Translations under genes and position numbers: made by a program
Part shown: positions 1-64,000 of the stretch, one piece after another
How positions within the stretch are numbered: position 1 is the stretch's first letter
How the letters are laid out: each line of letters starts with the position of its first letter
DNA from: Promethearchaeota archaeon
GTDB taxonomy: Archaea; Asgardarchaeota; Lokiarchaeia; Sigyniarchaeales; SOKP01
Direction: 5' to 3'
Length of the DNA: 64,000 nucleotides
Assembly (NCBI GenBank): GCA_048938895.1
Contig: JBHLLU010000006.1
Span: 54,367 to 118,366 of the forward strand
Notes under the pieces: model-generated
Told to the model about the DNA's origin: nothing
The model's input: only the letters and a program-made list of their open reading frames with translations
Database searches by the model: none

Positions 1-1187
1 AACCATTTCTAGAAGTTGATCTATAGAAGCTTTCAAATCCTTTAGATTATCCCAAATACTAAGTTGCTTAAGTAACTCATCATGTTCATTTGAAATTATA
101 ACTGCTAGTCTATTAAGTTTAAATTTTTCAGCTAAATATTGTGCTTGGGATAATATTTGCCGCGCTTTCTTAAGATCTAAAGTCAATAATGCTAATTTAG
201 CGTTTAAAATATAAGCTTCGACTTGAATCCAGTAAGAATCTTGATCTTATGCCATATCTGATAATCTAGTTATTAAAAGTTGTATCTCCTCCAGAATTTC
301 ACTATCTTTTGTAATTTGTAATTCACTTAGAAGCAATTCACAAAGGTTAATAAGTGCCTTAACAGAAGATTCAAAATGGATAACATGTTCTTCAATGATT
401 TTTCTCAGTATATCTTCAGCTTTTACTCGATTTCTTAATCGAGGGCTTGATTTTAAGACATATGCATAACCTTCCCGATAAAATAGATCAATTAGTTCAT
501 TCTCTTCTTGATTATTAAGCTGCTCTAAGCGCAACAAACAACTTTTAGCTAATTCTATATTACCCATTTCAAGAGCAATATCCAATGTTGTACTAAGCCC
601 AAAAGCTAAGCCTACTACACTCTTATTAGATAAGAATTTATTATAAAATGTTATACAACGCTTTCCATATATTAATGCTTGATCTAAATCGCCTAATATA
701 CGATACCGTTCTGCAAGATTGTTAAGACTTGTTGAAATTAATCGTAAATCGTTAATTTCTTCAGCAATTAATATAGCTTCTTCTTGATATTTTAGTGATT
801 CTCTTTCATCGCCTTTAAAAACAAAAACATTTCCTTTTAATCTTGTTAAACGAAATCTTCGCATTTTTCAATTTTTTCAAGACTTTTGTCTAGTTTTCCT
901 AACATTTGTAGTGAACGAGCTTGTATTAAAAGAGCGTCGAATGAATGAAATTTAATATTTAAACGTTTAGCTTCTTCATATCCTATCTCAGCGAGTTTAA
1001 TCGATTCATTATAATTTCCTAGGCATCCTAAACAATCACTCTTTATTATTTGGAAAGCATTTTGCTCTACCTCTGTTAGATTTCCTCTCTCTTCAACTTT
1101 TTGAATAATTTGAAGAGCCTCGTTAAGATTTCCTTCATTGAAAAAATTACGGGCATCAGTTAACTCTTGAGATTCGGAAAAGAGCAT
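1..1187 (-). pseudogene. TPR-repeat protein, apparently disrupted (frameshift/deletion near 846-864, in-frame TAA at 247-249); runs off the window start
   Basis: ORFs 846..1187 and 247..864 both carry TPR-like helices (SLNNLAERYRILGDLDQAL) and overlap in different frames. Past the TAA at 247-249 the same frame stays open to base 1 (DQDSYWIQVEAYILNAKLALLTLDLKKARQILSQAQ...NEHDELLKQLSIWDNL). Confidence 0.75.
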
Positions 1188-1469
1188 ATTTTCATCAGAA
1201 TTAAATTTTAATTAAGAAACTCAAGTTTATCTAACTTTTGAAATGAGATTTCTAAATATATAATATAAAGAAAGAACTCATCTTTATTTAAAAGATTTAC
1301 TGAGAAGTAATTGTTTCCAATGAGTAATTTGATTTTAAGAACCGAAAGATTGAATTGTAAAATTCTTAATGAAATTCCCTATAAAAAAGAATAATTAACA
1401 TTTTTATATCCGAATTTCATTAATTAATTAATTACAAACCGAAAATTATTTTCTGGAAAATTTGGCATC

Positions 1470-2051
1470 ATGAATGATAAAAATAAATCTGACGAAAATT
1501 TGGTGTTTCATGACCGATCTGAGATGATATTTAAGATAATTGTTATAGGAGACCCAGCGGTTGGTAAAACGAGTCTGTTGACTAATTTCTGTGGCGATAA
1601 GTTTCAATATGAATATGTTCCTACTGTAGGTGTTAATATTACCAAAGAGAAAGTCACTGTTAAGAACGACATGGGCAAGGACACAAATATAAGTCTTATG
1701 GTATGGGATGTAGCAGGTCAACCTCAATTTTATATGCTCCACCGACCCTACTTTAACGGTGCCGATGGAATGATACTAGTCTATGACGTTACTCGGTCAA
1801 GTTCATTCTCAAATATAAACAATTGGTATTCAACTGCCGTCAAATATGGACTTTCTGGTATTCCCCGTATTCTAATTGGTAATAAAATTGATTTAAAGGA
1901 TGAAAAAAAGATTATTCTTCCAATGGCTGAACATTTAAGCCAAAAACTCAATGCGCCATTTTTTGAAACCTCTGCATTAACAGGAGAGAATGTTTCTGAA
2001 ATTTTCCATAAAATCGGAGAATTGACACTTCTTTCAAAACTACAAGAATAA
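1470..2051 (+). CDS. Rab-like small GTPase (Ras superfamily)
   Basis: G1 GDPAVGKTS, G2 YVPTVG, G3 WDVAGQ, G4 NKID, G5 ETSAL; no C-terminal Cys prenylation motif. Confidence 0.95.
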   Translation: MNDKNKSDENLVFHDRSEMIFKIIVIGDPAVGKTSLLTNFCGDKFQYEYVPTVGVNITKEKVTVKNDMGKDTNISLMVWDVAGQPQFYMLHRPYFNGADGMILVYDVTRSSSFSNINNWYSTAVKYGLSGIPRILIGNKIDLKDEKKIILPMAEHLSQKLNAPFFETSALTGENVSEIFHKIGELTLLSKLQE

Positions 2052-2151
2052 TTTTTTTATAATTGTCACTCCTTGCTTCAACCGTAAGCTAAATATAGTA
2101 GCTAGACATATTTAGAATCAGTAATAATTTTTTTGAGGAGGAGATTAATTT

Positions 2152-2442
2152 TTGAAAATCCAAGAAGAAGATTTATTAGAGGCTAGAGTTCGCAAGTTAG
2201 AAATGATTGAGGATGTTTATGTAGTCACCACATTTTTTATCATGATTGCACTAATTTTTTTGGCTACATATACAATTCCTGACCTTTTGGATATCATTAG
2301 GTCAGATCGAGCTATTATTTTCAATTTAAATGAAATTGTAAAAATTATATTAGTGTATTTGATTATTTTAATTGAGATAATTGGATTTTTTGTAATTCGA
2401 AGTTATAATCGAAAAGTTAAAAAGGAAAAAGATAAAAAATAG
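2152..2442 (+). CDS. Small two-TM membrane protein, unknown function
   Basis: 96 aa, two hydrophobic segments, basic tail; GAGGAGG upstream of the TTG start. Confidence 0.7.
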   Translation: MKIQEEDLLEARVRKLEMIEDVYVVTTFFIMIALIFLATYTIPDLLDIIRSDRAIIFNLNEIVKIILVYLIILIEIIGFFVIRSYNRKVKKEKDKK

Positions 2443-2456
2443 CTTTCAAATAAACA

Positions 2457-3020
2457 TTATCCCTTTACAGTTAATTTGTTAATCCAAAAATTGATTTTTT
2501 CTTTTAATTCTTCTTTTATTTCTTCTGGAAGAGATGCTAGCACTTTCAATTTATTATTAAACTGACCAATTTCATAAAGAATCCTATGTCCTCCTGTAAA
2601 CTCATAGATCTCCTGTTTTAGATTTTTTAATATAATGACAACAGTTTGAGGATCATCATTCTCATCTAAATAATCCATTAAACTTCTAAACTCATCTACT
2701 ATTGATATTTTTCTGTCTGTTGCGGATATGTTACGCTCAACAGTTTCAGCTTCCACTTCCTTTGGTTGGGATGAAATGTTAGATCTTTGAATTAATGTTC
2801 TGATTAAATCGAGTTCTGCTTCCAGAATCTTTTGATTTTCAATAACATTAGTGAGTTGCGGTAATAATGCTTTTACATCAATTGTAGCCTTGCTTAATTC
2901 ATCAACTTTTTCAGTAAGCATATTTAACTTTAAATTAGTTTGACCTAACTTTGTTATTATATCAAGGCCAAATTTCTCAAGGATTGATGCAAATTTTTCA
3001 ATTTCTTCTGAAGGACTCAT
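2457..3020 (-). CDS. Hypothetical protein: N-terminal coiled coil plus C-terminal helical domain shared with 43846..46050
   Basis: Heptad pattern over aa ~20-80; C-terminal ...LKEKINFWINKL aligns by eye with the end of the 734-aa protein. Confidence 0.8.
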   Translation of the reverse strand: MSPSEEIEKFASILEKFGLDIITKLGQTNLKLNMLTEKVDELSKATIDVKALLPQLTNVIENQKILEAELDLIRTLIQRSNISSQPKEVEAETVERNISATDRKISIVDEFRSLMDYLDENDDPQTVVIILKNLKQEIYEFTGGHRILYEIGQFNNKLKVLASLPEEIKEELKEKINFWINKLTVKG

Positions 3021-3162
3021 TACGTTTCCCCCTTAAGATTTAAGTTGCATAAAGATATTTAATGATTAAAAAAGAGTGCTTTTACAAAAACTATTTTTTA
3101 TCGAAATTTATTATTTAATTATTTAATTAATAATCATAATGGTATTATAAAAAACTTCTGAA

Positions 3163-4053
3163 GTGGAAAACTTGATTCAGTACATAAACATTCTTACTAA
3201 AGATGGGAAATCCTTACTTTTCAGGAATTACGGAACTTCTGAAGTAGACAGAGATTTATTAGCTGGATTCTTAAGTGCTTTTTCAGGTTTTATGAAAGAA
3301 ATTAGCCAGAGTGATATTAAAAGTACTCAGACCGAGGATTTCAAGTATTTTTATACAATTATTGATACCATTATCATTGTAGTTTGTACTGATTTAGAGG
3401 ATGATGATTCCACTATTAATTCTAAAATCTTGAGTATTAGAACGAGATTTGTTGAACAATATGGTAAACTGCTTGAGGATGGTAGTTGGGCAGGAAATCG
3501 TACTCTTTTTTATGACTTTGAAAAGGAATTAGATAATCTTATCCTTGGAGCGATTAAGATTTCTATCCTTGGCTTCCCAGAAGTTGGAAAAACTACATTA
3601 ACAAAATTAATATGTGGAAAGGATGTTGATCTTGAGTACGTACCTACAATTACAGCAGATATTGCTTCCTATGATGGAGATGAATTCGAGCGATCCATTA
3701 CTTTATGGGATTTCGCAGGTCAAGCTCAATTTAGATCATTATGGAAAAGCCTTTTAGAGGGTTCAGATATTTGCATTTTAGTGACTGATTCTACATATGA
3801 AAATATAAATGGTTCTAAAGAAATCATTTATGATATATTGGATAAATATTATCAAAATAAATTAGTAATTGGTATTGCAAATAAGCAAGACTTGCCAAAT
3901 CGGCTTTCACCTGAATTTTGCGAAAGGATATTATCTAGTGAAAAACGAGTTATCAAAACCCATGGAATGATCGCAATTGAACCAATGTATCGAGAAAAAA
4001 TTTTGGCTATATTAAAAGAAGCAATAAAAGAAATCTCAGTAGTTAGTGACTAA
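3163..4053 (+). CDS. Longin domain-small GTPase fusion
   Basis: N-terminal longin-like pattern (YINILTKDGKSLLFRNY...DLLAGFLSAFSGFMKEI); C-terminal GFPEVGKTT, YVPT, WDFAGQ, NKQD. Confidence 0.9.
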   Translation: MENLIQYINILTKDGKSLLFRNYGTSEVDRDLLAGFLSAFSGFMKEISQSDIKSTQTEDFKYFYTIIDTIIIVVCTDLEDDDSTINSKILSIRTRFVEQYGKLLEDGSWAGNRTLFYDFEKELDNLILGAIKISILGFPEVGKTTLTKLICGKDVDLEYVPTITADIASYDGDEFERSITLWDFAGQAQFRSLWKSLLEGSDICILVTDSTYENINGSKEIIYDILDKYYQNKLVIGIANKQDLPNRLSPEFCERILSSEKRVIKTHGMIAIEPMYREKILAILKEAIKEISVVSD

Positions 4054-4131
4054 TTTATAGCTATAAATCATATTTTATAATCATAATCATTTTAAGATTT
4101 TCAAACCTTTTTCCAATTATTAAATTAAATT

Positions 4132-5889
4132 TTGGCGATTTACTTGATCGAATTAATAATAGAAGATATTAAATTAGAGGATTCAGAAGGAAACACTGAA
4201 ATTATCAAATTACCTGAACTAACTGAAGAGGAAAGAAATATTATTGATCCGATTATTGCTCCTACATCAGGTTTGAGAATTCAAATTTGTGATGTAATTG
4301 AAGAAAACAAGAAATATTTTATCCCAAATAGAAAATTATTTCTGTTTCTAAGAGTCTTTAAAGCGATCAGTCAATATTATATTGAAGAAATAAGAAATCA
4401 AAATTTAAAGATACTAATTGTAACTGACGATCGTCCAAGTAGACATTTATTGTTAAAATATTGTTCTCAAATTTTTGCTTATGACGGGTTTAAAATATAC
4501 TATCAACAAGATTCTCCTAATGAATCAAGAGTATCTTCCCCATATGGGGCTGCATCTGTTGCCTTATATGATGATATCGATCTTCTCATTGTACTTACTG
4601 CAAGCCATAATGATTTATCCTGGAATGGAATTAAGTTTTATATTGAATACCCAATGCCTATGTCTGGTAAAATATTCCAAGAAATCTCTAAAAAAGCCTT
4701 AACTTATAAGGAAATCTTTCTAAAAACAGATTTTGAAGCTATCCAAATTGAAGCTATAAACAAAAACAATGAATATGTGAAGAAATTAGTATCAGAAGTA
4801 ATAGAAATTAAAAGCATTAAAGGTAAAAATATTGTAATTTGGCCTTATTTAGGTAAAGCCCGAGGAATTGTTGATTTATTCAAAGAATATGGAGCAAATG
4901 TGATATTAATTGAAGAGGAAATTAATCCCCCTAATCCTATCAAAGTCATTTTTGAAGATACATTACAGAAGATTATGAGCCAAAATAATTCTATTCTTGC
5001 ACTCCTCTTAGATGCTGATAGAGATAGAATTGCTTTGTACGTAAAACAAAATGGAAAATATTATACCTATATCCCAAATGAAATATATTCAGCAATGCAT
5101 ACTATCTTAGCTAAGGAATTTAATAAAAAAATTATAAATGTAAGAACTATTCCAAGCGATTTACGCGGAGATCATGCAAGTTATATTAACATTTTGACTG
5201 GTGTAGGATATAAACATATAGGAGTTATTATGTATTTCTTATTTGGTATAGCGGTAGAGCAGTCAAAAATTGATACAGCAATACTGTACTATGAGGATCA
5301 AAGTAAAAATTTGATCAAAATAAATAATCCGATACCTTTAAGGCAAGAAATAATAGATTTGATGAATCTTGAAGATAAAAATAGCGAAAAGTTTTTAGCT
5401 GTATATTGGGAAGAGTCTGGTGGTCATACTTTAAATATAGTAAACGTTTCAAAGGATCCAGTAAATGGCACCTTTAGTTTCTCTACAAATTTACCTATTA
5501 TTGCTGATAAATACCCTGTTCCTGCATTAGTTCTTATAACAGAACTAATTTGTCGAGGATTTACTATTTCAGAATCAATAGATTGGTCAATTATGGGAAT
5601 AAATAGAACAATTCCAGCTATTGATGAAGAAAAAGTTGAGATTATGGAGAAGTTTAAAAAATTTGATGGGAAAACTATTTGCATTGATAATAAAGAATAT
5701 AAAGTCCATGCATTATCGGATAATAACGATATGATAGATATCTATCAACTTAAAAGTACTGATTCAACACTTTATTTTCGTCCCAGTGGAACAGGTCCAG
5801 AAGTGAGATTCTATATTTTTGGAAAACGAGAAACTCATTTAGAGGAAATAAAAAAAGTAATGGATTATATCAATAGTAATTTCAAGTAA
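4132..5889 (+). CDS. Alpha-D-phosphohexomutase (phosphoglucomutase/phosphomannomutase family)
   Basis: TASHN phosphoserine loop, DADRDR metal loop, EESGG sugar loop, RPSGTGPEVRFY phosphate loop. Confidence 0.9.
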   Translation: MAIYLIELIIEDIKLEDSEGNTEIIKLPELTEEERNIIDPIIAPTSGLRIQICDVIEENKKYFIPNRKLFLFLRVFKAISQYYIEEIRNQNLKILIVTDDRPSRHLLLKYCSQIFAYDGFKIYYQQDSPNESRVSSPYGAASVALYDDIDLLIVLTASHNDLSWNGIKFYIEYPMPMSGKIFQEISKKALTYKEIFLKTDFEAIQIEAINKNNEYVKKLVSEVIEIKSIKGKNIVIWPYLGKARGIVDLFKEYGANVILIEEEINPPNPIKVIFEDTLQKIMSQNNSILALLLDADRDRIALYVKQNGKYYTYIPNEIYSAMHTILAKEFNKKIINVRTIPSDLRGDHASYINILTGVGYKHIGVIMYFLFGIAVEQSKIDTAILYYEDQSKNLIKINNPIPLRQEIIDLMNLEDKNSEKFLAVYWEESGGHTLNIVNVSKDPVNGTFSFSTNLPIIADKYPVPALVLITELICRGFTISESIDWSIMGINRTIPAIDEEKVEIMEKFKKFDGKTICIDNKEYKVHALSDNNDMIDIYQLKSTDSTLYFRPSGTGPEVRFYIFGKRETHLEEIKKVMDYINSNFK

Positions 5890-5946
5890 AATCACATTAA
5901 ATTTCGGAATCGACATATTTAAATATGATTATATTTTTATTATATA

Positions 5947-5987
5947 TAAAATATCGATATGTCAAATAAAGACATGTTGATATTTTA
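5947..5987. promoter_or_regulatory. Inverted repeat, putative PadR operator overlapping a TATA-like element
   Basis: TAAAATATCGATATGTC-aaataaa-GACATGTTGATATTTTA, arms match 15/17; ends 13 nt before the padR ATG and adjoins TTATATATAAA. Confidence 0.6.
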
Positions 5988-6000
5988 GGGGTTAACAGTT

Positions 6001-6561
6001 ATGAGTACGGATAAATTTGTCGAAAATATAGAACAATCTATGAAAAGTGGGTATATCAGCATGCTTATTTTGTTAGCTCTTGAAAAAGAGAAAGAGGCAA
6101 ATGGTTATAAGCTCATGAAATTGATATCTGAAGATACATTTGGTGAATGGCGTCCAACCAATTCCACTATATATCCTTATCTTTCCAACCTTACAGACAG
6201 AGGATTAATTCATTATAAAACGAGGAAACAAGGTGAAAGAGAAAGTAAAGAATATTCCTTGACAATGAAAGGCAAGAAGATCTTAAAAATGTTAGTAGAA
6301 AAGCAACAAGAAATGAATATAACCTTGTTTAGCTTCATATCAAATGTTATTGATATAAAAACTCTTCCTATTCGTTTATTCAACTTTTTTGACCAATCCT
6401 TTAATGAAAATATGTTAATGGGTAAATCTGATAAAGAAAAAATCGAAATTCTTAATAGACGACTTGAAATATTAAATTTTATCTTGGATATTATTGGGAA
6501 GAATAAAGTTGAAATGAAGAAAGAATTAGAAATTCTCAAGGGTAAAACTCCTGAGAACTAA
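6001..6561 (+). CDS. PadR-family transcriptional regulator
   Basis: ANGYKLMKLI...PTNSTIYPYLSNLTDRGLI...KEYSLTMKGK winged-helix signature. Confidence 0.92.
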   Translation: MSTDKFVENIEQSMKSGYISMLILLALEKEKEANGYKLMKLISEDTFGEWRPTNSTIYPYLSNLTDRGLIHYKTRKQGERESKEYSLTMKGKKILKMLVEKQQEMNITLFSFISNVIDIKTLPIRLFNFFDQSFNENMLMGKSDKEKIEILNRRLEILNFILDIIGKNKVEMKKELEILKGKTPEN

Positions 6562-6635
6562 ATTGTGAGGAGATTACCTTCCTCAGATTTATACAAAAAA
6601 AATCTAATAAAAAAAGAAAAAGAGTAAAGAAGAAC

Positions 6636-9600
6636 ATGGGTGTAATACTAAAGATCTCGTTACGTAATATGAAAAGACGTAAACTCCGTTATATTCTAAC
6701 CACACTTACCCTTGTTATTAGTGTTGCGCTATTTGGGGGAGTTATGATCGTTTCTGATTCATTTAATGAGATGATGTTAGAGACATTTGATAAACAAATG
6801 GGTACGGCCGATATTCTCATTAAACCAGCAAATAGTACAAACGGTTGGTTCAATCCTATTGAAATTAATAATGAGATAGAAGATATAAAACATGTTGAAT
6901 CTATAGCTTATAGAATAGTAGGATTTAATGTTTATGTCAGTGCTACAGATAGTGGAAATCAGGTTGATAATAGTACTAGAACTATGATAAATGGTATCGA
7001 TCCCCAAGATTCAGATGAACGAGCACTAGGATCAGAACCATTTATTCTAGATTCTGTTATCGATGGCAAAATCGTTGAAGATCTTCTTGATTATGTGGAT
7101 CCGATTAATAATAATAGTGTAATAGTGATTTCAGAATCATTAAAAATCAAATTAGGTAAGGACTTTAAGGCAGGTGATAGTGTATGGATTCTTCCGGTTA
7201 ATGGAACATTGCTAGGATATAATCCAATGGATACAGGAACATGGCAAGAATATACTGTTACCGCAATAATTCGTGATATAGGAGAGGCGCGTGATTTTGA
7301 TCCTGAAAATCCTTCAGAATCTTCAATGTTTGCAGAAGGACCGGGGATTTATGCGAGTATTAATAACACACGACGGATGGTTGATGGTACAGGGGAACAT
7401 ACTGATGAATTCAATTTAGCTGTTGTAGGTGTTGATAATATATATAGCGTATCATCTGTTACAGAAGAAATAACTAGTAGATTAGCGGCTCTTAATGATG
7501 AGAGAGATTGGAGAGTCAATGACCTAAAATCAGATAGTTTAGAGATGATAGAAACGTCAATGAGTACAATGCGTACGATGTTTATGATGTTTGGAGTTAT
7601 AGCATTAACATTATCGGTCATATTGATGATGAATATCTTTAACATTATTAAAAAGGAACAAGAATATGAAACAGGCATGTTTCAAGCGATAGGTGCATCA
7701 AAATCCGAAACTTTCAAGATGTTCTTGACGCAAGGAGTAGTGATGGGAATTGTCGGTGCATTAATAGGCACAGCATTTTCTTACCTTATATCTTATGTGA
7801 TATTTTCAGTTACCTTAGAAACAATTCAAAGTATTGCTTCTCAAATGGGTGGATTCACGATTTCAGATTTTACAATTGTTGTTTATCCAACTACATTGAT
7901 AACTACCTTTGTAATAGGTCTAATTGCGTGTATTGTAGCCTCGCTATATCCTAGTTGGAAAGCAAGTAGGAAACCCATCATTGAATGTTTAAATCCTATT
8001 GAAGAAAAATCTAAAAGAGAAAAAAAACATTATATAAGAAGATTAGTTTTCTTTATTTTAGGAGGCTTACTTTTAGTTGGTGGATTAATACTCACTTATT
8101 CAGGCACTGAGAGTACAACCCAAATCCAAACAGGTGCAGGACCACCTCAGGGAATGATTTTGTCTATGTTTGCTCCCATTTTAGTTTTATTTGGGATTAT
8201 CTGGTTATTAGCGCTTAGTATAAAGCCTTTTAATAGAACTTTTGTATATTTGTTTTCCCCATATCTGCGAAAAACAAGGTTATTAACTGAAAAAAATATC
8301 TTAAGACATCGGCGAAGGACAACTCTTACCTTCACAATGATTGCAATTACAACGAGTTTTCTTATTGGTATGAGCGTAATGATGGATTCTATGAGAGCAG
8401 GAATTCATACTACTGTAAATGACTTCATGGGTGCAGATATTAGAGTATTTACTTATAATACACCAAGATCATTTGAAGTAGGACTTCTCAACCAAACTGG
8501 AGTTGATGATGTTATGGGTGTGAGTCATCAAAATGCCCAAATTCATATAGAAGGTGAGTGGATAGGTCATAGCCTACTTGAAAGTGAATTTAATACCTCT
8601 ATTACTGCTAATGTGTTGGAAACAGACAAAATTAAGGAACATATGAAGAAAACTCAGATAATTTCCCCGTCGTCAATGAGCCTGAATGAAATGATGAATG
8701 AAATCGCAAGTGGAAATAAAATTATAATTGATGAAAATTTTGCTAAAGATTATGACGTAGATATTGGTGAAATTATACCAGTAAAATTTACACTTGGGAC
8801 AACATTTGCTAATCTAACTGCAATGCTTGATCAAGATACTACGAATGCTCAAGAAGATACCTTAGTAGTTAATATGACAGTTGTCGCAGTAGTACGATCT
8901 ATTCAAGGTTTTTCTACTGTGGATATAATGGGCTTTTTAAGTGAAGGAAAAACGTATAATGTGTTTATATCATGGGAAACTTATGAAAATATAGCTAATA
9001 AAAATTTACCTGGTGGTGGTACTGATTTAGCTTTTAGACAATTAACTCAAACCGGTAATCCAATGTTAGATATAGTTCTACCCAATTGGTTTAACTTTTC
9101 TACTATTGAAACAATTCTTAATAGCATTACAGGTATTGAATATTATACAACCAGAATGGATTATTATAGTCCAACAGCTTTTAATGGAATTCCCATAGAT
9201 TATATGAGTTCAATTACCGGAATTCATATTAATTCAAGTGGAAGACTAAGATCTGATTCTTATTTCGGTAATAACAGTGTTATGGCTCAAAAAGTGGGAT
9301 ATTCAGGAGAAACTATGGAAGAACTTCTTAATACAGCTCAAAGGGTATGTGTTGTTGATGAAATTTTTATGATGCTCAATCCTTCTATTGCAATTGGAGA
9401 TAACATTTCAATTTTTCCACAACAATTTGTACCTACTATAATTGATGCAAGTGAATTTATTTCAACAATTATACCATATTTAGCTAATTTTACATCAATT
9501 TCTGGCAGTACAGGAAATTTAACACTATCTGATGATGTTTACTTATCAGTTGAAAGTAATCAACAATGGCTTGCTTTTAATATAACAACAAGTCTATTAC

Positions 9601-10793
9601 CAACAAATTTTTATAAGGCTATTAGTGTCACTATTGAAACTTCAGTGAATTCTTCAGTTGAAAAGCTCGATTTAGAAGCACTGAATGTTTATACTAATTC
9701 ATTTGAAAAATTAGGTTCTATCAATAATAGCATTGAGACAAACCATACCTTTTATTTTGATATGAATCATAACTATATCGATCAGATGAATAGAATTAAT
9801 TTAAGAATAGTTGGATATAATTCATCCTATAATAGTAACTATAATTTAAGTATTGATAATTTAAGATTTGGGCTTTTAAGCTCAGTATATTCAACCAATT
9901 CTTCAACTTGGCCTACATTTGAAATTGTTGGAGTAATAGAAGCTCCTACACTACATAATAGCGAAAAGTATAACTGGTATGCTGGCTTTGAAACTGGTTA
10001 TGATATTAGTGGAAATACAATATACTTAAGTTATGAAAACGCAAGAAATATAGTTTATCCTTCTTATAAGGGTGCTGATTATTCAAGCGATTTAGTTACT
10101 TCGGTATTAGTTCATTGCGATAAACCAGAAAATATTTCAGCTTATAGAAATACACTTTTTCAAAATCTTCATTTCATGGCAGGAGGATATTGGTCAATCA
10201 TAGATCTCAAAAGCTTCTCTCTTGCAATTAGAACGAATGTCTACGATTGGTTTGCATGGGTGCAAAAGGGAGTACACGATGAAGACGTTCTTGAAGAAAT
10301 TGTTACTTATATAGAAGACCGAGGTTTTCTTATAATATTTGCTTTTACTAGATCCTTTGCAAGTTCTATTTTCAGAACAATGATTAATCTTGTTACGTTC
10401 ATAACTAATGGATTACTTATGTTTTCTATAATAATTGCGATGATAGGATTGACACTTCACAGCCTGCTGACAACTATGGCTCGTAGGAGAGAAATAGGAA
10501 TGCTGAGGGCAATAGGGTTAAGTAAAAAAGGAGTAATACATTCAATTTCCGGAGAAACGTTAATTTTAGCACTTCTAGGTGTATTTACTGGAATTTTTTC
10601 TGGAATAGCTCAAGGATCTTTAATGGTTGATGCAATGCCCTCAGGTGGTTTTCTTAGCGTTACTTGGACTATTCCATGGCTAACAATCGGTATTTTAGTG
10701 GCAACAGTTTTAATTACAGTAATTCTTAGCTCACGTTATCCCGCAAAATGGGCAGCAAACTTGAATATTATAGATGCGGTGAGAACAAGATAA
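6636..10793 (+). CDS. FtsX/MacB-type ABC permease, duplicated architecture with very large extracytoplasmic domains
   Basis: ISLRNMKRRKLRYILT start, two FtsX repeats (EYETGMFQAIGAS; RRREIGMLRAIGLS), C-terminal YPAKWAANLNIIDAVR. Confidence 0.92.
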   Translation: MGVILKISLRNMKRRKLRYILTTLTLVISVALFGGVMIVSDSFNEMMLETFDKQMGTADILIKPANSTNGWFNPIEINNEIEDIKHVESIAYRIVGFNVYVSATDSGNQVDNSTRTMINGIDPQDSDERALGSEPFILDSVIDGKIVEDLLDYVDPINNNSVIVISESLKIKLGKDFKAGDSVWILPVNGTLLGYNPMDTGTWQEYTVTAIIRDIGEARDFDPENPSESSMFAEGPGIYASINNTRRMVDGTGEHTDEFNLAVVGVDNIYSVSSVTEEITSRLAALNDERDWRVNDLKSDSLEMIETSMSTMRTMFMMFGVIALTLSVILMMNIFNIIKKEQEYETGMFQAIGASKSETFKMFLTQGVVMGIVGALIGTAFSYLISYVIFSVTLETIQSIASQMGGFTISDFTIVVYPTTLITTFVIGLIACIVASLYPSWKASRKPIIECLNPIEEKSKREKKHYIRRLVFFILGGLLLVGGLILTYSGTESTTQIQTGAGPPQGMILSMFAPILVLFGIIWLLALSIKPFNRTFVYLFSPYLRKTRLLTEKNILRHRRRTTLTFTMIAITTSFLIGMSVMMDSMRAGIHTTVNDFMGADIRVFTYNTPRSFEVGLLNQTGVDDVMGVSHQNAQIHIEGEWIGHSLLESEFNTSITANVLETDKIKEHMKKTQIISPSSMSLNEMMNEIASGNKIIIDENFAKDYDVDIGEIIPVKFTLGTTFANLTAMLDQDTTNAQEDTLVVNMTVVAVVRSIQGFSTVDIMGFLSEGKTYNVFISWETYENIANKNLPGGGTDLAFRQLTQTGNPMLDIVLPNWFNFSTIETILNSITGIEYYTTRMDYYSPTAFNGIPIDYMSSITGIHINSSGRLRSDSYFGNNSVMAQKVGYSGETMEELLNTAQRVCVVDEIFMMLNPSIAIGDNISIFPQQFVPTIIDASEFISTIIPYLANFTSISGSTGNLTLSDDVYLSVESNQQWLAFNITTSLLPTNFYKAISVTIETSVNSSVEKLDLEALNVYTNSFEKLGSINNSIETNHTFYFDMNHNYIDQMNRINLRIVGYNSSYNSNYNLSIDNLRFGLLSSVYSTNSSTWPTFEIVGVIEAPTLHNSEKYNWYAGFETGYDISGNTIYLSYENARNIVYPSYKGADYSSDLVTSVLVHCDKPENISAYRNTLFQNLHFMAGGYWSIIDLKSFSLAIRTNVYDWFAWVQKGVHDEDVLEEIVTYIEDRGFLIIFAFTRSFASSIFRTMINLVTFITNGLLMFSIIIAMIGLTLHSLLTTMARRREIGMLRAIGLSKKGVIHSISGETLILALLGVFTGIFSGIAQGSLMVDAMPSGGFLSVTWTIPWLTIGILVATVLITVILSSRYPAKWAANLNIIDAVRTR

Positions 10794-10815
10794 TTAAAAT
10801 TAAAAGGTGTAAAAT

Positions 10816-11616
10816 ATGGCAGTTGAAGAGAAAAAATTAAGGATGAATAAACAACGCAGAGCAACGGCAAAAGCAATTAACATTGATCCAGACATTGTTC
10901 TTACTGTGCAAGATCTCACTAAAACTTACACTGTTGGTAGTTCAACAATTACTGCACTGAAAAATGTTAACCTTACAGTCAAAAAAGGTGAATTTATCGC
11001 TGTTGTGGGACCTTCTGGTTCAGGAAAAACGACTTTAATTAACTGTTTGGGAGCGCTTGATTTTCCAGACTCAGGTAAAATTATTTATAATGTTGATGCG
11101 AAAGGAATGGGTCTCGATCTAGGAGTAATGACAAATAAACAGCACAAAAAGATGCGATTAAGAAAGATTGGATTAATTTTTCAATTCTACAATCTTTTCC
11201 CAATTCTTACAGCTTATGAAAACGTGGAACTTCCTATGGTTATCGATAAAATTGATCCTAAATCAAGAGAAGAAAAAGTTAAAAGACTTCTTAAGAGAAT
11301 TGGACTCGAAGAACGAATGGAACATTTACCAACGCAAATGTCAGGTGGAGAACAACAAAGAGTAACAATTGCTAGAGCATTAGTTAACGATCCTCTTATA
11401 ATTCTTGCTGATGAACCAACAGGTGAGCTTGACACAGAAACAACTACAAATATTATGAAAATTTTCCTCGAATTAAAAAACGCAGGGGAATCAATATTGA
11501 TGGTTACACATAATTTAAGGATAGCTGAGGTAGCAGATAAGATTATCACTCTTACTGATGGAGAATTTACAGGAGAAAAAAGTGGGGGAAAAGCATTAGA
11601 GGATATTTACAAATAA
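10816..11616 (+). CDS. ABC ATPase (LolD/MacB-type)
   Basis: GPSGSGKTT, MSGGEQQR, ILADEPTGELD, VTH. Confidence 0.95.
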   Translation: MAVEEKKLRMNKQRRATAKAINIDPDIVLTVQDLTKTYTVGSSTITALKNVNLTVKKGEFIAVVGPSGSGKTTLINCLGALDFPDSGKIIYNVDAKGMGLDLGVMTNKQHKKMRLRKIGLIFQFYNLFPILTAYENVELPMVIDKIDPKSREEKVKRLLKRIGLEERMEHLPTQMSGGEQQRVTIARALVNDPLIILADEPTGELDTETTTNIMKIFLELKNAGESILMVTHNLRIAEVADKIITLTDGEFTGEKSGGKALEDIYK

Positions 11617-11635
11617 AATATAGGAGGATTAAAAG

Positions 11636-12400
11636 ATGAAAAAATCAAAAAAGAGGAACAATATAGTCCCTACGATTCAAGAAGAAAAAAGCTATGAATT
11701 AAATTCTGAAGCAATGATCCAGACATTTGATTTAGCAAAAATCTACAACATTACTGAAGGTATTGAAATTAGAGCTTTAAACGGAGTAAGTATTGATGTC
11801 AATAAAGGTGAATTTGTTTCTGTTATGGGACCTTCTGGTTCTGGAAAAACTACACTTTTAAATATGATTGGTGCTCTTGATAATCCTACTCATGGTGCTG
11901 TCTATATAAACGGAACAAATATAGCTCATATGGATGATACACAACGTACAAATTTAAGACTTAAAGAAATTGGGTTCATCTTTCAGTTCTATAATCTTGT
12001 ACCAGTTCTTTCTGCGTATGAAAATGTCGAATTACCAATGGTGTTTGCGGGGAAACATAAACGAGAGATTGAAAAAAATGTTAATAAATTTATAGATCTA
12101 GTAGGATTAGGCGATAAAAAAGATCATCTTCCCTCAGAATTATCAGGTGGGGAACAACAGAGAGTTGCGATTGCACGAGCATTATGTAATGAACCTTCCA
12201 TTTTAATTGCTGACGAGCCAACTGGTGAACTAGACACTAAAATGGGTATGGAAATCGTTAAATTATTACGCGAACTTAATATAGAACTGAATCAAACAAT
12301 TTTAATGGTCACACATGATCCATCAGTAGGTGCTCTTGCTGAAAGAATGCTAAAAATGCGAGACGGAAAAATTATAGAAACTATAATTACTAAAAATTAA
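11636..12400 (+). CDS. ABC ATPase (LolD/MacB-type), second paralog
   Basis: GPSGSGKTT, LSGGEQQR, LIADEPTGELD, VTHD. Confidence 0.95.
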   Translation: MKKSKKRNNIVPTIQEEKSYELNSEAMIQTFDLAKIYNITEGIEIRALNGVSIDVNKGEFVSVMGPSGSGKTTLLNMIGALDNPTHGAVYINGTNIAHMDDTQRTNLRLKEIGFIFQFYNLVPVLSAYENVELPMVFAGKHKREIEKNVNKFIDLVGLGDKKDHLPSELSGGEQQRVAIARALCNEPSILIADEPTGELDTKMGMEIVKLLRELNIELNQTILMVTHDPSVGALAERMLKMRDGKIIETIITKN

Positions 12401-12591
12401 AATCTAATTTTATTTTATATATATTACTTTCTTTAAATCTATTTTTTTTAATAATCTGATTTTTCAATAGTAGGAACACGTTCCCATTATTTCTAAAGTC
12501 ATGTTAAAACTTTAATTTAGATAAAAAATATAACCTAATTAATTTGTAAACCTATCAATATAAATAATAAAATAAGACTAAAGGCGACATT

Positions 12592-13851
12592 ATGTTCCAA
12601 GAGAAAATTATAAATGATGAAATTCTTGAGAAGATGTCATTGGCAAATGTATTCAAAATTTTTAATGACAATGTTTCTCCAATGCTAAACGCAGAAGAAC
12701 GTGAATTTTGTAATGATCTTCAAGAAGTTTGCTTAGAAATAAATTCTAAAATTGATCGTTCAAAGGATGTATATGGATTGCTTCCCGAACTTGGAAAATA
12801 TGGTTATATACAGCGAATTAATCCTTGGAGAGAATTTAAACCTTATGGAATGAAGAAGGAAATATTATTAGGCGCTCATATTTCGATGTTGGATGCGCAA
12901 TTAGAATTAGCGCGTGTTGCAAGTGGAATATTATGCGGAAATCCGACTTTTCATTATTATGAACATGGAGGAGAGTCTGAAATAGCCCGTAAAGTTCAAG
13001 ATGAATTATTATCGGGGAAGAAAATAGGATGTATCGGGATCACTGAACCTGAAAGAGGTTCTGATGCAGTTAACCTGACAACGACATGTACAAAAACAGA
13101 TGATGGTGTCATTTATAATGGAGAAAAAGTATATACTACCAATGGTCCTAAAGCTGATTATTTCTGTTGTTATGGAGTTTATGACACATCAAATCCAAGA
13201 GACACTATGGTACAAAGTATTATTGCGCGTGAATTTGGGGTTAAAACTGAACGTCTAAAAATTAATAGTGTTCCTAGAGTACATATATCGCATACAATAT
13301 TAGATAATGTTAAGGTTCCTTATGACTATGTTCTTGCTGATAATGGATTAGGGTATAAAAGACTTTTCGAAGGTTTAGTACCTGAAAGACTTTCGATAAT
13401 GGGAAGTGGTGTAGGAATTTGTTGGGCAGGCATTATTTATGGTATTATTTACACCAATTTAAGAAAACAATTTGGTAAACCTGTAATACGATATCAAGGT
13501 GTTGGATACGGTTTAGCTGATCTATTAACAAAAACCAATGCCGCAACTACATTAGCTCTCCAAGCAGCAACTGTGTATGACGATAAAATCTTATTTACAG
13601 ACCAACCTTCACAAGAAGCAGCAAAATGGGCAGCAGCAATTTCATCCCAAGGTAAATATTACTTAGCAAAGTTAACTCATGAAGTTTGTTATGAGGTGCA
13701 ACAACATGTAGGAGGCATTAGCGTTACAGATAATACCTTAATTGATGAACTGACTGATGTGAGTAAAATTGAAGAAGTTATCGGTGGAGCAAGAAACATA
13801 CAGCTCCTTTTAATTCAAGGGCAAATTCAAAGATATTTAAGCTTATTGTAA
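12592..13851 (+). CDS. Acyl-CoA dehydrogenase
   Basis: GCIGITEPERGSDA, NGEKVYTTNG, RKQFGKPVIRYQGV, EVIGGARNIQ. Confidence 0.93.
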   Translation: MFQEKIINDEILEKMSLANVFKIFNDNVSPMLNAEEREFCNDLQEVCLEINSKIDRSKDVYGLLPELGKYGYIQRINPWREFKPYGMKKEILLGAHISMLDAQLELARVASGILCGNPTFHYYEHGGESEIARKVQDELLSGKKIGCIGITEPERGSDAVNLTTTCTKTDDGVIYNGEKVYTTNGPKADYFCCYGVYDTSNPRDTMVQSIIAREFGVKTERLKINSVPRVHISHTILDNVKVPYDYVLADNGLGYKRLFEGLVPERLSIMGSGVGICWAGIIYGIIYTNLRKQFGKPVIRYQGVGYGLADLLTKTNAATTLALQAATVYDDKILFTDQPSQEAAKWAAAISSQGKYYLAKLTHEVCYEVQQHVGGISVTDNTLIDELTDVSKIEEVIGGARNIQLLLIQGQIQRYLSLL

Positions 13852-13860
13852 TTTACTTTT

Positions 13861-14307
13861 TTATTTTCTTTTTAATATTTCTTTAGCCGGAAAAGCTAAG
13901 CCTAAAATGAGAAGAGTAGCTCCTGTCACAAACGTAATCATACTTCCACCAAGATATCCTATATAAATTTTATAAATTATAAAAGTCCCCCAAGTGATAG
14001 TTCCTGCAATTAGGAGTGCATACCAAGACCATTTTTCACCTTTGCGATAGCACTTCTGAGTAATAAAAATTATCAGAACACCATTTCCGAGGAGAATAAA
14101 TCCAATTAATTTTTTTGTAATGATGTATATCTCCGCAAATTCAGGATTACTTGCTAAATAGTAGGAGTATGACTGACCTGTGTACCATTTGAAATCACTC
14201 ACAAACATAATTTCAGTTACAAATATCCATAGAATTGCCATTATTAAAATAAAAAATCCCATGAATATCATAAAAAATGAACCAATTTCTAGTTTTGATT
14301 TTTGCAT
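13861..14307 (-). CDS. Four-TM membrane protein, unknown function
   Basis: Four hydrophobic segments with RKGEKWSWY loop. Confidence 0.75.
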   Translation of the reverse strand: MQKSKLEIGSFFMIFMGFFILIMAILWIFVTEIMFVSDFKWYTGQSYSYYLASNPEFAEIYIITKKLIGFILLGNGVLIIFITQKCYRKGEKWSWYALLIAGTITWGTFIIYKIYIGYLGGSMITFVTGATLLILGLAFPAKEILKRK

Positions 14308-14400
14308 TTTTCTCAGTGAAATCCATAAAATTGATATAATTTAATGTTAGTAATAAGTTTTAAAAGGATTTCTTAAACTCTAAATTTTGTTTTTATTTCA

Positions 14401-15210
14401 TTAAGAGGTTAATACTAGGCTAAAAATAGATGTTATAATTGATTTCAAGCCAACAATTATAAGAAAACAAAAAATAATAATCTGAAATTTCTTTACTGGT
14501 ATTTTTGGAGTGACTTTTTGCCCGATTTTGGTACCAACAAATATAATCGGGAAGGCAAAAATAAAAACCAACAATAAATCGTAGGGAAATATTCCATCCT
14601 TAAGAAAGTAGAAGGGGATTCTTGAAACTGATAACACTGTCCCAATAGCGCCAAAATTTTCAATAAATCTTTCTCGATAATGTCCAGTCTTCTCTAATAA
14701 TGCCACATTAATAGGACCTGCTGCGGAAATCAAGCCCGTTAATAATCCGTAAGAAGCGCCCCCTAAAATTATTAATGCAGAGGAATTCCCAATACTAGCA
14801 TCTTGTTCTTCTTCTAAAACATTAGTTTCATTAAGATAAGATCGATTTAATAAATATTGAATAAGTTTAATGGAAGAATAGGAACATACGAATATACCAA
14901 AAATTAATTCTATCCATTCAAAACAAATGCCTATTATTAGGTATGTAGCAAGAATTGTTGCAGGTACTCCCAATGACAAGAACCGATAAAAATACCCTTT
15001 ATCCAGATATTGTCTATATTTAATAAAATTGAGAAAAGCAGGGAATGTACCCCACAGATTTACAAGTATTACAGCATTTTTAATACCAATTATTGGACTA
15101 ACAATAGGAATTAAAATTAAAGCATCCCCAAATCCTACAATTCCATATATCATACTTGATAAGAATATAGGAAATAAAATCAGGTAGATCATCATATTGT
15201 TAAATTTCAA
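14401..15210 (-). CDS. Sulfite exporter TauE/SafE family protein
   Basis: GIVGFGDALILIP and GLLTGLISAAGP repeat motifs, about 8 TM. Confidence 0.85.
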   Translation of the reverse strand: MKFNNMMIYLILFPIFLSSMIYGIVGFGDALILIPIVSPIIGIKNAVILVNLWGTFPAFLNFIKYRQYLDKGYFYRFLSLGVPATILATYLIIGICFEWIELIFGIFVCSYSSIKLIQYLLNRSYLNETNVLEEEQDASIGNSSALIILGGASYGLLTGLISAAGPINVALLEKTGHYRERFIENFGAIGTVLSVSRIPFYFLKDGIFPYDLLLVFIFAFPIIFVGTKIGQKVTPKIPVKKFQIIIFCFLIIVGLKSIITSIFSLVLTS

Positions 15211-15272
15211 AATACTTTTTTTAAAAAAAAAGTTGAGATTAATAGGTAGAGTAAAGACCTAATAAGTATATT

Positions 15273-16667
15273 TCAGGTTTTCTGGTATAGATATCTATCG
15301 TATGTTGCAAAAATAACCTTATTCGTGGTTTGGTCTTTAATAAATCTAATTCCTTCTCTCATCATTGGTAAAGTACTACAGATACTAAAAGACAAATCCT
15401 CCAATTTTTTTGGAATTAAAGGAAAGCTCATAAAACCATCATCAACCTCAACATCTGCAAACAGGACAGGGCCTTTAAGATATATTTTCATTTCATATAA
15501 ATTATGGGAGGATTTGTATGTACCGGTGATTTCATCAACGATCAATCTGGTTTTTAATTCCTTTACATGTATTTCTGGATCAAGATCAAGCATTACACAT
15601 AATGCAGCTCTCCCGATAGTCGATACTATACCAGTACATGAATTTTGTCCCACAGAAACTCCCACTTTCTTTTCAGGAATGAGTCCCAAAAAAGCACAAC
15701 TTGTTCCCAATCCTCCCCCGTGATGAACGAAGGGATAGGGATAATAATCATTTTCTAAAGTCCATCCCAAACAATATCTGGGATCATTTCCATATCCATA
15801 GGGACTTGAAATTCTTGGAGTCCATAGTTCTTGAAAAAATTGAGAAGAAAGCAGTATCTGATTTCTATAAATTCCTCCTTCAAGAAGGCATTGAGCATAA
15901 TTCATCATTTCTTCCATTGAAGCATATAAACCACCAGGAGCATCTAGATAGTTATACAAAGGGACTGGCTTCTGCTCGGGTACCCAATCCTTATCTAGTT
16001 TTTTAGGCAAATAGCCTGTTATTTTATCATTTAAAGGATCATTTTCAAAATCTTCCTTTAAAAACACAGCACGTTTCATTTCAAGTGGATCTAGAATCTC
16101 CTTCTTAATAAATTGTGGATAAGAATATCCTGAAATTTTTTCTATAATAAAACCTAAACATGTGAACATGTCATTATTATAAAAAAATTTCTCCCCCGGT
16201 TTAAAAATAATAAATTCTTCAGGTTCACCAAGATGTGCAATAAAATCTTCTTTTGTGGTTGCAGGAAATACTTTTTTGTAATCACCAAATGTATAGAACA
16301 TTGAAGCAAGGCTTCCATCAGAAGCCGGAACACCGCTAGAATGTGATAAAATATGCTTGATTTGAATGTCAGGATGGGAAGTAAACGGCGCAAACTCAAG
16401 ATATTTAGATACCGAATCCTCGAGAGAAATCTGATCCCTTTCTACTAATTTCATAATAGCCAATGCAGTTAAGGATTTTGTTATACTACCAATCCCGATA
16501 AGCGTTTGTGGAGTCATTGGTAGAAATCTCTCGAGATTTCTAGCACCAAATCCTTTTGAAAATACAATCTCATTTTCTTGAAAAATGCTTATTGCCAATC
16601 CAGGAACCTTGTATATTCGCATATATTCCCGGATAATTTTTTCTAATTTTAGAAAATCTTCCTTCAT
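15273..16667 (-). CDS. Beta-lactamase-like serine hydrolase (class C/AmpC-like family)
   Basis: GSITK (SxxK), LSHSSG, FFYNN (YxN), HGG. Confidence 0.92.
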   Translation of the reverse strand: MKEDFLKLEKIIREYMRIYKVPGLAISIFQENEIVFSKGFGARNLERFLPMTPQTLIGIGSITKSLTALAIMKLVERDQISLEDSVSKYLEFAPFTSHPDIQIKHILSHSSGVPASDGSLASMFYTFGDYKKVFPATTKEDFIAHLGEPEEFIIFKPGEKFFYNNDMFTCLGFIIEKISGYSYPQFIKKEILDPLEMKRAVFLKEDFENDPLNDKITGYLPKKLDKDWVPEQKPVPLYNYLDAPGGLYASMEEMMNYAQCLLEGGIYRNQILLSSQFFQELWTPRISSPYGYGNDPRYCLGWTLENDYYPYPFVHHGGGLGTSCAFLGLIPEKKVGVSVGQNSCTGIVSTIGRAALCVMLDLDPEIHVKELKTRLIVDEITGTYKSSHNLYEMKIYLKGPVLFADVEVDDGFMSFPLIPKKLEDLSFSICSTLPMMREGIRFIKDQTTNKVIFATYDRYLYQKT

Positions 16668-16679
16668 TAATATTCCTCT

Positions 16680-17420
16680 TTAATACATTTCATTGATTTT
16701 TTTTTGAGGATCTTTTTTCCTTTTACCAAAAAGAATTTTTTTATTCTTCTCTACAAATTTCCAACCAAATCCTGTTAACTCATTAAGTGGACCTTGGATC
16801 CCCTTTGGGTTTCCCGTTTTAGTGTACAATATTTCAGTTCGTTTAATTGCTTTAAACACTTGATATGGAGTTTTAAATTTATCAATCAATGCTTTTGCTT
16901 TTTTAGGCCCTATATCTACTAAACCTTCGATGATAAAAGATCTTCTTTCTTTTTTAGCCATTTCCTTAGGAGCTTTTCTTGATAATAGCGGCATACCATC
17001 CTTTATTTGTTCCCGGTATGCGATTCTTTCAATTGCGATTACAGTATCTTCTAGATTTCGAGTAGGGATTATTGAAATTCCTAGTTTATATGATATATAT
17101 GAAAGAGCACCATATATTGACGAGATGTTCATACCCGTGTTCTCGAAAACCTTGTCATTTAAACCTTCAAGTATCAGTATCGGGTATTGATATGTATCTT
17201 TTAGTCTTAATAACTGCTCAAATAGTCGATTATCCATAATTGAGGTTACAAAATCAAAACCTTCCTTTCTTTCAATTGCCACCTCACTCGAGATAACAAT
17301 ATCTGCAATATCCAATTGTTTTGATTCATAGGTAATTTTATCTTTTTTCTTATCTAACAAAGCTTTCAGTTTATTTTCTCTATGATCAATAATTATATGC
17401 ATTTGTTCAACTTGATTCAT
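16680..17420 (-). CDS. xpf: Short XPF/ERCC4 structure-specific endonuclease with HhH and PIP-like tail
   Basis: IIIDHRE, ADIVIS...AIERKEGFDF, RLFEQ, LILEG, HhH GIGPK-like (DIGPKKA); no helicase domain. Confidence 0.88.
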   Translation of the reverse strand: MNQVEQMHIIIDHRENKLKALLDKKKDKITYESKQLDIADIVISSEVAIERKEGFDFVTSIMDNRLFEQLLRLKDTYQYPILILEGLNDKVFENTGMNISSIYGALSYISYKLGISIIPTRNLEDTVIAIERIAYREQIKDGMPLLSRKAPKEMAKKERRSFIIEGLVDIGPKKAKALIDKFKTPYQVFKAIKRTEILYTKTGNPKGIQGPLNELTGFGWKFVEKNKKILFGKRKKDPQKKINEMY

Positions 17421-17527
17421 AAGGCTAATTAAAATTACACTAGTTGGATATTAAATATTTAACATTAGTATTATTAAAGGAATAATTTTGAATCATAGAA
17501 ATAAAAAGTCAAACTCATATAAATTTA

Positions 17528-18781
17528 TCAGTCAATTTTAAAGAAGTAAAAGAAATAAAAGAGCACAATCAGAATAAGAATAAATCCTATAGTAATTTTA
17601 AGTGATTTCTTAATTAAATAACCATAAGGAATAATTTTCTCATGAATTAAGTTATATTCTTCAAAAATCATACTGGTGTTTAGTATCCCATACCCTTGAG
17701 AATATTTATCTAATTCTAAATCTATAGAATACTTCTGTAGTAAGTTAAACAGATCATCATGAGATAAATGTGGTCTATATTCCTTAATAAGAGCGATTAA
17801 GCCAGTACCGATTGCAGCAGACACACTCGACCCTGTGACTGTCGTTTTTAAATCTTCTGATAACGGAATTTCTATTTTTGATCCTGGTAAGCAGAAATCT
17901 GGTTTTAATCTATTATCCACCGTTGGACCTCTTCCACTATATTCGGCAACACTGAAATTTTTAGTAATGGATCCTATAGATATTACCTTATTGGCGGCAG
18001 CAGGGCTACCTATTGAATTTGGATCAGGACCATAATTTCCAGAAGGACATACAATGATAATCCCCCTATCCACTATCATATCGCATGCTTTTGATAAAAT
18101 ATCTTTACCGTCTGAAGGATTCTTCGTGATCAAAGATATTAATAATACATCAAGCTTGATTTCTTGTGCAATGATTATATCTAAAACTCTAAGAATATCT
18201 GAAAAATAAAATTCATTTTCTAAATTTGAGATATCAAAATCGATCAATTTTGAATCAGGAGCAATACCAATAGATATTAAATTTTCTGTTATAAATTGAT
18301 TATTGATTATACTTGCCATTATGGTCCCGTGTGTAATCTGGTTTCCTCGGTATTTCTTTAAATCACCACTATTTCTTATATGTTTTACATTATTAGTAAT
18401 TGAAGGGAAAGTATCATCTATTCCATCATCTATAATGCCTATAGTTACATTTTTACCAGTGTGAGTAACTTGTGAGGATTTAATCCTCTTTAAATCTAAT
18501 ATAGTATCTATTTCTGAAATAGTAGGATATAATTGTTGGTCTTCTTCAATTCGCTTTATTAATATTTCTTTTTCAAATGCTAATATTTCATCTTTCTTTA
18601 ATTTTAGAGAAATAGAAGGGATACAATCAATTTTATTTAAAATGTCCAAATTTTTGTTTTTAGTAATAAAATTATCTCTTTTCTTAATTTCATCAAATGA
18701 GAGGATTATTTTGACTAGGATTTTTTCATCTAGATTTTTAATCCGTTTTTGAAGGATTGAATCGATTTTTTGATTTTTCAT
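17528..18781 (-). CDS. S8 subtilisin-like protease with prodomain and C-terminal TM anchor
   Basis: IIDDG (Asp), HGT (His), SGN oxyanion, TGSSVS (Ser); hydrophobic C-terminus. Confidence 0.88.
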   Translation of the reverse strand: MKNQKIDSILQKRIKNLDEKILVKIILSFDEIKKRDNFITKNKNLDILNKIDCIPSISLKLKKDEILAFEKEILIKRIEEDQQLYPTISEIDTILDLKRIKSSQVTHTGKNVTIGIIDDGIDDTFPSITNNVKHIRNSGDLKKYRGNQITHGTIMASIINNQFITENLISIGIAPDSKLIDFDISNLENEFYFSDILRVLDIIIAQEIKLDVLLISLITKNPSDGKDILSKACDMIVDRGIIIVCPSGNYGPDPNSIGSPAAANKVISIGSITKNFSVAEYSGRGPTVDNRLKPDFCLPGSKIEIPLSEDLKTTVTGSSVSAAIGTGLIALIKEYRPHLSHDDLFNLLQKYSIDLELDKYSQGYGILNTSMIFEEYNLIHEKIIPYGYLIKKSLKITIGFILILIVLFYFFYFFKID

Positions 18782-18802
18782 CTTGTTTCAAAAAGCTAAT
18801 TT

Positions 18803-19618
18803 TTAATCAAAATTATATTCCTTTAATACTTCTTCTACAGTATAATTTTTATGCACGATCTTTGAAATGGCACTGACCATTTTTGTGGGATCTTTTGATT
18901 GGAACACATTCCTCCCAAAAGCTACTCCAGAACCTCCTGCCTCGATAGAATCATATACCATTTGCAATAAATCTTGAGTAGTATCCATTTTTGGACCACC
19001 CGCAATTATGACTGGAACATTTTTTACGCTTTTAACAATATATTCAAATGATTCTATACTTCCAGTATAATTTGTTTTAACAATATCTGCTCCTAATTCT
19101 ACTCCTGCTCTTACTGCAATATTTACAACTTCAGGATCATTTTCATCTTTGATTTTTCTACCTCGAGGATATACCATTGCGATTAGAGGAACCCCCCACT
19201 CTCTTGAGGCTTCTACAACTCTACTTGCATCCTGTAGCATTTCAGGTTCCTCGTCTGCTCCAATATTTATATGAATCGAAACTCCATCAGCCCCTAATTT
19301 TAACGCTCGTTCTACAGAACATACCAAAACCTTTCTATTTGGATCTGGTGCTAAATTTGTAGCAGCAGAAAGATGAATTATCAAACCAATATCCTTCCCA
19401 TATTGCCTATGCCCTGCGCCTACCATACCAGAATGCATTAAAACAGCATTTGCTCCACCTAAAGCAACTTTATCGATCATTCCTGCAATATCTTCTAAAC
19501 CATTGATGGTACCTAAGGTTAATCCATGATCCATTGGTATTATTATGGTTCTCTTGGTTTCTCTGTCAATAAACCTTTCAATCCTAATGTTTTTTCCAAT
19601 ATTCAAGTTAAAACTCAA
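18803..19618 (-). CDS. DhnA-family class I aldolase, probably 2-amino-3,7-dideoxy-D-threo-hept-6-ulosonate synthase (AroA')
   Basis: [16 protein letters not shown] (Schiff-base Lys), IAGGPK, GRNVFQ. Confidence 0.85.
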
Positions 19619-19727
19619 TCTGGGATTTATTTTTTAAATTTAGACTGTAAATTATCAAATAAAAATTTATTCTATCCTCACTAATTCTATAGTAAGCATC
19701 ATTTTAAGTAAAAAAATAATATTTAAT

Positions 19728-20606
19728 ATGATTGACATCGTCCTCGAGTTTTTAATCGATTTATTCTCAAAGAACAAACTAAACAGGCTTCCTGAGAGTT
19801 ATGGTGGAGATCGCATATTTTCAAACCCTATTATTGGTGTTGCTCAAGGAGATGATTCTATTTTTAAAAAATATAAGGAAATAATTTCTCCAAAACATTT
19901 AACACCTGAAGAAGTATGGAAAGCGGCCAAATTATCTAATATTGAAGATTCTAACCTGCGAATTCTTTCTATTGTATGCCCATTCTCAAATCAAATACGT
20001 TCTGAAAGCATAAAAGCGAGGATTATGCCTGCGGAAATCTATAGTATTGGGAGAAATTATGCAAACGAATTCAAAATCGAAGTTATGAAACAAACAATAG
20101 AGTTTTTTAGAAAACAAGGATTTAGAGCTACGGCAGGCATGCTAAGTGATAAGTTTATTATTTATCCTGGATTTTTTTCATCTTGGTCCGAACGACATAT
20201 TGCTTTTGCAGCAGGTCTTGGGACGTTTAGCCTCCATGAGGGATTAATATCAGAAGTTGGGTGTAATATTCGACTATGTTCAGTAATTACAGACGCACCA
20301 CTACGAGTAACATCTCGCAGAAGTGATGATCCATATGCAAATTGCCTATATTATACTAACGGAACGTGTAGAGAGTGTGAAAAAAAATGTCCTGCTGATG
20401 CTATCAATGAAAATGGACATGATAAGAAGAAATGTCGGATTTATGGTAGAAAAATTGAAGCAGAAATGACCAAACGTCTGGCTCCAATTTTGAAACCTCA
20501 TTTGAGACGGATTCAAGGCAAGATGGTTCAAAGTTATCCTGTAGGATGCGCATTTTGTCAATTTGGTGTACCTTGTATGGATAAAAATCCAATAAAAGCT
20601 GAATAA
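19728..20606 (+). CDS. Epoxyqueuosine reductase (QueG)/reductive dehalogenase-like Fe-S protein
   Basis: WSERHIAFAAGLG, RLCSVITDAPL, CRECEKKCP, CAFCQFGVPC. Confidence 0.8.
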   Translation: MIDIVLEFLIDLFSKNKLNRLPESYGGDRIFSNPIIGVAQGDDSIFKKYKEIISPKHLTPEEVWKAAKLSNIEDSNLRILSIVCPFSNQIRSESIKARIMPAEIYSIGRNYANEFKIEVMKQTIEFFRKQGFRATAGMLSDKFIIYPGFFSSWSERHIAFAAGLGTFSLHEGLISEVGCNIRLCSVITDAPLRVTSRRSDDPYANCLYYTNGTCRECEKKCPADAINENGHDKKKCRIYGRKIEAEMTKRLAPILKPHLRRIQGKMVQSYPVGCAFCQFGVPCMDKNPIKAE

Positions 20607-20638
20607 TATAATAATAAGAAACTAAATTCATGAATTTC

Positions 20639-22210
20639 CTACCATGGTCTTCTAATTATTGTGGGTCTACTCATTTTCGATTTTTCTGGATAATCTACAT
20701 TATAATGAATTCCACGACTCTCTTTCCTAGATATTGCACTGACGATTATTATTTTTGCCACTGTAGCCAAATTGCGTAATTCTACTAAGTTTTTTTCAAT
20801 TTTAAAATCCCAGTAATATTGGTCTATCTCATCAAGTAATAAGTTAATTCTTTTTTTAGCTCTTTGTAATCTTTTATCCGTTCGAACAATCCCAACATAA
20901 TTCCACATGAATCTTCGGATTTCATCCCAATTTTGACTTAAAACAACAGCTTCAGTGGTTGGTACAGCATTTCCTGGTTCCCATTCTGGAAATTCTTGTA
21001 TTTTCAACTGTTGAATTTTTTGTTTTAATGCATTGGCACATTCATAAGCTGTTACTAGACCTTCTAGCAAAGAATTACTCGCTAATCTATTTGCTCCATG
21101 TAAACCAGTACATGAAGATTCTCCAATAACATAAAGGTTTTTAACATCGGTCTTTCCATTAATATCTGCTCTTACTCCTCCACAACAATAATGCGCAGCA
21201 GGCACAACTGGGATAGGATCCTTTGTTATATCTATATTAAATTTCAAACATATGTTATAAATTCCTGGGAAATGAGTTTTAATAAAATCTTCACTTTTGT
21301 ATGTGGCGATATCGAGATAAACAAAATCATCACCAGATCGTTTTAGTTCAGCATCAATCGCTCTTGAAACAATATCACGAGGAGCAAGGTCTTTTAACGG
21401 ATGATATTTTTGCATAAAAACTTCCCCTCGAATATCCTTTAAAATAGCACCTTCTCCTCTCATAGCCTCGGTAATGAGAAATGATTTAGCATAAGGATGA
21501 TATAAGCAAGTTGGGTGAAATTGATAGAATTCCATATTAGCAATTGTAGTTCCAGCACGATATGCCATAGCTATTCCATCTCCTGAGGCAATATCCGGAT
21601 TAGTGGTATATAAATATATTTTTCCAGCACCACCAGTAGCCAATATAGTTGCTTTTGCACTGATATTATGGATCTCGTGTGTTTCTTGATTTAAAGCATA
21701 TACACCATAACATTTAAAATTCTTTGCAAATAAATTAACAGCACACCATTTCTCTTTTATTTGAATATCTGGAATTTTTTTAAGATTCTGAATCAATACT
21801 TTCTCGACTGATTGACCCGTCTGATCATTAACATGAAGCACTCTTCTAGCTGAGTGCCCACCTTCCTTACCTAGGTCGTATTCGCCATCTGAATTACGAG
21901 TGAATTCTACTCCTAATTTAATTAGATCATTTATTCTTTCAGGAGCTTGAGAGATTATTTTTCTTACAACTTTTTCATCACATAATCCATCTCCAGCTAT
22001 GAGTGTATCTTGAATATGTTTTTCGAAATTATCATTGTCACCCCATACACAAGCAATTCCACCTTGTGCATAATAAGTACTACTTTCCTGTAAACCCTCT
22101 TTAGTAATTAATAATATCTGCACATCTGGAACTAATTTTGATAAGTAAAGTGCTAAGGAAAGACCTGAAATTCCACTACCGATAATTAAAATATCCGTTT
22201 TAAGGTTCAA
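20639..22210 (-). CDS. nadB: L-aspartate oxidase
   Basis: GSGISG FAD motif, AQGGIA, EGGHSARRVLH, QFHPT, LITEAMRGEG, LHGANRLASNSLLEG. Confidence 0.95.
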   Translation of the reverse strand: MNLKTDILIIGSGISGLSLALYLSKLVPDVQILLITKEGLQESSTYYAQGGIACVWGDNDNFEKHIQDTLIAGDGLCDEKVVRKIISQAPERINDLIKLGVEFTRNSDGEYDLGKEGGHSARRVLHVNDQTGQSVEKVLIQNLKKIPDIQIKEKWCAVNLFAKNFKCYGVYALNQETHEIHNISAKATILATGGAGKIYLYTTNPDIASGDGIAMAYRAGTTIANMEFYQFHPTCLYHPYAKSFLITEAMRGEGAILKDIRGEVFMQKYHPLKDLAPRDIVSRAIDAELKRSGDDFVYLDIATYKSEDFIKTHFPGIYNICLKFNIDITKDPIPVVPAAHYCCGGVRADINGKTDVKNLYVIGESSCTGLHGANRLASNSLLEGLVTAYECANALKQKIQQLKIQEFPEWEPGNAVPTTEAVVLSQNWDEIRRFMWNYVGIVRTDKRLQRAKKRINLLLDEIDQYYWDFKIEKNLVELRNLATVAKIIIVSAISRKESRGIHYNVDYPEKSKMSRPTIIRRPW

Positions 22211-22323
22211 TAGAATATGATTTTTTCAAAATATGATTGTAGGTTATTTTGTATTCCCCATAATTAAATTAAAATTTTATTGCTATAAATACTAGATTAA
22301 GAAATTTTTTTCCTGCAAATATA

Positions 22324-22815
22324 ATGACAAAAATAGAAAACATTCTATATTTCTGCAGTGGGAACACGTGTCGTAGTCCATTCGCTGAATATTATTCCAA
22401 ATTACTTAAAACTACAAAATTTAAAGAAGAACTTAAAGATGTTAAATTCGATTCTGCTGGTATATACCATTATTACAAGATTGCTCAACCTGGAACTGTA
22501 AATTATCTAAAAACTAAAGGTGTTGACATTAGTGATTTCAAGACAAAAAGAATAGATCGAGAGCTATTAGAGAAACAAGACCTCGTTTTGGGATTCGAAC
22601 AAAAACATCACATCAATAAACTAAAGAGAAAATTTAAAGATGTTGAAGATCTTAAAGATAAACTCTTTTTATTATTAGAATTTGCCGGAGAAAAAGAAAA
22701 TTTAGAGATTTTTGACCCTTTTGATCTTGAGCAAGAAGAATATAATGCAATCCTTAAAAGAATCGAAATTGGAGTAGTAAAAGTGATTAAAAAAATCATT
22801 GATATTAATCTCTGA
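22324..22815 (+). CDS. Low-molecular-weight protein tyrosine phosphatase family
   Basis: CSGNTCRS P-loop (CX5R), SAG, DPF acid loop. Confidence 0.92.
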   Translation: MTKIENILYFCSGNTCRSPFAEYYSKLLKTTKFKEELKDVKFDSAGIYHYYKIAQPGTVNYLKTKGVDISDFKTKRIDRELLEKQDLVLGFEQKHHINKLKRKFKDVEDLKDKLFLLLEFAGEKENLEIFDPFDLEQEEYNAILKRIEIGVVKVIKKIIDINL

Positions 22816-22822
22816 TAAATTA

Positions 22823-24445
22823 TTAGTCAGCAACATCTGAATATCTTTCGCTAAAATACTTTTTAATAAGATATTTAGCCTGTGTAAAATGGCTGACATT
22901 TCCTTGAAAACTTTTTAATTCTTTCGAGAAATTATTTTCGAACTCTCTAGAAAATTCGTCTAGTTTTTTAAACAATACTGGTAATTCCATAGTAGCTATT
23001 AGAGCAACGATATGATATTTCCCATAACCAAATAGTAAAAATACTCCTTCTTTATCAATTTTTCTAAGTTCTTTCTTACTTCGTGTAATTTCAGAAATTA
23101 TAGTTAAAACACCAGAGAGAACACCTGATACAATATCTCTATCAAATTGAACGGGTTCTTCAGTTTTTTTTTTCTTTTCGAAGTTATGTTCGTATAGACA
23201 AATTCCTGTTTTACTAAAAACAAGAAGATCATTTAGAGTTTCTGCCCACTTTTTTTCTTTTGAGACTAGAAATTCCTTCATTCCCATCATCCACACTAAA
23301 AGTATAACCAAAATAAAACTATTAAGTAGATTCGAAAAGTTAGGAACAACATCTTCAATATAAGGGACAGTAATTATCCATTTACCAAATATAAACCCAA
23401 GTATAGTCCCAAAAAAGAATAATAACATGAAAATCCCATTGATACGACCTCTGAACTTCAGATTTCCTCTTTCTGTAGAAAAATCTCCTGCGATTGTAAA
23501 GATTGCAAGTATCAGTGGACATATTGAAAAACCATAATGGATGGAAAGAAAAACTTTTCTTGGCATACCCAAAATATAGGGTTCATTGATAAACGACCCA
23601 TAAGATATAAGAAAAAATGAAACAACTAAAATACCTAAAACAATTGATATTTTTCGGCCTAAATTATCTAAAAAACAGCCAGCAGCAATAAGATATAACG
23701 AGGAAACTATAAAAAATATAAGAAAATCTACTTCAAAACTATACCTAGAAAACAGGTTGCCCAATGTGAAACTTAAGATTGTAAAACTGGAAATATATCT
23801 AAAAAAATGCTTTTCAAAAATAATTTCCAAATATTTTTTGTCAGATTTTAATCTTACATCGGTTTCTATATATTTATAACTTTTAGAATACCAATAAACA
23901 ACAATAAAAATAATAAGTTCTAATAATCCAAATATAAAATACAAGGAATCAAACACTATAAAGAATATAGAAAAAGCCGCTAAGTTAAAACTAGGAATTA
24001 ATAAAAACATTGATATTCTCCCTCGATTTAAAATGTTTGTTTCATGGACTAGTATTGTAAACCAAATAATGATTAATTGGGGGATTGCTAAGAGAATGAT
24101 TAACAATCCGAGATAATATAATAAAACCCCTGGAATTACGCCTACTATAAGTCCAATAACGCAAAGGAATAAGGTTGTATTTAAATATCTTGTTCGATTT
24201 TTAATATGATCTACAATCATACCTGAAATAAAAAAGGAAATTGCAATAATAAATACAAAAACATAAGTTTCTAATCCCATAGTATTTAGATCTCGAATTA
24301 GCATTAAATATTCAAATACTAAAGCTTCAACAATTAACATAATAGCTAATAGTGAGAAAAATAAATAACTAAAAGTTTTGAGTTCAATATTGATATCTCT
24401 AGTAAATACCCTAATAAACCACTGTTTTACAGAATTCTTTTTCAT
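22823..24445 (-). CDS. Multi-pass (MFS-like, about 12 TM) membrane protein with C-terminal longin-like domain
   Basis: MFS motif-A-like GCFLDNLGRK and GMIVDHIKNR; soluble tail LLVFSKTGICLYEHNF...DIVSGVLSGVLTIISEI...FSREFENNF. Confidence 0.8.
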   Translation of the reverse strand: MKKNSVKQWFIRVFTRDINIELKTFSYLFFSLLAIMLIVEALVFEYLMLIRDLNTMGLETYVFVFIIAISFFISGMIVDHIKNRTRYLNTTLFLCVIGLIVGVIPGVLLYYLGLLIILLAIPQLIIIWFTILVHETNILNRGRISMFLLIPSFNLAAFSIFFIVFDSLYFIFGLLELIIFIVVYWYSKSYKYIETDVRLKSDKKYLEIIFEKHFFRYISSFTILSFTLGNLFSRYSFEVDFLIFFIVSSLYLIAAGCFLDNLGRKISIVLGILVVSFFLISYGSFINEPYILGMPRKVFLSIHYGFSICPLILAIFTIAGDFSTERGNLKFRGRINGIFMLLFFFGTILGFIFGKWIITVPYIEDVVPNFSNLLNSFILVILLVWMMGMKEFLVSKEKKWAETLNDLLVFSKTGICLYEHNFEKKKKTEEPVQFDRDIVSGVLSGVLTIISEITRSKKELRKIDKEGVFLLFGYGKYHIVALIATMELPVLFKKLDEFSREFENNFSKELKSFQGNVSHFTQAKYLIKKYFSERYSDVAD

Positions 24446-24568
24446 GATAGGCTTTCAAATATTTATTAATGATAATATTTTTTAGATCTGGTTTTTATTT
24501 AATATTTTTGTCAAACCCTATTTATGACATAGAATTAAATTCTAATTGTATCGAATATTCAATGAATC

Positions 24569-25045
24569 ATGAATAAAATTATGAGGATACTCTTTGTATG
24601 TTTAGGGAATACTGCTAGATCTCCTGTGGCAGAATATTTAGCTCGATACTACGCAGAAATACGTGGCTTAAACTTAATTATTGAAAGTGCTGGATTTATC
24701 AATGCATTTTCATACATGCAAAGAGAGTCTCAGGAATATTTGAATTCTAAACATATTGATCATTCTGAATTTCACCCTCAATTGATCACTCGTAGCATAT
24801 TAAGAAATCAGGATTTAATATTAACAATGGAAAAATCTCACTCAAAAGAGATTATCAACAATTATAGCGAGATACTTAATATTGAAAAGAAAACTTATAC
24901 GTTAAAAGAGTATACTGGTGAATCTAAAGACATTGATATAATTGATCCTTATTATTCAAATGAAAGATATCAAGAGGTTCTTAAAACCATTGATAAATAT
25001 GTTAAAAAAGTCATTGAAAAAATAAAGGCTGAGAAGAACGTATAA
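24569..25045 (+). CDS. Low-molecular-weight protein tyrosine phosphatase family, second paralog
   Basis: CLGNTARS P-loop, SAG, ILTME, DPYY. Confidence 0.9.
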   Translation: MNKIMRILFVCLGNTARSPVAEYLARYYAEIRGLNLIIESAGFINAFSYMQRESQEYLNSKHIDHSEFHPQLITRSILRNQDLILTMEKSHSKEIINNYSEILNIEKKTYTLKEYTGESKDIDIIDPYYSNERYQEVLKTIDKYVKKVIEKIKAEKNV

Positions 25046-25096
25046 TAATCTTTAAATATGTTCAGAATAATTTGTTATAAGTAAATCTACTTTAAA

Positions 25097-26044
25097 ATGA
25101 TTTCTATGGAATTGGCTATAGAAACTAAAAATTTAACAAAATATTTTGGAGATGTACACGCTGTTGATGGAATTGATTTACAAGTTCCAAAGGGTACATT
25201 ATTTGGATTTTTAGGACCTAATGGTGCAGGAAAAACTACAACCATCTCAATATTAAGTACAATTCTTCCACCAACTAGTGGAGAAGCCACAATTCTAGGA
25301 AACGATGTACAAAAAGACGCTAATAAAATTAAGAAGATAATCGGAGTATGTCCTCAAGAAATTGTGCTTTATGAAAGATTATCAGCAAGAGAAAATATTA
25401 ATTTAATTGCAAAGATGCATGGATTGAAAAAAGAAGATTATAAAGAAAAAACAGATAATCTTCTGGGAAGAATGAATCTCCTTGAGAGAGCTGATTCGCT
25501 AGTTAAAACATATTCCGGAGGAATGAAAAGAAGAGTTAACGTTCTCATGGCAGTGATCCACGATCCTGAAATTGTTATATTTGATGAACCAACTGCTGGT
25601 TTAGATCCACAATCTCGTAGAGTTGTTTGGGATTTTATAAGAGATTTTCAAAAGAAAAACGCCACAATTATCTTAACAACACATAATATGGAAGAAGCTG
25701 ATGATCTTTCAGATGAATTAATAATCATTGATAATGGTAAGATTATCTCTCAAGGAACTCCAAAAGAATTAAAAGGCAAGTTAGGCAAAGGTGATGTTAT
25801 TGAGTTTAAGGTTAAAGAGCAGGTAAATAGAGAAGAAATTATACCAAGATTAGAGCAATTAGATTTTGTAAAATGGGTTAAACCGGTAGGAAAAAGAAGA
25901 ATAATTCTGAATGGATTAGATGGATTGCGTCGAATAAATGAGATAATAGATGCAGTGAAGGAAAAAATGTTAGATATATCGATACGAAAAAACACATTAG
26001 AGGATGTATTTATTGATTTAACTGGAAGGAGGTTAAGAGATTAA
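25097..26044 (+). CDS. ABC-2 type exporter ATPase (DrrA-like)
   Basis: GPNGAGKTT, YSGGMKRR, FDEPTAGLDP, LEDVFIDLTG. Confidence 0.95.
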   Translation: MISMELAIETKNLTKYFGDVHAVDGIDLQVPKGTLFGFLGPNGAGKTTTISILSTILPPTSGEATILGNDVQKDANKIKKIIGVCPQEIVLYERLSARENINLIAKMHGLKKEDYKEKTDNLLGRMNLLERADSLVKTYSGGMKRRVNVLMAVIHDPEIVIFDEPTAGLDPQSRRVVWDFIRDFQKKNATIILTTHNMEEADDLSDELIIIDNGKIISQGTPKELKGKLGKGDVIEFKVKEQVNREEIIPRLEQLDFVKWVKPVGKRRIILNGLDGLRRINEIIDAVKEKMLDISIRKNTLEDVFIDLTGRRLRD

Positions 26045-27201
26045 TGAACAACGAGAGAAAACTTAAAAGATTAAATAAAGCAAAGTACAAAGGACACCTT
26101 TTAAGTTTAACTATCAAAAACATAAAAACTATGTTTCGAGATAAAACAGAATTAGCCTGGATAATAGGCTACCCCCTGATTTTGATTTTTGTATTTTCGC
26201 TTGCATTTGGGTTTACTTCTTCACTTTCTAAATTTGATTTAATTATTTTTAATGAAGATCCAAATCAACCCGAAAGTTTAGATGATTATTCTTTAGTATT
26301 TATAGGAATCTTGGAAAATAATTTAACTAATTACATAAATCTCAATCAATCGAGCTATTCAAAAAGTGAAGCTGAGAAAGAACTAAAATATGAAAGAGTT
26401 GATGCTATTATTTTTATACCTAATAATTTTACAGAGACGATTATTAATAATGAAACCGTAAGACTTGATATAAGAATAATTCCTGATATTGTTACAGAGG
26501 GAGTAGTTGGATCCATTACGAAACAAATCATTGATCTCCTTATAATATTTCATAATAATGGCACTCCCTCCGAAGTAGTCATAGATCGTGTTACAAACAC
26601 AGTTGAAATAACTGCTTTTGACATGATGGCTCCTGGTTTCATTATTGCAGGTGTTACAGTCTGTATTAGTCAATTGGCATTGCATTTTGCTGAAGAAAAG
26701 GAAACAGGGACATTAAAAAGACTGAGTACTACACCTGTATCACGAGGAAGCGTTCTAATATCAGGTCTTCTTTCACAACTTATTGTAATTACAATACAGA
26801 CTCTAATTTTAATACTTTTATTAATGCTATTTGGAGCATATTTTGCACCAGGTGTAAATATTTTAGTTTTGCTTCTAATCCCTCTCTTATTCTCGTTCAC
26901 ATGTTTAGGTCTTGGATTACTTCTAGCTTCCTTTACTAAATCTCAATCGTCAGCAGGAGGATTAGCTTGGTTTATCATTCTCCCTCTTCAATTCTTAGGT
27001 GGTGTTTTCTTTATGATTGATAATCCTATTTCAGATTTTATACCAACATCATATGCAGTTCATGCTATGAGGCTTGTAATGGTCTCTGGAATAACCACTT
27101 GGGATGCTATTGGCGTAGATATTCTAGTACTTTTAGGATTTGGTATTGTATCAACCGCGTTAGGAATTCTCTTATTTCGGAGAAAAACTGCAATTCTTTA
27201 A
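26044..27201 (+). CDS. ABC-2 type exporter permease
   Basis: EKETGTLKRLSTTPVS motif, six TM; start overlaps the ATPase stop (TAATG). Confidence 0.92.
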   Translation: MNNERKLKRLNKAKYKGHLLSLTIKNIKTMFRDKTELAWIIGYPLILIFVFSLAFGFTSSLSKFDLIIFNEDPNQPESLDDYSLVFIGILENNLTNYINLNQSSYSKSEAEKELKYERVDAIIFIPNNFTETIINNETVRLDIRIIPDIVTEGVVGSITKQIIDLLIIFHNNGTPSEVVIDRVTNTVEITAFDMMAPGFIIAGVTVCISQLALHFAEEKETGTLKRLSTTPVSRGSVLISGLLSQLIVITIQTLILILLLMLFGAYFAPGVNILVLLLIPLLFSFTCLGLGLLLASFTKSQSSAGGLAWFIILPLQFLGGVFFMIDNPISDFIPTSYAVHAMRLVMVSGITTWDAIGVDILVLLGFGIVSTALGILLFRRKTAIL

Positions 27202-27216
27202 TTTTCCTTTTTTTTT
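27202..27216 (+). terminator. Oligo-T archaeal-type terminator after the ABC-2 operon
   Basis: TTTTCCTTTTTTTTT directly after the stop codon. Confidence 0.45.
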
Positions 27217-27329
27217 ATTAAATAATTTGTTTTTCTTTCAATAAGGAACTATTGATAAAATTAAGTTTTAAATAGGTAAAGAGATAAATAACTTATAAAG
27301 AAATTATGAGTTTTTAACCGTACTTTTTT

Positions 27330-27878
27330 TTGTTAGGGGAATTTATTTTGGAAGATTATAAGAAAGAATTAAATAAAAGAATCCATAATCCAGTTGATAA
27401 TATAAACTCAGTTAAAGGATTTGAAATAATAACTGAATCTTTAGTTTATAAAGTATATGATGTATTTGGACGTAATAGTCTTTTATCAATATTATATCAA
27501 ACAGGAGTGTTTCCAGGGACAATTATAGCTGAACGAATAAAAAGAGAATACCAAAAAGAGGAATTCGAAATTATGGAAGCTTTAGTGATTCTAATGGATG
27601 AATTAAAAGAATTTTACGCTATTCAAGTTAGAGATATCGAACAGTTCTCCGATCACGCCCGAATTATTATTGAAAATCATTGTTTTTTACGTGAACCCAT
27701 TAAACATAGAGAAAAATTAGACTTCGGTAAAGCGTTTTGTCGGATTAATAAGGGATATTTTGAAACGGCATTTCAAAAATTACTTGGGAATAAGATAAAA
27801 AAAATTGAAATAAATTTTCTTGAGAATGATGAAGAAAAGAACGTATGCGTAGAAGAACTTAATTTTTTCTATAATTAA
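27330..27878 (+). CDS. V4R / Bet3(TRAPP)-like domain protein
   Basis: LYQTG..G..IA helix, HCF...FCRINKGYFE...C pattern typical of the V4R fold; true start may be the TTG at 27348. Confidence 0.65.
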   Translation: MLGEFILEDYKKELNKRIHNPVDNINSVKGFEIITESLVYKVYDVFGRNSLLSILYQTGVFPGTIIAERIKREYQKEEFEIMEALVILMDELKEFYAIQVRDIEQFSDHARIIIENHCFLREPIKHREKLDFGKAFCRINKGYFETAFQKLLGNKIKKIEINFLENDEEKNVCVEELNFFYN

Positions 27879-27889
27879 AAAATTATTAT

Positions 27890-29017
27890 TTAAACATTCT
27901 GAATATTTAAGTTCCAATATTTTAATGAAGAAACAAGCTCATCTTCCCCAATAAATCCAATAATCTCATTATTATCTTTTTCCCGTACAATTAAGATTTT
28001 AGGGGGATTATTAGATTGCCTTAACTGTTTCATTACATCTTTTCCTGTACGATTTTGTTCAATATCTGGGATCTCTGAAATATTTCTCATAATATATCCA
28101 ACAATGTGCCTTGGCCTTTCATTCAGTGAAACCTTCTTTACGTCAGATACATGTACGACACCTACAACTTTGTCTCCTTGAATAACTGGGAAATAAGATT
28201 TCTTATAAGGGATAAAATATTCTCTTACTGCATCACTCACAGTCATATTAAATGGAATTTCTAAATCTTTTTTGGGAATATTAAGCATTTCTTTTACACT
28301 AATATTAGAAAGCGTATATTCATTAAGTGTTTGAAAATAAGACTGTTTTGCAGAAGATCTTAAAAAAAATCCCATTAAAATAAGCCAAATTCCACTAACT
28401 AATCCAAAAGAAAGCATTTGAAAGATACCATATGCCATTAAACCGTAACTGAATCCAACACCAATTCTTGAAGCTGATTTAGTAGCAGATATATAATCAT
28501 CCCTACGTTTCCATAAAAATGCACGGAGAAGTCTTCCCCCATCAATCGGGAAAGCAGGAAGCAAGTTAAAAAATCCTAATCCGATGTTTGTTATTCCACT
28601 ATAAAATAAGATCACTGTAATTATAGTAGGCATTGAAATGGGGGAATAATATAGAACTAAGAAAATAATACCAATTAGTAAGCTAGAAAGTGGTCCTACA
28701 GCGGCAATTAACAATTCAGCCTTCGGTGATTTTGGTTCCTCTTCAATTTTAGAAACACCTCCAAAGAAATAGAGATCAATTTCAGAAACAATTAATCCTT
28801 TTCTTTGGGCTAGAATTGAATGACTTAATTCATGTATCAGAATAGAAATTAGAATTATTACACCACTGATGAGACCTACTAAGAAAAGCTCAAGAAATGA
28901 ACTAGTTGGTACGATTGAAATATAGAAACTTGCCGCATAAAACCCAATTAATACAACGATCAATAGAGTTGATAAATGTATTCTTATTTCGATTCCTTTT
29001 ATTTTTGCGATTTTCAC
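27890..29017 (-). CDS. Site-2 protease (M50) with CBS domains
   Basis: HELSH, FFGGVS, AGP, FNLLPAFPIDGGR; C-terminal CBS pair. Confidence 0.93.
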   Translation of the reverse strand: MKIAKIKGIEIRIHLSTLLIVVLIGFYAASFYISIVPTSSFLELFLVGLISGVIILISILIHELSHSILAQRKGLIVSEIDLYFFGGVSKIEEEPKSPKAELLIAAVGPLSSLLIGIIFLVLYYSPISMPTIITVILFYSGITNIGLGFFNLLPAFPIDGGRLLRAFLWKRRDDYISATKSASRIGVGFSYGLMAYGIFQMLSFGLVSGIWLILMGFFLRSSAKQSYFQTLNEYTLSNISVKEMLNIPKKDLEIPFNMTVSDAVREYFIPYKKSYFPVIQGDKVVGVVHVSDVKKVSLNERPRHIVGYIMRNISEIPDIEQNRTGKDVMKQLRQSNNPPKILIVREKDNNEIIGFIGEDELVSSLKYWNLNIQNV

Positions 29018-29360
29018 AATTTTACCTCTGATTATAGTATGAGAAATTACAAATTAATTTCTAGTGTTTATTAAAAGAAACAATTTTCCACAATTTATTA
29101 TATAACAGAAAACAGATCGTAGAAAATTCTTAAATTTTAAAAAGTCTAAAAATCATTGATGTTGATATTTTAATCAATATTAATATGGATTACGAATATT
29201 AAATTTAGTGAATTTGATAATAGTAAATATTAATGTGCATCAACGATGTTTATTTTCTAAGATATGAAATATTAAAGATTAAAAAAAAATGTTGCATTAC
29301 AAAAATTACTATTAACTATAAAAAATCTAATTGAAAATTTAAAAAAGTTGAGAAATAAAG

Positions 29361-30533
29361 ATGGTAGATATAAAAAATGTAGTTGTTGTTGGTGCGGGTC
29401 AAATGGGTCATGGTATTGCCCAAATGTCATTACTAGCAGGATATAATGTTACACTTGTAGATATAAAAGATGAATTTGTAAATAATGGTTGGAACAAAAT
29501 AGATGAGGGAATGAAAAAACTTGAAACTAAAGGGAGTTTACCTGAAGGCGCAACTGCAGCAAGTCTAATGGCAAATTGTAAAAAATCTACTGATTTAGCT
29601 TCTTCTGTCAAAGATGCAGATATCATGATAGAAGCTGTAGTTGAAAAAATGGATGTTAAAAAAGATGTGTTTAAAACAGCTGGAGAAAATGCTCCTGATC
29701 AGTGTATTCTAGCCTCAAACACATCAACAATGAGTATCACTGAGATAGGAAAAGATTCAGGGAGACCAGATAAGTGTATCGGAATGCACTTTTTCAATCC
29801 AGTTCCACTTATGCGCCTAATTGAAGTGATCCATAGTGATCATTCGTCTGATGAGAGTGTGAATAAAGGTATCGAATTTGCAGAATCCATTCCCTGTCTT
29901 AGGGGAAAAAGATATGTACCAGAAGTTTTAAAAGATAGACCTGGATTTATTTGCAACAGAGTGACTGCTCCTGCTCAAATTTATGAAAATTATGTATTTG
30001 ATAAAGCTAAGGCAGAAGGATTTACTTGGGAACAGCTTGATAATGATGCACGAGGTGGACCAATGCCACCAACAGTTTTAGCAGACTACGTTGGAATCGA
30101 TGTGTTATATCATGGACAGATATATTATTCTCAAACTCTTTCTCCTGACTTTGCACCAGGAAAAGTAATTACTAAGTTATTTAACGAAGGAAACCTCGGA
30201 GCTAAAACGGGTCAGGGCTTTAATGATTGGAGCAAAGGAAGACCTACACGAGATAAGGCTGCAGGAAAAGCAAGATTATATAAATTGAAATATCCACTAG
30301 CAATTATGTTAAATGAAGCTTGCCGTGTATTAGAGGAGGGAATAACAAAAAGCTATAAAGTTATCGACGACACATTAATGGCTGGAATGAATATGCCGGG
30401 ACCTATGGCGCCTAATGTGAATACATGGCAAAAACAAGTCGAAGTTTTAGAAGAACTTATTGAATTAACAGGTAAAGAATATTTCAAACCATGTGAACTC
30501 TTGAGAAGTGGTAAGTGGGTAGAGTGTAAATAA
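29361..30533 (+). CDS. 3-hydroxyacyl-CoA dehydrogenase
   Basis: GAGQMGHGIA, EAVVE, ASNTS, GMHFFNP, PGFICNR. Confidence 0.94.
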   Translation: MVDIKNVVVVGAGQMGHGIAQMSLLAGYNVTLVDIKDEFVNNGWNKIDEGMKKLETKGSLPEGATAASLMANCKKSTDLASSVKDADIMIEAVVEKMDVKKDVFKTAGENAPDQCILASNTSTMSITEIGKDSGRPDKCIGMHFFNPVPLMRLIEVIHSDHSSDESVNKGIEFAESIPCLRGKRYVPEVLKDRPGFICNRVTAPAQIYENYVFDKAKAEGFTWEQLDNDARGGPMPPTVLADYVGIDVLYHGQIYYSQTLSPDFAPGKVITKLFNEGNLGAKTGQGFNDWSKGRPTRDKAAGKARLYKLKYPLAIMLNEACRVLEEGITKSYKVIDDTLMAGMNMPGPMAPNVNTWQKQVEVLEELIELTGKEYFKPCELLRSGKWVECK

Positions 30534-30707
30534 TATTTCTAATAAATTCTTTTTATTTCTTTAATTTTTTTCATAATTTCTTAAAATCAATCAATTTTAA
30601 TCTGGGAAAAAACCTTTTGAAAATTTTTAATTTGTTAAAAAATAATACTAATTATCTATAGATTTAGAAATTTAAGAAGAAACTAATTATAAAAAAATTG
30701 AATTAAA

Positions 30708-31538
30708 ATGTCAGAAAAAGAATTTAAAGATGTTTTAGTGGAAAAGAATGAAGAAGGGAATTATGTTGTTATTTCTATAAATAGACCAGACAAATTAAAT
30801 GCTCTTACGACAGACACATTGAGAGAGATCTATGAGGCTATGGAACAATTTGAAACCGATAGTAATGTTAGATGTATAGTTCTCAGAGGAACGAAAAACG
30901 TAACAAAGAAAGCGGCATTTTCTTCAGGAGCAGATTTAGCTGCTGGTATGGGAAAAGGGTTAAAGATGAATATCCCCGCTCATATGGTTTTAGCTATGCA
31001 ACAGAAACATAGATACTATACATTAATTGAAGAATTTCCAAAACCTGTTATTGCAGCAGTAGATGGATATGCTTTTGGTGGTGGATGTGAATTATCTTTA
31101 GTTTGTGATATAATCATTGCTACAAGAAGATCATTCTTCGGTTTTCCTGAAATAGCAAGGGGTATTTTTCCTGGAAATGGTGGGACTCAAAGAATGGTTC
31201 GACACATAGGGTTAGCAAGAGCTTTGAAAATGTGTTATTTTGGGGATCGTGAATCTGCTGAAACAATGTTTGAATGGGGTTATGTTAGTTTTCTGTGTAA
31301 TGATGGAGATGAGTTTGAGAATCTTATTCATGAAAAAGCATCATTTTTAGGTCATTATCCTACGACCGCATTATTCTGTATCAAGAAAGCAGTGAAATTC
31401 GGATCACAAGCAGCTTTAAATGTAGGAAACACTCTTGAAATGATGGGTTTTGGTATAAATTCTGCATCGAAGGATGTTAATGAAGGAATTACGGCATTTC
31501 TACAAAAGAGAGAGCCTAAATTCACTGGTGGGATGTAA
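30708..31538 (+). CDS. Enoyl-CoA hydratase/isomerase
   Basis: INRPDKLNAL, FSSGADL, AFGGGCE, FPEIARGIFPGNGGTQR. Confidence 0.94.
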   Translation: MSEKEFKDVLVEKNEEGNYVVISINRPDKLNALTTDTLREIYEAMEQFETDSNVRCIVLRGTKNVTKKAAFSSGADLAAGMGKGLKMNIPAHMVLAMQQKHRYYTLIEEFPKPVIAAVDGYAFGGGCELSLVCDIIIATRRSFFGFPEIARGIFPGNGGTQRMVRHIGLARALKMCYFGDRESAETMFEWGYVSFLCNDGDEFENLIHEKASFLGHYPTTALFCIKKAVKFGSQAALNVGNTLEMMGFGINSASKDVNEGITAFLQKREPKFTGGM

Positions 31539-31545
31539 TAATTAT

Positions 31546-31562
31546 CTTTTTTTATTTTTTTT
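31546..31562 (+). terminator. Oligo-T archaeal-type terminator after enoyl-CoA hydratase
   Basis: Two T-runs separated by one A a few nt past the stop codon. Confidence 0.45.
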
Positions 31563-31672
31563 AATTATTTTCTTAGAAATTGTTGTAATATCCAGATTGA
31601 CTAATTTCACCTTGGTTAATTTTAAATAAATCTTAATATAAATTTTCCAAAAGTACTCTAAGTGTATTTAAA

Positions 31673-32578
31673 TTGAAATCTACAATAAAATCAAGAATAT
31701 TTGTTATCACCCTCTTTAGCACATGTTTTGCTTTATTCACTATTGAAAATTTGGAGATAGATAAAAGTAATGATTTTAAGAATGAATCTTTTAAAATTTC
31801 CGCTATTTCTGGAAAAATTCACATTAATAACAATTGGACAGAAACTAAAGCTGCAGGAATATGTACGGGGGAAGGAATTGAATCTGATCCATACGTTATC
31901 GAGGATCTAATAATAGATGCAGGTGGTTCGGGTAGCAATATTTTAATTGTAAACTCTATAGAATATTTTAGAATTGAAAATTGTACTTTATCAAATTGCG
32001 GGAGTGATTTCTATGATGCAGGCATTGAATTAATATCAGTTGATAATGCTGAGTTGGTGGGAAACCAGTTTTCAAATCCTGATGGTTTTGGAATAATTTT
32101 AAACGGAAGTAATAGTAATATCATTAGAGAGAATTTCATAACTGCTAAAAGGGGTATTTCAGTCCGTTTTTCTAACGATAACCGGATATATCTAAATAAT
32201 CTTCAAAATCCTATTTTTAATGCTGAACAACACAATTCTACTGGGAATAAATGGAGCACTCCTAAAAAAATGAAATACATCTATAACAGTAGAACTTTTA
32301 CAAAACACCTAGGAAATTATTGGAGTGGTATTGGCTTAACTGATAATAATAATGATGGAATTGGCGATACTCCTGTGATTTTTGATCAGCATCTACCTTC
32401 CTCAGAATGGCAATACATTGATTATCATCCACTAATAGCTTCTCTGCCAAATTATGATATTTTAGGAGAGTCTTCTAAAACTACAATTTTAGGTTATGAT
32501 CTGATTTTAGTTATTGGAGTAATTAGTATAATTACATATGCAATTCTAAATGGATTAAGAAATCGACTAAAGCTATAA
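31673..32578 (+). CDS. Secreted right-handed beta-helix (NosD/CASH-like) protein with Loki-CTERM-like anchor
   Basis: N-terminal hydrophobic signal, IHINNNW...DPYVIEDLII, GNYW...DGIGDTP, tail ILGYDLILVIGVISII...RNRLKL. Confidence 0.82.
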   Translation: MKSTIKSRIFVITLFSTCFALFTIENLEIDKSNDFKNESFKISAISGKIHINNNWTETKAAGICTGEGIESDPYVIEDLIIDAGGSGSNILIVNSIEYFRIENCTLSNCGSDFYDAGIELISVDNAELVGNQFSNPDGFGIILNGSNSNIIRENFITAKRGISVRFSNDNRIYLNNLQNPIFNAEQHNSTGNKWSTPKKMKYIYNSRTFTKHLGNYWSGIGLTDNNNDGIGDTPVIFDQHLPSSEWQYIDYHPLIASLPNYDILGESSKTTILGYDLILVIGVISIITYAILNGLRNRLKL

Positions 32579-32678
32579 ATCGATTAATTCTTAAATTCCC
32601 TTTTTTTCCTTTTTTTACTCAACTATTTATTAAATCATATCCTTAATATAAAAGATAATCAATATTAATCCTACAATT

Positions 32679-33233
32679 ATGATTTTTGATATTGAAGTAA
32701 TAGAAGAAATTAATGATAAAGATCTTTATCTTAGAAAAGTAGCAAAAAACGATGCTGAATTCCTTTTTTATAGTTTAAATAACAAAAATTTAATTTCATA
32801 TTTATCATTAGGACCTTTAAAAACAATAGAAGAATCTAAAAGGCTTATTAAGCAATATTTGAAATATTGGGAACGATATGCTCAATTTAATTATATAATA
32901 GAATTGAGAGATCCTCACATTTCAAAGATCGGTTCTATTAGCCTCTGGAATATGAACTGGAGACATGAAAGAGCAGAGATTGGGATATGGTTAAACCCAT
33001 CAGATTGGAATAAAGGTTATGGTAAAACTGCTTTAAATTTGGTAAAAATAATTGCATTTAATCATTTGAAACTCAATAGAATTGAAGCTCATATCGCTAT
33101 TGACAATAAAAATTCTATACACCTTTTCCAAAAATGCGGATTTATACAAGAAGGAATATTAAAAAGCTATTTGAAGTTACATGAAATATTCCATGATGCG
33201 TTAGTGCTCGCTTGTCTTAAATTAAATTTTTGA
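32679..33233 (+). CDS. GNAT acetyltransferase, RimJ/RimL family
   Basis: AEIGIWL...WNKGYGKTA, LNRIEA, NKNSIHLFQKCGFIQEG. Confidence 0.92.
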   Translation: MIFDIEVIEEINDKDLYLRKVAKNDAEFLFYSLNNKNLISYLSLGPLKTIEESKRLIKQYLKYWERYAQFNYIIELRDPHISKIGSISLWNMNWRHERAEIGIWLNPSDWNKGYGKTALNLVKIIAFNHLKLNRIEAHIAIDNKNSIHLFQKCGFIQEGILKSYLKLHEIFHDALVLACLKLNF

Positions 33234-33268
33234 AGTAAATAAAAATTTGAAAATAAAATGAAAATCCG

Positions 33269-36200
33269 CTAATATTTTTTTTCTGAATCTGCTATCAATT
33301 TATCTAATTCTTCTTTCTGTTCTAAAGATTTCTTAATCAACTGATCTTGCTCAAATTCTTTCTCTACTGATGTTGTTGATTTAACTTTTGAGATCTCCTC
33401 TTCCCTAGGTTCAGCAGATTTTTGTTTATAATAAGAGGAAGTACTAGCTGTACTTCTTCGAAACGATCCCTTAAATGCTAGTTCTCGATTTAAGATAGGG
33501 ATGTTTGGCGATCTTTTCCTTCTTAACGACTTTCTATATTTCCTTACCTTTCTTACTGGTTTTGGATATTTAAGAATTCTTCGATAATAGAATATATAGG
33601 TACCCAAAATTACAATTCCAATCAAACTGAGGATAAGTAATATTTGAAATAAAAGAGTTTGTTCAAAGGGAATGATAACTGTATAAGAAATCCATAAAAC
33701 TACATTATCAATCGAAACTTCAATAACATCACTTAATCCAAACTCATCAGCAAGAAAAATAACTATGGTAACGTTAATTTTTTCATTGATAGGAACGATT
33801 TTTGTGAGATCAAATCCATCAGCTTTTATAGGTTTAAAAGAAGGACCAAGATTGCTTAGTTTGATTGTTTCATTGTGTACTTGATCATTGATCATAAACT
33901 TAAACTCAGAGTTAGGTGATAAGCTTGTAGGCCAGCTTGTGTTTACCATACAATCTAAAGAAAGTAAAGCTTCTGAAATTTTAATTTTATTACTTCCCTC
34001 ACTAAGCTCATCTCCCTTATATTTCCAAGAGATCGAAGTAAATTGATCAATAATTTTCTCATAGGATATTGTTAAAGTTAAATTTTTAATCCATAACCCA
34101 TTCCAAAAATCTCTATCCATTGCATATACACTATCTTCGCACCAAATGGACATACCCAAAGTGAGAGCAAATTCTCGACTATTCTTCTCAAATGCTTGAT
34201 TTAGATAGAAAATGAGAGATTCTTCAGTAAGAGGGGTGATTTCAGTATCATTTAATTCTGTTATTGAAGGTGGTCCATCTTTACCCAGTTCAGTAGTTTG
34301 ATAATGAACAGCCTCGAATTCTCTTTCATGGTTTAAATCAGAAACTATAACAAAGTAGCGAGCAAAATCTCCTGTAGCCATTCGAAGAATACCACTACTG
34401 ACATCTGTGTCTCCAGGTCTATCGATACCTCCTAAATCGGCATCTTGATCTTCTACAGTTCCATTTATCCATACCTCGAGAGAAGCAGATGTTACTTGAT
34501 AGTCAGACATATCAACATCCATCGTAAAATTTTTTTGCCATTGAGCCTTAACCGATTGATTTAACACATTATCTATGTAACGATGTCTTACATACCATCC
34601 ATCGCTTCTCATTTCGTCTATTTCAGGAACAGGTACTCCATCTGTATTTTCAATCCTACTCCACTCTCCACTCAAAGGATTATTTTCAATCCATTGTTGA
34701 ATCCCACTATGGCCTAATATTTTAAAATTTGCTGCACTGTTATCTATAGAGGCATTAACATCAGTTGCATCACCATTATACTCATAATCCCATCCATCTA
34801 TGCTACTAAAATCTGAGTTTTCAATCCATTGCGCATTCTTTGATTCCCTTGTCCAGAATGCTGGTGTTCCTTGAGATAACGTAGGGTTATTCAGATTAGT
34901 TGAATTTTGTATTGAAATGGATTCTACAGGAAAATTTGAAAATAGCATGGGTATTAAAAATCCAAAAATTACGAAAATTAGAAGTAACATAGTTTTTGTT
35001 GATATGTTTGGCTTTCCACTACTTTTTGGAATGCCTTTGGTAGATTTGCTATTAGCTGCTAATGTTTTTGATGGTTTACCACTTAAATAACTTGAAGTGT
35101 TTCCTACTTCCTTTTTAAATTGCCTCTTAAACGCTGTCTCTCGATTTTTAATTGATATCATTGGCGGATTTGATTTATTCAAGGATCTTCTATATTTTCT
35201 AACTTTTCTCACAATTCGTGGATATTTTAAAACTCGTTGATAATATATGAAATAAACAGCTAATCCCCCCGCGATAATTAAACTGACTATAAGTAAGATT
35301 AGGAATAGATTGCTTTCACTAGTAAGAGTATAATAATCATAAGAGACAGCAAGAATTACATTGTCAATTACAATATCATATGCTTCACCTAATCCAAACT
35401 CATCTGCAAGAGAAACTTGAATTGACAAGTTGATTACTTCATCTATTGGGATTAATTTTGTAACATCTAAACCCCCTTCTTTAACCTTTTTAAAATTTAT
35501 ATCAAGATTGCTTAATTTAAAAGTTTCAGAATATTCCTGATTATTAATAAATATTTTAAATTCAGAGTTAGGAGATAGATTTGAAGGCCAAGATTGATTA
35601 ATTTTGTAATCGAAGTTTAAGATTGCTTCATTCAATTCAACAATACCCTCACCACTTTCAATATCATCTCCTTGATATTTCCATGATGCTGATGTAAGTT
35701 GATCAATTTTTTTTATATAGGAGATATTGAAATCGCAGGTTTTAATGAAAATATCTTCAAATATATCCATATCGGAACCGATGTTATCCTCACAATTAAT
35801 CTCAACCCCCACGCTTATAGTAAAGTTTTGATAATCATATTTTAGGACTTGATTCAGATAAAAAATTAAATCTTCCATTTTCTCAGGTTCAAAAATAGTA
35901 TCTGTAATATTATCATATGAATTTTGACCTATATCCGTCCCGAGACCTTCGGGTTTGAATTCTGCAACTCTATAATTTACATTTTTTTGTACATCTGATA
36001 AAACGACATAAAATTTAAGGTAATCTCCTTCTCCAAAATAAGTGGAATAATAGTCTCCAGGGACTTCAATTCCCCCCCAAGGATAAGGAGGTGTATATGG
36101 ATCTTTACCATCTCCTGGATATGCTCTTACTGTAGCGTTAACCTTAATTTTCAGAGATGCAGATGTTATAATATAATCAGATATATTCTGGAGTAGAGTA

Positions 36201-36721
36201 ACATTTTTATCCCATTGTATAGATACTTTTTGAAATGGATTCAAGGGTGTACCTGAAGATTCATTCCATATATGTGCTGTCCAACATCCTTCTTTAGTAA
36301 TATTATGAAGTGGTTGAGATGCAATCCTCCTAGGGTAAACAGGAATTAGTGGATTGGTTGAATTTATCCATCCAGGAGATGATATTGAATTATTTATAGT
36401 TCCAGAGACGATTTCATAATTAGTAACTTGTTGTCCCTGAATAATATAATGACCTTCCTCATTTTGAATAAATGATGTAATATCACTAATATCACCTTGG
36501 TATTCTTGTATCCAATTATCACTTGTAGAAAAATTTGGGTTTTCAACTAATTGAAAGTTGAAAGTCTGTTTTTTCCATTTATCAGCTGAGATGTTGGGAT
36601 ATGGTTCATTTTCGTCAAAGATCACATGTTTTGATGGGTTTTGGGTAGAAAGTAGTAATAAAATAATCGTGAAAATGATAATTGAAAGAATCTTTATAGT
36701 TTTATTATTTTTTGACTTCAA
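33269..36721 (-). CDS. Membrane-anchored surface protein, tandem A-B fusion of two ~400-aa extracellular modules (4 TM)
   Basis: TM-moduleA-TM-KYPRIVRKVRKYR-linker-TM-moduleB-TM-KYPKPVRKVRKYR; many N-x-S/T sequons. Confidence 0.85.
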   Translation of the reverse strand: MKSKNNKTIKILSIIIFTIILLLLSTQNPSKHVIFDENEPYPNISADKWKKQTFNFQLVENPNFSTSDNWIQEYQGDISDITSFIQNEEGHYIIQGQQVTNYEIVSGTINNSISSPGWINSTNPLIPVYPRRIASQPLHNITKEGCWTAHIWNESSGTPLNPFQKVSIQWDKNVTLLQNISDYIITSASLKIKVNATVRAYPGDGKDPYTPPYPWGGIEVPGDYYSTYFGEGDYLKFYVVLSDVQKNVNYRVAEFKPEGLGTDIGQNSYDNITDTIFEPEKMEDLIFYLNQVLKYDYQNFTISVGVEINCEDNIGSDMDIFEDIFIKTCDFNISYIKKIDQLTSASWKYQGDDIESGEGIVELNEAILNFDYKINQSWPSNLSPNSEFKIFINNQEYSETFKLSNLDINFKKVKEGGLDVTKLIPIDEVINLSIQVSLADEFGLGEAYDIVIDNVILAVSYDYYTLTSESNLFLILLIVSLIIAGGLAVYFIYYQRVLKYPRIVRKVRKYRRSLNKSNPPMISIKNRETAFKRQFKKEVGNTSSYLSGKPSKTLAANSKSTKGIPKSSGKPNISTKTMLLLIFVIFGFLIPMLFSNFPVESISIQNSTNLNNPTLSQGTPAFWTRESKNAQWIENSDFSSIDGWDYEYNGDATDVNASIDNSAANFKILGHSGIQQWIENNPLSGEWSRIENTDGVPVPEIDEMRSDGWYVRHRYIDNVLNQSVKAQWQKNFTMDVDMSDYQVTSASLEVWINGTVEDQDADLGGIDRPGDTDVSSGILRMATGDFARYFVIVSDLNHEREFEAVHYQTTELGKDGPPSITELNDTEITPLTEESLIFYLNQAFEKNSREFALTLGMSIWCEDSVYAMDRDFWNGLWIKNLTLTISYEKIIDQFTSISWKYKGDELSEGSNKIKISEALLSLDCMVNTSWPTSLSPNSEFKFMINDQVHNETIKLSNLGPSFKPIKADGFDLTKIVPINEKINVTIVIFLADEFGLSDVIEVSIDNVVLWISYTVIIPFEQTLLFQILLILSLIGIVILGTYIFYYRRILKYPKPVRKVRKYRKSLRRKRSPNIPILNRELAFKGSFRRSTASTSSYYKQKSAEPREEEISKVKSTTSVEKEFEQDQLIKKSLEQKEELDKLIADSEKKY

Positions 36722-36912
36722 AGTTAATCAAATCATCTAATTTAGATAATATTTTATGATATTCGATATTCTTAATTAAATAAGTTACTTAAGTCGTTAT
36801 TATTTATAATATCTAAGGTGTTTACCACTAATAAAGAATATATCCCAAGTACTCTTAGATCTCATTAACAAATAAAATTCTGATAAAAAATAAAACAAAA
36901 ATAAATTTCTGA

Positions 36913-39654
36913 TTACTTTTTATCTAAATCATCAACCAATTTATCAAGCTCGGATTTCTTTTCTATACTTTTATCTATTAATGCTTCAGACTCTAATTTT
37001 TCAGAAGATTGTGTAGATTTTGCTTTATCGGTTGATAATTCTTTTTTAGGGGATAAAATAGGTTTGCTACTCCGTTTTAGTCTGAAGTCACTGGATGATT
37101 TGCCCAAATTCTCGTTATATACCACTTTAAAGGCAGCACTACTTCCTAAAATAATAATATTAGGTGTAGATTTTCTTTTAAGTGTTTTTCTATATTTTCG
37201 AACCTTTCTTACTTGTTTAGGGTATTTTAAATAAGTTTGATAAGCATAGATATATATTATTAAGCCAGCAATCAATATGGTTATAAGAGTAAATAAGATT
37301 GGAAATAAGGTATTTTCTCCTGTCTTCTCACTGATAGCTGCGATGATAATTTCATAATCTTCAATTAAATATTTATCACCATAAAATGCTGAAATTACTA
37401 TAGGATAAGTACCCTTAGGAACATCTGTTATGTTAGCTTCATATATTCCATCATTATCGAGATCCGCAAGGATTCCCGAACCCCCTTCCCAAGTATATGT
37501 TACAACTGCTCCGGTAATAAATCCCCCAAAATCCGTATTATTTAATCTTATTTGTAACTTCACATCAGATCCAGGCTTGGTTTCAATCGTGCTTGATCCT
37601 GAAACGGGTACAATTGCAATAACAATTTTCCTAATGGAGACTGTAATTTCTACAACTTTTGTCTGGAGTGATTCCGTTTGGGCTGTAACAGTCAATAAAT
37701 TTGTGCCTATTTTTAAATTCTGATTCGTATCAATAACAATTGAATATTGTTCAAAATAAGCACTTTCATTAATATAGGAGCTAAATGTCTCCGAGGTCAA
37801 AAGAATATCTGCTCCCGGAATATGAGTTCCATTAGGTAGATTATATTTGAGAGTAATATTTAGCGTTTCGCTAAAAATTAAATTTATATATGGATCGGGA
37901 GTAACATCTTGATTATTTAATATTACCTGCAAATCTTGAGTTGGAAATTTATTGATCCTCACAATTATATATATTATCCTAGTTTCATAATCTTCTGCTT
38001 GAGCGATAATAGTTAAAAAATTAACACCAGCGTCTGATATATCTGTATTAATTGTAATACTATACTGTTCTAAAATTGCACTTTCTTCTAAATCTCCTGT
38101 AAAATTACCTGTTAACTCTACTGTAGCATTAGGTATATGGGTACCAGTTTTATTAAGATATTTTACTGTGATATTCAAAGAATCACCAATATAAATATCA
38201 ATGTCAGGATCTTCAGTTTTATTGGCAGAATTTAAGAATAAATGGAGATCTGTCTGTTTATCAGGAAATATAATTGTATAAGAAATGTTGAGAACAACAT
38301 CATCAATAGATATGGTAATATTTCTATCCAGATTGAATTCATCCGCAAGAAAAACTTCAATCGAGAGATTTACATCATTTATAATCAATGAAGTAATATC
38401 AAATCCTCCAATTTTAGCCTCCTGAAATGAAGTTGTACCTGTGCTTAATTTAACTGTTTCTGGATGTTTATTATTGTTGATTAAGATTCTTAATTCAGAA
38501 TTTTGGGCAGAGGTTGGCCAATTTTGATCAATTTTATATTTAAAATTAAGTAATGCTTCATTTACTATTACAGTATAATTACTTAAGTCGCTAATACTAT
38601 CGGCATCCTGATTCCATGATACGGATGTAAATTGATCGATCTTTTTCACATAAGAAAAAGTTAAATTGAATGATCTTATAATTAGGGAATTCCATCTATC
38701 GACGTCAACTCCAATTTCATTATCTTCACAATAAATATCTATACCAAGGGTTATAGTAAAATTAATTCCGTTAGAGCTTAATACTGAAGTTAAAGCATCA
38801 ATCAATACACTTTCTGGTATTGTGTCCATTTGGGAATCTGGAAAACTGCCAATTGCAGGTGAATCCTGCCCTAGGTTTCCTGCTCCTGTATTGTTAGTAG
38901 CTATTGGAATTGGTAATAAAGTCTCTTCAGCATCATTTAACGATACATAAAAATCTGCAGAATCACCCGAAGAATATACATCAAGACCTACATCACCTTC
39001 ACGATCTATACCACCCGCAGTTCCAGCATGAGGTGAGACACTAACCGAAGCATTAAAAATAACATCTAGCGATGCGGAGGTGATCACATAATCTGACATG
39101 TTTACAGGCATGTTTATTGTTCTTTTCCAATGTACACTTGGTCGATTTCTTGTTTGATTATTATCTTCATGCCATAAATGAGAAACATAGCAGCCTGAAG
39201 AATTAATTACGTAAGTATCTGGTAAAATGGGTAGATCTGGATTCTTGTGGGGACTCCAATCCACACTACTGAGTGAATTGTCAATTTCCATTTCACCTGA
39301 ATCTCCAAGAATCGTATAATTAGCTTGTCCTATATCAGGTAATGCTATGACATCTGAAGGATCTCCTAAATCTCCATATTTGGGATACCACGTTGGTTGA
39401 ATCGGAGAATCAAATGAAGTATTATTTAACCATTGTTTTGTAAAGGATGATTGAGCAGCTATTTCAATATTCTCATTTACCAAGGTCTCCTTTGGTGATA
39501 TCGTAAATGTACTTTGTTTGAAAAAAGGTAATATTAACAAAGAACTGAAAATGATGATCATCAGAATAACTATTAAGTAGAATAATTTACCTTGTTTTTT
39601 GAATATTAAATTACATTGCCGCATTTTTCTTAATTTAAGCCCCAATTTATTCAT
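36913..39654 (-). CDS. Membrane-anchored surface protein, B-type module plus about three Ig-like repeats
   Basis: N-terminal TM, module with GGIDREGD and CEDN, repeats (LNITVKY...HIPNATVEL), TM, KYPKQVRKVRKYRK. Confidence 0.85.
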   Translation of the reverse strand: MNKLGLKLRKMRQCNLIFKKQGKLFYLIVILMIIIFSSLLILPFFKQSTFTISPKETLVNENIEIAAQSSFTKQWLNNTSFDSPIQPTWYPKYGDLGDPSDVIALPDIGQANYTILGDSGEMEIDNSLSSVDWSPHKNPDLPILPDTYVINSSGCYVSHLWHEDNNQTRNRPSVHWKRTINMPVNMSDYVITSASLDVIFNASVSVSPHAGTAGGIDREGDVGLDVYSSGDSADFYVSLNDAEETLLPIPIATNNTGAGNLGQDSPAIGSFPDSQMDTIPESVLIDALTSVLSSNGINFTITLGIDIYCEDNEIGVDVDRWNSLIIRSFNLTFSYVKKIDQFTSVSWNQDADSISDLSNYTVIVNEALLNFKYKIDQNWPTSAQNSELRILINNNKHPETVKLSTGTTSFQEAKIGGFDITSLIINDVNLSIEVFLADEFNLDRNITISIDDVVLNISYTIIFPDKQTDLHLFLNSANKTEDPDIDIYIGDSLNITVKYLNKTGTHIPNATVELTGNFTGDLEESAILEQYSITINTDISDAGVNFLTIIAQAEDYETRIIYIIVRINKFPTQDLQVILNNQDVTPDPYINLIFSETLNITLKYNLPNGTHIPGADILLTSETFSSYINESAYFEQYSIVIDTNQNLKIGTNLLTVTAQTESLQTKVVEITVSIRKIVIAIVPVSGSSTIETKPGSDVKLQIRLNNTDFGGFITGAVVTYTWEGGSGILADLDNDGIYEANITDVPKGTYPIVISAFYGDKYLIEDYEIIIAAISEKTGENTLFPILFTLITILIAGLIIYIYAYQTYLKYPKQVRKVRKYRKTLKRKSTPNIIILGSSAAFKVVYNENLGKSSSDFRLKRSSKPILSPKKELSTDKAKSTQSSEKLESEALIDKSIEKKSELDKLVDDLDKK

Positions 39655-39674
39655 TTTTTTTCTGATTTTAATTA

Positions 39675-42251
39675 TTATGATTTTTGGATAGTTTTTTCTG
39701 TAGGTTTACCTCTTAAAAATTTTGATGTTTTACTTAATTCTTCATGAAACACTGTTTCAAATGCTTTATTACGATCAACAATACTGATTCTAGGCAACCC
39801 TGTTCTTCTCAACCTTTTGCGATATTTTCGAACTTTACGAACTGTTCTTGGGTATTTTAAAACTTTTTGATAAGCATAAAGATAAGCACCTAATGCAATA
39901 GATACGATAATGCCTACTATCAATAAGATCTGAAAAATAATGGAAGAATCTTTTAGCTTACTCGCAACTATGATGAATTCAAGACTTATAAAATTGTACT
40001 TATCACCACCAAAAGCATCAATTATAATGGGATGAGTTCCAACTGGTACATTTGATATAGTTGCTTCATATATACCATCATTATCAGGATCCTCAAAGAT
40101 TCCATTCCCCTTTTCCCAAGAGTAGGTGACAATTGCCCCTTTAACTATTTCATTTAAATCTGTATTATTTATAAATACTCTGATAATAGCGTCTTCTCTA
40201 GCATGAATACCAATGGTATCAGTATTGTTGACACCAGTTATAACAGAATTAATTTTTCTAACTGTTATTCTAGGATTTATAGTTTGATATTCAAAATTTA
40301 ATTTACTCGCTTCAATTTTTAAGAGATTATTACCAAAACTTAGTTTTATTGAACTATTAATGAGAATAGAATATTGATGGAATTTAACACTTTCATTTAA
40401 TGTTTCTATTATTCCCATTCCTGACAAAGTAACTGTTGCTCCCATTACAGGTGTGCCTATAAGAGTGTTATATTTGACAGTTATATTAAGTAGAGCATCA
40501 AGAGGAATATCTTTTAAAGGATCTAAGGTTCTATTTTCCCCATTTAAGAAAAGATGTAAATTTTGTGTTTCAGTAGGTACAACCGTTAAAATTGGATTTA
40601 TTGTACTTAATTCATAATTTATCTTATGGGCAACAACTTTAAATTGAAATGTGCCCACGTTTAAATCATTTGAATCTATTATAATTGTATATTGTCCATG
40701 GGTTATATCTTCTATTAAAGTTCCTGTGATATTCCCTGATAATTGAACAACCGCTCCTGAGATATGAGTACCAGTATCATCAGGATATTTAACTGTAATA
40801 TTCAAATCATTTCCTACAGGATGACTATAAACTGGATTTAATGTCTTATTGATACCATTAAAAAATATTTGTAGGTTAGTCTGAAAATCAGGAAAGATTA
40901 CTGTATAAGTAATGTTAAGGTATACATCATCAATAGAAACAGTCGTATTACGATTCAAGCTAAATTTATCCGCAAGATAAACTTGAATTGAAAAATTAAT
41001 ATCTGTATTATAAGGTATAAAAGATGTAACATCAAATCCCCCAATTTTAGCTTCTTGAAATGATGTTGTGGCATCAGTTAACTTAATCGTTTCAGGTATT
41101 TTATTTGTATTTATATAAGCCCTAATTTCAGAATTTGGAGATTTACTAGTCCAATTATTATCGATTTTATACTTGAAATTAAGTTTAGCTTCATTTAATA
41201 TGACTGTATCATTACTTACATCATTTATCTGCCCAGCATCTTGATTCCAAGAAATTGAACTGAATTGTTTAATCTTTTTCTCGTAACTGAAAGTTAAATT
41301 AAAAGATCGAATAATTAAACTTCTCCACCTATCAATATCTACGTTATATTCATTATCTTCACAATAGATATCAATTCCCAAAGTTATTGTAAAGTTATAA
41401 CCATCATTACTTAAAACAGAGGTCAAATATGATTTAAGAATCTCCTCCGAAACTGGATTTAATGGCGTATCTGGATATGAATCTATTACAGGACTGTCTT
41501 GGCCTAAATTTGTAGTTTTATTGGTGGCAATAGGATAAGTGAAACTATTATCTAAGTCTGAAAGTTGAGCATAAAATGTTGCTGAATCACCAATACCAAA
41601 TTGTGGCACTGTTGGTGGGTTACCTTCTGTATAATCTCCTTTAACTTCAATACCACCTCCATCATGATCAAGAGCTTGAACTGAGGCATTAAAAATTACC
41701 TCAACCGAGGCAGATGTTATAATATATTCTGACATATTAACAGGCATAGTAATATTTTGTTTCCATTGCATACTCGGAGTATTTCTTGATTGATCGACTC
41801 CTTCATCCCATGTGTGAGAAACATAACAACCAGCGGAATTAATGCCATAATTATCTGGTGCGATCGGATATTTTGGATTATTGAAAGAAATCCAATCTAC
41901 ATCATTGAGGGGGTTATCTATTCTTTTTATTCCTGAATCTCCAATAATCTTTAGATTCACTTGACCTAAACCTGCTGAAGCTTCCACGTCTCCTAAATCT
42001 CCTTCTAATTCTGGATACCATATAGGTTCAATTGGATCTTCAAACGTGGGATTCTTAAGCCATACTGCAGTAAGTGTTTCTTCAGCAGTCATTTTAGGCT
42101 TTTTATACTCAGTAACTTCGAATACATTATCAATATTCGATTGGAATTCTTTATTTGGAAATAAAGGAATAATGAGAATTGATAACAAAATAATAATAAA
42201 TAAAGTAGAAGATGTGAAAATTCTCTTTTTTCTACAGTTTTTCAGATTCAT
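39675..42251 (-). CDS. Membrane-anchored surface protein, A-type module plus about three Ig-like repeats
   Basis: N-terminal TM, module with GGIEVKGDY and CEDN, repeats (LNITVKY...GAVVQLSG), TM, KYPRTVRKVRKYRK. Confidence 0.85.
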   Translation of the reverse strand: MNLKNCRKKRIFTSSTLFIIILLSILIIPLFPNKEFQSNIDNVFEVTEYKKPKMTAEETLTAVWLKNPTFEDPIEPIWYPELEGDLGDVEASAGLGQVNLKIIGDSGIKRIDNPLNDVDWISFNNPKYPIAPDNYGINSAGCYVSHTWDEGVDQSRNTPSMQWKQNITMPVNMSEYIITSASVEVIFNASVQALDHDGGGIEVKGDYTEGNPPTVPQFGIGDSATFYAQLSDLDNSFTYPIATNKTTNLGQDSPVIDSYPDTPLNPVSEEILKSYLTSVLSNDGYNFTITLGIDIYCEDNEYNVDIDRWRSLIIRSFNLTFSYEKKIKQFSSISWNQDAGQINDVSNDTVILNEAKLNFKYKIDNNWTSKSPNSEIRAYINTNKIPETIKLTDATTSFQEAKIGGFDVTSFIPYNTDINFSIQVYLADKFSLNRNTTVSIDDVYLNITYTVIFPDFQTNLQIFFNGINKTLNPVYSHPVGNDLNITVKYPDDTGTHISGAVVQLSGNITGTLIEDITHGQYTIIIDSNDLNVGTFQFKVVAHKINYELSTINPILTVVPTETQNLHLFLNGENRTLDPLKDIPLDALLNITVKYNTLIGTPVMGATVTLSGMGIIETLNESVKFHQYSILINSSIKLSFGNNLLKIEASKLNFEYQTINPRITVRKINSVITGVNNTDTIGIHAREDAIIRVFINNTDLNEIVKGAIVTYSWEKGNGIFEDPDNDGIYEATISNVPVGTHPIIIDAFGGDKYNFISLEFIIVASKLKDSSIIFQILLIVGIIVSIALGAYLYAYQKVLKYPRTVRKVRKYRKRLRRTGLPRISIVDRNKAFETVFHEELSKTSKFLRGKPTEKTIQKS

Positions 42252-42561
42252 ATAAGCTTTATAACTCCTTTAATTCATAAGTTCATTTTAAGTTAGTATA
42301 CTAAACTATTCCATAAATAATTTACCACTTGATTTAAAATATATTCGAAATATATTCTTATATAAATTTCATTAGGATATTATCTTATATAAAATGATTT
42401 GAAGCACCCATACAAATATTCTCTATTCTAAATTTCTATATGTCTATTTGAAATTAAATTAAATAAAGTTTAATTAAATGTTAATAATAAATAATACTTA
42501 AGAAATATTATTATAAGAATTATTTTAAAAACTTATTAATTGAAATTCGAGGTATTAAAAT

Positions 42562-43815
42562 TTGATTCAAGGTATTTTAACATTTCAGTTCAAAATCAAT
42601 CAGAAAGAGTCAGGTGAAATTGAACCAGAATTCGAGCCAATCCAATCGATTTTTCGTGATGATCAATTTGAAGAAGAAAATATTTCGGAATTACTTACTG
42701 ATAATGACTTATTTGCTATATTTTATCAACACACCACGGGATTATTTGGCGTAAAGTATAGTTATAGCAATTTCTACACAGGGAGATTAAAGGAGACACC
42801 ATATCAGGTAATATCTTATTTTAAACAAGTTGCAGATGGTACTCAATATTTAGCTGTTTCAATTTTTGAACTTGATGATGAGATAGAAATTTTTGAAGAT
42901 TTAATAAAAGAAATGGGAAATCGGTTAGATACAATATTTGATAAATTAACTAGGGCTAAAAGTTCGAAACAGGTTTCATTAATCGAGAACATTAATATTA
43001 GATTAAAGAATGAAATTAAATTTGCTATATTTCAAGTTGATAGATTATCGAATTTGGATAAACTTCAAAAAGTAGCTTTGATCTATAATAGTGAAGAAAG
43101 GCTTAAAATCTTAGAAATATTACGGGAACGTCCGACTGCTAAGAAAGAGTTGAAAAACATAATTGAAAAAATGTCTACTACAGTTAATATTGATATTCTC
43201 CTCCAACCTTTTCTGGAATTGAATATAATTAGGCGTGATTGGATAAAAGGGGAGAAGGATAAGAAAACTGGAGAAATTAAACATCAAGGAGAATATTTAT
43301 TCTTAGTCAAGGATATTCTTATAGCGAGGATTCCCAATGAGACTTTATTAAACCATTTCAAGGAAACAAAAAATGAACTACTTCCATTTTATAAACAAAA
43401 AGTAATCGATTATTTCTCCACATATGATCCTTACAACCAATCAAGAGAAGAAACAAAAAAAATAGCATCCATTCTATTATCTCCTGATGCCTATGATTTT
43501 TACGTTTTAATGAGACATAATCATTACCCACTCGACAAAATCCCAAAAATATTCTCAGAATTTGCTGTGACTGAAATATTATTAGATGATTTGAAAAAAT
43601 TAAATGTTATTGCAGAGATTACTGATGATAATGAACGTAATTGGATATGTCTACTAACAGAAATAAAACCCTTGATTATTTTCCCCGAATATTTGTTGCC
43701 TAAGATCAGGGAGGCATATAGGAATGAAGATGGTGATGGTGAAATCACTTATGAAATTGCTAAGAAGGCTCTTAGTTTGCTAGAAATTACATATCCCGAG
43801 AAAGTGGAATTTTAG
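42562..43815 (+). CDS. Hypothetical protein, putative longin-like domain plus two winged-helix repeats
   Basis: Internal repeat ERLKILEILRE...LQPFLELNII...EYLFLVKDI versus DAYDFYVLMRH...LDDLKKLNVI...NWICLLTEI; N-terminal beta-alpha-beta pattern. Confidence 0.65.
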   Translation: MIQGILTFQFKINQKESGEIEPEFEPIQSIFRDDQFEEENISELLTDNDLFAIFYQHTTGLFGVKYSYSNFYTGRLKETPYQVISYFKQVADGTQYLAVSIFELDDEIEIFEDLIKEMGNRLDTIFDKLTRAKSSKQVSLIENINIRLKNEIKFAIFQVDRLSNLDKLQKVALIYNSEERLKILEILRERPTAKKELKNIIEKMSTTVNIDILLQPFLELNIIRRDWIKGEKDKKTGEIKHQGEYLFLVKDILIARIPNETLLNHFKETKNELLPFYKQKVIDYFSTYDPYNQSREETKKIASILLSPDAYDFYVLMRHNHYPLDKIPKIFSEFAVTEILLDDLKKLNVIAEITDDNERNWICLLTEIKPLIIFPEYLLPKIREAYRNEDGDGEITYEIAKKALSLLEITYPEKVEF

Positions 43816-43845
43816 TATTTAATAAAAATGAGTTGATTATATAAA

Positions 43846-46050
43846 ATGTATTTATTCAAAGATAAGGATGTAATTGAAGTTCCAATTACATGCAAATATT
43901 GTTTAAAAGAGATTAAATTTCCAATAGCAAAAAGCGAATATAAAGACGTAACAAAGTTTCCAATTAAAAGAGAAAGTGTTCATGGTGTTCCTGAACATAA
44001 ACTAACAGTTTTTATAAATATGAGTTTGGAGATTGAGAATTTTGAAATTCAAGAATTAGGTGAAAAGGAAGAAGAGGTTGCTTATTCAGAAGAATTAATT
44101 AAACAAGTTCTCAGTGATATAGAATTATCAGATGAAGAAATAGAATTGTATTTTAGAACAACAGGACGAGAGACAGTGTCTCTAGGGGAAATCTCGATTT
44201 TAATTGGAAAATCTAAAGATGAGTGTAAAAAAATAGTTGACAAATTCATTGAAAAAGGATTGTTTAAAGAAATTATTGGTGCTACACCTCATTATGCTGC
44301 TTTACCTCCATATGCTGCACTAGTAGCCCAATTAAACAAGTTCTATACTTATATTTCTGAGATCAAATCAAAAATTCCTACTCAATTAGAGAGCTCATTT
44401 GCTCAGTTAGAATCTCAAGCTAAGGGTATGGAGGCTTTAAAGGATTCTAGTGAGGCAATGGTTGAATTAAAAGAAAAGATGCTCAATCAAATTCAAGCTC
44501 AAAAAAAAGAATTCGATGAAACAATTTCTGCAATTGATCAGATTAAAAACATTACAAAAGATATTTCTGGTTTAGGGGAGGTTACAAAAAGTATTTCAGA
44601 TGATCAAATAGGAAGTTTAACATCTCAATTTGATAATCTTAATTTAAAGACTTCACAAGTTATAAGAAACCAAGTTGAGGAATTAAGAAATCAGTTAGGG
44701 GATGTCAAACAAATTGTAAGTGATAATCTACAAAAATTAAAGCTGGGCGTAATTCAACAAGCAGTGGGTGATGTAATAGAAAAAGTTATAGCTTCGCGAT
44801 TAAAGGATATTACTGATAATCTGAATGTACAACTTAGTGTAAGCCAAACAGTGTTTGCAGACGAATTAAAGAAATTAACACAAGGAGTTGATTCCGAATT
44901 TGTTTCAAAATTAAGAAGTCAAATCGAAGATGCTGTTAAAAATATTGAAGGAATTTCTATTAAATCTGATGATGATAAAGAAAGAGCTTTTTCGGAAATA
45001 ATTGAGAACTTTAATAAAGCTGCAAAGTTAGCAGAAAAGAAGATTGACGGTCTTTCAGGAGACATTTTTCAATCATTTGGAAACATACGAGAAATTTTCT
45101 CTAAAGGAATTGTAGATACATTAAATAATACTTTAGATGATATTTTGAACAGATTGGAACTCAGTGAAAAGACTACGAAAGAATTCTGGGAGCAATCAAA
45201 AAAAGCGAAGGGTGCAATAACAATGAAAGACATTTGGTTCATACGTTCACCAGAAGCAGCTAAAGCTCATATAAATGACGAGATTTCCAAAGCCAAAATG
45301 AGAGTCTTAATTGTTGCACCAGATCTCTTAGATATCGACATTGACTCTATTAAAGCAAGACCCTCAAGGATAAATTTTAGAATTGCTACTCATATAGACC
45401 CACATATAAAAGCACATGAAGTAGTAATGCAACAGCTAGATCAAATGGATAATGTAGATTACAGAAATCGTGTATTACAGAATCTATGGGGAATTAATCG
45501 TGATTATGAAGAGGTAATTTTGTGTGTGCTTTCCAAAACGGAATTTCGCGGAGAAGAGGTAACTGAAATTGCTGGTATCGGGAGTATAATAGAAGAACAT
45601 ATTAAAATTTTTGTACCTATACTCGAAGATGCCTGGGTTGGTGCACGAAAAGAAATTATGAGGGATATTAAATCATCTCTTTCCCGAGAACCTGAGCAAA
45701 TAACTCCACCACCACGCAGACCTGAAGACGCTCTTACAATTCCACCAACTCCAGAATATAAAGCACCTGTACCTTCAGAAGCACCTACTGATATAAAAGC
45801 ACCTTCTTTCTTAGTGACTCTGTTTGATAGTATCATGAATAAATTAGATAATAAAACCGGTATTGAGATTTCCACATCTTTAGAAAAATTTCAGAGTGAA
45901 TTTGTCAAAAGAAAAGGTTATAACAGTGTTTTAAAAAATATTCATACTGAGTGCAACGACTTAAAAGCTAACACTACTTTACTCAATCAACAACAAAAAG
46001 AAGATCTTAAGCTAAAGATGAAACTCTGGCGTCAACAACTCGATCTATAA
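43846..46050 (+). CDS. TrmB-like regulator with N-terminal CxxC domain, long coiled-coil insert and extra C-terminal helical domain
   Basis: CKYC...H...H; LSDEEIELY...LGEISILIG...KFIEKGLFKEIIGATPHYAALPP (TrmB wHTH); IWFIRSPEAAKAHINDEISKAKMRVLIVAP (TrmB effector-domain start). Confidence 0.75.
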   Translation: MYLFKDKDVIEVPITCKYCLKEIKFPIAKSEYKDVTKFPIKRESVHGVPEHKLTVFINMSLEIENFEIQELGEKEEEVAYSEELIKQVLSDIELSDEEIELYFRTTGRETVSLGEISILIGKSKDECKKIVDKFIEKGLFKEIIGATPHYAALPPYAALVAQLNKFYTYISEIKSKIPTQLESSFAQLESQAKGMEALKDSSEAMVELKEKMLNQIQAQKKEFDETISAIDQIKNITKDISGLGEVTKSISDDQIGSLTSQFDNLNLKTSQVIRNQVEELRNQLGDVKQIVSDNLQKLKLGVIQQAVGDVIEKVIASRLKDITDNLNVQLSVSQTVFADELKKLTQGVDSEFVSKLRSQIEDAVKNIEGISIKSDDDKERAFSEIIENFNKAAKLAEKKIDGLSGDIFQSFGNIREIFSKGIVDTLNNTLDDILNRLELSEKTTKEFWEQSKKAKGAITMKDIWFIRSPEAAKAHINDEISKAKMRVLIVAPDLLDIDIDSIKARPSRINFRIATHIDPHIKAHEVVMQQLDQMDNVDYRNRVLQNLWGINRDYEEVILCVLSKTEFRGEEVTEIAGIGSIIEEHIKIFVPILEDAWVGARKEIMRDIKSSLSREPEQITPPPRRPEDALTIPPTPEYKAPVPSEAPTDIKAPSFLVTLFDSIMNKLDNKTGIEISTSLEKFQSEFVKRKGYNSVLKNIHTECNDLKANTTLLNQQQKEDLKLKMKLWRQQLDL

Positions 46051-46127
46051 TTTACTTTTACCTAATATTCTTTTCTTTTATCCGAGATAATAAAATACTT
46101 AATATTGAATATATACTTACTTGTTTT

Positions 46128-47165
46128 ATGGCAGAAAAAGTAATCACGCTTAAATCTGGCAGAGTTAATGAATATCTTCACATTATTGATGCCGAAAGTT
46201 ATGGAACAAAAAGAATGCTTTCTTTATTTCTAGGCAAATTTGATGATGGAACTGTATTGATAGACTGTGGTTCATCATTAGATATCAAAAAAAGTTTACG
46301 ATATTCTAAGATAAATAATATTCCCTTATCATCATTTAAATATTTGGTAACTACCCATCATCATTTCGACCATGTTGGAGGAATATGGAAACTTTATGAA
46401 GAAATAAAAAAGCATAATCCACAAGTAAAGATCCTTACTAATAAAATTACGAAGGAATTATTAAACGATTTTGAGCTCCATTTAAAAAGAGGAACAAGAA
46501 CATATGGTAGCTTAACAGGTGAAATGAAACCGATTGAAGAATCTGCGTTTCAAGTTATAGAACCTAGTACTGATTTTAAAATTGAAACTAGTTATCATGG
46601 AAATGATATTAGTTTTAATATTAACAATACTGAAATTAAATTAGTAATCTTTAACACACCAGGGCATACCCCCGATCATCAATGTCCTGCATTTATTAAG
46701 GATGGAACACTCGATTTTATCCATTTTGGGGAAGCTGTAGGAACAATCTATCATGCGTCAAAATTGGTAACAATGCCAACATCGATGCCCATTTTCTATA
46801 ATAATGAAAAATATATGGAGACTCTACATAATCTCGAGAAATTAAATCCTTTAAGAGCAGGATTCGGGCATTTTGGTCTTGTTAATGGTAAGAAAAATGT
46901 TAGGAAACTGTTTATAGAACATATATCTTATATGAAAAAATTTCGTAAAAAAATAATTAAATATTATAACCAAAATCCTGAAACTTCATATGTACTAGAA
47001 AAGATGACTCCTTTCTTAAATCCTAGAACAGATTTACCCATAGATGATAATCCTGTACTTAATGGGATTTCCTTAGCAATAGTCTATGGAGAAATGATTT
47101 CATTAGGTTATAGAGAAATTCCAGAAGAGGAATTAGTTTATTATAAGAAATTCTATTCTTTATGA
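46128..47165 (+). CDS. Metallo-beta-lactamase fold hydrolase
   Basis: LIDCG, THHHFDHVGG, TPGHTPDH, FGHFG. Confidence 0.9.
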   Translation: MAEKVITLKSGRVNEYLHIIDAESYGTKRMLSLFLGKFDDGTVLIDCGSSLDIKKSLRYSKINNIPLSSFKYLVTTHHHFDHVGGIWKLYEEIKKHNPQVKILTNKITKELLNDFELHLKRGTRTYGSLTGEMKPIEESAFQVIEPSTDFKIETSYHGNDISFNINNTEIKLVIFNTPGHTPDHQCPAFIKDGTLDFIHFGEAVGTIYHASKLVTMPTSMPIFYNNEKYMETLHNLEKLNPLRAGFGHFGLVNGKKNVRKLFIEHISYMKKFRKKIIKYYNQNPETSYVLEKMTPFLNPRTDLPIDDNPVLNGISLAIVYGEMISLGYREIPEEELVYYKKFYSL

Positions 47166-47256
47166 ATTCTAGTTCGCCGTATCTCGCTATTTAAAATTTA
47201 GTCTAGTTTCAAAAATTCCTAAAAGTACTAATTTAGTATTTGCATAAAATCTTATA

Positions 47257-48459
47257 ATGGATAGAGAAATTGAATACGACGTTTGTATAGTTGGGGCAAG
47301 TATAGCAGGAAACTATTTGTGTTATTTATTATCAAAAACAAACTTAAATATTGTAGTTATTGAAGAACATAATGAAATTGGTGTACCACTTCAATGTGCT
47401 GGTATCATATCTCAAAAACTTATTAAACTAGTTTGCATACCAGACAAGATCATTTTAAATCGAGTGAGGGTAGCGAAAATTGTATCTCCTAATGAACAGT
47501 TTATCAAAATATCTGGCAATGAAGAACCTTATGTCATTGATAGAACTGCTCTCGATCGTTTTTTTTACGAAAAAGCAACAAAAAATGAAAAAATCAAGTA
47601 TCTCTTAGGAGAAAAATTTATATCTTTCAAACATATCAAAAAGAGAAATAAACAGGCATTATTGATTAAAACATCGAACCATAAAATTAAAACGAAAATT
47701 TTGGTTGGATGTGATGGGCCGTTATCTACCGTCGCTAAATCTTTATGTGTAGAGAATAATAATTTATACGCAACCCAAATTCGAGTACCAGCGAATTTTG
47801 AGGAGAATGAGGTTGTAATGTACTTTAATCCAAGATGGAAAGAATTGTTTGGTTGGATAGTTCCTGAGGGAAATGGTGTTTTTCGCATTGGAATGGCTTG
47901 TTCCCAAAATTTGGTGAAGAATTATCAATATTTCCTTAAAAAAATTAATATTGATTTCACTCATAAGATAGACCAACAAGGAGGTCTTATTCCATTCGGG
48001 ATGATGAATAGAGTTGCATTCGACAATGTCTTACTTTTAGGAGACTCGGGGTGTCAAGTTAAAGCTACAACTGGTGGAGGGATTATTAACCTTCTTACAG
48101 CAGCAAAATTTGCTGCATTTTGTATTAAAAAATGTCATATGCTTAATGATTTCTCAAGAAAGATTATTAAGAAATATTATGAAATTCCCTGTCGTCTAGC
48201 CATTGGAAAAGAACTTAAGATCCATTATTTAATAAGGATGATTCTGGAAAGATTAGATAATAATGATTTCATTAAATTATTTAAAATTATAAGACATAAT
48301 AAAATTGAGAATTTAATCAATATTTATGGCGATATGGATTTCCCAAGAGTATTTATTCTAAAACTTTTAAAAAATCCGATCGTAATTTCCTTTCTCGTGA
48401 AATTTACTTTAAAAAATCCCCTCTTTCTTATTAAGCTTTTTAGATTAATTACTCACTAA
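47257..48459 (+). CDS. Geranylgeranyl reductase family flavoprotein
   Basis: VGASIAG, PLQCAG, IDR..LDR, GCDGPLS, FGWIVP, LGDSGCQVKATTGGGI. Confidence 0.9.
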   Translation: MDREIEYDVCIVGASIAGNYLCYLLSKTNLNIVVIEEHNEIGVPLQCAGIISQKLIKLVCIPDKIILNRVRVAKIVSPNEQFIKISGNEEPYVIDRTALDRFFYEKATKNEKIKYLLGEKFISFKHIKKRNKQALLIKTSNHKIKTKILVGCDGPLSTVAKSLCVENNNLYATQIRVPANFEENEVVMYFNPRWKELFGWIVPEGNGVFRIGMACSQNLVKNYQYFLKKINIDFTHKIDQQGGLIPFGMMNRVAFDNVLLLGDSGCQVKATTGGGIINLLTAAKFAAFCIKKCHMLNDFSRKIIKKYYEIPCRLAIGKELKIHYLIRMILERLDNNDFIKLFKIIRHNKIENLINIYGDMDFPRVFILKLLKNPIVISFLVKFTLKNPLFLIKLFRLITH

Positions 48460-48538
48460 AACCATTTATATTTTTCACGACTAAAGTATTAAATAAATCA
48501 GAATTTAAAAGTAATATAATTCAACAGGTGAATTTAAT

Positions 48539-49714
48539 TTGGAATGTAGAAAGAGAGTACTGGCTGCTCTTAATTTAGAAGAACCTGATCAAGTACCTTG
48601 CCATACGATTCTAATAGACGCTAATAATAGCGATGAGATTCTTGGAAAGCCTGAAATTGATGATTTTGATACGCTCAATCAGGTAAAACAAAACAATCCT
48701 GAAGGTTGGGTTGATGATATGAGTAATCTGATTGAGGGGATTGAAACAACTGTATTTTCAAGATGTGTTGAGGCTGCTACTGAAATCGGATTGGATGTTA
48801 TGCAAGTGGGGGTAATTCCATTTTATGCAATAGGAGAAAATGAAGAAGGTTTACTTCTATTAGGAGATATATATGGGAGAGTATGGTCAGTTTTGAACAA
48901 TGAGGGAAATTTTAATCCCTATTATATCTATGGTACGACAAATTCAAAGGAAAAATGGAAAGATGTCAAGGAAAATATAGAAGGACCTGCTACTGAAAAA
49001 TATAAGAAAATTGTAAAGAAATTCTTTAGAAGAATAAATAAGAAACACAAAGATAAGATTTTCGTGGCTGTTACAAACGATTATTTAGGTACTTTCGAAG
49101 CAGCTTCTCAAGGATTAGGATGGCCGTTTTATTCAAGGATGGTAAGAAAAGACCCAAGATTTATAAGAGAAGTTCATACTGTTATAGCTCAATTTACTGC
49201 TGAATTATATAAAAGTTATATGGATGCGGGAGCAGAAGTATTTGTAGAATCAGGAGATCTTGCGTATAAAACAGGTCCTATGATGAGTCCAAAAAAGTTT
49301 ACGGAGTTAGTTCAACCAGGATATAAAATTATTACTGATACCGTCCATGAACGAGGAGGCAAAATTGTTCTTCATTCAGATGGACAGATAACACCCCTTC
49401 TTAATTTTATTGTGGAATGTGGATTTGATGGACTTCAATCTCTTGAACCAACTGCGGGTGTTGATTTAGCATTAGTGAAGAAAAAAGTTGGTGATAAACT
49501 TTGTCTTATGGGTAATATTGATATTGCCCATATTTTAACGTATGGAACGAAACAAGAAGTTTTTGACGCAGTCAAATATGCTATAAAAATTGGTGGACCC
49601 GATGGTGGCTTTATAGTAAGTGCGGCAAATATGCATCCAGCGGTAAAAGTACAAAATTTAAAATGGATGGTTGAAGCAACCCATAAGTTCGGAAATTACC
49701 CCTTACATCTATAG
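48539..49714 (+). CDS. Uroporphyrinogen decarboxylase / MtaA-CmuA methyltransferase superfamily protein
   Basis: RVLAALNLEEPDQVP, DLAYKTGPMMSP, LHSDG, LMGNID, GGFIVS. Confidence 0.88.
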   Translation: MECRKRVLAALNLEEPDQVPCHTILIDANNSDEILGKPEIDDFDTLNQVKQNNPEGWVDDMSNLIEGIETTVFSRCVEAATEIGLDVMQVGVIPFYAIGENEEGLLLLGDIYGRVWSVLNNEGNFNPYYIYGTTNSKEKWKDVKENIEGPATEKYKKIVKKFFRRINKKHKDKIFVAVTNDYLGTFEAASQGLGWPFYSRMVRKDPRFIREVHTVIAQFTAELYKSYMDAGAEVFVESGDLAYKTGPMMSPKKFTELVQPGYKIITDTVHERGGKIVLHSDGQITPLLNFIVECGFDGLQSLEPTAGVDLALVKKKVGDKLCLMGNIDIAHILTYGTKQEVFDAVKYAIKIGGPDGGFIVSAANMHPAVKVQNLKWMVEATHKFGNYPLHL

Positions 49715-49734
49715 AAATTCTTTATCTGCAAACT

Positions 49735-50091
49735 TCATGAAGGAATCATAGAAAAGAACGCGATTTGGCCGAATATGAGATACCAAATTACCATAAATAA
49801 AACTATAATTACAGTTGAGATTAATCCAAATCCTTTTACTCCTTTTGGAATTCCTAAATCTTCACTTTTTCTTTGAATAAAAGAACGAATCATAGCAACG
49901 ATGTATATTAGAACAATTATTATAGCAACTATCCATAAAAACAACATAAATAATGATAAGGTATAAACTGGAAAGTCATTAAGCCACACCCAAAACCTAA
50001 CAATTAAGTAAGTAGGAATTGAGCTATAGATAGCGGCTGTGAGCAAAAACAACAGTCCCCATAATATGCCTTTTAAAGAATTAGATGTCAT
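49735..50091 (-). CDS. Small three-TM membrane protein
   Basis: 118 aa, three hydrophobic segments. Confidence 0.7.
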   Translation of the reverse strand: MTSNSLKGILWGLLFLLTAAIYSSIPTYLIVRFWVWLNDFPVYTLSLFMLFLWIVAIIIVLIYIVAMIRSFIQRKSEDLGIPKGVKGFGLISTVIIVLFMVIWYLIFGQIAFFSMIPS

Positions 50092-50166
50092 CTATTTATT
50101 ATATTAACAATAATATAAAAGATTTGTTAGAATGCTTCCTAAGATATAAAGAAACTAAATTAAAAC

Positions 50167-51204
50167 TTATAAGATATTTTTAATCATCCATCGAAGAGAT
50201 TTCATTACTCTATCGTCTTCTTCTAGAATTTTTATAGGGAAATATCGAATTCTCCTTCCCATGCCTTTCAAGTTCTGAATTTCAAAGAGATTATAAATAT
50301 AGTCTTTTTTATCTTCTTCTTCAATATCAAATTTATTGCCTATAATTAATATAGGAACAGGATCGACATTCATTTCATGATATTTTTCCTCAATAACCTG
50401 CAACATATTTTTAGCATCAATTATAGACTTATTTTCTGATAATTTAAATATGAGAATTATTCCCTGGGTATGAGTAATGCATTCATCAAAAGATTTAAAA
50501 GCTTTGCAACCGAATTCGCATTTTTCTTCGTCGAAATTTAGAATCTCAAGGTTCTCTATAATTACTTCTAAAATCCTTGTAGCTAAATCATTATCTTTAA
50601 TATTTAGGAATTGTATAAATTCAATATTTTTCAGTAAAGTTTTCTTACCTGATTGTAGGCTTCCTACGATAAAAACTTTCTTTATTAATTTTTTATCTTT
50701 TATAGGTGTCTCAACACGATATCGAGGAGTTAATTTATTGAAATACTTATTAAAAATAATTAAGAAAGCATCTTTGAGTTTATCATCAGCATAAAGAAGT
50801 ACGTTCCCTTTTGAATCTGCATGTTTGCTCTCATGCAATAAAGATGTAATATTACTCAACTTTTTTATTTCTTCTGCAAACTCCTCTAATATTGGCCCTT
50901 TTGAATCTAAATATTTAAAGACATCTACGATTTCATCTTTAAAGAATGCAGTTCTAATCATAAAGGTAATCATCATTAATTCTTTACCGCCACGAGCGAA
51001 TTTAGAATCCAGATAAAATAAATGATTTACTGTTTGATATTTTCGGTAAGCAAAGATAAAAGTACCCTCCTCATCATTAAATTCAAGAATTTTATCTAAA
51101 TCTGGAGCTCCTATAACTTCATCTAAAGGTTCACTTGAATAAAATAAATTTGGGCCTATTACATGGTCAAAATAGGAAACGGATAGAATTTGATCTTGAG
51201 ACAT
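50167..51204 (-). CDS. uDENN/longin-like domain fused to a degenerate small GTPase
   Basis: SVSYFDHVIGPNLFY N-terminus, ARGGKELMMIT; G1 GSLQSGKKT, QGIILIF, G4 GNKFD; no canonical DxxG. Confidence 0.75.
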   Translation of the reverse strand: MSQDQILSVSYFDHVIGPNLFYSSEPLDEVIGAPDLDKILEFNDEEGTFIFAYRKYQTVNHLFYLDSKFARGGKELMMITFMIRTAFFKDEIVDVFKYLDSKGPILEEFAEEIKKLSNITSLLHESKHADSKGNVLLYADDKLKDAFLIIFNKYFNKLTPRYRVETPIKDKKLIKKVFIVGSLQSGKKTLLKNIEFIQFLNIKDNDLATRILEVIIENLEILNFDEEKCEFGCKAFKSFDECITHTQGIILIFKLSENKSIIDAKNMLQVIEEKYHEMNVDPVPILIIGNKFDIEEEDKKDYIYNLFEIQNLKGMGRRIRYFPIKILEEDDRVMKSLRWMIKNIL

Positions 51205-51355
51205 TTTGAATTTATAAATCAGTATTGTACTAATAAAATACTGAATTTTTAATGAAAAAGTAAGATAGCCTTTAATTTAAAATTTATAATTTGAAAATAT
51301 CAATGAAATGCTCGAAATTTTAATAACAGAAAAGATAAAAAAAAATGAAAAAATT

Positions 51356-53041
51356 TTAATGGAAAAATCCAAAAATGAAACTTAATCCACTCTGATAAGG
51401 TGAAATAGTGCATATTAGCAAAGTGAAAAAAAGTGTATTTACAAAAGCTACAGGTATGATGCTTTTTGTTTTATCATATATAAGTGTTGAGATAAAACTA
51501 TTCATAAGGAATAGAGGTATTGCTAAGGGGATAAAAGAACCGAAATAGAAAAAACTCCCCATAATAAGAGCTATAATCAAAAGAATTGTAAACATGTATA
51601 GAAATTGTAATCCAAAAATTATCAGTGATGATTTCACTAGAGATCTGATAGTTCTTTCAAACTTATTTTGTATAATTCCATGAAATATAATTCCAAATAT
51701 TGTGAAAATAATAAATAGAAAAATGAAATATAATGGCACCCAGAAAATTTTAGTGATCGAAGGAACGATGCCAATATAATGTAATCCACCGGAAAGGTAA
51801 ATAATCACTGTTAAAAGGATTGCTAAAATTGCTCCTAATAAGAATTGTCTAATAAGGTCGGATTTGGGCATTTTAAATGAGTTTTTTATGGTTTCAATGA
51901 GCTTTTTGTTATGTTTCTTTCCTATTCTCCATAATAAAACCAGAATTCCAAAAGCTTGTCCAAATAACAAAGCTGTTATAAAACCCGCTACAGCTAAAAA
52001 TACAATTAGAATTATAGGTAAAAAAAGAAGTATTCCTGGTATCCCAAATATCAATGAATAGCCAATTATTTTTCCTGTAAACTTTACTAAAGTCTCATTT
52101 TCAGGTTCAAATTCAAAGGTTTTCTCATCTCTAGATTTAAGAACTAATCTTGAAGTCGGACCAATAATTAAACCAAAAAAACCTAATCCCCCAATAAGCT
52201 GTAAAAACAATATTATGAGTCTTATATTAGCATAGAAATTCTCATCTATAGGTTTTACCTCGGGAAAAGAATTAAGCGCAAAATTTCTTGCTTCTCTAAT
52301 AAAATCTGGGTCCCAGTCACCCAATACATGGTTCGTATTATCGTCAAGATAAATCATTGCAGCATTTCCATCTTGAAAACTACCATATAACCTATTTACA
52401 TCTAAATCCTCGCTCGCTATACCAGTATAATCAGACAACCCTTCTTTAAGATCCTCAGGGGTGATTAATTCGTCATACCTACCAAGTATCATGAGAATAT
52501 TTAAAGGATGTGTTGAATTTCCCTTTCTTACATCATTCGGTAGCAATGTTCCCGCACCTATAAAACATTTGAAATCTGTCGATTGATTTACTATTTTGAT
52601 TCCAGGACCACCACCCATAGAAAACCCAAAATAACCAAGAGAACTTGTATTAACGTCACCCCGGGCATTAAGATAAGATATTATCGCATTTATATCGTTA
52701 ACTAAAAAATCTCTTTTAAGTTCTCCCGTACTCTGTCCATGTCCTCGAAAATCTAATGGTACTGCTACAAATCCCGCGGCTGCTAACTCAAGTGCATATC
52801 CTTTCAACATTTCTTTATTCGACATTATACCATGTCCCAATATTATTGCTTTTTTATTCACTCCAACCCTTCTTGGTTCAAATACATTGAAAGAAATAGT
52901 TTCTCCATCTATAGTTTTTACTGTTTTATTATATGTTGCTTTAACATTTACAGGCAGTATGAGCATTAAAATTGTTCCTAATATGAATATAGTTAAAAAG
53001 ATAGAAATAAATACTAATTTTTTTAAATCTATTTTTTGCAT
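51356..53041 (-). CDS. Alpha/beta hydrolase with N-terminal anchor and multi-TM C-terminal domain
   Basis: LGHG, DFRGHGQS, GFSMGG nucleophile elbow, Asp (GRYDE), His (TNHV). Confidence 0.88.
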   Translation of the reverse strand: MQKIDLKKLVFISIFLTIFILGTILMLILPVNVKATYNKTVKTIDGETISFNVFEPRRVGVNKKAIILGHGIMSNKEMLKGYALELAAAGFVAVPLDFRGHGQSTGELKRDFLVNDINAIISYLNARGDVNTSSLGYFGFSMGGGPGIKIVNQSTDFKCFIGAGTLLPNDVRKGNSTHPLNILMILGRYDELITPEDLKEGLSDYTGIASEDLDVNRLYGSFQDGNAAMIYLDDNTNHVLGDWDPDFIREARNFALNSFPEVKPIDENFYANIRLIILFLQLIGGLGFFGLIIGPTSRLVLKSRDEKTFEFEPENETLVKFTGKIIGYSLIFGIPGILLFLPIILIVFLAVAGFITALLFGQAFGILVLLWRIGKKHNKKLIETIKNSFKMPKSDLIRQFLLGAILAILLTVIIYLSGGLHYIGIVPSITKIFWVPLYFIFLFIIFTIFGIIFHGIIQNKFERTIRSLVKSSLIIFGLQFLYMFTILLIIALIMGSFFYFGSFIPLAIPLFLMNSFISTLIYDKTKSIIPVAFVNTLFFTLLICTISPYQSGLSFIFGFFH

Positions 53042-53200
53042 ATTTGTCAGATTTTATTCAATTTAATTATACTCGTGTAATTAAATGATAGGTTATGTGA
53101 ATTATAAGTGTTAAATTTTTTGAAAATTAGCATTGGGGAAAAAGTTTAAAGCTACTAATTTTCATAATCTTTAAAACTAGATCTAATAATTCCAAAAGCA

Positions 53201-54094
53201 GTGGTTAATCTAATGGGAGATTATAAAAACATGGAGCAAGCTTATAAAGCTTCTTCTAAAATATTAGAAAAGAGGATGAGCAAAGAACGTCCATTGGATT
53301 TAGAAATATTGAAGAAAGTTGAAGAATCTTCAATTATCATAGTTTCAGGTTCATATGATAGAGTGGAAACCGTCTTTGATATGATTAATGTTCCGTACGT
53401 CCTAATAGCACCAGAGGAAGTTAATCAAATTGAATTAAATCCTGAGCAGATCTTAATAATTAATTGCCCTGGAAATATTTATGAAGATGTTTTACCCAAA
53501 ATTAAAGAATTCGTAAAACAAGGAGGATTTCTATTCACTACAGATTGGGCTCTGTTGAATATTCTAGAAAAAATATTCCCAGAGTATGTAAAGTATAATC
53601 AACAACCAACAACTGATGATTGCGTCGCAGTTCAGGTAGTTGATAAATCAAATAAATTCTTAGAAGGATTATTCAAAGCAGATGAAGAACCTATTTGGTG
53701 GCTTGAGTCTTCTTCATATCCTATTCAAATTCTTGATAAACAGAAAGTTAAAATATTAGTAACTAGTAGAGAAATGGAACAAAAATATGGTGAAGCTCCT
53801 ATAGTTATTACTTTTGATTTTGGAGATGGGGGAACTGTGCTTCATATGACAAGTCATTATTATCTCCAACGTGCTGAATTGAGGACCAAACGGCATAAAA
53901 TGAGTGCTAAAGAATATATTCAGAATGAAATGGCATTTACCGATGAAGAAGCTGAAGAGATCGAAAAAGATCTTGAGGGCTTAACCCTTGGAGAAGCTGA
54001 ATCTGCTTATTCAACAACACAGTTTATCAGCAATGTTATTGTTGAACAGCAAAAAAAGATTAAAAAGCGAAAAGAAGAAAATAAAGAAAAGTAA
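53201..54094 (+). CDS. Hypothetical protein, possible class I glutamine amidotransferase-like fold
   Basis: LIINCPG...IKEFVKQGGFLFTTDWA and GGTVLHMTSHY patterns; real start may be the ATG at 53213. Confidence 0.6.
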   Translation: MVNLMGDYKNMEQAYKASSKILEKRMSKERPLDLEILKKVEESSIIIVSGSYDRVETVFDMINVPYVLIAPEEVNQIELNPEQILIINCPGNIYEDVLPKIKEFVKQGGFLFTTDWALLNILEKIFPEYVKYNQQPTTDDCVAVQVVDKSNKFLEGLFKADEEPIWWLESSSYPIQILDKQKVKILVTSREMEQKYGEAPIVITFDFGDGGTVLHMTSHYYLQRAELRTKRHKMSAKEYIQNEMAFTDEEAEEIEKDLEGLTLGEAESAYSTTQFISNVIVEQQKKIKKRKEENKEK

Positions 54095-54186
54095 AAATAA
54101 CTCATTTTTTATTTTATTTCTTAGAAATCAAAATGTATTTCAATTCACTAATATTTTCAAGTTTAATTACTTTTATTTGATGAATT

Positions 54187-55635
54187 ATGGAAGATACACT
54201 CCCCATACCACCACGAGAATTAAATGGAAAAAGACTATTTGGATATTCCATGGGCGATTTAGGAATGCCCCTAGTAAACATATTCACTGGAATATATTTA
54301 ATTCAATTTTATGTTTACACAATCAATCTTGACGCACTTCTCGTTTCGGTCGGAGTTTTTGCTCAATTATTCTTAGATGCATTGTTTGCTATAATTTTCG
54401 GAGTAATTGTTGACAATAAAAAACCAGGGAAATTAGGGAAAAGGCGTCCTTTCTTACTTTTTGGTCTACCTGTTTGGGTTACAGCCAATATCTTGGTTTG
54501 GCTTCCACCCAGAGCTCCACAGGGAAATCCGTTATTTCTTCCCACGGCAATATTTTTCTGGACTATCATCATAATCAGATCTTTATCAAGGTCACTATTA
54601 TTCAATGTTTATATATCAATGTTGCCTGAACAGTCCCAAACTCTAAAAAACAGGGAAAAAGTAGCTTCTGTAAGATCTGCCTTTTCTATAATAGCTTCAG
54701 TTGTGGCACTGTTGTTACCTTTAATGGTTCAGAGTCTTTTACCAGATCCTAGAAATGCGAAGTGGTGGACTGATTCTGGAAAAATAGTCACTACTTTAAT
54801 CCCAATTATAGGAACGGGATTCTCTATTTTTGGTTTTATTTCCGTCTTACTAATATATTTTTCTGTAAATGAGAATTTTCATAATTTAAACAGTGAATAT
54901 CGCCATGAAAAAATTACCATTTTAGGTAGATTCCGTCAAATGGCAATACCCTTAAAGGATGTTAGTTTTTTAAATATAGTAATTGCTGGATTTTTTGCTG
55001 GTCTCGCAGGAAGAACTTTAGGATTTCTAATATTTCCCTTCCAGAATTATGTACTCGAATTCGAAAATGTTGCATTTTATACGTATATTTTTATCTCTAT
55101 ATTCGGAAAATTTGGGTGGTATTTCATATGGATCAAATTGAGAAAAAAGAATCATATAATTAAATCATATTCTACTATTATGATACTCAGTATATTTGGT
55201 TCATTTTTGGGTTCATTCTTCTTAATCCCATTCCTTCCATTTGGAATAGAATTGACATTATATATCATTACATGGAGTACTGTACTAGGATCAATGTATT
55301 CAGCTCCTTTATTTTCAATTCCATTAACAGCAGCATTAGTTCATGAAGCTGCAGAAAATTCAGGGGAACCTGATATTGATGTAGCAATATCAAAAATTTC
55401 TGGCTCATATTATGGATTAGCATCGTTTGTGAGATCATTAGGACCGGCATTTATGTCGCTTATTATAGGATTTTTACTATCAGGAAAAAATCAGAGCAAT
55501 CCAATAATTATGATATTACTTTGGGTCGGTATGGGCTTTTTCTACCTAGCGGCTTTGGTATTTATAAAGAAAATTAAAGTTAAAAATTTAAAATTTATAG
55601 AACCTAAATTAGAGGAAGATAAGTTTATCTTGTGA
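54187..55635 (+). CDS. MFS transporter, glycoside-pentoside-hexuronide (MelB-like) family
   Basis: FGYSMGDLG, GVIVD...GKRRPFLL, about 12 TM. Confidence 0.88.
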   Translation: MEDTLPIPPRELNGKRLFGYSMGDLGMPLVNIFTGIYLIQFYVYTINLDALLVSVGVFAQLFLDALFAIIFGVIVDNKKPGKLGKRRPFLLFGLPVWVTANILVWLPPRAPQGNPLFLPTAIFFWTIIIIRSLSRSLLFNVYISMLPEQSQTLKNREKVASVRSAFSIIASVVALLLPLMVQSLLPDPRNAKWWTDSGKIVTTLIPIIGTGFSIFGFISVLLIYFSVNENFHNLNSEYRHEKITILGRFRQMAIPLKDVSFLNIVIAGFFAGLAGRTLGFLIFPFQNYVLEFENVAFYTYIFISIFGKFGWYFIWIKLRKKNHIIKSYSTIMILSIFGSFLGSFFLIPFLPFGIELTLYIITWSTVLGSMYSAPLFSIPLTAALVHEAAENSGEPDIDVAISKISGSYYGLASFVRSLGPAFMSLIIGFLLSGKNQSNPIIMILLWVGMGFFYLAALVFIKKIKVKNLKFIEPKLEEDKFIL

Positions 55636-56713
55636 TGTTAGCTGGATTTCTTAAAAACGCATCAACTAGTCGAATAGTCTCATAAAGATCTTGAAGTTTT
55701 AATAATGATGTTGGTGAATGAATATATCTGCAAGGAACTGAAACTACAGAGCTTGGAACACCTTTACGAGAAACATGGATCTTGCCCGCATCAGTTCCCC
55801 CATAACGGGGTTTTTTAATTTGGTAATTAATTTTTTCAATTTCTGCATTCTTGATAATTCTTTTATTTACTTTAGGGTTTGAAATCATATTTCTGTCTGC
55901 AACGGTTATGGCAGGTCCTTTTCCGATATCAACTGGATTTAGTGATTCTCTAATTCCTGGTACATCCCCTGCAGAAGTGTTTTCGATTGCAATACCCATG
56001 GTAGGATCTAAAGTATAAGCTCCCGCTGTCGCTCCACTCCCACCAATTTCTTCCTGTACTGCAAAATTAAAAAGAGCTGTATCATTGACATTATCATTTT
56101 CTTTTAATAACCTTAAAACATGCAGCAATACGTTACAACCAGTTCGATCATCAAAAGCTTTACCTTTAATCATTCCATTTGGAAATTCTAAGAAAGGAGA
56201 GACTAGTGTACCCATTGTTCCGATCAATATATTGCTATCATATACCTCCTCCTCAGATGCTAAACCCAAGTCAATATACATATCAGCAACATCAACTTTC
56301 TTTTGTCTTTCTTTAGCTGATGAAAGGTGAGGTGGTTTAGATCCGATTATTCCATTAAAAACTTTACCTGTACTTGATTTTAATGCTACAGATTGACCAA
56401 GAAGAATTCGGGTATCCCAACCTCCTATTAAAACAAATCGTAAAAATCCCTTTTTTTCAACATGAGAAACCATAAAACCAATCTCATCAATATGCGCATC
56501 AAATAATATGCTATTACTTTTGTCATTTCCTTCTTTAATAGCGAGTACGTTTCCTAAAGGATCTATCCAGGATTTGTCTGCTAATCCTTCGTTCTCAATT
56601 AAATCTATAATGAAGTTGCTTACTTCTTCTTCATGTCCAGAAACGCCGATTAATGATGATAACTTTTGCTGAAGATCTTTAATACCTTCAATATTTAGTG
56701 ATTCCCTTATCAT
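55625..56713 (-). CDS. M42 (TET-like) aminopeptidase
   Basis: GVSGHE, AHIDEIG, KAFDDRTG, QEEIG, GGTDAG, PCRYIHSP. Confidence 0.94.
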   Translation of the reverse strand: MIRESLNIEGIKDLQQKLSSLIGVSGHEEEVSNFIIDLIENEGLADKSWIDPLGNVLAIKEGNDKSNSILFDAHIDEIGFMVSHVEKKGFLRFVLIGGWDTRILLGQSVALKSSTGKVFNGIIGSKPPHLSSAKERQKKVDVADMYIDLGLASEEEVYDSNILIGTMGTLVSPFLEFPNGMIKGKAFDDRTGCNVLLHVLRLLKENDNVNDTALFNFAVQEEIGGSGATAGAYTLDPTMGIAIENTSAGDVPGIRESLNPVDIGKGPAITVADRNMISNPKVNKRIIKNAEIEKINYQIKKPRYGGTDAGKIHVSRKGVPSSVVSVPCRYIHSPTSLLKLQDLYETIRLVDAFLRNPANITR

Positions 56714-56954
56714 AATTCATCTTTTCTATAGTATTGTACTTAAAAAAAAGACAATTGGATATAATGAAAAAAGCTTAATCAATATATTGAGTTTGTTTAG
56801 TGAAAAAATTTCTTATAAAAAATTAGAAAAAACCATTTATTGTTTTCGTAATTTATCTGTGTGCTTATACACACAAATTTTTTCTAAAATTAAAAATGAA
56901 GAAAAAAATTATTTCCGTATCTTCTTTAACTTTTCAATGAAGTTCTTTAATACC

Positions 56955-58613
56955 CTATTTACGCGTTTTTTTTAATTCTGCAATAGATTTCTCTGCTAAT
57001 ATTATCGCATCATCATATTTTGATTTATACTTCCTAACTTGAGCTTCGAGTTCAATTGCTTTATTGTTTAGTTCTAATAATTCTTCTGAATTTTCGGTTA
57101 AAGGAACAATATCTCCTTCTCCTTTTTCTGCCATTTCCTTAAGATAATTATATTTTTCCTTCCAAACATTTATCTCCGTTTGTAAATCAGATATAGTATC
57201 ATCAGTAGCGACAAGGGGGATATCTTTTCCCTCTTTAACATCAGCAACTTTTTGTTTTAGGCGAGAAACCTCATCTTCCAATTCTTGAATTTTTATTTTT
57301 AGAGCAGCAATTTCGTCTAAATAATCGGCAGCTTTCTTTGGTTCTAACATTTCCTCAAACATCGATTTACCAGTTTCTAATTCATCAGCAGATTTTCCCC
57401 CCAATAATAACTCCTTTCTTTTCTGTAATTCCTCTACTGTACTTTTTGATAAAAAATCTAAGGGGTTAAAACTAACTCCACCATGCTTAGTCCTTCTTTT
57501 CCTTATCATTACAAAGAGTGGAATTCCCTTAACAGCTTCTCCACAGATTATTGCTTGACCTTTGTCTAATCCTGAAATGTCAGATTTATTTTCATTACTT
57601 AGATCTTCAGCACTTGAAATCGTAATTCCAATGTCTCGGATATCTGATAAATTATGGACAACCCACGTCCCTGCTTGAGCTCTAATCGTCGTATCTAACA
57701 ATTGAGGACGCTGTGTTCCTATAACGATGTTTGCTCCGAATTTTCTTCCTTCTTGAGCAAATAATTTAACTACTTCGCAAGTTTCTGTTTGCTTTTTCCC
57801 AGCAAATAAATGAGCTTCATCTAGGAATAAGTAGAATGGAGGAATGCTTCTCGTTGTACTCGCATCATATAGTTTCTTGAGCAATTTACCAGCTATAGCC
57901 TCTTGTACTTCTAATGCCAACCCATTTAAATTAACTACTGTACAAAGATTGGGAGCAACAATATCAGAAGGTTTTAAGGAGAAAAGATATTCAATATCAA
58001 CATCTCCCCCTTTATTTTTCTTTAAATCAGAGAATTCAATTATATTATCTACAAATTCACTTTCCCCTTCTGGAAGATCCTCTCCAGCGACCTTTAGAGA
58101 ACCATATTCTCCATGTCTATCTAATATTACTACCGGGATTCCTTTTTTGAGAAATTCCTCACACAATACTCCCATTGTGTAAGATTTTCCAGATCCTGAT
58201 TTTCCTGTAATAAAAATTCTGCCAAAATTTTTTATTAGTAAATAAACTTCATAGGGATAACCAATAAGCTTTCCTAAAGAGAGAGATTCTTCTGGGGGAT
58301 TAAATATTCCTAAAATCTTTGAAATTTGTTCTTCTTTCGCCATAAAGACATCTGAACCAATTTCGAAAGGCCTTTTCGGTCTTTCACCTAAAACCCCTAA
58401 TTTTGCCATACGTCCTTTTTCATCTGTCCACATTTCAGTAATGTAAAGAACATAGTAGGATTTATTTCCCTCTTCGTCTTTTTCACCATAAACTACTAAA
58501 TAATTATTTCTTTCAACTGCTGGACCTTCAATCATCACAGTTACTGTATGTGTTGTTGTTTTTCCAGTCAATCGACCTACAGGTTTTTCTTCCTGTGAAC
58601 CTTCTTCCAACAT
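56955..58613 (-). CDS. HerA/FtsK-superfamily ATPase (DUF87-type) with C-terminal coiled coil
   Basis: HAS-barrel-like N-terminus, GKSGSGKS, DRHGEY, LFLDEAH, EGRKFG, TQRP. Confidence 0.88.
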   Translation of the reverse strand: MLEEGSQEEKPVGRLTGKTTTHTVTVMIEGPAVERNNYLVVYGEKDEEGNKSYYVLYITEMWTDEKGRMAKLGVLGERPKRPFEIGSDVFMAKEEQISKILGIFNPPEESLSLGKLIGYPYEVYLLIKNFGRIFITGKSGSGKSYTMGVLCEEFLKKGIPVVILDRHGEYGSLKVAGEDLPEGESEFVDNIIEFSDLKKNKGGDVDIEYLFSLKPSDIVAPNLCTVVNLNGLALEVQEAIAGKLLKKLYDASTTRSIPPFYLFLDEAHLFAGKKQTETCEVVKLFAQEGRKFGANIVIGTQRPQLLDTTIRAQAGTWVVHNLSDIRDIGITISSAEDLSNENKSDISGLDKGQAIICGEAVKGIPLFVMIRKRRTKHGGVSFNPLDFLSKSTVEELQKRKELLLGGKSADELETGKSMFEEMLEPKKAADYLDEIAALKIKIQELEDEVSRLKQKVADVKEGKDIPLVATDDTISDLQTEINVWKEKYNYLKEMAEKGEGDIVPLTENSEELLELNNKAIELEAQVRKYKSKYDDAIILAEKSIAELKKTRK

Positions 58614-58723
58614 TAAATTTCACATGTTATCCAGTTTTTTAGTATAATAAGTAATTTCAAGTATATTAATATTTTAACAATTTCATAAAAAAAATTAAAA
58701 AATTATGATTTCACCAAGTAAGT

Positions 58724-59653
58724 TTATATTTTTTTAAAAATAATTGCTTTTTTAACCATTTTAATAGGTTTATATGACTCTTTCGCTCTTCTTAATCCTT
58801 CTATTCCTAAATCTTGTTCCCTATTAACATATATTGCTTCTATACAGCAATTTTTTAGAAAAAAATTATTGATTGCTTGATAAGCACCTTCATATTCTGC
58901 ATGAGCTTTCTCAATATGGATTACTAGTGTTTTATCATTTAACATCTCACCAAAAGTATATGCTGCGCATTTATTATCAACACAAATAAGTCCTCCACTA
59001 AAATCTAGTTTATTAAAATTATTTAGAGCTTCATAGATTGCTTCTTGCTCTGCTTCTAAGCTTTCATCTTCATTGCAAGCTCTCATTATACACCATTCTA
59101 ATTGAAGCTCTTTACATTTTTCAATGAGATCTTCTGTAATCAATTGAAACTCATAATCATAATTCTCTAAGAATTTACTTAACCATCTTCTATTTTGTCT
59201 ATATTTATTTCCCACTAAGCTTATGATCTCTTCTCTATTGTAAACATAATCCCAATTATTCCGATCTTCAAGACAATTTAAATTCATTTGAAGGAATTTC
59301 TCATTTTCACTTAGCTTTTCACAGATGTCTTCTGGTACTCTATGAATTTCTACATTTTCAAAATTTTCAAATAAGTGTAAAATAACTTTTTCGGGAGTAG
59401 GACCAATCGGAGGGAAAAAGTAAAGATAATTTCGAGAGTTTGATTCGATGGGTTTTCTGTGATTTTTTAAATAATCATTGGAAAACAAGATTATATGACC
59501 ATTATATTCTATATATAAGAAATTATAATAGTTCCGCCACATGAACAGGTTTGTAAACGTAAATTCAGAAGTTTCCGGTGAGTATTTTTGGAAATAATCG
59601 TCAAACAGTTTTTTATCTGTTATCTCAATTGGCTTTCCTGTGCTAAGATCCAT
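58724..59653 (-). CDS. DUF2156 / aminoacyl-phosphatidylglycerol synthase catalytic-domain-like protein
   Basis: SEFTFTNLFMW, WDYVY, IHIEKA, GAYQAIN, VNREQDLGIEGLRRAKESYKP. Confidence 0.88.
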   Translation of the reverse strand: MDLSTGKPIEITDKKLFDDYFQKYSPETSEFTFTNLFMWRNYYNFLYIEYNGHIILFSNDYLKNHRKPIESNSRNYLYFFPPIGPTPEKVILHLFENFENVEIHRVPEDICEKLSENEKFLQMNLNCLEDRNNWDYVYNREEIISLVGNKYRQNRRWLSKFLENYDYEFQLITEDLIEKCKELQLEWCIMRACNEDESLEAEQEAIYEALNNFNKLDFSGGLICVDNKCAAYTFGEMLNDKTLVIHIEKAHAEYEGAYQAINNFFLKNCCIEAIYVNREQDLGIEGLRRAKESYKPIKMVKKAIIFKKI

Positions 59654-59732
59654 GGTTTAATTATTATTTAAAGAACTTTAAAAGGATTATTCTTATAACA
59701 AAATAAAAAAAAGAAAGATAATAATGAATTTT

Positions 59733-60740
59733 TTATAATTTTTTAATAATCAATTCAGCCATACGGTTAGAGAAGCCCCACTCATTATCATACCAACTTA
59801 ACACAAAAACTTCATCCTCAACTACTTTAGTCCACAGACTATTGAAAACTGAACTGTGTTTATTACCGATAATATCACTACTTACAATAGGGTCTTCCAC
59901 ATAGTCTAAAATACCTTTTAAGCTATTATTGGCGGCTTCTTTCATCTTATTATTTATATCTTCAGCTGTGCATCTATTTTCTACAATACATTTTAAATCA
60001 ACTACGCTTCCATCAATAGTTGGGACTCTTACGGCAATACCATCTAGTTTACCCTTTAGCTCAGGAAATACTAAACCAATTGCTTTAGCGGCTCCAGTAG
60101 AGGTTGGAATCATATTTTGGGCAGCTGCTCTTCCTCTTATCATTTTATCTGGAGATCCTGCTCTTGCGATATCTCCCGTAGTTTGATCGTTAGTATAGGA
60201 ATGAATAGTAGTCATCAATCCGTATTTAATCTTAAAATTATCCTGTAAAACTTTCACAACGGGAGCAAGACAATTAGTTGTGCAGGATGCATTCGAGATA
60301 ATTTTATGTTCATCAGTTATTTTATCATCATTACATCCAAGCACCACTGTTATATCAGGATCCGTTGCTGGCGCACTAATTAATACCCGCTTTGCCCCCG
60401 CAGTTAAATGTTTACTAGCACCTTCTCTGTTAACAAATCGACCGGTACATTCAACTGCAACATCAATATTATTACTTGCGTGAGGTAAATCTGCAGGATC
60501 TCTTTCAGCAGTAATAGGTATATTTTTGCCGTCTATTATTAAAGAATTATCCGTAGATTCTACTTTACCTTTAAATCTTCCGAAGACAGAATCATATCTT
60601 AGAGCGTAAGCTAAATATTTAGGTTCGAATAGATCATTAATAGAAACAATATCAATATCGTTCCAGTAATTATCATATACTGCTCTAAAGAATAATCTGC
60701 CAATTCTTCCAAATCCGTTAATTGCGACTCTTTTAGCCAT
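59733..60740 (-). CDS. gap: Type I (bacterial/eukaryotic class) glyceraldehyde-3-phosphate dehydrogenase
   Basis: AINGFGRIGR, ECTG, SNASCTTNCLAP, TGAAKA, RVPT, WYDNEWGFS. Confidence 0.96.
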   Translation of the reverse strand: MAKRVAINGFGRIGRLFFRAVYDNYWNDIDIVSINDLFEPKYLAYALRYDSVFGRFKGKVESTDNSLIIDGKNIPITAERDPADLPHASNNIDVAVECTGRFVNREGASKHLTAGAKRVLISAPATDPDITVVLGCNDDKITDEHKIISNASCTTNCLAPVVKVLQDNFKIKYGLMTTIHSYTNDQTTGDIARAGSPDKMIRGRAAAQNMIPTSTGAAKAIGLVFPELKGKLDGIAVRVPTIDGSVVDLKCIVENRCTAEDINNKMKEAANNSLKGILDYVEDPIVSSDIIGNKHSSVFNSLWTKVVEDEVFVLSWYDNEWGFSNRMAELIIKKL

Positions 60741-60877
60741 CTATATCACTTTATTAATAACATTTTGATATAATTCAAATGTCAATTCAAATATGTGGTA
60801 GATAGTTTTAAAATTTTATAGTTTTATATTTTTACGCATCAAAATAGGATATATGGGATAATATTGGGAATATAATT

Positions 60878-62107
60878 ATGCATGGATCAGAAAAAATTAT
60901 TCTAGATAAAATTGAAGAGATGAGAGAAGATATCATTGAATTTCACCGTCGAATCGTTCAGATGCCAAGTGAAAATCCACCTGGTAGGTACAAGGAGATC
61001 TCCCACTTTATAAAAAATAAGATGGATGAAATTGGATTAAATACAAAAAGTAAGATGAATAATGTAATAGGAGAGGTTGGTGGTAATGATGGACCTACTT
61101 TAATCTTTAATGCTCACTACGATACTATAGAAAAGTTTACAGGTTGGATGAAAAAACCATTTGAAGCCAACATTGAGAATAACCGTATTTATGGTCGGGG
61201 CGCATCAGATGATAAATCGTGTATTGCTGCAGAAATTTTCGCGGCAAAAGCCTTAATTGATTCTGGTCTTGATTTTAAAGGAAAACTGATAATAACTGCG
61301 GTCAACGATGAGGAATTAGGTGGTCTTGGAGGTTCAAGTTATTTGCTTAAACGTAATATTATAAAAGGAGATGCTTGTATAGTTGGAGATGCTCCCGCTG
61401 ACTTTCCTGTAGGATATCTTCATGGCGCTATCTTTATAAGTGTTGTAATCCGCGGTAAACAATCTCATGGTTTTTTGCTACCTGATCTACCATCACCTAA
61501 TCGAAACCAATATTCTGGAATTAGTGCAATTCATAAAATGGTTCCCATAATGATATTCCTGCTAGATTTACAAGATGAGTTTGCTAAAATAGAGACTAAA
61601 TACCCTGTTTCGACTGAATTTCCTTCTAGAATCAGTAGCGTAAACTTAGCTATGATTGAAGGGGGAACAAAAATTTCTACTGTTGCTGACCATTGCTATC
61701 TTCATTGTAGTATTCAGACTATACCTGAACTTGATATAGAGGAAATTAAAAAAAGAATTCTTAAATATATAGAAAAATTAAAACATGAAGATCCTGACCT
61801 CGATATTACCGTTCAAATTCCCATTTTTTATGGTTCACACATAATTAATACCGAATCGAGGTTTGCAAAGGCAGTAAAAGGTGCCACAAAATCCGTGTAT
61901 GGTGAAGAACGAGAATTTAAGTTTTCTAATTGTACAACTGATGCTCATTGGTTTGCTGAAATGGGGATCGAAACTGTAATGATCGGAACTTTTAGAAAAG
62001 ACAATTTTATCCATTGCGCTGATGAAAATGTAAATATTGACGATTTGATTAACGTCACAAAAATGTTTGCTCTAACTGCACTTAACTACTTAAGGGAAAC
62101 GACTTAA
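60878..62107 (+). CDS. M20 metallopeptidase / ArgE-DapE family deacylase
   Basis: FNAHYDT, YGRGASDDK, DEELGG, TDA, HCADE. Confidence 0.92.
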   Translation: MHGSEKIILDKIEEMREDIIEFHRRIVQMPSENPPGRYKEISHFIKNKMDEIGLNTKSKMNNVIGEVGGNDGPTLIFNAHYDTIEKFTGWMKKPFEANIENNRIYGRGASDDKSCIAAEIFAAKALIDSGLDFKGKLIITAVNDEELGGLGGSSYLLKRNIIKGDACIVGDAPADFPVGYLHGAIFISVVIRGKQSHGFLLPDLPSPNRNQYSGISAIHKMVPIMIFLLDLQDEFAKIETKYPVSTEFPSRISSVNLAMIEGGTKISTVADHCYLHCSIQTIPELDIEEIKKRILKYIEKLKHEDPDLDITVQIPIFYGSHIINTESRFAKAVKGATKSVYGEEREFKFSNCTTDAHWFAEMGIETVMIGTFRKDNFIHCADENVNIDDLINVTKMFALTALNYLRETT

Positions 62108-62126
62108 AGAAAAAAAAGAAAATATA

Positions 62127-63632
62127 TTAGATCAATCCTAACGACTCATAAAATGCGGTTATTAAACGGTTTCCTCGTGTATCTGAATGGTATAGATTCG
62201 CAGCAGTTTCTTGCAAAGTTTGGTTCCTCATCTGATTCATTACATATCCAATACTAATTCTGGCATCCATATCCATTGATATAGCAGAACCACCTGCTCC
62301 TCCCCAAAAACATGTACGTGGATTTGGGCGCGGTCTTTCTCTAGTAGGTAACCCTACACCTAAGCCCCACCGCATTGGATAGGCCATGACAAGATCTCTA
62401 TCATAAATTTGTTCTTCAAGAATTTTATCCAATGTCTCTTTAGAAATAATTCTGGTTCCATCAAGTTCTCCTTCACATGCAATTATAGATGCTACTTTTG
62501 CGACAGATCTAGCATTTCCGTGACCATTTGCTGCGGGAATTTCCGCTGCTTGCCATTCTCTATCTCCAGAACGATTTCGAATTCCCATAGGGGTTAAAGC
62601 CATTTTAATTCCCACACCTCCTAACCTCCGAGCTTCTTTAGCAGCTAATTCAAAAATTTTTTTAGTTAGTTTGATATCTTCAGGTTTACCTTCCGTTTTC
62701 AAATTTTCAGTAATATATTCTGGATCTTCATTTATACTAGTAAATAACCAATTCATTACTCCTGCTCGGTCTTTTGTGGTAATAAATTTACAATCGGGAT
62801 TATCAACCTTTCCAACTTTAAATTGAAACTTTCCATTTGCTATTGTGATTGTAAACTGATCATCATCCCCATAATCTAGAATTATCTTTTTTTCTAGATC
62901 CTCCAGTTCTTTCTTTACTAATTCCGAGTTATTAGCGTTATTAAATAAAGTCCCCATAAGAAGAGGAATCATACTCATAATTGGAGCCCCAGGGATGAGA
63001 TTAGAAACACGATGAACATGTTCTTCTACTAATCCAATGTGAAAATCTATATTAAGAGGATTAGCTATTTCTTTTTTAAAAAATGTTCCAAGAGTTTCTC
63101 CAGTAACTCTTCTTACTAATTCACCTAACAAATACCCATGGGTGATAGAATGATAACCACATTTAGTACCTGGCTCCCACCAAGGTTTTTGAGCTGCCAA
63201 AAGGCTAGTAATTTTATCCCAGTCATAATATGCATTCGAAGGAATTTCCTCTTCAATTCCTGCTAATCCAGAAGTATGACTTAATAGTTGTCTAACCAGA
63301 ATATTTTCTTTTCCATTTTGAGCAAACTCTGGCCAATATTTAGAAACATTTTCATCCAAATCTAGAAGTCCTCTATCTACACACATCATTGTACATAATA
63401 CGGTTGGTACCTTTGTTGTACTATACACATTACATATCGTATCTTTTTCCCAAGGTTGAGTTTTCTCTTTATCTTTATATCCTCCCCAGATATCAATAAC
63501 GTACTTGCCCTTAATCATTACTGCAAAACTTGCCCCAACTTCCATTCCTTCTTCAAAATTTCTACTAAATGCTTCTTTAACAGCTTCAAATCGAGGTTCA
63601 CATAACCCTTGTATTTTTACTTTATCTATCAT
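62127..63632 (-). CDS. Beta-lactamase-like esterase with an internal SCP2-like insertion
   Basis: YSTTK, LLSHTSG, PWWEPGT..GYH, EIPAANG, WGGAGG; extra segment of about 110 aa between the halves. Confidence 0.88.
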   Translation of the reverse strand: MIDKVKIQGLCEPRFEAVKEAFSRNFEEGMEVGASFAVMIKGKYVIDIWGGYKDKEKTQPWEKDTICNVYSTTKVPTVLCTMMCVDRGLLDLDENVSKYWPEFAQNGKENILVRQLLSHTSGLAGIEEEIPSNAYYDWDKITSLLAAQKPWWEPGTKCGYHSITHGYLLGELVRRVTGETLGTFFKKEIANPLNIDFHIGLVEEHVHRVSNLIPGAPIMSMIPLLMGTLFNNANNSELVKKELEDLEKKIILDYGDDDQFTITIANGKFQFKVGKVDNPDCKFITTKDRAGVMNWLFTSINEDPEYITENLKTEGKPEDIKLTKKIFELAAKEARRLGGVGIKMALTPMGIRNRSGDREWQAAEIPAANGHGNARSVAKVASIIACEGELDGTRIISKETLDKILEEQIYDRDLVMAYPMRWGLGVGLPTRERPRPNPRTCFWGGAGGSAISMDMDARISIGYVMNQMRNQTLQETAANLYHSDTRGNRLITAFYESLGLI

Positions 63633-63701
63633 AATTCCTACTTTAACTTTTTTCTAAAACATGGTAATGAATTTTAAATTACATTTTAAGTTAAATATCT
63701 T

Positions 63702-64000
63702 ATGGATAACCAAGAATTAATTTTATATGATACAAAGGGACGTGTAGCTATTATAACAATTAATAGACCGGATAAAGCAAACTCGTGTAATGTGGCTATG
63801 TTAAAACAGATCCACGGATCTTTAATGAAAGCAGACAAGGATGAAAAAATAAAATGCTTGTTAGTAAAGAGTACAGGCGATCGCTTTTTTTCTGCGGGGT
63901 ATGACCTAAGAGAAATTCAAGGGTCCCCTGAAAATGTGAAACTTATTACAGAATGGGGGAGAAAAATAAATGAAACCATGATTCTTATGAAAAAACCAAT
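63702..64000 (+). CDS. Enoyl-CoA hydratase/isomerase, truncated by the window end
   Basis: Not in the ORF track; ATG at 63702 reads MDNQELILYDTKGRVAIITINRPDKANS...FFSAGYDL...MKKP. Confidence 0.88.
   Translation, partial: MDNQELILYDTKGRVAIITINRPDKANSCNVAMLKQIHGSLMKADKDEKIKCLLVKSTGDRFFSAGYDLREIQGSPENVKLITEWGRKINETMILMKKP

Follow-up and report, generated by a model that had tools for sequence, protein, structure and literature searches.

The window analysed here, a stretch of 64,000 nucleotides from a Promethearchaeota archaeon, contains three co-oriented minus-strand ORFs, A, B and F, which together hold four copies of one ectodomain of ~420 aa. This module is undescribed, lectin-like and membrane-anchored, and sequence comparison suggests that its family may well be a two-chain (alpha/beta) receptor or adhesin of the cell surface, obligate in its pairing and specific to the lineage. 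Because the modules of relatives come as two-chain sets, either split or fused, a two-chain receptor for adhesion or sensing is probable, and the locus plausibly encodes two such sets, a tall split one (A + B) and a short fused one (F).

Gene organisation and membrane topology

The first-pass annotation had described three co-oriented genes with a shared module. The ORFs were recovered with exactly the ends it gave (Table 1), and each of the eight motifs it listed as shared occurs once per module in all four copies, at matching positions. BLASTP between the four heads indicates similarity far above chance. The heads of A and B (E 1e-165, 59% identity) are more alike than any other pair (E 4e-70 to 5e-85, 36–38% identity), as the annotation had suspected. 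Its type markers are also distributed within the window as it described: GGIE..GDY is found only in A and the first half of F (F1) and GGIDR.GD only in B and the second half (F2), and the short ..GKP tails belong to A and F1 and the long tails with a terminal ..ELDKL.. helix to B and F2.

Each unit follows a plan of hydrophobic N-terminus, head, optional repeat stalk of ~310 aa, TM helix and basic tail. N-glycosylation sequons number 2.4–3.4 per 100 aa in the ectodomains, compared with 1.0 in the ORFs of the window. The ectodomains also have D+E well above K+R, whereas in the tails K+R is well above D+E. A stretch of ~45 residues with the motif KYPxxVRKVRKYR is conserved in the tails, and the terminal acidic helix is an addition of the beta chain that alpha tails lack. 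The four hydrophobic segments of F (residues 6–29, 465–495, 572–599 and 1015–1046) give the layout TM-head-TM-tail-TM-head-TM-tail. Since both ends of a unit are cytoplasmic, loss of a stop codon would be topologically harmless. The stalk repeats of A are, from their sequence, probably Ig-like, with matches to Pfam Big_3_5 and Ig_NUP210 at sub-threshold level only.

The short gap between A and B was likewise found as annotated, the ATG of B lying 20 nt past the TAATAA of A and in a different reading frame. In relatives this site is an in-frame linker of 60–70 aa. Contigs of other samples run without gaps across the A/B junction (X3, 39350-39877) and across the linker between F1 and F2 (X2, 34863-36181), and so the A/B split and the fusion in F are not specific to one assembly, although these samples were taken in the study that also yielded the possible source of the window.

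Table 1. Features of the A, B and F genes, in window coordinates.
Feature	Position	Strand	Description
Gene A	39675..42251	-	Tall alpha chain, 858 aa: N-terminal hydrophobic segment, double jelly-roll head (E-type JR2), stalk of ~310 aa, TM helix; basic tail short, ending ..FLRGKP..
A JR2 cassette	41268..41945	-	Residues ~103-328, E type (GGIEVKGDY); boundaries approximate, transferred from B via motif offsets
A stalk	39957..40886	-	Residues 456-765, about three beta-rich repeats of ~100 aa; off-diagonal HSP at ~100-aa offset
A TM helix and alpha tail	39678..39956	-	TM 766-794; tail with LKYPRTVRKVRKYRKRL
A/B spacer	39655..39674	-	20 nt, TAATAA stops of A to ATG of B
Gene B	36913..39654	-	Tall beta chain, 913 aa; plan as A with D-type JR2; long tail ending in acidic helix
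B head	38245..39510	-	Residues 49-470; all-beta AlphaFold2 model
B JR2 cassette	38635..39309	-	Residues 116-340, D type (GGIDREGDV)
B stalk	37315..38244	-	Residues 471-780; 40% identity to A stalk
B TM helix and beta tail	36916..37314	-	TM 781-806; tail LKYPKQVRKVRKYRKTL ... LIDKSIEKKSELDKLVDD
Gene F	33269..36721	-	Stalkless alpha'-beta' fusion, 1150 aa, TTG start
F head 1	35330..36634	-	Residues 30-464, GGIEVPGDY
F TM2, alpha-type tail, linker, TM3	34925..35329	-	TM2 465-495; tail and cytoplasmic linker 496-571; TM3 572-599, beta' signal or anchor
F head 2	33680..34924	-	Residues 600-1014, GGIDRPGDT
F TM4 and beta-type tail	33272..33679	-	TM4 1015-1046; terminal helix LIKKSLEQKEELDKLIAD

Distribution of the family

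Comparison of A, B and F with Pfam and NCBIfam gave nothing above cut-off (best E 0.066–0.5); the S-layer, Big/Ig, MAM, BcsB and integrin families of Pfam-A/NCBIfam all stayed below it, and no sequence relative of the module was found in the PDB. This agrees with the first-pass annotation, which had recognised no named family. The 39 fused homologues gave scattered Pfam matches (1–3 members each, E 4e-4 or weaker), and one of the 120 public homologues listed carried a precomputed Pfam domain. The family was seen only within the order of the window: each of the 49 genomes searched from the window's family has it (24/24 and 25/25, in samples that share a few genomes), and none of 123 genomes from the other families of the phylum does. 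The genome of the window has six modules in total, including two single paralogues, C132 and C114.

Related cultured Asgard archaea are described in the available text of one report as being without an S-layer lattice (PMC9834061). Cryo-tomography shows a coat of 'complex surface proteins' instead, the molecular identities of which are not given in the available text (PMC9834061; bioRxiv 10.1101/2025.11.06.686947), and these proteins are taken to mediate the cell–cell contacts and adhesion that matter for syntrophy, for motility by crawling and for models of eukaryogenesis. It is very unlikely that the present family builds such a coat, a membrane-anchored glycoprotein lawn replacing the S-layer, which the two chains would make up as a mixed and non-crystalline layer rather than as a ligand-specific receptor. 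The amorphous coat seen on cultured cells, the acidic and sequon-rich ectodomains and the presence of the family throughout the searched genomes of the window's family would suit a structural coat. However, with only six modules in the genome and none in the 123 genomes outside the order, this is not a general Asgard coat, and the conserved tail with its beta-specific helix suggests an intracellular partner for which a passive coat has no need. As a putative receptor, the family provides concrete candidate surface proteins for one order, with a defined ectodomain fold and a defined chain pair, and the conserved cytoplasmic motif is a usable bait for the intracellular partner.

Fold of the head

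The AlphaFold2 model of the B head (pLDDT 86.3, pTM 0.80) is all-beta and JR2 modelled alone (pLDDT 94.3, pTM 0.91) is a jelly roll; each model contains two short helices and is otherwise beta. From these models the head is predicted to be two beta jelly rolls of lectin/CBM/MAM-like type, the second of which, JR2, is apparently inserted in the first. The best structural matches were jelly rolls: for the head, reelin (Z 11.1), CBMs (10.9–10.6), BcsB (10.7), the RPTPmu MAM domain (10.3) and the EphA3 ligand-binding domain (9.8), and for JR2, RPTPmu MAM (9.4), a gingipain adhesin domain (8.8), CBM61 (8.8) and peanut lectin (8.6). The scores (Z 9–11.1 for the head; 8–9.4 for JR2, with 130–158 of 225 residues aligned) place both within the jelly-roll lectin/CBM/MAM class, which is a class of fold and not a homologous family. 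The invariant acidic residues of the motifs CEDN, D.D.W and GGI[DE]..GD would fit a structural Ca2+ site such as jelly-roll CBM and lectin modules commonly have.

The top Foldseek matches were BcsB chains (E 2.4e-6 for the head; TMq 0.34–0.39 for JR2). BcsB, the periplasmic subunit of bacterial cellulose synthase, has jelly-roll carbohydrate-binding domains and, as here, a membrane anchor formed by a C-terminal helix. The idea that the Asgard proteins likewise assist a synthase or export machine for exopolysaccharide, as accessory subunits that guide the glycan chain once it is outside the membrane, can nevertheless hardly be credited. The whole-head TM-score is only 0.2, and the models, all-beta apart from their short helices, have neither flavodoxin-like domains nor the alternation of these with carbohydrate-binding domains that marks BcsB. 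No Pfam BcsB match was found in A, B, F or the fused homologues, and neither a BcsA partner or other synthase gene nor a glycosyltransferase or exporter was found in the conserved neighbourhood.

Pairing of the genes in relatives

The alpha/beta pair shows the Rosetta-stone pattern, with separate genes in some genomes and one ORF in others. The tall pair, split in the window, is a single ORF of ~1820 aa in four relatives; short pairs are split in at least seven genomes and fused in others. The adjacency or fusion of A and B to which the first-pass annotation had drawn attention is thus conserved, the two-chain pattern being kept in split and fused form in two genera. Six genomes from two genera have an alpha/beta pair beside a fused pair at one locus, five of them in the window's order of alpha, beta, fused. 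Tail type and gene order define a pair strictly: the helix-less tail comes first and the helix tail second in all 19 evaluable subfamily-I pairs at the retrieved loci (10 fused, 9 split). In seven of the nine split pairs the alpha stop is followed by the ATG of beta at a distance of -1 to 34 nt. Two heads per protein were found in 36 of the 120 public homologues listed. In an evenly drawn sample of the phylum, same-strand clusters account for 60 of the 87 full-length heads and the other 27 heads are single; of the 21 clusters, 19 contain two or four heads.

For tandem paralogues, fusion is weak evidence of association. The genes could be independent tandem paralogues from a surface adhesin/lectin repertoire, each chain acting alone or as a homo-oligomer, with duplication, neutral stop-codon loss and recombination between neighbours producing the pattern without any alpha–beta contact. 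We regard this as rather unlikely. Single-gene members are indeed common (the 27 heads above, and C132 and C114), so that the module has no general need of a different partner; fusion is topologically neutral with both termini in the cytoplasm, and fusion and fission occurred several times. Outside JR2, partner heads are often mutual closest relatives, and the heads of one subfamily-II pair, L048, are near-sister. What independent paralogues leave unexplained, however, is the invariant tail order of the 19 pairs, the even head numbers of 19 of the 21 clusters and the presence of one E-type and one D-type JR2 in 9/9 pairs despite at least three swaps, where independent genes would be expected to drift to E/E or D/D, or to lose a member.

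Exchange of JR2 between the chains

The JR2 tree has two clades, E and D (support 98/95.7). In the nine complete pairs, each with one JR2 from either clade, the alpha chain carries E in five and D in four. The head markers of subfamily I are similarly divided, alpha tails going with E in 8 units and D in 4 and beta tails with D in 9 and E in 6, the marker pattern matching none of the remaining 9 among 36 alpha or beta units. In the closest relative, L043, the E/D arrangement is the reverse of that in the window, and the JR2 of A is 86% identical to that of the second, beta unit of L043. The swap is visible in three quartet comparisons, with cross-chain identity of up to 100% per 40-aa window. 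In AU tests the JR2 data rejected the alpha/beta grouping (delta lnL 402) and the rest of the head rejected the E/D grouping (delta lnL 491), these groups having been named post hoc with the trees already seen. These results show that JR2 has moved reciprocally between the two chains at least three times. Chimeric assembly is unlikely to be the cause, since exact DNA identity between partner heads extends over only 11–38 nt.

When JR2 is left aside, the heads of alpha and beta chains form sister groups in the tall lineage and again in the F lineage. Given this, and the rejection of strict alpha/beta monophyly (p-AU 6e-4), the two types of chain do not represent two ancient lineages of heads. 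The first-pass annotation had defined its two types by markers from both ends of the chain, and this definition fails among relatives: the head marker lies in the inserted and repeatedly swapped JR2, and the heads do not fall into A and B clades in the tree. Of the proposed two-subtype system, the types given by tail and gene order survive, but the head marker fails to follow the tail type. The partner genes have repeatedly and reciprocally swapped one head domain and yet always keep both types; as an evolutionary sign of functional coupling this is unusual, and it could help to find further two-chain receptors.

Proposed mode of action

In the two-chain receptor proposed here, alpha and beta would be produced at a 1:1 ratio from a shared transcript or a single polypeptide and inserted so that the heads face outwards and the tails the cytoplasm. 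The chains would then associate side by side, co-presenting two different distal JR2 domains at a height determined by the stalk. The ligand of these domains may be a glycan or a protein of partner cells, of a substrate or of the cell's own coat, and the two differing tails may recruit a cytoplasmic partner. The tall forms probably lose their N-terminal hydrophobic segment by cleavage; in that case the fused proteins would be severed into two chains after TM3, in the manner of a polyprotein.

Comparison with known systems

MAM-Ig(-FN3) receptors such as receptor tyrosine phosphatase mu (PDB 2v5y, 2c9a) likewise carry a distal jelly roll on a stalk made of repeated beta sandwiches, and one TM helix joins this to a cytoplasmic part; the RPTPmu MAM domain is the best structural match to JR2 (rmsd 3.2 over 141 aligned residues). 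However, identity is only 9–14% and no Pfam MAM match was found; the Asgard heads are two jelly rolls, apparently nested, the genes specify a set of two different chains, and the tail is a basic peptide of ~60–110 aa without an enzyme domain. CBM27, CBM36, CBM15, CBM61 and legume lectin belong to the same fold class (Z 8.6–10.9 over 115–160 aligned residues), but the Asgard proteins have neither a sequence relationship to them nor a catalytic partner domain, are anchored at one or both ends, and are only putative sugar binders. SlaA and SlaB of Sulfolobus are also glycosylated surface proteins with adjacent genes, one or both being membrane-anchored. They are mutually unrelated and lattice-forming (cf. 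the abstract of PMC10903991), whereas the Asgard chains are paralogous and both anchored.

The likeness to alpha/beta integrins is one of organisation only: two different bitopic chains with large stalked heads and short tails carrying membrane-proximal motifs, one chain having an extra partner-binding element in its tail. The beta-propeller of integrin alpha chains and the VWA-like betaI, PSI and EGF domains were not found by Pfam or structure comparison, and alpha and beta, a putative pair, are here mutual paralogues with the same double jelly roll. A further reading, speculative and distinctly unlikely, is that of an order-specific Asgard adhesion receptor of integrin-like logic, whose paralogous bitopic chains pair by way of lectin-like heads that bear differing and interchangeable distal domains, and whose fused genes are polyproteins. 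If this were true, the conserved tails and the beta-only C-terminal helix would be couplers to the Lokiactin cytoskeleton or the membrane-remodelling machinery, and the receptor would underlie the adhesion to substrate and partner cells observed for crawling, protrusion-forming Asgard cells. Signal peptidase would then cut the fused polyproteins to give an exact 1:1 stoichiometry.

Genes and architecture

Open reading frames (ORFs) were found on the minus strand at each of the three positions where the first-pass annotation had placed co-oriented genes for surface proteins, in DNA with a G+C content of ~30%. Each of the eight motifs described there as shared occurs once per module in all four modules, namely the heads of A and B and those of the first and second halves (F1 and F2) of the fusion F. 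The repeated module is genuine, with head-to-head BLASTP E values from 1e-165 to 4e-70. As had been described, GGIE..GDY is confined to A and F1 and GGIDR.GD to B and F2 among the four modules of the window. The tails are short in A and F1 and long with an acidic end helix in B and F2, and A stops at TAATAA with the ATG of B 20 nt on in a different frame. As a whole, however, the heads do not fall into types A and B: the same comparison gave 59% identity for A and B and 36–38% for all remaining pairs.

Positions of the genes of the cluster, their neighbours and a single-gene paralogue
Feature	Position	Strand	Description
Gene A	39675..42251	-	858-aa ORF
Gene B	36913..39654	-	913-aa ORF
Gene F	33269..36721	-	1150-aa ORF, TTG start
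No-family gene, 417 aa	42562..43815	+	divergent from cluster
No-family gene, 734 aa	43846..46050	+	divergent from cluster; long coiled-coil-like middle
NosD/right-handed beta-helix protein	31673..32578	+	just downstream of cluster; Pfam E 5e-17
Arf/Ras-like small GTPase domain	50167..51204	-	Pfam Arf E 1.8e-7, residues 175-344
Multi-pass membrane protein	22823..24445	-	weak sub-cut-off MFS match
Single paralogue, 722 aa	G000:C114:22314-24479 (L004:697-2862)	-	same head and TM helix

Hydropathy placed membrane segments at residues 9–36 and 766–794 of A and 21–48 and 781–806 of B. The four in F, at 6–29, 465–495, 572–599 and 1015–1046, indicate the layout TM-head-TM-tail-TM-head-TM-tail. The stalks of A and B, ~310 aa long and 40% identical to each other, contain an internal repeat of ~100 aa, and their Big/Ig Pfam matches lie below threshold. 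The ectodomains are acidic, and their density of N-glycosylation sequons, 2.4–3.4 per 100 aa, exceeds the 1.0 of the window's ORFs; the tails are strongly basic, a pattern that fits heads outside and tails inside the cell. Only ~25–35 residues separate the N-terminal hydrophobic segment of the stalked, or tall, forms from the outer jelly roll of the head, which itself sits atop the ~310-aa stalk, so the segment is probably cleaved. If it is, fused proteins would be polyproteins cut after the third membrane segment.

Contigs of other samples run gap-free through the linker of F and through the junction of A with B. Contigs from three other samples carry a 12-nt insertion at 36903, in the spacer between B and F. 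Some contigs from other sediment samples connect equivalent points of different heads (35575/38518, F1-B; 38675/41324, B-A; and others), with few unrelated letters at the joint and short flanks of 21–37 nt; their source may be related strains or paralogues that have recombined.

Fold of the head

AlphaFold2 with a 44-sequence alignment gave an all-beta model of the B head (pLDDT 86.3, pTM 0.80). Exhaustive structural comparison matched it to many jelly rolls, among them reelin, CBM27/36/15, BcsB, the RPTPmu MAM domain and the EphA3 ligand-binding domain, at Z 9–11.1. The matches align 115–159 residues each, yet are spread over model residues ~25..412, and one, to domain III of Cry11Aa, covers 71..286. 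These spans, rather than the coordinates of the model, point to a nested arrangement, in which strands from the two ends of the head form an outer jelly roll (JR1) that encloses an inserted second one (JR2). As JR1 holds both ends of the head chain, JR2 should be the membrane-distal domain. Modelled alone (B residues 116–340, 72 sequences; pLDDT 94.3, pTM 0.91), JR2 matched the RPTPmu MAM domain at Z 9.4, a gingipain adhesin domain and CBM61 at 8.8 and peanut lectin at 8.6; the values for the whole head and for JR2 exceed only modestly the background of 7–8 stated for the comparison tool. In Foldseek the top ranks went to BcsB and CBMs, at low TM-scores. The structural matches indicate fold class and not family. 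The likeness to double jelly-roll capsid proteins (Foldseek probability 0.12–0.47, TM 0.1–0.16) was judged to be generic to jelly rolls.

An unnamed family of one order

Neither A, B and F nor 39 fused homologues gave a Pfam or NCBIfam match above cut-off. A search of PDB chains found no sequence relative, with a single match to the head profile at E 0.16 and matches to the stalk sequence at 0.84 or worse. The ESM Atlas result for the B head (best score 0.84, viral or unnamed clusters, a MAM lead at rank 27) was judged uninformative. Viral contigs searched held no relative, and no description of the family was found in the literature searched, where supplementary tables may list such genes.

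Relatives were found by sequence. A word-indexed search gave 869 among 8000 candidates scored, and the 120 matches listed, all annotated as hypothetical, come from MAGs that bear the labels Promethearchaeota, Thor-, Hermod-, Hod- or Lokiarchaeota. Of 1.84 billion cluster representatives scanned exhaustively with HMMER, only 313 clusters reached E <= 1e-3. The module was present in every genome searched of the window's family (24/24 in one sample, 25/25 in another) and in 10/11, 1/1 and 2/4 genomes of other families of the order; it was found in none of 123 genomes that represent 25 families elsewhere in the phylum. By these searches the module forms a family without a name, confined to a single Asgard order.

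Tail type and gene order

From 40 cluster-bearing loci fetched from 30 relatives, together with the window itself and another two contigs from the same genome, 87 head units were excised with the head HMM. Most of what follows concerns subfamily I, defined by the tail motif LKYP[KR]xVRKVRKYR, which in the window's own genome occurs only in the four window modules and in a single paralogue on contig C132. Its helix-less (alpha) tails end around ..TSSFLxGKP, and its beta tails end in a helix such as SEELIxKSLEKKEELDxLV. A reading of this helix as an ESCRT-III-type MIM1 motif was rejected, the spacing, judged by eye, being off the consensus.

The suggestion that the two chain types go in pairs was borne out by tail and order. 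The helix-less unit came first and the helix unit second in all 19 evaluable subfamily-I pairs, 10 fused and 9 split, at loci picked for showing clusters and not for gene order. Outside the 19 were an extra beta gene, a 580-aa gene whose tail ends just short of the helix and an alpha-like gene that precedes one of subfamily II; three units truncated by contig ends were unevaluable. In 7/9 split pairs the distance from the alpha stop to the beta ATG is -1 to 34 nt. The tall pair is a single ~1820-aa ORF in four relatives, joined by a basic linker of 60–70 aa, and the corresponding junction in the window is shortened and interrupted by a stop.

Two heads were present in 36 of the 120 matches listed. 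An evenly drawn sample of the phylum gave 87 full-length head matches (99 rows less 12 partial ones), 60 of them in same-strand clusters and 27 single; of the clusters, eleven had two heads, eight had four and two had three. Six genomes from two genera have an alpha/beta pair and a fused pair side by side at a single locus, in the order [alpha][beta][fused] of the window in five and with the fused pair first in the sixth. Whether the pairs there are tall or short varies with the genome, and in some genomes the fused pair is missing.

Subfamily II (FKYPPxVRKIRKLKKK) includes tandem pairs with two head types and single tall genes. Two loci from another family of the order (L063 and L064) carry three-gene sets of short members whose tail motif, FK[YF]PAQVR..R.L.RR.IR.GR, is divergent. 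As two genes of the set abut or overlap, the pairing may be older than the window's family.

Exchange of JR2 between chains

The proposal that head marker and tail type define two groups of homologues failed. In a tree of 84 heads neither the alpha nor the beta units formed a clade, and the markers did not co-segregate with the tails. Among 36 alpha or beta units of subfamily I, alpha tails went with the E marker (GGIE) in eight and the D marker (GGID) in four, beta tails with D in nine and E in six, and the marker pattern matched none of the 9 further units.

A sliding-window comparison accounts for this decoupling, because the JR2 stretch (alignment columns ~100–320) matches the opposite unit. 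There, identity per 40 aa reaches 100% between A and the second unit of the nearest relative and 94% between B and its first unit. Outside JR2 the matches are reversed, A pairing with the first unit (up to 90%) and B with the second. The same swap was seen in two more quartets, the short pairs of genomes G017 and G019 and the tall pairs of G018 and G024. Chimeric assembly is an unlikely source of the swaps, since exact DNA identity between partner heads extends over only 11–38 nt and each arrangement is common to several genomes.

In a JR2-only tree of the 19 closest units, an E clade (10) and a D clade (9) were recovered, with support of 98/95.7 in the careful tree. All nine complete pairs have one E and one D JR2, with alpha holding E in five and D in four. 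AU tests, for which the groups were named only after the trees had been inspected, rejected the alpha/beta grouping for the JR2 columns (delta lnL 402, p 2e-5) and the E/D grouping for the rest of the head alignment (delta lnL 491, p 4e-5), where the alpha/beta grouping was rejected far less strongly (delta lnL 53, p 6e-4). E and D JR2 differ chiefly in loop insertions and deletions near the GGI[ED]..GD motif. Between orthologues JR2 is 84–86% identical and the rest of the head 74–78%.

A candidate two-chain surface protein

The main alternative to a paired system is that the genes are independent tandem paralogues with neutral fusions. Many members are single genes and partner heads are sister to each other outside JR2, as this explanation would have it, and we regard it as possible though unlikely. 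It has difficulty with four features: the tails follow one strict order, partner genes are tightly coupled or fused, clusters mostly hold even numbers of heads, and complete pairs have kept one E and one D domain. These argue instead for a surface receptor or adhesin of two chains, whose heads are lectin/MAM-like and whose tails would recruit a cytoplasmic partner. The strongest ground is that both distal domains have been retained through at least three reciprocal exchanges. This candidate function is given about an even chance. The alpha and beta chains are predicted to form one functional unit, and their tails would recruit the putative partner.

Jelly-roll CBMs and lectins, MAM-Ig adhesion receptors and BcsB are alike in fold class or organisation only, and integrins in organisation only; the family lacks the defining sequence feature of each. 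That the proteins form a structural coat is improbable, and a role like that of BcsB, in spite of the structural matches, is very improbable; both fit the observations less well than a two-chain receptor or adhesin. Membrane-anchored lectin-like surface receptors are already known as a kind. New here would be the unnamed nested double jelly roll, the paired-chain genetic system and the conserved tail motif, within one Asgard order. The family offers concrete candidates for the identity of the surface proteins seen on cultured Asgard cells.

Neighbours and paralogues

The neighbours of the locus are constant in the flanks fetched (upstream 9/9, downstream 7/7). As the wider region is also syntenic, this says little about function. 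The two divergent upstream genes keep their position in all nine upstream flanks, across two genera and at 57–85% identity, and for the same reason a specific link to the cluster is unproven. Neither these genes nor the cytoplasmic module of the paralogue on contig C114 gave anything above Pfam or NCBIfam cut-off.

In that paralogue a cytoplasmic module of ~230 aa replaces the basic tail, which suggests that cytoplasmic output modules are exchangeable. The same module is C-terminal in two large surface proteins of the window's genome, one of 1395 aa on contig C37 and one of 1234 aa on C78, and its ESM Atlas scores of 0.93 and 0.91 show a likeness to free-standing proteins confined to Asgard archaea. 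Open frames like that of the paralogue, 717–745 aa long, recur in 8 genomes of the genus.

The NosD-like product has a hydrophobic segment at each end and is likely another surface protein. The GTPase domain is preceded by an N-terminal extension of ~170 aa without a recognised family, and the multi-pass membrane protein has a soluble C-terminal part with a faint Sybindin-like match (E 0.016).
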